This document shows positions 1 to 34,963 of a DNA stretch of 34,963 nt, in pieces (the first letter of the stretch is position 1; each line of letters starts with the position of its first letter). Below the pieces are notes generated by a model. The model searched no databases. It saw nothing but the letters and a program-made list of their open reading frames with translations, and was not told where the DNA came from. The DNA is from Guillardia theta CCMP2712 (lineage: Eukaryota > Protista > Cryptophyta), in the NCBI RefSeq assembly GCF_000315625.1, contig NW_005434546.1:9677-44639 (forward strand), given 5' to 3'. The position numbers were made by a program, and so were the translations under genes.

Positions 1-421
1 AGGGGCGGGGGGGGGGGAGGGGACAATATGAGGTCTGATCTTGAAGTCGCAGAAGGAGGAAGGGGAGGAGGAGGAGGAGAACCTAGTCGAAGAGGTACGC
101 AAGTGTAACATATGTAAGGGAAGAGCTGAGAGGTCCTAAGGTGACGGACCAAGAGAGGACGATCCTGGACATGGTGGAGGCAAGCACCTCGAAGAAGGAG
201 GAGAAGATCATTGCTGCCGCCGGAGCGGTAAGAGGATGGCAGGAGAAGAGGGAAGGGGAGAGAGGAGGGAGATGGCAGGAGGGAGGAGGGCCAAGGGTCT
301 CACGCGCAAACAGGGGACGAGGAAGAGAAGGGGACGGCCACCATCGGGCAAACCAAAGAAGCAATATGTGCCCACAGGCAGACCGAGGGGAAGGCCAAGG
401 AAATCTGCTCCTCCTTCATAA
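1..421 (+). CDS. 3' exons of an AT-hook DNA-binding protein (5' part outside the window)
   Basis: Splicing GAG|GTACGC..TAAG|GTG and GCG|GTAAGA..AAACAG|GGG gives ...VTDQERTILDMVEASTSKKEEKIIAAAGA|GTRKRRGRPPSGKPKKQYVPTGRPRGRPRKSAPPS*. This contains two RGRP AT-hook cores; stop TAA at 419-421. Confidence 0.7.
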
Positions 422-429
422 GCGCATGT

Positions 430-3560
<3,131 letters not shown>

Positions 3561-3604
3561 AAGCTCTCTCCTCCTCCTCCTCTCTCCTCTCTCTCTCTCT
3601 CCTC

Positions 3605-4465
3605 NNNNNNNNNNNNNNNNNNNNNNNNNNNNNNNNNNNNNNNNNNNNNNNNNNNNNNNNNNNNNNNNNNNNNNNNNNNNNNNNNNNNNNNNNNNNNNNN
3701 NNNNNNNNNNNNNNNNNNNNNNNNNNNNNNNNNNNNNNNNNNNNNNNNNNNNNNNNNNNNNNNNNNNNNNNNNNNNNNNNNNNNNNNNNNNNNNNNNNNN
3801 NNNNNNNNNNNNNNNNNNNNNNNNNNNNNNNNNNNNNNNNNNNNNNNNNNNNNNNNNNNNNNNNNNNNNNNNNNNNNNNNNNNNNNNNNNNNNNNNNNNN
3901 NNNNNNNNNNNNNNNNNNNNNNNNNNNNNNNNNNNNNNNNNNNNNNNNNNNNNNNNNNNNNNNNNNNNNNNNNNNNNNNNNNNNNNNNNNNNNNNNNNNN
4001 NNNNNNNNNNNNNNNNNNNNNNNNNNNNNNNNNNNNNNNNNNNNNNNNNNNNNNNNNNNNNNNNNNNNNNNNNNNNNNNNNNNNNNNNNNNNNNNNNNNN
4101 NNNNNNNNNNNNNNNNNNNNNNNNNNNNNNNNNNNNNNNNNNNNNNNNNNNNNNNNNNNNNNNNNNNNNNNNNNNNNNNNNNNNNNNNNNNNNNNNNNNN
4201 NNNNNNNNNNNNNNNNNNNNNNNNNNNNNNNNNNNNNNNNNNNNNNNNNNNNNNNNNNNNNNNNNNNNNNNNNNNNNNNNNNNNNNNNNNNNNNNNNNNN
4301 NNNNNNNNNNNNNNNNNNNNNNNNNNNNNNNNNNNNNNNNNNNNNNNNNNNNNNNNNNNNNNNNNNNNNNNNNNNNNNNNNNNNNNNNNNNNNNNNNNNN
4401 NNNNNNNNNNNNNNNNNNNNNNNNNNNNNNNNNNNNNNNNNNNNNNNNNNNNNNNNNNNNNNNNN
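3605..4465. other. Assembly gap (861 N)
   Basis: Run of N. Confidence 1.
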
Positions 4466-4517
4466 CCATCTGAGGGGGAGGCGCGTCAGAGGAGGAGGAG
4501 TTGTAGATGATACGGCA

Positions 4518-6078
4518 CCAGTGAAGTATTTGATCTTCTTTGCACCGGGTGTGAGAACGAAGAAGTACGGGATCGTCTCTGTCAGGACGAAGTCAGCAAG
4601 CACAAACTCTCCCAAACTCCCATTATCATCGTTGAGATGATTATCAGCATCTCCATCATCGTCTTCGTCAACATCATGTCGAACAACTCCGTCTCCCAGC
4701 ATCATCAGCACCATCAGCACCATCATCATCTACATCATCTATCATCTACAAGCTCCATCATCATCTGTCACCATGTAGCTGCGGGCAGCAGAACCATCCT
4801 CTCTTGATGGTCCGAGGAGGCTGAGGCTTCTGCAGCCCCCAACTCAGCGCTTGCAAACCTCCACCGCACAGCAGCACCTCGTTCATCTCAAAGTGAAGCT
4901 CCACCTTAGACATCTGCCAGAGCCAAAACATGGTTGTCGGAGCACGAAATCACAAACATCACACTATCACCCCCTGCGGCCCAACCAGCGACTGCTCGAT
5001 CGAACAAGTTAGAGGAGGCGCAGCATGGGGCAAGCGCAGCAGAGATTTTGAAGCACCTGCTTCTTAGGCGTGCGGACTTCATACCATCCCCCCTCCTTCT
5101 GCTCTGATAGTGCTCGTGTCAGCAACCTCTGTGATAGGCTGCAAAGGTCTCTCCATGCTCACCAGCATGTGTTTCTATCCTGCTGATCGGGACCACGACA
5201 TTTCCTGCGAGGTTGACGTGTGAGTGACAACGAGGAGGAGGTTGCGAACTACCGAGAACTTCGTGCTCTCCGGACAAGACACTCTCACTTAAGAGCCTTA
5301 CAACCACAAAGTGATGCTCCGTCTTTGCGAGCTCCTCGATCTGCGAACAGAGACGACCGTCGGTCACCAACCACGTTGCAAATAGTCTCAGCATCAACTT
5401 CGACAGAAATGAAAGCAAACATCACAAATGCAACTACAAATATAACTACAACTACATATGCAACTGCAACTGCAACTGCAACTGTATCTGCAACTGCAGC
5501 TGCAGCTGCAGCTGCAACTGCAACTGCAACTGCAACTGTATCTGCAACTGCAACTGCAACTGCAACTGCAACTGCAACTACATGTGACATAAGTCTCAGA
5601 CAATTAGCTGTTGTCACCTGGAAGCTCTCGTTCCATGACGGATGCAGACCGCTTGCGGCAATCACGGTAGAGTAAGAGAACGCACACTTCCCAGGCTCGT
5701 GTTGTCGTTCCCTGCAAATGACCTGCACAAGACAGCGAAATCCTCTTCCCTCTCCCACGTCCTGTCCTCTCCCTGTCAGCTCCTCTCATACATGGAAAGA
5801 TCGTTCCCTACAGGCAAGTTGCGGGCTTGCCGCACCACTACTGTCAGAAGGCGATTGCTCTGCACAAATATGAGCGACTGCTATTGCACCGCGAAAGAGG
5901 ATACCGTCATTCCTCGAGGTTTACCATGGCATCGTGCAAACGCAACACAAATCTTGTTTCTCTTTCTGGTCAGAAGCGTGAGAGGTCGCAAGGGTGTGAA
6001 GATATTGATAATCAGGGATTCAATCAGGAATTCACCACCACCAAATAGTTTGGTGTAATGTTGAGGATTATCATGCAT
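4518..6078 (-). CDS. C2-domain + PH-like domain protein, N-terminal exons (start codon uncertain)
   Basis: Spliced C2 motifs: SNRLLTVVVRQARNLP ... TVIAASGLHPSWNESFQ|IEELAKTEHHFVVVRLLSESVLSGEHEVLG|NVVVPISRIETHAE|QKEGGWYEVRTPKKQ|SLVGPQG|MSKVELHFEMNE. These are followed by the PH-like KPQPPRTIKRGWFCCPQLHE|TIPYFFVLTPGAKKIKYFT. Confidence 0.75.
5460..5579 (+). repeat. (GCAACT)n microsatellite inside a C2-gene intron
   Basis: Direct reading. Confidence 0.9.
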
Positions 6079-6549
6079 GAGATGGATAGAGGATATCCAT
6101 TGTGCAATGGCCTTGAACCAACATTTTCACCACCAGGGCCGTGCGCAGTGGCAAAATTCCTAGTTTCAGGTCCTCTTCTCTCCCTCTCCAATATCTCCCT
6201 CTATGACAACATTTTCACCCACGAACAAGATCTTATGGAAGGAAAGGCCAAATGATTCTTTCCTATTGCGATGTTCGACCACGCCAATTCTTCATATTCT
6301 TCATTCGCTGCTTCGTTCCTTTCTTAAATTGTTCTACAGCACCTCTGCGCCCTTCCCATCTTGTCTCTCAGAGCGCCTTTCTCCTCGAAACGTGCTCTCC
6401 AATATCCTCCTCCCTCATCTCTCATTTGCCTCTCCCTTCTCTCTCATTGTATCCTCTTCTCCGCCATGATACTCTTCATTTCCTCGTCCTCTCTCCACCT
6501 GATCCCTTCCTCTCTTCCTCCTGCTCTTCTTTACTGTGGAGTCAGGTCG

Positions 6550-7875
6550 TGCATTCCCTCTATCGGTGAAAGGAGGGGTGGGGTAGCAAATAACCCCTGA
6601 ATCCAAATCAGACTACCCCCCTTCTTTCCAATGGGAAGACTTCGACAGTACCCTCCCACCAGACATATAAACCACCACCCCTTTCATCTGCCTACCCCGG
6701 CATTCCGATCACCTAGCTGAGGCTGGCTCGTATTTGAGTACCCCACCCTTATCTTTTAGAGCTCATTTGAATCTAAAGCACCCCTTACTGTCCACTTTCT
6801 GAAGCCTGAGTCAATCGGCCCCGCAGACTCCGGGACCCCTACCCCCGCTGGTCGAGAAGTTTGACTTTTTTTTTAACCCCATCTCCAAATTTAGTCACGG
6901 TGTCACTACCCCACCCCCTTTCGGAAATCAACATTTTTTCTACCATTTAAAGCTCTTGTACCGGTCCGTTCAGAATGCCTGGCCGTCAGTAGTAGAAGTC
7001 CTCGTACCGTACCCTGCTTTACTTGACTGCAACCGATGGATTCATCCAAGCCGGCCCTCCGACGAGTTTGAGCGCCCCCCGCCGGGCCGCGGGGGGCAGG
7101 CCCTCCGAGTTAACGCCGGCCGGGCGGGGCGCCGGGGGGGGGGCGCCCCGGGCCCGGCGGCCCGGCGGCCGCCGGAGCCGCCGGTCGGCTCAGTTTACTC
7201 AAAGTTAAGATAACTCGTCAAAACAGAATCACAAATGAACAGAGCCGAGGCTTGAGGGCCCTGCCACTGTCACTGTCGCACAGGCGGCCGAATGAAGCCG
7301 CTGAGCCGCGGCACGGCAGGCACTGCCCAGTCACGGGCTCCCCGGCTCAGCGGCTGCCCGGCCCGGGCAGCCCCCGGGCCCGGCCGCCGGACATCCGACT
7401 GATCGGATGTCCGGCGGTCGGGAGTGGCAACCGCGGCGTGCTACTTGCAGCGGCCTGCGGCCTGCACTCCTGACGGTGACCGCCTGAACAACCGTCGTGC
7501 CGCCGCCGGTGAGTCACGGGCCGTCACCGGGTGCACGGCCGCTACGGTCGGACTAGCCGCTGAGCGTCACTGCCCGACTCGGACGAGCGGCTCTGTCATA
7601 GCGCCGCAGCGGCCGCAGTTCGGTGACTTGGTGACAGTGCTGCTGGAGTCCCTTCGGGCGGTGACGGTCCACGCGTCGGAGGGCCACTGGCCTCAGCCTG
7701 CCCTCGGAACGGAAGTTGAAGCCGCCTCCGAGTGAACTGACCGTGCCTTGACTCAGTCGGTGGCAACGCGACACTGCCCGGCCAGCGTCGGCCGGGCCGG
7801 GCTATGAGTCGCCCCGGCCGTGACTTCAAGGCTTCGAACTGAGCGGCCCTGCAGCCTCAGTGCCCGGCCGCGTTC
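6550..7875. repeat. Composite intergenic element: C/G-run segment plus very GC-rich CpG island, between divergent genes
   Basis: No credible coding exons. Shares GTTTACTCAAAGTTAAG (7193-7209) and TCTTGTACCGGT (6954-6965), in reverse complement, with similar islands at about 21-22 kb and 27 kb. Confidence 0.5.
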
Positions 7876-8151
7876 GAGAATTATCCGACAACAAAAAGAT
7901 AAAAAAATGACTTCACTGGTACTATTTAGAGGACAATCCGTACCTTGATGACGTCATGGACTTTTCTTTGTTCTTCCCTTGGTTGGCGGTAAATGTTTGA
8001 AATAAATATCAAAGAAGTTGAAAGTATTTATTTAAATTTGTAGTTTATAGACCAAAATTGTTGAATTGGTTTCAATTTGTTTCGCCAATTGTCTGACGCT
8101 CAAACTTGTTTACATGGCTCAGTGATTGAGATGAGCAAAGCAGGCAGGAAG

Positions 8152-8197
<46 letters not shown>

Positions 8198-8397
8198 TCA
8201 GGAGCAGGAGGACATGATTGAAAAGGAACAGGACAACTTTCGAGATCATAGAGATGGAGAAGTACTGTACAACATGCAAGGATCACCGAGGAAAACTCTG
8301 CCAAGCCACCATGCTAAACTTGTCTCGCCTGTCTCCCCAGATCCTCCCTGATGGCTGGAACGTCGCTCCTCATCCTTACTGACTTGAACATGCCAGG

Positions 8398-11277
8398 ATG
8401 ACGCGGCTGGTTCGGCTCTCCTTCCTGATCCTCTGCCTCCTTTCCTCGCACGTCACAGCGGATGAAGGAGCGTACTCCTCCATTGACGACGTGCTCATCC
8501 TCACATCGGAGAACTTCGACAGAGAAGTAGCCAAGCACACTGAAGGCGACAAGGCTCTGCTGGTAGAGTTCTACGCGCCATGGTGCGGACACTGCAAGGC
8601 TCTCAAGGTGGGAAAGGAGGTTGAGCGGGAGGAGGATGAGGGGTAGAGGATGAAAGAGAGGGGGTCCAGAAGGAGGAACGGAGGGGGGGATGGGCGGTAT
8701 CTGGAACTAAGGCATACTGCGCAGCCCAAGTACATCGAAGCTGCCAAGAAGCTCATGCAGAACAACCCTCCTATCCGCATCGCTGCCGTCAACGCCGACG
8801 AGGAGAGCAACAAGAACCTTGCTTCCCGGTTCGGAGTCAGCGGCTTCCCCACCCTCAAGGTCCTCAAGGACGGAGGCAGCACCGTGCTCGACTACGACGG
8901 TCCTCGGGAGACCGATGGCATCGTCAAGGTTGCTGGATCAAGTGCTGCGTTGCTCCTCCCCTGACAGCGGTGGACAGCACGTCCTCGCCTCGCAGGGCCC
9001 CACCTGGACGGAGGTGACGGAGAAGGAGGAGGTGGAGCGGCAGAGGGGGGCAGGGAAGAGGGTGGCTCTGTTCGTTGGAAAAGAGCCGCGGGAGGCGTCC
9101 AAGGCTTTTGCAGCATTCAAGGAAGCAGCAGCGAAGGTGTGAAGAGAGATGAGGGAGAGGAGGGACGAGAGGGAGGAGTGAAGGGATAGGAAGGGGCAGG
9201 AGAGGAGAAAGTAGGGGAGGGAGGGGAAGGGGGGGAGGAGAATCAGGGGAGAAGAAGAGGAGAAGGAGGGCAGGAGGGGAGAAGGATGGCAGGAGGAGAT
9301 AGAGAGGAGCACAGTGGAGGAGGAGTTGAGAGGTCTGACTTGCTGACCAGCTCAAGGGAGACGTAACGATGCTCGCCTGCTTTAACGAGCAAGTCGCCAA
9401 GGAGTTTGGACTGACCGCCCCTTCAGTGTCAGTCTTCACTGAATACAAGGTCAAGATCATGCATTCACTTTTGCTGCGGCTATTTCTCCTCCTGCTCCTG
9501 CGCTTCCTTCCTGCTACCCGTCTCCCCTCCTCGTCTCTCCTCTCCACCTGCTCCTCCTGAAAATGCTCACGAACATATTGCGAACGATGATGAAAAGACC
9601 GACGATGACGTCATGCGCTTTTCGTGTTGTTGCTGTCTCTTTCCTCATACATCATCCAGGCTGAGGGAGCGAGACATGAGAAGCTGGAAGAGAAGCTCAA
9701 CGATGCCCAACATGTCCAGGTGAGGAGCCTCCTCCTGCTCGTCCCTTGTTGCATCTCCTCCCCCTCCTCATTGCTTTGCTGTAGAACTTCATCAACGACA
9801 TGGCTCGACCCCTGGTTTCCTTGGTCGGCAACAGCGACGAGCATGGCATGCTGTGAGAGAGGGAGGGCAAGGTCCAGACTTGTGCTGACTTGCGATGCAG
9901 CATGAAGACAGACCTACCGATCATGAAGATGGTGAACGTTTACCGCACGTTTCTGTCCTTCACCCTGACCCTGAGCGCCAGTTTGTCAACGGCAAGGACA
10001 GCAGTGACAGACAAAACAGGAAAAACATGTTCCGCAACCGCATCAGCAAAGTGAGCTGCCCACAATGCCCCCGTTACCATCGTATCACAACACAACATGC
10101 CTGCTTGTCCTCTCCCATGACTTCACCTCTGCTCACATGATCGTTCAGCCTCTTCGTCACCTGACGCCTCCTCTTCCCCCCCCCAGGTTGCCATGGATTA
10201 CAAAAACAAGATAACATTCGCTGTCAGCGATGACGTGGAGGGAGGAGCGAGCTACGAGTTGGAAGAGTACGGAATCTCTTCCTCTGACCTCCCTGCTATC
10301 GTCATCAGAAAGGTACGAGGAACTTGAATCTCGTGCTCCCTGCGGACATCATATCCTCCAGCCCCTGCAGCCATCTTCAATTTCCTTTCTCTCCTCTCCT
10401 CCTCTCCTTCTCTCCTCCTCCTCCTCGCCGCCTCCTGCGCATGATCCTCCCCCCACAGCCCCTCTCCCCCTCTCCCCCTCTCCCCCTCTCCTCCTCTCCC
10501 CCTCTGCTCTCTTTCTGCTTGAACTCTTTCTTCATCTTCCTCGTCCAACCTCTCCACGTCCTTTCTCGCCTTCAACGTTTTCCCGGCCATTTCTTGCACA
10601 CGCTCCTCCTCTTCCTCTCCTTCTCAAGGGTGACGATGCAGCAGGGAAACCTCAAGTACAAGTTCGATCCAAAGAACGAGGAGGAGAAGAAGTTCAAGGC
10701 GTCAACTTTCAAGGCCTTCGCCGATGATTACCTCGCCGGCAACAAGTCGGTTTCACCCCTCCTGCCCCTCCAATCACCTAATTTCCTCTACATTCTCCTC
10801 TCCTCCTCGTCCTCCTCGTCCTCCTCGTCCTCCTCGTCCTCGTCCTCCTCCTCGTCCTCGTCCTCGTCCTCCTNNNNNNNNNNNNNNNNNNNNNNNNNNN
10901 NNNNNNNNNNNNNNNNNNNNNNNNNNNNNNNNNNNNNNNNNNNNNNNNNNNNNNNNNNNNNNNNNNNNNNNNNTCCCCCCCTTCCCTCTCCTCCCTCTCC
11001 TCCCTCTCCTCCCTCCCTCCCTCTCCACTACCCCCTCCTCAACTCTCTTTCCTTTCTCCCCTCCTCCCCCCTCCTCCTTCTCACCTTCCACAGGTACGGC
11101 AACATTGTGATTGCCAAGTTCGACGCCACGGCCAACGACAGCCCGCACGGGGAGCTGCAAGCGCAGGGCTACCCGACCATCAAGTTCATCGCAGCAGGAG
11201 ACAACAAGATCTCCGACTACACGGGCGAGAGAGATGCCAAGTCCATCGTTGACTGGGTGAAGAGGGAGGCAAAGTGA
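8398..11277 (+). CDS. PDI: Protein disulfide isomerase (a-b-b'-a', PDIA3/ERp57-like) with signal peptide
   Basis: Signal peptide [21 protein letters not shown]; active site [16 protein letters not shown] (WCGHC 8581-8595); [22 protein letters not shown]; b' region RNRISK|[15 protein letters not shown]; last exon [40 protein letters not shown]. The second CGHC presumably lies in the N-gap. Confidence 0.92.
10874..10973. other. Assembly gap (100 N, probably a placeholder of unknown size) inside the PDI gene
   Basis: Run of N. The exon(s) for the a' active site are missing from the visible sequence. Confidence 1.
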
Positions 11278-11700
11278 AGGAAGACCAGGTGGGGGAGGAT
11301 GGGGGTAGAGGATGAGGATGAGGATGAGGATGTTATAGAGGAGGGTGAGAGGAGGAGAGGATTGTAGATGAAAGAACAAAATGCCGATACAAACCCCATT
11401 TTCAATCTTCGTCTTTATCCCTCGTTCTGCTGCTGCTCCTCGTCCACTCTCCCCTTCGAATCCCAACCCCCTCCCAACCCCCTTCCTTCAGCTCTCAGAC
11501 ACTTGCGCGTCATCCTCGTCTTCAACTTTCACGGATGAATTGAAACATATTTCACTTTATCTGTTGGACTTTAACATGAAATCGAATACCCAGTGACAAC
11601 TTGCTTCACTCCACTGCATCCTCATCCTTTCCGTCTCCCTCCTCCTCCTCCTCTCCTCGCCCACCCCCAACCCTCATCTCCTTTTACCCGTTCTTGTCCC

Positions 11701-11709
11701 GCTGCCGCT

Positions 11710-11756
<47 letters not shown>

Positions 11757-11758
11757 TG
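11701..11758 (+). repeat. (GCC)n microsatellite
   Basis: Direct reading. Confidence 0.9.
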
Positions 11759-11760
11759 CA

Positions 11761-14700
11761 TCAAACCCCTCGAGCTTCGTCCAGGTAATAGTCCATGGCC
11801 GAAAACAGCTCTGATGATTGCTCTTCCACCACCTGCCCTCCTACCTGCTCTCCCCTTCCCCTTTTCCTCTCCTCCTCTTTCCTCATCTTCATAGCGACTT
11901 TGCTTGCCGGCCCCGCAGCCTTCGCCTGCTGCTCGACTCGTCTCCGTCCTCCTTCCCTCTCCAGCACAGCCTTCACAATCCGTTTCCCCTGCTCTTTCCC
12001 CCTCACTTCCACCATAGCCTCCTCTTCCTCGTCCTCCTCGTCCTCGTCCTCGTCCTCCTCGTCCTCGTCCTCGTCCTCCTCCTCCCCGCTATCTCCCGAG
12101 TATCTAGGGTTCAGCAAGGATGCAGGAAAGAGACTTCGAGCCCGCGCCATCGCCTGCTCGCTGACGAGGGACAGGGAGACTTTACCGACAACCTCCTGGA
12201 CAAACGAGATGAGGAGGAGGAAGACAAAGTCGGGGAGCAGAAGAGGAGAGGAGGAGAACGAAGATAAATGATGATGCTGATAATGACGATGATGATGATG
12301 ATGATGATGATAATGATGATAATGATGATGATGATGATGACGACGACGACGACGACGACGACGATGATGATGATGATGATGATGATGAGGAGGATGAGGA
12401 TAAGGATGAGGAGGAGATGGAGGAGGAAGAAGAGATTGAGAAAGAGGAGGAAGAGGAGACAGTGTTGGTGATCATCAAGAGGTTGGTAGGAATTGCTTGC
12501 CTCATCTTCGCCGACGAAAGAAGCGAGAAAGAGTTGACCATCCTGATGAGGAAGAAGTGAGCGAGAGCGAAAGAAAGAACGACAAAGATGGAGATGAACG
12601 AAGGATGCGATGCAGGAGCAGAGGGCGGAGGAAGATGAAGAGGAGGATAAGGATGAGGATGAGGATGAGGATGAGAAGGAGGAGGAGGAGGATGAGAAGG
12701 AGGAGGAGGAGGAGGAGGAGGAGGACGTGCAAGAGAAAGTTGGGGTGGATGAGCAAGACAGGCAGACCGAGAGCAGGAGCAGAAGTATGGGAATGGGGTA
12801 ACGGATAGAAGGGATAAGGGCAGATGGCGTAGGGAGAATAGAGAAGGAGGAGGAGGAGGAGGAGGAGGAGGAGGAGGAGGAGGAGGAGGAAAAGGAGGAG
12901 GAAAACCTGCACGTGCTGCAGGCTCACTCGGCAGACCCCAAGCTCAACATCTTCGAGCTCCTCGTCGTCGTCAGCTTGTCCGAAGAGAAGGACGTCGAGC
13001 GAAGGATGACCTGGAAGGTGTGAGGAGAAGAGGGAGGAGGGAAGAAGACGGGAGGGCAAGTCGAGGAGAGCAGAAGAAACGAGTAGTGGAGGACAGGTGA
13101 GGCGGCAGGGAAGGAAGCGGGAGGGAGCGGGAGGGGGCAAGAGGATAGAAGAGAGCGAGGAAGGGGGAGAGAGAAGAACGGGAAGAGAGGAAGGAAAACC
13201 TGAGGAGGAAGAGTTCGAGGAGGAGAGAGCGGAGGCGAGAGGGAGGAAATAGGACTGATCGTCTTGCGGGTCTAAAGAGAACTTGACGGAGTGACTGAAG
13301 ATCATCTCGTGCGCCCTTGGAAGAGATGCGCTGGATGGCAGACGTTAGGAGGGAAGAAGGGTAGGCAGGGGATTAGGAGAGGGACAAGGAGGACTGAAGG
13401 AGGAGAGTAGGAGAGAAGAACAGCGGAAAAGAGGAGCAGAGGAGGGGAGCAGAGGAGGAGAAGAAGAGAGGAGGACAGGAGAGAAGAAGATAAGAGAAGA
13501 AGCAAAGAGGATGGGAGAACAGGGACGACAAGCAATAGGGACGAGGATGTGGAGGACATGGGGTAGAACAGATATGTCCAACTCACCTGGCCTTGTCGTA
13601 AATTCTCATTTCATCCACCTCTTCCTCATCCTGGTCATCCGACATGTCAGGTCCACAACCGTCACAAGCCGATCGGTATTACCCCGGCAATAAAGACAGC
13701 GGATACGAACAAGTTGGGAAAGCGCCGGAGGGAGTCAAACTGACTCTCTTCAAGCTCAACTCGGTCGATCTTGACGCTGACATGTTTGCTGCGGACACGA
13801 ACATCAGTGGACGATATCGCGTCCTCTACCACTCTACTGCTACTCCATCACAACTACTCGCTGTTTTCATCAACAACTCACCTCCTATCGAACTCTTCGT
13901 CTTCATCGCACGGTTCGCCGTACATGTCATCGATAGACTGCAATCTTTCTCAGCAACCTTCTCTCAGCAGGGGCACCAGCTCCTCACCATGTCCGGCAGG
14001 CGGCAGGAGCCCTCGGGCATGACCACCGGAGCTCTCTGCGCCTTCATGGCATCGTGTATGTCTAGCAAAGATGAACCCTCGAAGCTCTCTCGTACACTCT
14101 CCTGCTCCTGCTCCTGCTCCTGCTTCTGCTTCTGCTGCTGCTGCTGCTGCTCCTCCTCCTCCTCCTCCTGCACAAGTTGGTTTTCTTTCTCCCTTGTGGT
14201 CTTCCCTCCCTGAACATGGTTCGGGAAGGAGTGCAAGCACGAGCTGAGAAGTGCGCGAACTCTCAGGAGGCGGTCAGAAGTCTGATGTCCTGCCGTTTCC
14301 TGTCCTCCTCTCGCAGATTTCCCGCAAAGGTCAACAAGCCCCGGAATCCATTCGTCCTCGTACCTCCCCTGCAGCAGGAAAGAAACGACCTCCTCCTCCG
14401 CATACTCCACTGCTCTCCTCAGGCACGCCAACGTCTCAGCCCCTCCTGCTACAAGAATGTCCCGCATCCTGTTCAGGCGCTCCTCTTTCACATCCCCTTC
14501 GCTGTACATTTCCTCCTCCTCCTCTTCCTCCTCCTCTCCCTCTTCCTCCTTCCTCCTCCTTTGATTCTCCTCCATGGCACGGTATCGCACCAAAGAACAA
14601 ACGACGCCCATGGCAGTGATCGCAAGTTCCCTCGTCTTGTTATCGCCTTTCCATCTTTCTTCCTGCTCCTCCTCCTCCTCCTCCTCCTCACAGAGAATTT

Positions 14701-17700
14701 CCGTCAGCCAGGGTTCACCAGTGAAGCATGAAGACGGGATACGGGCATTGACGTCCACTCCAGATATGACGTACCGGTGTACCATATCCTCCTCCTCTGC
14801 CCCTACTGCCTGAACGAAGCCTATCGTGTCCTCCGCCATGCTCCTGATCTCGATTCGCTCCGCCACATGCTCGTACAGATCCTCCACGCCCTCCTCCCTC
14901 TCCTCCTCCCTGTACACACCGACGTTGTTCATCCTCCTTCTGTCAATCCCCTTCCCCGTCCTCTTCCCAAACCTCCACAATCCATCATAGATTCGCTCTT
15001 TCCTCTCAAACAACACCCCCCTCCCGTGCTGTATTCCCTTGCTCCATTCACCCTGGTAGACCTCTCCTGTACCATACACCATTCTCCCCTCTCCCTCCGG
15101 CATCCCGTCCTCAAACCTCCCTTCGAACTCGTTCCCTCCCTTCCTCCACTTCCCCTGTCCTTGCTGAACTCCTCTCCTCCACTCTCCTTCATAGCTTGAC
15201 CCGTCTCCCCACGTCTTCCTCCCCCACCCATGAGGCAGGTTCTGCACAAACTCTCCGTCAAACGTCTCCTCTCCTCCTCTCCCTGTCAGCCTTCCCTTCC
15301 CCTCTGCCATCCCGTTCCTGAAGCTCCCAACGTAGACCTCCCCAGTCTTGTGTACCCACCTCCCCTCCCCATGACACTGACCGTCCAAGAACTCCCCCTC
15401 ATACGAGGTCCCATCAGGAAACCACATGCTTCCTCTCCCCTCCGCTCTGCTCCCCTCCACCTCTCCCTCGTAATGCACACCGGAGGCCAGCTCGGCCTTG
15501 ACTACTTTCCTCTTCTCCTTCATCCATCCATCTTCCTGCTTGTCCTCCGATCTCACAGCCTCCCTCCTCCTTCCTCTTGACCTGCTCCAGTACGGGAGGA
15601 GGGAGGGCCGCGGGATTCCGAACCGCTCCAGGTCACCCCCTGTGATGATGCGCCGAGAGGTCAACAAAGCAGCAACGACTTCCCACTGAGTAACGGTGGA
15701 GGAGGAAGGGAGGTGAAGCTCGCGCAGACGATGCAGGCATCCGTCCTTGACCTGCACCCGCTCGTAGTGTTTGCGGTACCGCATGAGAGAGGAGCGGGAT
15801 ATAACCTCCTCCTTGTACCCCTTCGCATCTTTCCCTCCTCCCTTTTCCCCCTTCCTCTGCTCCATCTCCTTCCTCCCCTCCTTTCGCCCCGCCGTCGCTT
15901 CCTCCTCCCTGCCCCCGCTCCTCGTTGACGCGTCTGCCTCCTCCTTGGCGACGCGAAGAATGCTGCCTTTCTCCTCCTCCACCCTCTGCAGCCTCCAAGA
16001 TCGCCCCGAGGAGAGGGAGATTATCACCCAGGAGCCCACGGGACCTCGAAGCAGCGTCTCCACGTCCTCAGTCTTGAGATTCTTGGAGGAGAACGCAAGG
16101 GCGAATTCTCCCTCCTCCTCCTTCTTCCTCTCCACGTCTCGGACATGATCGATCACGTCCCCAACCCTCAGCTTCCCTTCAGCTGGAGAGTTCCTGGAGA
16201 TCTTTCGCACAGTCATCCTCCCTCCTGCATCCTTGCCCACCGAGATCCCAACCCCTCCGATCAACGTTTTCTCTTTCTTCACCAGGTCAGCCCTGGCAAT
16301 CCGAGGAGGAGCGGACGACTGCAGGAGGGACTGGGCTCGCTCCTGCATCCTTACAAGCCGCTTCTTCTCCATCTCCTCGTACCTCTCCACAGCCTTCCCC
16401 TCCTCGCTAGGGGCCTCCTTGTCTGTCACGGTGAGCACCTCCGGCACTGAGACCCAGTCCTGTCCATTGAGAGTGACGAGGAGGTACGCTGGCCCAACGA
16501 ATCTCAGCCTTGGCACTTCCCCATGGAAACATTTCTGTACGCTGAAGTACTTGAGGCGGAAGTCAAAGGACTGCGACTGATCGCCAGGAGCATCGCCGTC
16601 GTCCTGAACCCTCAGCTTGACAATCCTGCCCATGAGGAGTGGAGAGGAAAAGAAATTCTCTCCCTCGATCTTTACCTTCATCCCGCCCTGGGCCGAGATG
16701 ACCCGGGGCTTGGCTCTCAGCGGGAGTAGGGGAGGGTGCGAGGTGAAGTCCTCCTCCCCGCAATCCATCCAGCTCATCCCATCGTCAAAGCTCGCCTTGA
16801 CCTTGAGCCTGCAGTTCCCGTAGCTCTCTAGCTCCATCAGCCTTGGGGTAACGCACTTCATCTCGCTGCTTGAGAGATCCGACGGAAGAATCTGAACCCT
16901 CCTATCGTATCCCCTCCCTTGGAACCTTATCCACGCCGAGCATCCCTGCCGTGGATGAAAGTTCTCCCCTCTGACCGTGAAGCTCCAGCCTCCCTCGCAG
17001 CTGGCAAGGAGGGGAGAGAAGGAGCTAACCACTGGCTTTCCCCTCACCTGAATCTTCTTGAAGCAGGGAGGGGACATGGTTTTCCCGCCGTCAAGGGAGA
17101 CCCTGACCTCGAGGTCGACATCGTTGACGAGCTCACAGTTGGGAATCTGGAACGAGACTATCTCCTTCCCTCTCTCTGCCGATGCCTTGATCGTATGATT
17201 GTTGATCACGGTCCCGGTCTTGGTATCGCATTCGCTCAGGTTAACGACAACGTCTCCTGTGTCAAACAGCGGGTAACCAGTGCAGTGCACCCTCACAGTT
17301 GGCTCCATGTGGAAGAACAAGAAGTCTGGCTCGACGTTCACAAGCAGAGGGTTCTCCCAGAATGTCACGCTCGCCAGCCCCATCTTCTTCCTCAGATCCT
17401 TCAGTCGCTCCTTGACCGCTTCCTTCTTGTTGGCTGCAGTCTTCAGCAGGGAGTGCTCCTCCTTCCAGTTCAAGTACTCCCTGTCGAAGTCGGCATCGTT
17501 CAGGCTCAGCTCGAAGTGGACTTGTCCCGTGACAGAGAGGCTGCCGACGTCTGCAAGTAGCTGCTCCCCAAACATCTGCCCCTTGACTGTCTCCAAGGTC
17601 TCCTCCTCCTCCGTCTTGAGACGCACGCGCAGCTGCATCTTCCTCCAGATCTCTTTCTCCGCATCCGAGATCTCTGCATCCTCGTAGTTCAGCTGCTCGA

Positions 17701-18105
17701 GATGAAGCACCAGCATCGTTATCGTATTGGCCTGCGCGAAAAGCTCAGAGGTAGAAGGGACTTGTCAGTTACAACCGCTGAAGCTTTCACAAAGTCCGGC
17801 TTCGCCGCCACGACAGAGGGCTGGTGATAGAACAGGAAGTGGCAAGAGCCAACCTCTGCCTTGTTCACCATCAATCTTATCTTCGTTAGCTCCCGCTTCC
17901 CCCACATCGGCGAGGTACATTCGCAGGAAGCTGAGGACTTGGTCCTTCTTTTAAACTGCGCCACCACGGGGATTCGCCGCAGGGGAGTGCAGAAGACGAC
18001 CTGGAAGGTCGTGCCCTCATTCCAGCTGTCCTCGTTTGTCAGCGTTAGCACAACCTTCGTCCCTCCCGTGGACGGGCCAGAGGTCGGGGATATCGAAAGT
18101 TCCAT
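11761..18105 (-). CDS. Large multidomain protein: IPT/TIG repeats, PDZ, 8 MORN repeats, ankyrin-like segment, RPGRIP1 C-terminal-like C2 domain, acidic tail
   Basis: IPT/TIG: SISPTSGPSTGGTKV, SSFSPLLASCEGGWSFTVRGENF, AKPRVISAQGGMKVKIEGENF. PDZ: GGVGISV..VRKISRNSPAEGKLRVGDVI..LLRGPVGSWV (~16015-16260). MORN: YEGE..G..HG.G x8 (~14950-15490). Ankyrin-like: GVDVNAR and LRRAVEYAEEEVVSFLL. Downstream spliced exons give a C2-like domain. Start and last exon are approximate. Confidence 0.85.
12268..12390 (+). repeat. (GAT)n/(GAC)n intronic microsatellite
   Basis: Direct reading. Confidence 0.9.
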
Positions 18106-18470
18106 CGAGGGCAATGGGGATATGCAGCTTTTTACCTCCTCAAAGAACAACCTTCTCCTGCTCGCAGAACTAGATCCAACAAGTTCGCATCATGACCTAC
18201 TGATCTGCGTACATATCCTCCTCCCTCCTCCCTCCACCCTCCTCCCTCCTCCCTCCATATCCTCCCCACTAGAGCCCCCCCCCGCCGCCACCATGGTCTC
18301 CCACAAACCGAATTTGCTGCCCTCTCCCTTGCTAGTTCAAATCGCTTCTATCGCTACTGCCTCCCATGACTAATATATTCTCAGTGACTTGCAGGCCCGG
18401 CCTGGTGCCCGGCCCCGAATGCCCGGCTGGTCAGCCATCTACCGCGCTGGAACATCGATCCACGCCTGAA

Positions 18471-20099
18471 ATGGCGGACGCTAGGGAAGCGCGCAGGGCG
18501 AAGATCCTGGTGAGCGTGGAGATGGATCACATGAGGGTGTGGTGTGAATAGATCTAGATAAGGAAGAGGATGGGATGAAGCAGCTGGGGGATGGATCGGA
18601 AAACAAACTCAAAGTGTGAGAAAGATAGAGTGTAGCAGCACTGTAATGGGGCGTCCAAAAGTACACGTGGTTGACGCTGGAGCTAAGGATCATACCTGTG
18701 CGCGGATGAGATGAGGAAACCATAATGTATCATGCAAACCAATGTTGCAAGTAGTTAGTGAGGGGAACAAAGCACGCTCCGAACGATTGGAATCAGCAAG
18801 TGGTTGCATTCCCAGCAAGCTCAGGGGATGCTCATGAAAGACAGGGTGTTGATCTGTTTGAATGGACAGGCAAATGCAGAGAAGAGGATGGCGAAGGTGA
18901 CTGGAGGATCCAAGTAAAGTGCCACCTCGTTTGGCCGCTCCTGACAAGTTGCCGATCAGGGAGCTGGATCCGATGGCAAATGACCCGGTCTTTGTGGAAG
19001 CCTTGCTTCTTGCTTCGATGCTGTGACAGCTTCCTTCCAGTCCGATGACATCGTAGCCAGAATGAACAATGATGAGATTGTTGCATCCCTCTTGCAGGTT
19101 GCGATGTTGGTCATGAGATGAACTTGTTCTGATCCGGTGCCTGGCAGAAGGAGGCTAAGAATTCTATCAAGAACGACTCGAAAGAACAAGAGGTATTGTG
19201 CTACTTCTTCGTCTTCTTCTCAAGGAGTATTCCTGAAGAGCGAAGAAGTGATAGAAGAGGTCTTCACTGCTGGTGCAAGAAAGGTCTGGCGCTTTCGACT
19301 TCCCTTCTCATTCTGAAGGTCCTGTTAGCGCATGGAGGAGGAGAAGCAAGAGCAGGAACGAGAGCGAGAGGTAGATTTCTTGAGAGTGTTTCTGCGATGC
19401 AGCTTATCCAATATCAGGGGCTCCACAAATCCTATCGAGTAAGGCTGTGGCGTATACAAACAGCCAAGGTATCCCTCTTATGTTGTCTAGAAATTCCGAT
19501 TCGATCTTACCCATGGCAAGGTTTTGGTTGTGCTTGTTCGCGCAATGTTGCTTGTTTGGTATGGATACTCCATGGTTGGTGTTGCAATGTCTTATTCTAT
19601 CTCTAATATTTGATAATAGTTGTTTTCACTTTCTTCCAAAGGAGAATCAAACAATGTTCTTCTCAACTTCGTAGGTAACTGGACTGGCTGAATGTCAGCT
19701 TCGTGTGATTTACACATGGAACATTGCAGTCTCTCATGTCGCTTTATTGATTTTTGTCAACTTCATCGTCAGTCCAAGTCCTGTTCGGGGGACCGAGGTA
19801 GTTCATCGTGGCAATCATTGCTTGTGACAACTGCTTGCAGTCGCCAGCGACGTACTATTTGCTTGTTTCGATGGAAATATTCTTGAGGATTAAGGTAGAT
19901 TTGACCGTCCTGCCTGTCTTAATCGATGACACTTTAACAGGACGTAATCATTGCGCTCGTGCAAGACTGCAGCCTGCTCATATGCGTAGTGGTATGTCGT
20001 GAAACCTGCCGTGCACATGTGACACGATAACAGGTGCTAGTGGCTGGGATGCAAGGGCAGACAGCCACACATGCATACAAGACACACATAGAGCTTTGA
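18471..20099 (+). CDS. GET2/CAML-like ER tail-anchored protein insertase subunit (about a dozen short exons)
   Basis: Spliced N-terminus MADAREARRAKIL|ANAEKRMAKVTGGS matches the basic Get3-binding motif of plant GET2 and CAML. It is followed by a charged linker and C-terminal hydrophobic segments VLVVLVRAMLLVWYGY, TYYLLVSMEIFL and DVIIALVQDCSLLICVV|VLVAG. The protein ends ..THIEL* (TGA 20097-20099). Internal exons at 19580-19830 are unresolved. Confidence 0.72.
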
Positions 20100-20196
20100 A
20101 TTCAATCTTTTCATTGTTGCAAGTGCTCATCTTGAATTATTACTTCTAACTTTACAAGAACTCGATAAGAACTCCTCGCACTCTTTTGAATTCCCG

Positions 20197-20634
20197 TCAA
20201 TGCTTTGGGACGTACAAACCTCCTGTCTGCACGCTAACACCACTACAGCAAGAGCTCATAAGACCAACGTGGGAGTAGTCGCAAAGGGGAGGCGTTTTGG
20301 TACTCTTGCAACGGCAAAATCGGACAGACCCTGTCTTTGGAGCCGTCCATGCCATAGGTTGAAACTTGGTGCCACTATGGCTTCCATCACACCAAGGCTG
20401 GTTCTTGCTTCTACCACAGGTGCAGTAGTAGTACTGCTTTCCTTCCTCAACCTGCGCTCCCCATGTTAGCAAGGGAGGACTTCCTGACAGCGACGGGGAA
20501 CCTTGACGTAGACTGGGAACTTTGAAGCGCACATCACCTGTAGCAAGAGCGTCATATGATGGCAGGGGGAGAGGGCGCACTGGCAGGCAGCTTACTTTCT
20601 CAGCATCTTCGATATCGGGGGAACCACCAGGCAT
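20197..20634 (-). CDS. Double CDGSH iron-sulfur domain protein (CISD3/MiNT-like)
   Basis: MPGGSPDIEDAEK|VMCASKFPVYVK|VEEGKQYYYCTCGRSKNQPWCDGSH..FCRCKSTKTPPLCDYSH contains two 3Cys-1His motifs. The last exon is uncertain. Confidence 0.9.
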   Translation of the reverse strand: MPGGSPDIEDAEKVSCLPVRPLPLPSYDALATGDVRFKVPSLRQGSPSLSGSPPLLTWGAQVEEGKQYYYCTCGRSKNQPWCDGSHSGTKFQPMAWTAPKTGSVRFCRCKSTKTPPLCDYSHVGLMSSCCSGVSVQTGGLYVPKH

Positions 20635-20779
20635 GTTGCTGGAAGAGCGGCAGGACAAGATCGGCAATACGATGAATCCCCGAGGGCGAAAATCAAAGGG
20701 ACGGAGGGGGGGAAGCAGATCCCAAGGCACCCACCTGAACGGGGTAGGGTAGAGAAGTTTTCTCAAGATACCCGTATCA

Positions 20780-21990
20780 TTGAAGGCAGTTGTTGGGGTA
20801 CTGGAAACTCACCTTACATATTTCTGAGCAGGGGTGGTATTGTAGTCAAAAACACACGGATGTGAATAGTCAATCTTGGATCCCATAGTCAATATTGAAT
20901 GTAATCACCTACCCCTCAATTACCCGAGTTCTTGGTATAGGAAAAGGGGGTCATCCTGGTGCGAGGGGGGACGTGGTTGGGGCCGGAACCTTTATAATGT
21001 TTTTTTCGTTTGTTTCATTGTAGCAGGAACTTCTGGTACACACCTTTATATATTCTTATATGAAATTCTCTGGTAGTTTCGAACTACCATGGTACATCTT
21101 TTTCCTACTATGTTGTAAACCGGTACAAGATGAGGCTGGGGAAAACTGTTTTAAATCTTCCGAACGCCGCATCACGGGCCCAACAACGAAGGTTGCGGCA
21201 ACGGTGAACGGTCGGTTGAACGCGCGGCCCGCCGGGCCGGCCCTGCCGGGCGGTGGCACCCTATCGGCCGCACGGCCGCCGGGGCCCGACTCACTGCACT
21301 AACGGCGGTGACAGTCACTACTGAGTCACGCCGTGACCGTACGCGTGACTCAGACGGTCAGACGTCGGACGGTCCCGGCGATCCGCGACCGTACTACGGT
21401 ACTCAGTAAGTACGGTACGGGGTCACCGGCACGGTCCGTACCGCCGGTACTTGGTCACACCGGCACCGTCACGGCCGGGTCCGAGTCCGATCGGAGTACC
21501 GTACGGTCGCGACGCCCCGGCCCGGCCAAGCCCGGCGCCCGGCCCCCGCGCCCGCGGCCGCGGGTCTCAGAATTGAACTTCAGTCCGGTCCGATCACCTC
21601 ACGGCGGTGAATTATAGTTCAACAACTCATTGATCATCATGTGAATCGTGGTTCCGAGCCTGATCCGGCATATCGGATCGCCCGGGGGCCGGGGCCGGGC
21701 CGCTGATGATCGGCCCGGGCCACTCCGACTCTGTTTTTCCGAGTGTTCGGTTCACTGTCCGCTAACCGGGCAGCCCGGCTTGACTCAACCGTTGAACCGT
21801 TCCGAAGTTCCGGGCGCCAGCAGTAGCTGGCTGCCAACTTCCGAAGATTTCTCGACGGACCCTGGCACGTACACTGACTTGTTGAACTTGAAACTTCGAA
21901 TGCTGTTTGAAAACTTCGAAATCTTCGGAAGACTTCCGATGGTCAGTATTTGACCATCCGATAACTTTGAGTAAATCTGAATGTTGCATA
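20780..21990. repeat. Second composite GC-rich intergenic island
   Basis: G/C-run segment, AT-rich spacer, then a CpG-rich segment (~21160-21850). Carries ACCGGTACAAGA (21119-21130) and TAACTTTGAGTAAA (21962-21975). Confidence 0.5.
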
Positions 21991-22368
21991 GCCGCCCATG
22001 GCCTCACAGAGGTGATAAGTTTATAGGTGATGCCGTCTGATCCAGTTGATTCTGTGCCTCCGTGACCAGTGGCAGTGAATTTTGGCTCAACAGTAGCTAG
22101 TCCTATTGAATATGCTGCAATCTTTGAAAAGGTACACTATCTGGTCAGTAGGTTTGTCATGGATCCATTAAGCAACTTTATTCAAAACGTAGATACCATC
22201 CTTCAGCTCAACAGCCTGAGTCTCAATATTCGTTCTTTCTCAGGCTTTTCGTTGGGTTCATCGATAGTTTCATCAATACTGCCTTTTAAACATCTATGTT
22301 GTTTAACATCAGACCACCTTCGGAATATATCAGGATATATATTTTTTGAATTTCTGAAATCTTAGTTC

Positions 22369-22965
22369 TGTCCGACAGAGCTCATAGGAACCGAGCCCGA
22401 GTCAGACAAAGGTCTATCAGGATAAAAGGACAGTTGGCTGTCTCGTACTCGTGTTCGAAGCTGACTTCTCCTGGATGACCATACTCTACTCCAGTGTGAA
22501 GCTGCTGAAATGACCCCTGTGGAGGTCTTTGTTGCAGCAACCTTGTACCCGTGGGGGACTTACAAGGTAAACAGAAGAGGTGCGTCTTGTGGAGTGCGAC
22601 CCGTTGGAAGCAGCTTGCTGCCATGCAAGGACGGGGTTCTCTTCCCTGCGAGAGAGCATGGTATCCTCTCGAAGGTCAGAAGGGATGCTTGTCAACTTCC
22701 AAGGACAGGACACCCCTCCTTTCTGTAGCCAAGAGACGCTACCCCTGGCTCCTTCCTCGAAGCTATAAAAGGATGAAACTCGTCAGAGCTAGGTGGTCCT
22801 CTTCCCCTTTCGTGTGTGTTCCACGATTGTGTGTGTGTGTGAAAGAAATAAAAGAGAGTTAGATCTCCTTCTGTTTCACCGCTTTCCCTCTTAGTAGAGA
22901 AATCCAACGTAAGTTCTTGTTGAACTGCGCTTGAAGGTCCACTCGAGAATCTTCGAGGTGTGACA
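22369..22965 (+). mobile_element. Solo LTR of an LTR retrotransposon (597 bp)
   Basis: Termini TGTC...GACA; perfect 5-bp target-site duplication AGTTC (22364-22368 and 22966-22970); internal TATAAAA (22764-22770) followed by AATAAA (22847-22852). Confidence 0.85.
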
Positions 22966-24791
22966 AGTTCAGAATACTCATCGTCGTCGATGGAAGGATA
23001 TAATTTAAGGATATCAATAGTTGACTCCAGATACTAGTCTGTCACACTCAGGCTGCCTGGCCAGGCTGTGTGGGAGATGACCTCCTCCCCACCCCCCCCC
23101 CCCCCCGCCCCCTTTTCCCTTCCTTTCCTTCCTCCGCACAGCCTGGCAGTGACTTCGCTGTGCATGTCTAGTATCGTACCAATGGCCCGTGAGACTCGGA
23201 TGCAAACAAGACTAGATAGACCACCCAATGATCGTGTGAGGATATTGGTCCAGGAAATGAATGTTATGGCGGAGAGTTCCCAAGGTGTTTTCACCCATCA
23301 GCATCACGCTCTTGCCACAATCAAACGGCAGCTTCTTCTCAGCGCTGCTTGAATGAGGCGTAGTGCAGGGATCACAACAGAACTTTAGTTGTGAACCTTC
23401 CAAGTTTCCAATGACAGCAATGGTCAAAGCACTTGTGTGATGATCGGACAATGATACATGTCGTTATGTGATTTATTAGATGCTGGCAAACCTATTTCGA
23501 TTTATGCTGATGTTGTCTTGACTCTCCCCATTTTTCTCACAATTCCCTGTGTCTGAAGGCTCAAATGGCGTGTTCATGTTCAAGGGAGATATCCTCTGCC
23601 CACACACAGGAGATGAGTGTCTCCGAGTTGCGGCGTTTGCTACTTCCTCGCGTATGCAGTATCCAACGATGGCGCAGGTTCCGTGCTTACAACTGCGGTG
23701 AGTCGAGGCGATTATTGCGATGTTGCAGGGTTGGTTGGTCTTGATATCCTGATCTCGCCGATTGCTAATGTTGTGTTCGTTCTTGTCTTCAACTACTGTC
23801 TCTTCGATACAATCAAGCATCCTCCTATTCGTCTGCATTTTGCTCGTGTTGGTGCTGTTGGGGCTTTCGCTACTCCGATATGATATCTGCCCCCGCCCCT
23901 GCGGTCCGCGTGACTTGATCCGAGAGCCAGGTCATGATGTCAGCATCAGGTAGTCACGTTAGTCCGAAACGACGACTGTTAAGATTCATTACCCTTCTAG
24001 AACCATAACCTTTCAGCACATGTCCAACCCAGTGGTCATCAATGGTCGTTCATAACTAATTACCATGTGACCTGCTGAAATCCAACCACGGAAATAGCGT
24101 CTTTTGGCACATGTAGGCGTATCTCGACCTCGTGACTACATGCAGTCACGTGGCTGGTGCGACCCTCAAGATATCTCACTGGTCCTGTGACCACCAGGCG
24201 CCTGCCCGTGCACCATCGCACGGACGGGGGGGGAGGAGGAGGACGATCAACAGACCCTGCCAGCATCGTGACCTGAAGGGAGTATGCGCTCGAGATAGTG
24301 CTGGACATTCTTGGAGATACAAGGTACGGGGTAGCTTGTATCCTCTTCCTCAATGGTGCCACAGAGCAACTCCGTAGGCCTTTGTGACAACATGGATGCT
24401 TGGTACATGTGCGTTCAGTTGGACCAGGAGAGTATGAGCATGCTTCTCTCCTAATAAGACGCGAAACTACAAGTCAGGTTACTGCAGTTGCTATGCGCTG
24501 TCATATTACGCGAAGTGTTCAACACTCATATATTGCTTTGCTTGCTCCACATTAGTGCAAGATTTGTCAAGATTAAATTAGTAAACAGTGCATGGGCCCT
24601 CCATGAAATGTTTGGAGGCACCTCTTCGTATATTTCAGGAAAAGTTCTTCAGCCGCTTTTTGCTTTTTTTAAGCTTTGGGCTAGGTGAATGAATCCTGCT
24701 CACGTTGTGACTTAGTAACCTAGCACAAGTAAGGTCCAGCAGACCCTATATCTCACCTGAACGCCCCTGCAGATATTATCCATCTGCAGAC

Positions 24792-26303
24792 TCATCGCTG
24801 AAACAAGGACGGTGGCGTCCTTGTACGAGCTTCATTCTCGCAACTTGTATCAACCATCTTCGGCCCCGGGTGATCGAACGCAAGAAGAGATTCCACCGAC
24901 GACAACCTCCTCTTCCGCTTCGACTGCGATGCTTGAGCACCCGTCCTTGCTGCCTCCGCACTTCCTGCCGTGATTCCTTGCGCAGTGACGACGTCGTGGC
25001 TGCTGCTCTCGCTGCCATCGGGCTGATCAAGGGGCGACCCATCGAGTTGGTGACCCTGGTGCTCCTGTCGCACATCATGTCTCGAGTCAGGCCACCCGGT
25101 ACCCGCAGAGATTGCAGAAGAGGCAGGAGGAGGCGAGGCGTCCGGAAATGTGGCGGGAGAGGCCGGCAAGGACGGGCTCCATATTTCAGACGGAACGCTG
25201 TGCTCGGTGTTGCGATCGTCATCCTCCCAAAGTAGCCTTCTCGAGACTTCTTCTGTTGCCCTTGGGGCCTTCGGCACCTGCGAGTACCTGTGCTGCTCCA
25301 AGGTAGATGCTGATGTGCATGTCGACGAGCATGTGCGCTGCTGCTTGCGTCCATCCGTCCAACTGACTGTGAGCAGCTTTGTGGGTGTTCTGATACGAGT
25401 TTCAGTCTGGCAAAGCGTCTTCGGCCCTGCGTGATCGAACGCAAGAAGAGATTCCACCGACGACAACCTCCTCTTCCGCTTCGACTGCGATGCTTGAGCA
25501 CCCGTCCTCGCTGCCTCCGCACTGCCTGCCGTGATTCCTTGCGCAGTGACGACGTCGTGGCTGCTGCTCTCACTGCCATCGGGCTGATCAAGGGGCGACC
25601 CATCGAGTTGGTGGTCCTGGTGCTCCTGTTGCACATCATGTCTCGAGTCAGGCCACCCGGTACCCGCAGAGATTGCAGAAGAGGCAGGAGGAGGCGAGGC
25701 GTCCAGAAATGTGGCGGGAGAGGCCGGCAAGGACGGGCTTGGCGCGACTGAGTCTGGCAAGAGACGGTTCTGAGATTGCGTACATATTTCAGACTGCTCT
25801 GTATCGCCTAGCTCCAGAGAGACAAGGGAGGGTGGGGGGGAGACCGCCAGAGGGGGGGCTCCACCTGAGGCTGGATGATGATGATGATGATTAGCATCAT
25901 CATACACTTGAGGCTCCATGAGTGGGACAGGAAGTTGCATGTCGTCCTGGGTCCCAGAATGCGACGAGCTTGCCTCGAGCTTGCAGTTGTCTGTTTCAAA
26001 CTCATCAAGCTGTGACACCAGCATCGATTGTTTCCTTTGGTTGCTGCTTGTTGTCTGGGACGTTTGCTCGTTGATGATGGCGTTGTCATCGGCAAGTGTA
26101 GTTCTTGTGTTGCTGGTGCTGCTGGTCCCCTCAAATTGGTCGGTCTGATGCTCCTGTCCCATGCATCCAGGGGGAAGCCCTCCTGGAGCCGAGAGATTTG
26201 GATGCGTGGCGGGGGAGGCTGGCACTGACGTGCCGGGAGACGACGTGCTGGTAGAGGACTTCGTGTCTGTATCGCAGTCTGTTGGTACACATCGGTAGTC
26301 CTT
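24792..26303 (-). CDS. Hypothetical Ser/Pro/Gln-rich protein (large exon) with an internal ~107-aa duplication and NLS-like KRKRR
   Basis: 477-aa stop-free ORF that extends upstream to a GAAG|GAC acceptor. No recognisable domain; flanking exons not resolved. Confidence 0.45.
   Translation of the reverse strand, partial: KDYRCVPTDCDTDTKSSTSTSSPGTSVPASPATHPNLSAPGGLPPGCMGQEHQTDQFEGTSSTSNTRTTLADDNAIINEQTSQTTSSNQRKQSMLVSQLDEFETDNCKLEASSSHSGTQDDMQLPVPLMEPQVYDDANHHHHHPASGGAPPLAVSPPPSLVSLELGDTEQSEICTQSQNRLLPDSVAPSPSLPASPATFLDASPPPASSAISAGTGWPDSRHDVQQEHQDHQLDGSPLDQPDGSESSSHDVVTAQGITAGSAEAARTGAQASQSKRKRRLSSVESLLAFDHAGPKTLCQTETRIRTPTKLLTVSWTDGRKQQRTCSSTCTSASTLEQHRYSQVPKAPRATEEVSRRLLWEDDDRNTEHSVPSEIWSPSLPASPATFPDASPPPASSAISAGTGWPDSRHDVRQEHQGHQLDGSPLDQPDGSESSSHDVVTAQGITAGSAEAARTGAQASQSKRKRRLSSVESLLAFDHPGPKMVDTSCENEARTRTPPSLFQR
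24857..25739. repeat. Near-identical direct repeat of ~322 bp (24857-25178 and 25418-25739), offset 561 bp
   Basis: Direct comparison shows only a few substitutions, and the offset is a multiple of 3. Confidence 0.92.
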
Positions 26304-26799
26304 CAGATCGAAATCTGACTGCTCTTGATTTGCGTGCTGAAATATAAAAGATTATTTTGAACTTTCTTAAAACACATCTGTTACCGATGAATCGCCCTGT
26401 TGCCTTGTTGTGCCCACTCCGAGGCAAGATTTCAAGAATCGGAGCATGTGGTTCAAAACTGTCGAAAGATCAGGGCATCACAAACATCACAGTAAGGGAA
26501 TGGGCAAGCTTTGCTGTAATAAGGTACCATGAAGCGATAAGATGACCCTAGCACATGTTGTGTGACATGGTGTGCACTCGGTCTCACATAAGTTCTCAGT
26601 ACTTGAGAAGAAGGTGAAATGTTTTGCGAGCAGATCAAATGCAGAGATCACTATGAAGAAGAAGCAAGGATAGCATCACATCGTTCGTCATAGCATCAAG
26701 AATCAGATCAGATCAATCTTTCATGAGGAGGAGCAACGGCATCATGGAGCCTGCATCAGTATTCCCTACCTTGCTGCGCTACTTGATCTTATATAGAGG

Positions 26800-27790
26800 C
26801 CCTTCCCCCCCCACCCCCACCCTACCCCACCCCATCCTAAATATCACCCCCACCCTCATTTCTCTTCGGGTTGCTGATCATATCGACAGGGTGGGTATCA
26901 CAGGGTAATTTAGGAGGTGGAAGGTACCTTTTTGCGACCACCCTACCCTCAACATTCTCAACTTAGAATCTGGTACCACCCCCACCACCCCCACCATTTC
27001 CTAGCATTGTAATAAGTATTATAAATATCAGTTGACTGCTAAACTTTCTTTCCTTGCCTACATGCCGACGCACTCCAGGGCTCTCAAGGACTTGGGAATC
27101 TTCCTCCTAGATTTCAATTCACAGAGCCGATCATTGGGAAATTTCGTACGGAATTAGCGGCTGCCGCAGTGCACTCCTCTGGTGCGTGTCACGGTCCCGT
27201 TTATTGAGCGATATTTACTACTGGACAAGGTTTCTCTAGAACTCTTTTAAATCTACTGTACCACTTACGAACTTCACAATCTATTCTTAGAGGCAATTCA
27301 CTCTATACAACGTTTTTAAAACTAAAACACTTGTTGCAACGATCTGGCCTACCTCCGAGGCTCATGGCCAGCTGGGTGGGGTCGAACTTGCTGCTGCCGA
27401 GCCGGTACACGCGGTCCTTGCAGGTGGGTGTGTGGTTTGCGCTCGAGGGCTTACTTAGAAGATCTGGACCCTCCGCCCTAGCAGGGCCGGGCCCGCGAGT
27501 TCGTCAGTCCTCCGGGTCCAGCGGGCCGGAGTGACGAACTTTACTGTGTCATCGTACTGATTTTTAACTTAACTTTGAGTAAACCTAACTTTACGACTGA
27601 AAACCGCAACTCGATGATCGTAGGGTACACAGGGCTGATAGGGTGGCAGTGCAAACGGGGGGTTACTTCCTGGGAATGTTCGGTTCAAAGAGGGGGTGGG
27701 GGGTGTATTTAAAAGTTGGTGGGGAGGGTGGGGAGGGGGGGCATAAAGGAATAGGAAACAATTTGGCGCGAAAAAAATTTGCGTGGAAGG
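26800..27790. repeat. Third composite intergenic island, with degenerate inverted C-rich/G-rich ends
   Basis: 26805-26856 resembles the reverse complement of 27691-27741. Carries CTTAACTTTGAGTAAAC at 27568-27584. Confidence 0.4.
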
Positions 27791-28176
27791 TAACCAGCAA
27801 AGAGCAACGAGAGCAGGGACGAGCAGCATGCGGGCAATGGATGAGAGGAAGGAAGGGAAAGTGATTTTGACAGTGTTAGGAGAGGAGGAAGAAAGAGAGA
27901 AAATCCATTTCCATCGCAAATTTGAGTTGTGTAGGTCAGATAGAAGAGGAAATCCGAAAAGCGTGCCTTCCGAAGGTTTGCCTTTAGCCCCTTGCCTCGC
28001 TAGTTACCACAAGAATACACGGAAGAAATGCGATTTCTGAATACAGTTAATGACGTTTTTACGCAGCAGACACCTGGAGACAAGTTGAAGCAGCAAAGGA
28101 GGAAGGAACCAGTGATGTACGCGATTCAGGGAGTCCACGAGCTACGAGAGAGTGATTGAGCAATACGACGACAACG

Positions 28177-28440
28177 ATGCCTCTTCAAGACACCAACGAG
28201 TCTCCAACCGAAGTCGACCAGGAACTTGATGCCATCGAGCAGGCGTTGGAGCAGTTCCTGATGCCAATGGCACTCTATCAACCAGAAGAGCTCTGGTCGA
28301 ACTTCTTTTGGTCTACGGGCACAAACGAAGGCTGGGACACTCCGCTCGGCTGGATTGTTCAGCACGATGACTGGGTCACGCCGTTCAACTGGGAAGCTCT
28401 GACGCAAGAGCACCCATCACCAACTCTGCAGGTTGGATGA
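28177..28440 (+). CDS. Possible small acidic Trp-rich hypothetical protein or exon
   Basis: Non-repetitive ORF MPLQDTNESPTEVDQELDAIEQALEQFL..W-rich; no family recognised. Confidence 0.25.
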   Translation: MPLQDTNESPTEVDQELDAIEQALEQFLMPMALYQPEELWSNFFWSTGTNEGWDTPLGWIVQHDDWVTPFNWEALTQEHPSPTLQVG

Positions 28441-28644
28441 GTGGAATCAGGTAAATCGACAATCAGATTAATCGCGGGGACAGACGAAAACCCCGCAGCA
28501 GTGAGACAAAACGGTTCGCATCACCATTGAAGGATCTAGCGGGGTAGTCACTAGGACCCCGTAACTCGTGACGATGTAATATACAACACTTGCAAGATGC
28601 TCACCCGACTCGCCGGAGGTTTACACCGCTGCGATGTTCAAGTT

Positions 28645-30635
28645 TCAAAAGTCAGGGATCGCGTCGACAAGCTCCGGCATGTCGATGAATGGATTTCGAT
28701 TCTTCTGCCATCTGCTCCATCTCAGATCGTCAAAAGTTCAAAGGGAAGACTTACGTGTAAATCTTTTCATTCCTCTGTTTCTCGCGTTCACTCACAGGAT
28801 CTTTCTTGTGCCATGACCTGTTCTGCCTCATTTTTGATTCCTTGCATGTTTTCTTCAAATACCTCAGCATGTCTTGGTATGTCTTCGATATCTTGTTTTT
28901 GTTCACCAGGCTCCTTTGGCAACATTGAAACTCCCCTTCGTACCTGCGCATTGTGTTGTCAGCGGCTGCCCAAAACGACTGTTCGAAATCAGACACATCA
29001 CCTCACGCTGACGTAAAAATATGCTCGTGCAAGGTCTCCCTGTTACATCCGAGTCATATTCTGTTTTTGGTTGTGTTTCAACTTTGTAACACCTTCACGT
29101 GATCTGGTGGCTCGAAACATTTGTCTTCAACCCTTCTCACTTCCTTTCCTGGTTGAGTCCCACAAATAACAACCACACAAAGACGGGAGGAGGAGATACC
29201 GTACAGTCCTTTCGTTCCGCTGAGCACTTTCAGTTTGACACTGTCCATTTTCCTGAGGTTCACATTGTCCTGCCTTCAGTCTCAGGAGAACGTTCACAGG
29301 CGTCACGTGATCATACTGACCAAGATGTTTGACTGGTGGATGTAGACTTCACGACCATCCTTCAAAGTTGCAAAACCGAATCCTGCAACTCTTGTAAGGC
29401 GCCTTCTGCAGCATCTGAATCTGAAGAATCATACACCTTTTTCTTTGTTAAAAAACTTCACGGTACCCGGGACTTTTCGATCATCTTTGTCTTGGTCCAA
29501 CAAGCCTGACTGTCCCTTTTGTCAAAGGGGCAGGAAGATGAAAATGTAAGAGCGTGACCTTACATTTGCCGAATTTCCCACCGCTCTTGGTTGTGTACGA
29601 AACGTCTGCACTTGTTTCAATTTCGTTTCATCTCCGTGAAACAGGTTTGCCTTCAACAACGGCCAGGGGATAGTTGCTTCTCTTCTTGTTGACGAACCTG
29701 TCCGACCGTTACATGGCAGGAAGCAACAGTATTGCTCTTACCCATCCACGAGATAAAGCGCGAACAGGTCTGTAGATGCGGCTGAAAATATGTCCTCAGC
29801 ATGGTACTGGTATGAGCTGAAGCAACGTTTACCTCCTCCTTCCTCAAAGCCTCCCCACCACGACCTGAAGTGAAACTTGGGTCAGTAAGGCTGTCTTCGA
29901 GCATACAACTTGTTTCGGTCACTTTGGCCAGGCATGCTCTCGATTGTAGCAGAAGTTTTCTCGCTCGATCACCTGGACGAGTGATGTCAGCCCGGGTTGA
30001 TGGATGAAAGGACTGAACCGACTTTGTCGCATCTGTCTGTGTAGATCCTCCAGCACTTTCCGGTGTAGACATCTGCTACTGAGTTGGGTTGACAACCATC
30101 CTGCCCCTTTCATCACGAAGAATCAAATTCGACGCCTTCTACAACAACCTGCCCTCCATCGATGTCTTCTAGCGCCTCCCAAACTCTTTGGTAGCTCAGT
30201 GGCACCTGTTGACCGCGTTCAAAGGGAGAATTGTACAAAACTCGCTCTACATGCTTCGAGATAACAGCGTGCAATGCAGACTTCAGCTCTTGACCTTGGT
30301 GTCAGTCAGAGCAATAACAAGTACTCAGCCTGCATGTCCTCTTTGTTTCCCTACCTTTCCTCTTGGAGATGGACTCTCCGTAGTACCCTACCGACTGATT
30401 GCCGCCATTAAGCTGAGATGCTGGTCAAACGTATCGAAGAAAGATGAATTCATTGAAGAAAGATGAAACTACTCACAGTAAACTTCTTCTCCACGTTCGT
30501 TTTGTAGAAGACCGCGGTCGCTATTGCACACAGCACGGCTGTATTCCAGAGTCATTACAAACTGAAAGCCTTGACACGAAGCAGCAACATGATATGAGCA
30601 AAAAACTTCCATGATAAATGCCACTTGCGGATCAT
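28645..30635 (-). CDS. Endonuclease I-family (EndA/Vvn/Bsn, His-Me finger) nuclease with an inserted cold-shock domain; about 18-20 short exons
   Basis: In-phase splicing gives GYYGESISKRKGQELKSALHAVISKHVPLSYQRVWEALEDID..DVYTGKCW..CYNREHAWPKSWWGG..TDLFALYLVDGFVNKKRSNYPLAVVEDVSYTTKSGGKFGKC-[CSD]-EDKCFEPPDHVKGDLARAYFYVSVRY..MLRSWHKKDPVSEREKQRNEKIYTWQKNRNPFIDMPELVDAIPDF* (TGA 28645-28647). The start codon and signal peptide are tentative. Confidence 0.9.
29129..29476 (-). other. Cold-shock domain (OB fold) coding segment within the nuclease gene, spread over 4 exons
   Basis: KVPGTVKFFNKEKG|FGFATLKDGREVYIHQSNIL|DNVNLRKMDSVKLKVLSGTKGLYG|KEVRRV contains RNP1 (KGFGF), RNP2 (VYIH) and the C-terminal G.KG..G..V pattern. 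Confidence 0.9.
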
Positions 30636-31100
30636 GACGTGAGGCGGGTCAAATTGAAAACACGACGAAAACAATACGAACATCGAGGTCATGTCCAACA
30701 CCACGACTTACGACAAAAAGATCTCCGACAAGGTCAAAGACGAGGTGAAAGACAACATCGTGGTCAAGGCTCAAGATCAAAATCATCCTTGAAACCAAAA
30801 CAAGGACTACAGCATGAACAATGGCAAGACCAACAACAACAACAACAACGACCATGTCAATAACATTTCTGATGATGCAATCTCTGTCAAGCCTTGCGGC
30901 TGCATCAGTATCAGAAGCAATCATCCATACAAAATCAGGTTGGCCAAGTTCAAGAACACACAAAATCAGATGTAAGGCCATCCAAGACCGAGCACACAGA
31001 GAAAAGAAGGAGCATGGCCAATAACCACATCGACATCAAGGATGCCCTGGACAAATCTATTGGACCAACTCCAAGATCAACAGCGGTCAGAAATGGCTCG

Positions 31101-31369
31101 ACATCATGGTCCACAACATCATGGTCAAGAACATCATGGTCAACAACATCATGGTCAAGAACATCATGGTCACCAACATCATGGTCAACACCATCATGGT
31201 CAAGAACATCATGGTCACCAACATCATGGTCAACACCATCATGGTCAACGTCAACAGCATCATGGTCATGGCCACCAACATCATGGCAGCAACATCATGG
31301 TCAACAACATCATGGTCAACAACATCATGGTCAACAACATCATGGTCAACAACATCATGGTCAACAACA
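31101..31369. repeat. 15-bp minisatellite (ACATCATGGTCAACA)n, about 17-18 degenerate units
   Basis: Direct reading; translates as QHHGQ / NNIMV / STTSW. Confidence 0.92.
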
Positions 31370-31845
31370 AGGTACACGAGGAGGCCATCAACAAGGCAAC
31401 AACAAAACGAGCAACACAATCAAGTTATCAAGATCAAGTCTTGATGGAGTGGACGAAATATCATGGTCGATGAACAAACTTTCCTGCAATGGCGCAAAAT
31501 TCCCATCGGAGACCTGCCTGCTTCCTGCTAGTGCTGAGGATAAGGATGAAGAACAAACATCTCCCTCCTCCTCTCTTGCCTCTCGTTCTTTGGTCTTCGC
31601 ATCGTCGCTCCTCCTCGCTCCTCCTCCTCACCCGCTCCCCGCCATGTCCGCCACCATGGATCTGACCTTGTCGTGCATGCCCATGTAGATCTCCTCGCCT
31701 TTTATCGCCAGGAATTGGTTCGTGGTAAACTACCCCCCCTATCCACTACCCCCTATATGTCAGCTAAGTACCCCCACATTGGGAAGGCAGCCTGCCCGAC
31801 AAAAAAGATCCCCTAGGTAGGAATACGCTCCACAGCATGGCCATG

Positions 31846-31901
31846 TCCTCCCGCTCCTCCCCGCTCCTCCCCGCTCCTCCCCGCTCCTCCCCGCTCCTCC
31901 C
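31846..31901 (+). repeat. (CTCCCCGCTC)n 10-bp tandem repeat, about 5 units
   Basis: Direct reading. Confidence 0.9.
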
Positions 31902-32097
31902 TACCATGCCTCGCCCTCCCCTCCTCCCTTGTCCTCCTATCAGTCAACATGGCACAGTCGCCTTGTGAGCTACAAGATGTATTTTCTTGGTAAGAATACT
32001 ACAATGATGGCATGTACACAACATGGGCAGGAGGAGGAGGGTGAGAGTGAGGAGGATGAAGAAGCAGGAGAAGAGCAAGGAGGGAGAAAAATTGTCG

Positions 32098-34832
32098 TCA
32101 CTCAAGCTTCATGGTCTTGCAGCATCTCCGCATCCTTCGCCTCATTCTCGCCTCGCAAATGTTTCTAGCCGACCATGAATGCTGAGCAATGCCCTGAGAG
32201 AACGTCACCATCCTCCTGCATGGCGGCAGCAAGTCGCTTGTCACCTCATCGTCTCCTCATTGCGGTCTCTCAGGGTCGAAATCTCCTTCCTCACCTCCGA
32301 CATGAAGTTCTCGAACGCCTCGTTGGTCGCCTCCTGCGCCGAGCTCTCGCTGATCTGCTTCTCCATGGACTGCCTTCTCTGCTCGGCAGCAAAGACTCCT
32401 GATGATCGAGAACGGTGAGAAGGAGGGCCAGGAGGGAGGAGGCGAGGGGGAAGGAAGTCGGGTGACAAGAGGAGGAGGAAGAAGAGAAGGATGAGAAGGA
32501 GGGAGAAACACAAAGATGAGGAGGAAGATGAAGGAAAAATCCAATTTTCTTACCGACGGGGAAGAATCCTGTATTGTTGGCGACGATACTTCGGATGACA
32601 CTGGCAAGACATCAGCAGGAAATCAGCAGGAGATCAAGAGGGTGGAGGTAGAGACCTTCTCTCCGTCCCGTTGTAGTCGGCAGGGTCCTTGTCCAGGAGG
32701 TGCTTGAGGTACAGCAGGTACCGTATTGCGTACTTCCCTCCCCTCCTCGTCTCCCACTCTCCAGCATACTTGCTGTGTACCCAGTCAGTGCTCGAGCTCC
32801 TGACCCTCCTCCACCCCTCCACTCCCGGTCTTGGAGACCCCTGTTTCATCCTATCCCTATCACTATAGCCGACATGCGCTTGTCATTGTCAGCGCTGTCC
32901 CTCTCTGCCACCAATCTTCGTCTTCGTTCTTATCCCCAAAAACATCTTCCACATTATGCCATCATCTTCGTCCTCGTCCTCGTCCTCGTCCTCCTCGTCC
33001 TCGTCCTCGTGCCCTCTCCCCATCCTCGCACCCCATCCTCCTCCTCCTCCATCACCTGAACCGGTGACGCTCCAGCCCTGTCACGAAGCACTTCGACTCC
33101 AACTCAAGGGTGGCGGCTGTGGCCTTGCTGCGAATCTCCGCAAACGCGTCGAAGATTTGACCCTGCATGACCGGCTGGAGAAGCATGTTCCAGAACACGA
33201 GCCCTACTAGCACGTAGATAGTCCTCCACTGGTACCAGAGGTCCTCCCAGACGACGAGAGGAGGATAGGTCCACATGCTGAACTGACCGAGGACCTGGAG
33301 GAAGCGAGGTTCAGGTGATGGNNNNNNNNNNNNNNNNNNNNNNNNNNNNNNNNNNNNNNNNNNNNNNNNNNNNNNNNNNNNNNNNNNNNNNNNNNNNNNN
33401 NNNNNNNNNNNNNNNNNNNNNNNNNNNNNNNNNNNNNNNNNNNNNNNNNNNNNNNNNNNNNNNNNNNNNNNNNNNNNNNNNNNNNNNNNNNNNNNNNNNN
33501 NNNNNNNNNNNNNNNNNNNNNNNNNNNNNNNNNNNNNNNNNNNNNNNNNNNNNNNNNNNNNNNNNNNNNNNNNNNNNNNNNNNNNNNNNNNNNNNNNNNN
33601 NNNNNNNNNNNNNNNNNNNNNNNNNNNNNNNNNNNNNNNNNNNNNNNNNNNNNNNNNNNNNNNNNNNNNNNNNNNNNNNNNNNNNNNNNNNNNNNNNNNN
33701 NAAGTGAGTTACAAGTGATCTCAACTCACCGTGGTGATGTCTCCTCTGAAAGAGTCGTAGATGTGTTTTGACACGCACTGAAAGGTAGCACGTGAGGAAA
33801 ACAACAAAAGGGGACTAGGTGGAGAGGTCACAGAGAAAGATTCAACAGGCAAGCAAACAAGAGCGAGAAAACAGTAAAAAGAACAAAGCAAACAAAACTT
33901 CTGAATACAACAGAGACACAAGAAAAGACAAGTCCTATGGAGGAAGAAGTTGAGACCTGAAAGGGACTGTGGCAAGACTCGTCCTCAATAATGGCCGTCT
34001 GTGAGAAGTAGGCGTATGTATAAACCCCTGAAGCAATGAGGAACAAAACTCCAACAGTAAACGATCGGAGCTGCTCGGGTTGTTAGCCACATCCCGCACA
34101 ACACACTTGCTCTTTTCTCACCAGGTTCGGAGCTCCGACGTACAAGCTCTTGAGCACAACACGACCTCCTGTTCATCCATGAGATGAGTTTTGCTCAAGC
34201 TATACGGGAAGAGAGCGAGAGCGAGAGCGAGAGCGAGAGCGAGGATGAGAGGGAGAGAGGGAGAGAGGGAGAGGGAGAGGAAGAGGGTTAGGGTGGGAGA
34301 GAGAGGAAGAGGGAGAGGATGGGGGAGGGAGAGGAAGAGGGTGAGGGTGAGCGAGAGCGAGGATGGCCGGGAGAGGCAAGACAGGAGGGTCACCGCTCAT
34401 GCGCAGATAGTCCATCATGCTAGCGACGTAGTAGAGAGGAGAGGACAGGAGGCCGAGGAGGGAGATGATGACGAGAGCCGTCTGGTACAGCCCCGGCCAG
34501 CACCTCATGGCAACTCGGTACCAGGTGAACGAGTCCCCGGCGCTGACGAACTTGTTGGCCGCCAGCTCGGGAGGAGGAGGCATGCTCTCAAGGTACCTCC
34601 TCCCCCTCTGCCGCAACTTTGCGGCGCCTCCCTCGGCTGACTGCGCGTCCTGAGCTGGGGTGATCTTGCTGTCGAGGTCAAAGGAGATTGGGATGCGGCT
34701 GAACAGGATGTCACGGGCCCTCGTGCTGGGGGCCTCGAGGCCCAGCTCGTTGGTTCCCTTGGACTGGTTCCAGAGCTCCAGGGGAAAGTCCAGGACGATG
34801 TAGGCGAGGAGGTTCAGGATGGATAAGAGCAC
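32098..34832 (-). CDS. 3' part of an IP3-receptor/ryanodine-receptor-like channel (TM region, pore, C-terminal coiled coil); 5' part outside the window
   Basis: Spliced: LYQTALVIISLLGLLSSPLYYVASMMDYLRMSG|GRVVLKSLYVGAPNL|LRSFTVGVLFLIASGVYTYAYFSQ..CHSPFQ|CVSKHIYDSFRGDITT|VLGQFSMW..WRTIYVLVGLVFWNMLLQPVMQGQIFDAFAEIR..LESKCFVTGLERHRF|..YLLYLKHLLDKDPADYNGTERS|VIRSIVANNTGFFPVG. This parallels the IP3R/RyR motifs G.IID.F..LR, KCFICG, and KD.T.Y.G.E..V..WFP. Confidence 0.85.
33322..33701. other. Assembly gap (380 N), apparently intronic
   Basis: Run of N; the flanking exons join in phase 0. Confidence 1.
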
Positions 34833-34852
34833 CTGAAGAGGATGTGAGTGTA

Positions 34853-34963
34853 GGAGGGAGGAGGGAGGAGGGAGGAGGGAGGAGGGAGGAGGGAGGAGGG
34901 AGGAGGGAGGAGGGAGGAGGGAGGAGGGAGGAGGGAGGAGGGAGGAGGGAGGAGGGAGGAGGG
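34853..34963 (+). repeat. (GGAGGGA)n heptamer repeat, intronic
   Basis: Direct reading. Confidence 0.9.

What the first reader, a model, noticed from the sequence alone, without database searches (positions are those of the whole stretch)
28645..30635. Endonuclease I-type nuclease with a complete cold-shock domain inserted inside its catalytic domain
Seen: joining many 25-100 nt exons gives an uninterrupted Endonuclease I reading frame. The catalytic NREH (EH at 29934-29939) and metal-binding N..RSN are intact, followed by FEP.D..KGD.AR..FY, WH..DPVS..E..RN and NRNPFID. Between ..GKFGKC and EDKCFEP.. sits a full cold-shock domain of ~65 aa with RNP1 KGFGF and RNP2 VYIH, in frame and interrupted by ordinary introns. 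Established: this position is a short loop in bacterial Endonuclease I proteins. CSDs bind and melt ssRNA/ssDNA, and the CSD-nuclease combinations I know (RNase II/R, Dis3) use a different catalytic fold and are not insertions. Inference: this is a hybrid enzyme whose OB fold delivers or unwinds single-stranded substrate next to a His-Me active site, possibly for extracellular nucleic-acid or phosphate scavenging, or for defence. The two Cys flanking the insert could staple it with a disulfide. I do not know of a description of this architecture, but I cannot search.
Basis: partly seen in the sequence, partly recalled or inferred. Interest (0 to 1): 0.92.

Follow-up and report, generated by a model that had tools for sequence, protein, structure and literature searches.

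The report
Secreted-type nuclease with nested cold-shock domain
A gene of the alga Guillardia theta really does encode an Endonuclease I-type nuclease with a complete cold-shock (single-strand nucleic-acid-binding) domain spliced into a loop of its catalytic domain. It is transcribed, and conserved in a few related uncultured eukaryotes, but nobody has studied it.

Summary
The gene lies on the minus strand of Guillardia theta CCMP2712 and is the public hypothetical protein GUITHDRAFT_146537 (XP_005822311.1, UniProt L1IGF5). Spliced transcript contigs from three studies carry all nuclease and cold-shock-domain (CSD) exons in one molecule: 17 short introns of 43-64 nt, one of them GC-AG.

Pfam finds Endonuclease_1 (1e-37) split at profile position ~142 by a CSD (5e-11). 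About 45 homologues have only a 6-10 residue loop there, flanked in the closest ones by the same two cysteines.

Two further lineages, from at least 8 environmental assemblies, carry the same insertion. On nuclease-only columns the three form one clade (100/99). The CSD evolves under purifying selection (dN/dS about 0.1) while its linkers are free.

A model of the orthologue shows both folds, matching Vvn/EndA and CspA/B. The catalytic His and the metal-binding Asn are intact.

The likely role is a tethered binder of single-stranded substrate on a secretory-pathway non-specific nuclease; this is inferred, not shown. No paper describes the architecture, though databases auto-annotate both domains. 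It is a new variant of a known kind, of moderate interest.

The parts
31487..31641 (-). 5' exon. Its 3' end at about 31487-31484 is fixed by RNA. Its upstream end is not mapped; one contig carries 155 nt 5' of exon 2. The nuclease reading frame stays open through it and encodes a hydrophobic segment (CLFFILILSTS) and the start of a second (FCAIA...). There is no in-frame ATG unless a further intron exists.
   Evidence: Loose ends of transcript contigs in 3 runs at 30541 map uniquely to 31487-31516. Translation; start-codon enumeration.
30539..31486 (-). Intron 1, about 945 nt. Its boundaries can shift by 3 nt (CAG on both sides). The best reading is a non-canonical GA..AG intron.
29559..30538 (-). 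Exons 2-11, the N-terminal part of the nuclease domain: 30538-30477, 30412-30355, 30294-30251, 30205-30149, 30100-30023, 29972-29923 (NREH), 29864-29833, 29781-29742 (TDLFALYLVDG), 29697-29651 (FVNKKRSN), 29605-29559 (GGKFGKCK). The introns are 44-64 nt and GT-AG, except 29606-29650, which is GC-AG.
   Evidence: Joints. Introns and translation. The two unlisted joints (30295-30354, 30413-30476) are inferred from depth, frame and the public model P0002.
29093..29509 (-). The insert: a linker (SGLLDQDKDDRKVP) plus the cold-shock domain, in exons 29509-29437, 29382-29321 (RNP1 KGFGF, RNP2 VYIH), 29269-29200 and 29148-29093. The last exon also encodes the return to the nuclease (VEDKCFEPPDHVK).
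   Evidence: Pfam CSD 5.3e-11 at residues 205-263 of P0002. The exon-level CSD hit has E = 0.0017.
28648..29039 (-). Exons 16-19, the C-terminal helical part of the nuclease: 29039-29002 (GDLARAYFYVSV), 28943-28863, 28817-28755 (WHKKDPVSEREKQRNEKIY), 28711-28648 (WQKNRNPFIDMPELVDAIPDF plus the TGA stop at 28650-28648).
   Evidence: Pfam Endonuclease_1 exon-level hits and the whole-protein hit.
28300..28647 (-). 3' UTR. Transcript contigs run continuously to at least 28300.
   Evidence: tables 2 and 8. Raw stranded RNA reads of X16 lie here with the first mate on the + strand.

Best explanation
This is a genuine, expressed nuclear gene of Guillardia theta (GUITHDRAFT_146537). It encodes one polypeptide: an Endonuclease I-family (PF04231, His-Me/beta-beta-alpha-metal) non-specific nuclease. 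The short hairpin loop between ...G-x-C and C-F-E-P (Pfam profile position about 142) has been replaced by a bacterial-type cold-shock domain on flexible linkers.

Shown here:
- The architecture and its transcription.
- Its single origin, and its retention under purifying selection in a small clade of eukaryotes.
- An intact catalytic His (NREH) and metal-binding Asn (VN..RSN), and intact RNP1/RNP2.

Inferred:
- The protein enters the secretory pathway. The evidence is the N-terminal hydrophobic segments, the many conserved Cys pairs as in disulfide-dependent bacterial Endonuclease I, and classical signal peptides on the CSD-less relatives.
- The CSD works as a tethered single-strand-binding module. 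It would capture ssRNA or ssDNA, or frayed and melted regions, and hold them beside the active site. That would raise affinity or bias the enzyme toward single-stranded substrates, much as the N-terminal CSDs of RNase II/R do for a different catalytic fold.
- The biological role (nucleotide/phosphate scavenging, organelle or extracellular nucleic-acid turnover, or defence) is open.
For: - Transcription and splicing: single spliced contigs in 3 runs from 3 studies span the nuclease and CSD exons, with an open frame. Skipping the CSD would shift the frame.
- Domains: Endonuclease_1 1.1e-37 and CSD 5.3e-11 on P0002. PF04231 is split at profile position about 142 around the CSD in P0004, P0087 and P0150.
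- Insertion: about 45 homologues have 6-10 residues at that site. The closest ones (for example Pygsuia biforma P0005) keep both flanking Cys.
- Conservation: the same insertion occurs in two other lineages, from ENA and JGI assemblies.
- Single origin: one clade with 100/99 support on nuclease-only columns.
- Selection: CSD identity of 46-54% is similar to the nuclease parts at 52-64%, and the linkers are unconserved. dN/dS is 0.10-0.15 for the CSD against about 1.3 for the linker.
- Fold: the AF2 model of P0004:76-420 has pLDDT 82, with a five-strand barrel between two nuclease strands. It matches CspA/B (TM 0.82-0.87) and Vvn/V. cholerae EndA (TM 0.58-0.67).
- Catalysis: residues invariant across 48 homologues (Y, E-H, D, N, R, K-G) are all present.
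- Family biology: members are secreted or periplasmic, disulfide-dependent and sequence-independent, and include the RNase Bsn (PMC5714182).
Against: - There is no biochemical or localisation data.
- The start codon and N-terminus are unresolved, so secretion is not demonstrated.
- Two peripheral aromatic positions of canonical CSPs (the F after the RNP2 His, and the loop F/Y) are lost in all three lineages (residue roles recalled from memory). Binding may therefore be weaker or differently shaped.
- The AF2 confidence of the CSD is only 66-77, and its orientation relative to the active site could not be examined because no coordinates or PAE were returned.
- The selection estimates rest on few substitutions.
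- One environmental population carries a TAG nonsense allele inside the gene, so the gene is dispensable at least there.
Confidence: 0.6

Rival explanations
1. The architecture is as above, but the CSD is not a substrate feeder. It would be an anchoring or regulatory module: holding the enzyme on a nucleic-acid-containing matrix (extracellular DNA/RNA, a cell-surface layer, an organelle nucleoid), or occluding the active site until nucleic acid binds.
For: Long disordered linkers, 15 to about 35 residues and of variable length, suggest a loosely tethered domain rather than a fixed composite binding cleft. Bacterial family members commonly carry surface-attachment domains such as fn3, LTD and Big_2.
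Against: RNP1 and RNP2 are conserved, and the insertion sits inside the catalytic domain rather than at a terminus. That placement keeps the CSD within reach of the active site in all lineages. Nothing tested here tells the two readings apart.
Confidence: 0.2
2. The enzyme works inside a cryptophyte compartment reached through the ER (periplastidial space with the nucleomorph, plastid, or vacuole/lysosome) in RNA or DNA turnover, not outside the cell.
For: N-terminal hydrophobic segment(s) followed by further sequence before the YY...LSY start of the domain. In cryptophytes, ER entry is also the route to the complex plastid (established knowledge, not tested here).
Against: No targeting prediction could be run and the N-terminus is unresolved. 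The CSD-less eukaryotic relatives have plain signal peptides directly before the domain.
Confidence: 0.15
3. The nuclease moiety is catalytically dead and the protein is only a nucleic-acid binder.
For: Clade-specific substitutions near the active site (NREHAWP rather than NREHSWP; DLFALYLVD rather than DLFHxxPxD). A paralogous domain in a giant G. theta protein has lost NREH.
Against: All residues invariant in 48 homologues, including the general-base His and the metal Asn, are kept. The H-to-A change also occurs in CSD-less members such as P0007. The nuclease parts have dN/dS of 0.1-0.4.
Confidence: 0.04
4. The architecture is a gene-model or assembly artefact, or the CSD belongs to an alternative or separate transcript.
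For: The public model is wrong in its middle and at its 5' end. The contigs are assemblies and can miss rare isoforms.
Against: The same spliced contig appears in three studies. An uninterrupted 420-aa ORF with the same nested order lies on intron-free environmental genomic contigs. Exon-skipping is barred by the frame arithmetic.
Confidence: 0.01

Closest known systems
Endonuclease I family (Pfam PF04231; His-Me finger group 9): Vibrio vulnificus Vvn, V. cholerae/E. coli EndA, B. subtilis RNase Bsn
   Same: Pfam match. NREH general-base His and VN..RSN metal Asn. FEP..KGD.AR and NRNPF motifs of the C-terminal helical domain. Predicted fold matches 1OUP/1OUO/2G7E. Cys-rich, with a hydrophobic N-terminus like the secreted or periplasmic members.
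   Different: It is eukaryotic and intron-rich, and a whole CSD replaces a 6-10 residue hairpin loop inside the domain. The partner domains listed for this family are terminal fn3, LTD and Big_2, with no CSD (PMC5714182). phmmer does not reach the solved structures from this subfamily.
CSD-less eukaryotic and uncultured homologues (for example Pygsuia biforma EP00033_P000105 = P0005; P0006; P0013)
   Same: 34-56% identity on BLASTP local alignments that cover 26-88% of the query. Same Cys pattern, including the two Cys that flank the insertion site. Same C-terminal ...DF end.
   Different: They have 7-9 residues where the G. theta clade has linker-CSD-linker. They carry NREHSWP and DLFHxxPxD instead of NREHAWP and DLFALxLVD.
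Bacterial cold-shock proteins (CspA/CspB/CspE; nearest found: P0148, 66 aa)
   Same: Pfam CSD over 62 of 66 profile positions. RNP1 KGFGF, RNP2 V(Y/F)(I/V)H. 52% identity to P0148. Model TM of 0.82-0.87 to CspA/B structures.
   Different: The domain is not free-standing: both of its ends are joined to a nuclease. Two peripheral aromatic positions are lost.
RNase II / RNase R / Rrp44(Dis3): CSD + RNB exoribonucleases
   Same: CSD(s) combined with a nuclease in one chain. The CSDs bind single-stranded substrate and guide it to the catalytic centre, which is the working model proposed here.
   Different: The catalytic fold is different (RNB). The CSDs are N-terminal and tandem, not nested. These enzymes are cytoplasmic or nuclear and processive 3'-5' exonucleases. 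No RNB match was found here.
[quoted passage not shown]
   Same: A CSD-like domain joined to a nuclease-containing system that is predicted to address RNA.
   Different: These are prokaryotic defence operons. The CSD is fused to a GTPase rather than inserted in a nuclease domain, and the nucleases are PD-(D/E)xK or HEPN.

Membership tests
Endonuclease I (PF04231) | Profile match above the curated cut-off | tested here: met
   130.4 bits (cut-off 25), E = 1.1e-37 on P0002. 115.5 bits on the orthologue P0004, in two stretches.
Endonuclease I (PF04231) | Catalytic His at the end of the first beta strand (..EH) and metal-binding Asn on the core helix (N..R.N) | tested here: met
   NREH at 29945-29934 and FVNKKRSN in exon 29697-29651 of the RNA-supported model. 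E, H, N and R are invariant in 48 aligned homologues. Their assignment to Vvn H80 and N127 is from memory of the Vvn paper cited in PMC5714182.
Endonuclease I (PF04231) | Vvn/EndA fold: His-Me finger backed by a C-terminal helical domain | tested here: met
   Tested on the orthologue only. The AF2 model of P0004:76-420 matches 1OUP, 1OUO, 2G7E and 2VND with target TM of 0.58-0.67 and probability 1.00. The corrected G. theta protein itself could not be submitted because it has no reference.
Endonuclease I (PF04231) | Export to an oxidising compartment, with disulfide dependence | tested here: inconclusive
   Hydrophobic N-terminal segments and conserved Cys pairs are present. The start codon is unresolved and no signal-peptide predictor was available.
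Endonuclease I (PF04231) | Mg2+-dependent sequence-independent cleavage of DNA/RNA | not testable with these tools
   This needs a biochemical assay.
Cold-shock domain (PF00313) | Profile match above the curated cut-off over nearly the full domain | tested here: met
   42.7 bits (cut-off 27), E = 5.3e-11, profile positions 3-64 of 66. The orthologues score 38.6, 33.6 and 40.3 bits.
Cold-shock domain (PF00313) | RNP1 (K/R-G-F/Y-G-F) and RNP2 (V-F-V-H) motifs | tested here: met
   KGFGF and VYIH in G. theta; QFGFV / KGFGF and VFVH / AFVH in the orthologues.
Cold-shock domain (PF00313) | Five-stranded beta-barrel (OB fold) | tested here: met
   Tested on the orthologue. Five strands at residues 177-241 of the model, pLDDT 66-77. 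TM of 0.82-0.87 and rmsd 1.4-1.7 A to CspA/CspB/CspC.
Cold-shock domain (PF00313) | Binding of single-stranded DNA/RNA | not testable with these tools
   This needs EMSA, fluorescence titration or similar.
RNase II/R (CSD + RNB) | RNB catalytic domain | tested here: not met
   Pfam finds only Endonuclease_1 and CSD. The comparison is of working principle only, not of membership.

The most novel reading that the evidence does not exclude
A small eukaryotic clade (G. theta plus at least two uncultured lineages) has converted a secreted, duplex-tolerant His-Me nuclease into a single-strand- or RNA-directed enzyme by nesting a bacterial-type CSD next to the active site. This would be the first natural OB-fold-in-His-Me nuclease. 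The CSD and catalytic cleft would form a composite substrate path that changes specificity or allows activity on structured RNA or DNA, for example in the cold or at very low substrate concentration.
Probability: 0.35. Interest if true: 0.6.

Novelty: new variant of a known kind. Interest (0 to 1): 0.5.

Why it matters
Both domains are textbook families. A complete domain inserted inside a catalytic domain, kept under selection in several lineages, is an uncommon natural experiment in enzyme engineering.

It gives a clean test of whether a tethered single-strand binder changes the affinity, specificity or temperature range of a non-specific nuclease. That is of interest for nuclease reagents, and for understanding how marine and freshwater protists recycle or destroy nucleic acids.

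It also corrects the public gene model. The annotated protein lacks the metal-binding motif only because two exons were mis-called.

It does not open a long-standing question, and its distribution is narrow.

Tried and rejected
- Six-frame Pfam search of the whole genome missed this gene because every exon is under 28 codons. It found only a degenerate paralogue and other CSD genes.
- Single exons against Pfam gave only weak partial hits.
Pfam and AF2 were therefore run on the public model P0002 and on the natural orthologue P0004. The spliced protein was analysed only in local scripts.
- The library-wide phmmer search with an exon-intron-exon ORF recovered P0002. It also returned two long repeat proteins (P0001, P0003; PAN and Calx-beta/cadherin-like), which I judge spurious; they probably matched the intron-encoded stretch.
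- A profile search with the three nested proteins was swamped by low-complexity words: 8000 candidates, and only one new fragment.
- The CSD-only search returned a single candidate, so the origin of the CSD could not be traced beyond 'bacterial-CSP-like'.
- The ESM Atlas has no large cluster with this architecture.
- Adding free CSD sequences to the alignment misaligned them, so they were dropped for folding.
- In the first tree one long-branch sequence (P0139) intruded into the clade. It was left out of the final tree.
- Enumerating possible 5' introns gave too many solutions to fix the start codon.
- A rival idea was considered and rejected: that the in-frame TAG in L007/L008 reflects a reassigned codon. 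Near-identical contigs L011/L012 have CAG there, so it is a nonsense allele.
- The search of earlier findings returned nothing.
Full report
**What is in the sequence**

The window is eukaryotic. It is contig C128:9677-44639 of an 87.1-Mb, 669-contig assembly. An exact protein look-up identifies the organism as Guillardia theta CCMP2712.

I built a splice model by eye and then tested it against public data.

**Transcript evidence**

Eleven RNA-type runs hold about a quarter of the words of 28600-30700. That is the share expected for a spliced message of a gene that is about 40% exon.

I laid three of these runs (three studies) and one raw RNA-seq run on 28300-30900. In each of the three assembled runs, one contig or a pair of overlapping contigs skipped 43-58 nt at 15 listed places; two more joints were not listed. 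After the stated offsets every skipped piece is GT..AG on the minus strand, except 29606-29650, which is GC..AG.

These contigs carry the four CSD-encoding exons (29509-29437, 29382-29321, 29269-29200, 29148-29093) between the nuclease exons. Contigs that lack 17 introns can only come from spliced RNA.

The few stranded raw reads lie with the first mate on the + strand. That fits a minus-strand RNA in the usual library type.

The joined exons give one open frame ending in ...NRNPFIDMPELVDAIPDF-TGA (28650-28648), followed by a 3' UTR of at least 348 nt.

The three exons that encode only insert sequence sum to 205 nt, so skipping them would break the frame. Contigs cannot exclude rare isoforms.

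- Exon 2 (30538-30477) is not preceded by the ATG at 30635. In all three runs the contig continues 80-155 nt into sequence that maps uniquely to 31487 onward. Intron 1 is therefore about 945 nt and, in its best reading, GA..AG.
- The nuclease frame stays open through this 5' exon and encodes hydrophobic stretches (CLFFILILSTS; FCAIAAVLCAIATAVFY). It has no in-frame ATG unless another intron exists, and enumeration gave many possibilities. The N-terminus is unresolved.
- RNA places the intron after GKFGKC at 29510-29558, giving ...GKFGKCK|SGLL....

**The public gene model**

A library-wide phmmer search with an exon-intron-exon ORF spanning the CSD/nuclease junction (window:29081-29275:-) found a 359-aa protein that is 100% identical over the coding parts.

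It is XP_005822311.1 / EKX35331.1 / UniProt L1IGF5. NCBI calls it 'hypothetical protein GUITHDRAFT_146537' and UniProt calls it 'CSD domain-containing protein'.

Its middle section (…GGGSSTRREATIPW…NSAN) and its N-terminus disagree with the RNA contigs. It reads through introns in a wrong frame, and so it lacks TDLFALYLVDGFVNKKRSN…GKFGKCK.

Even so, Pfam scores it as Endonuclease_1 at 1.1e-37 (two stretches) and CSD at 5.3e-11 (residues 205-263, profile positions 3-64 of 66).

**It is an insertion**

In an alignment with about 45 family members, the segment from after G-x-C to C-F-E-P is 6-10 residues long everywhere except in the CSD-bearing proteins.

The closest CSD-less proteins keep both cysteines around a 7-9-residue loop (for example GKC-KTDVALT-CFE). 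These are Pygsuia biforma P0005, P0006 and P0013, which reach 34-56% identity on local alignments covering 26-88% of the query. That fits a disulfide-closed hairpin into which the CSD was placed.

Pfam places the break at profile position about 142 on both sides.

**Conservation**

Only a few other database proteins combine PF00313 and PF04231:
- P0004: 420 aa, 39% identity to P0002 on BLASTP (41% in the three-way alignment), 24 member sequences.
- P0087: a 197-aa fragment.
- P0150: a close relative of P0004.

P0004 is an uninterrupted ORF on a 3.75-kb genomic contig with CA microsatellites. The P0087 gene lies on genomic contigs with introns elsewhere in the gene.

A scan of JGI metagenomes added two contigs of the P0004 lineage (100% and 93% identity). 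It also added three of the P0087 lineage.

With the insert removed, a maximum-likelihood tree of 48 proteins puts the three CSD-bearing lineages in one clade with 100/99 support. In an earlier run a long-branch sequence intruded; I left it out and say so. This points to one insertion event followed by retention.

Several lines point to selection on the CSD:
- CSD identity between lineages is 46-54%, comparable with the nuclease parts at 52-64%.
- The linkers differ in length, from 15 to about 35 residues, and in sequence.
- Between close alleles, dN/dS is 0.10 and 0.15 for the CSD.
- It ranges from 0 (no nonsynonymous change) to 0.41 for the nuclease parts.
- It is about 1.3 for the linker.

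These estimates rest on few substitutions, so they are indicative only.

Two ENA samples carry a TAG where near-identical JGI contigs have CAG. This is a nonsense allele in one population.

**Fold**

The corrected G. theta protein has no reference, so I folded the natural orthologue P0004:76-420 with a 48-sequence alignment.
- Mean pLDDT is 82 and pTM is 0.73.
- The nuclease parts mostly score above 90.
- A disordered linker runs from residue 148 to 175.
- A five-stranded barrel (residues 177-241, pLDDT 66-77) sits between two nuclease strands (138-142 and 253-256).

Foldseek matches the model both to cold-shock proteins (target TM 0.82-0.87, rmsd 1.4-1.7 A) and to Vvn and V. cholerae endonuclease I (1OUP, 1OUO, 2G7E; target TM 0.58-0.67 across the whole chain).

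By sequence alone, only CSPs are reached in the PDB. No coordinates or PAE were returned, so I could not test whether the RNP face looks into the active site.

**Active-site and binding residues**

The residues invariant in 48 homologues (Tyr, Glu-His, Asp, Asn, Arg, Lys-Gly) are all present in the RNA-supported G. theta protein.

The clade-specific DLF-A-L (His to Ala) also occurs in CSD-less members such as P0007, so it is no sign of inactivation.

In the CSD, RNP1 and RNP2 are kept. Two peripheral aromatic positions of canonical CSPs are lost in all three lineages; this comparison uses the CspE/CspC alignment, and the residue roles are from memory.

The nearest free CSD found is a 66-aa bacterial-type protein (P0148, 52% identity) that shares VKFFNKEKGFGF exactly.

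**How it most likely works**

Established for the family: these are secreted or periplasmic, disulfide-dependent, sequence-independent DNA/RNA endonucleases, and the family includes the RNase Bsn (PMC5714182). Established for CSDs: they bind single-stranded DNA or RNA.

From the nested position, the flexible linkers, the retained RNP motifs and the selection on the insert, I infer a tethered single-strand-binding module. It would capture or hold ssRNA/ssDNA next to the His-Me site of an enzyme that passes through the ER.

I put the architecture at about 0.95 and this mechanism at about 0.45-0.5. The rivals are an anchoring or regulatory CSD, an organellar rather than extracellular site of action, a dead nuclease, and an artefact. 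They are listed with their tests.

**Comparison and novelty**

The enzyme is a member of PF04231 and carries a member of PF00313. It works like RNase II/R in principle (a CSD guiding single strands to a nuclease), but it shares neither the catalytic fold nor the domain order with those enzymes.

The 2017 survey of His-Me nucleases lists fn3, LTD and Big_2 as partners of Endonuclease_1, and no CSD. CoCoNuT systems fuse CSD-like folds to McrB GTPases, not into a nuclease.

Searches by accession, and for the two domains together, found no paper. The held library is incomplete, so this is absence of evidence.

Both domains are already auto-annotated on a 2012 database entry, and each family is well known. 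I therefore rate this a new variant of a known kind. It is real and tidy, worth a biochemical look, and of moderate rather than high interest.

Noticed in passing
window 29559-29864 and 30539-30770 (public model XP_005822311.1): The public gene model GUITHDRAFT_146537 is mis-spliced. Its residues ~145-195 read through introns in a wrong frame and omit the exons encoding TDLFALYLVDG / FVNKKRSN / GKFGKCK. Its first exon (around 30711-30770) is not the one used in the RNA contigs.
   Followed up: yes
window 30539-31486 and 29606-29650: Two non-canonical introns lie in one gene: a GC-AG intron of 45 nt, and a ~945-nt first intron whose only near-canonical reading is GA-AG. The junction is ambiguous by a shared CAG.
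   Followed up: partly
window 30610-30817 (next to an (AAC)n-type repeat at 30818-30900): Separate transcript contigs (X1 record 2, X2 record 5) cover this stretch inside intron 1 of the nuclease gene. They could be another small gene, possibly on the + strand (an ATG ORF starts near 30692), or an alternative first exon. A 264-aa + strand ORF at 30894-31688 has no Pfam match.
   Followed up: no
L001 = G000:C35:124605-127916 (match at C35:126105-126416, minus strand): A second Endonuclease_1 domain in the same genome (66 bits) sits inside an apparently intron-free open frame of 13,956 aa. It has lost the NREH motif (TNLWSRS in its place), so it looks like a degenerate nuclease domain in a giant protein.
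   Followed up: partly
L007:3139-3141 and the same place in L008; compare L011 and L012: An in-frame TAG lies right after the CSD (GLVGK*VEVL) in two ENA samples. Near-identical JGI contigs have CAG (Q) there. This is a nonsense allele segregating in an uncultured relative.
   Followed up: yes
window 13964-17716 (minus strand): An uninterrupted 1250-aa ORF with MORN repeats (6.9e-22) and a TIG/IPT domain. It is a long intron-free gene beside a gene with 18 introns.
   Followed up: no
window 3001-5000 and 33001-34000: AT-rich islands (GC 0.28-0.34) in a window that otherwise has GC 0.45-0.66. Overlapping long ORFs on both strands at 3180-4729 have no Pfam match.
   Followed up: no
window ~31850-31910 (minus strand): A tandem GGAGCGGGGA-type 10-mer repeat lies just upstream of the 5' exon of the nuclease gene.
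   Followed up: no
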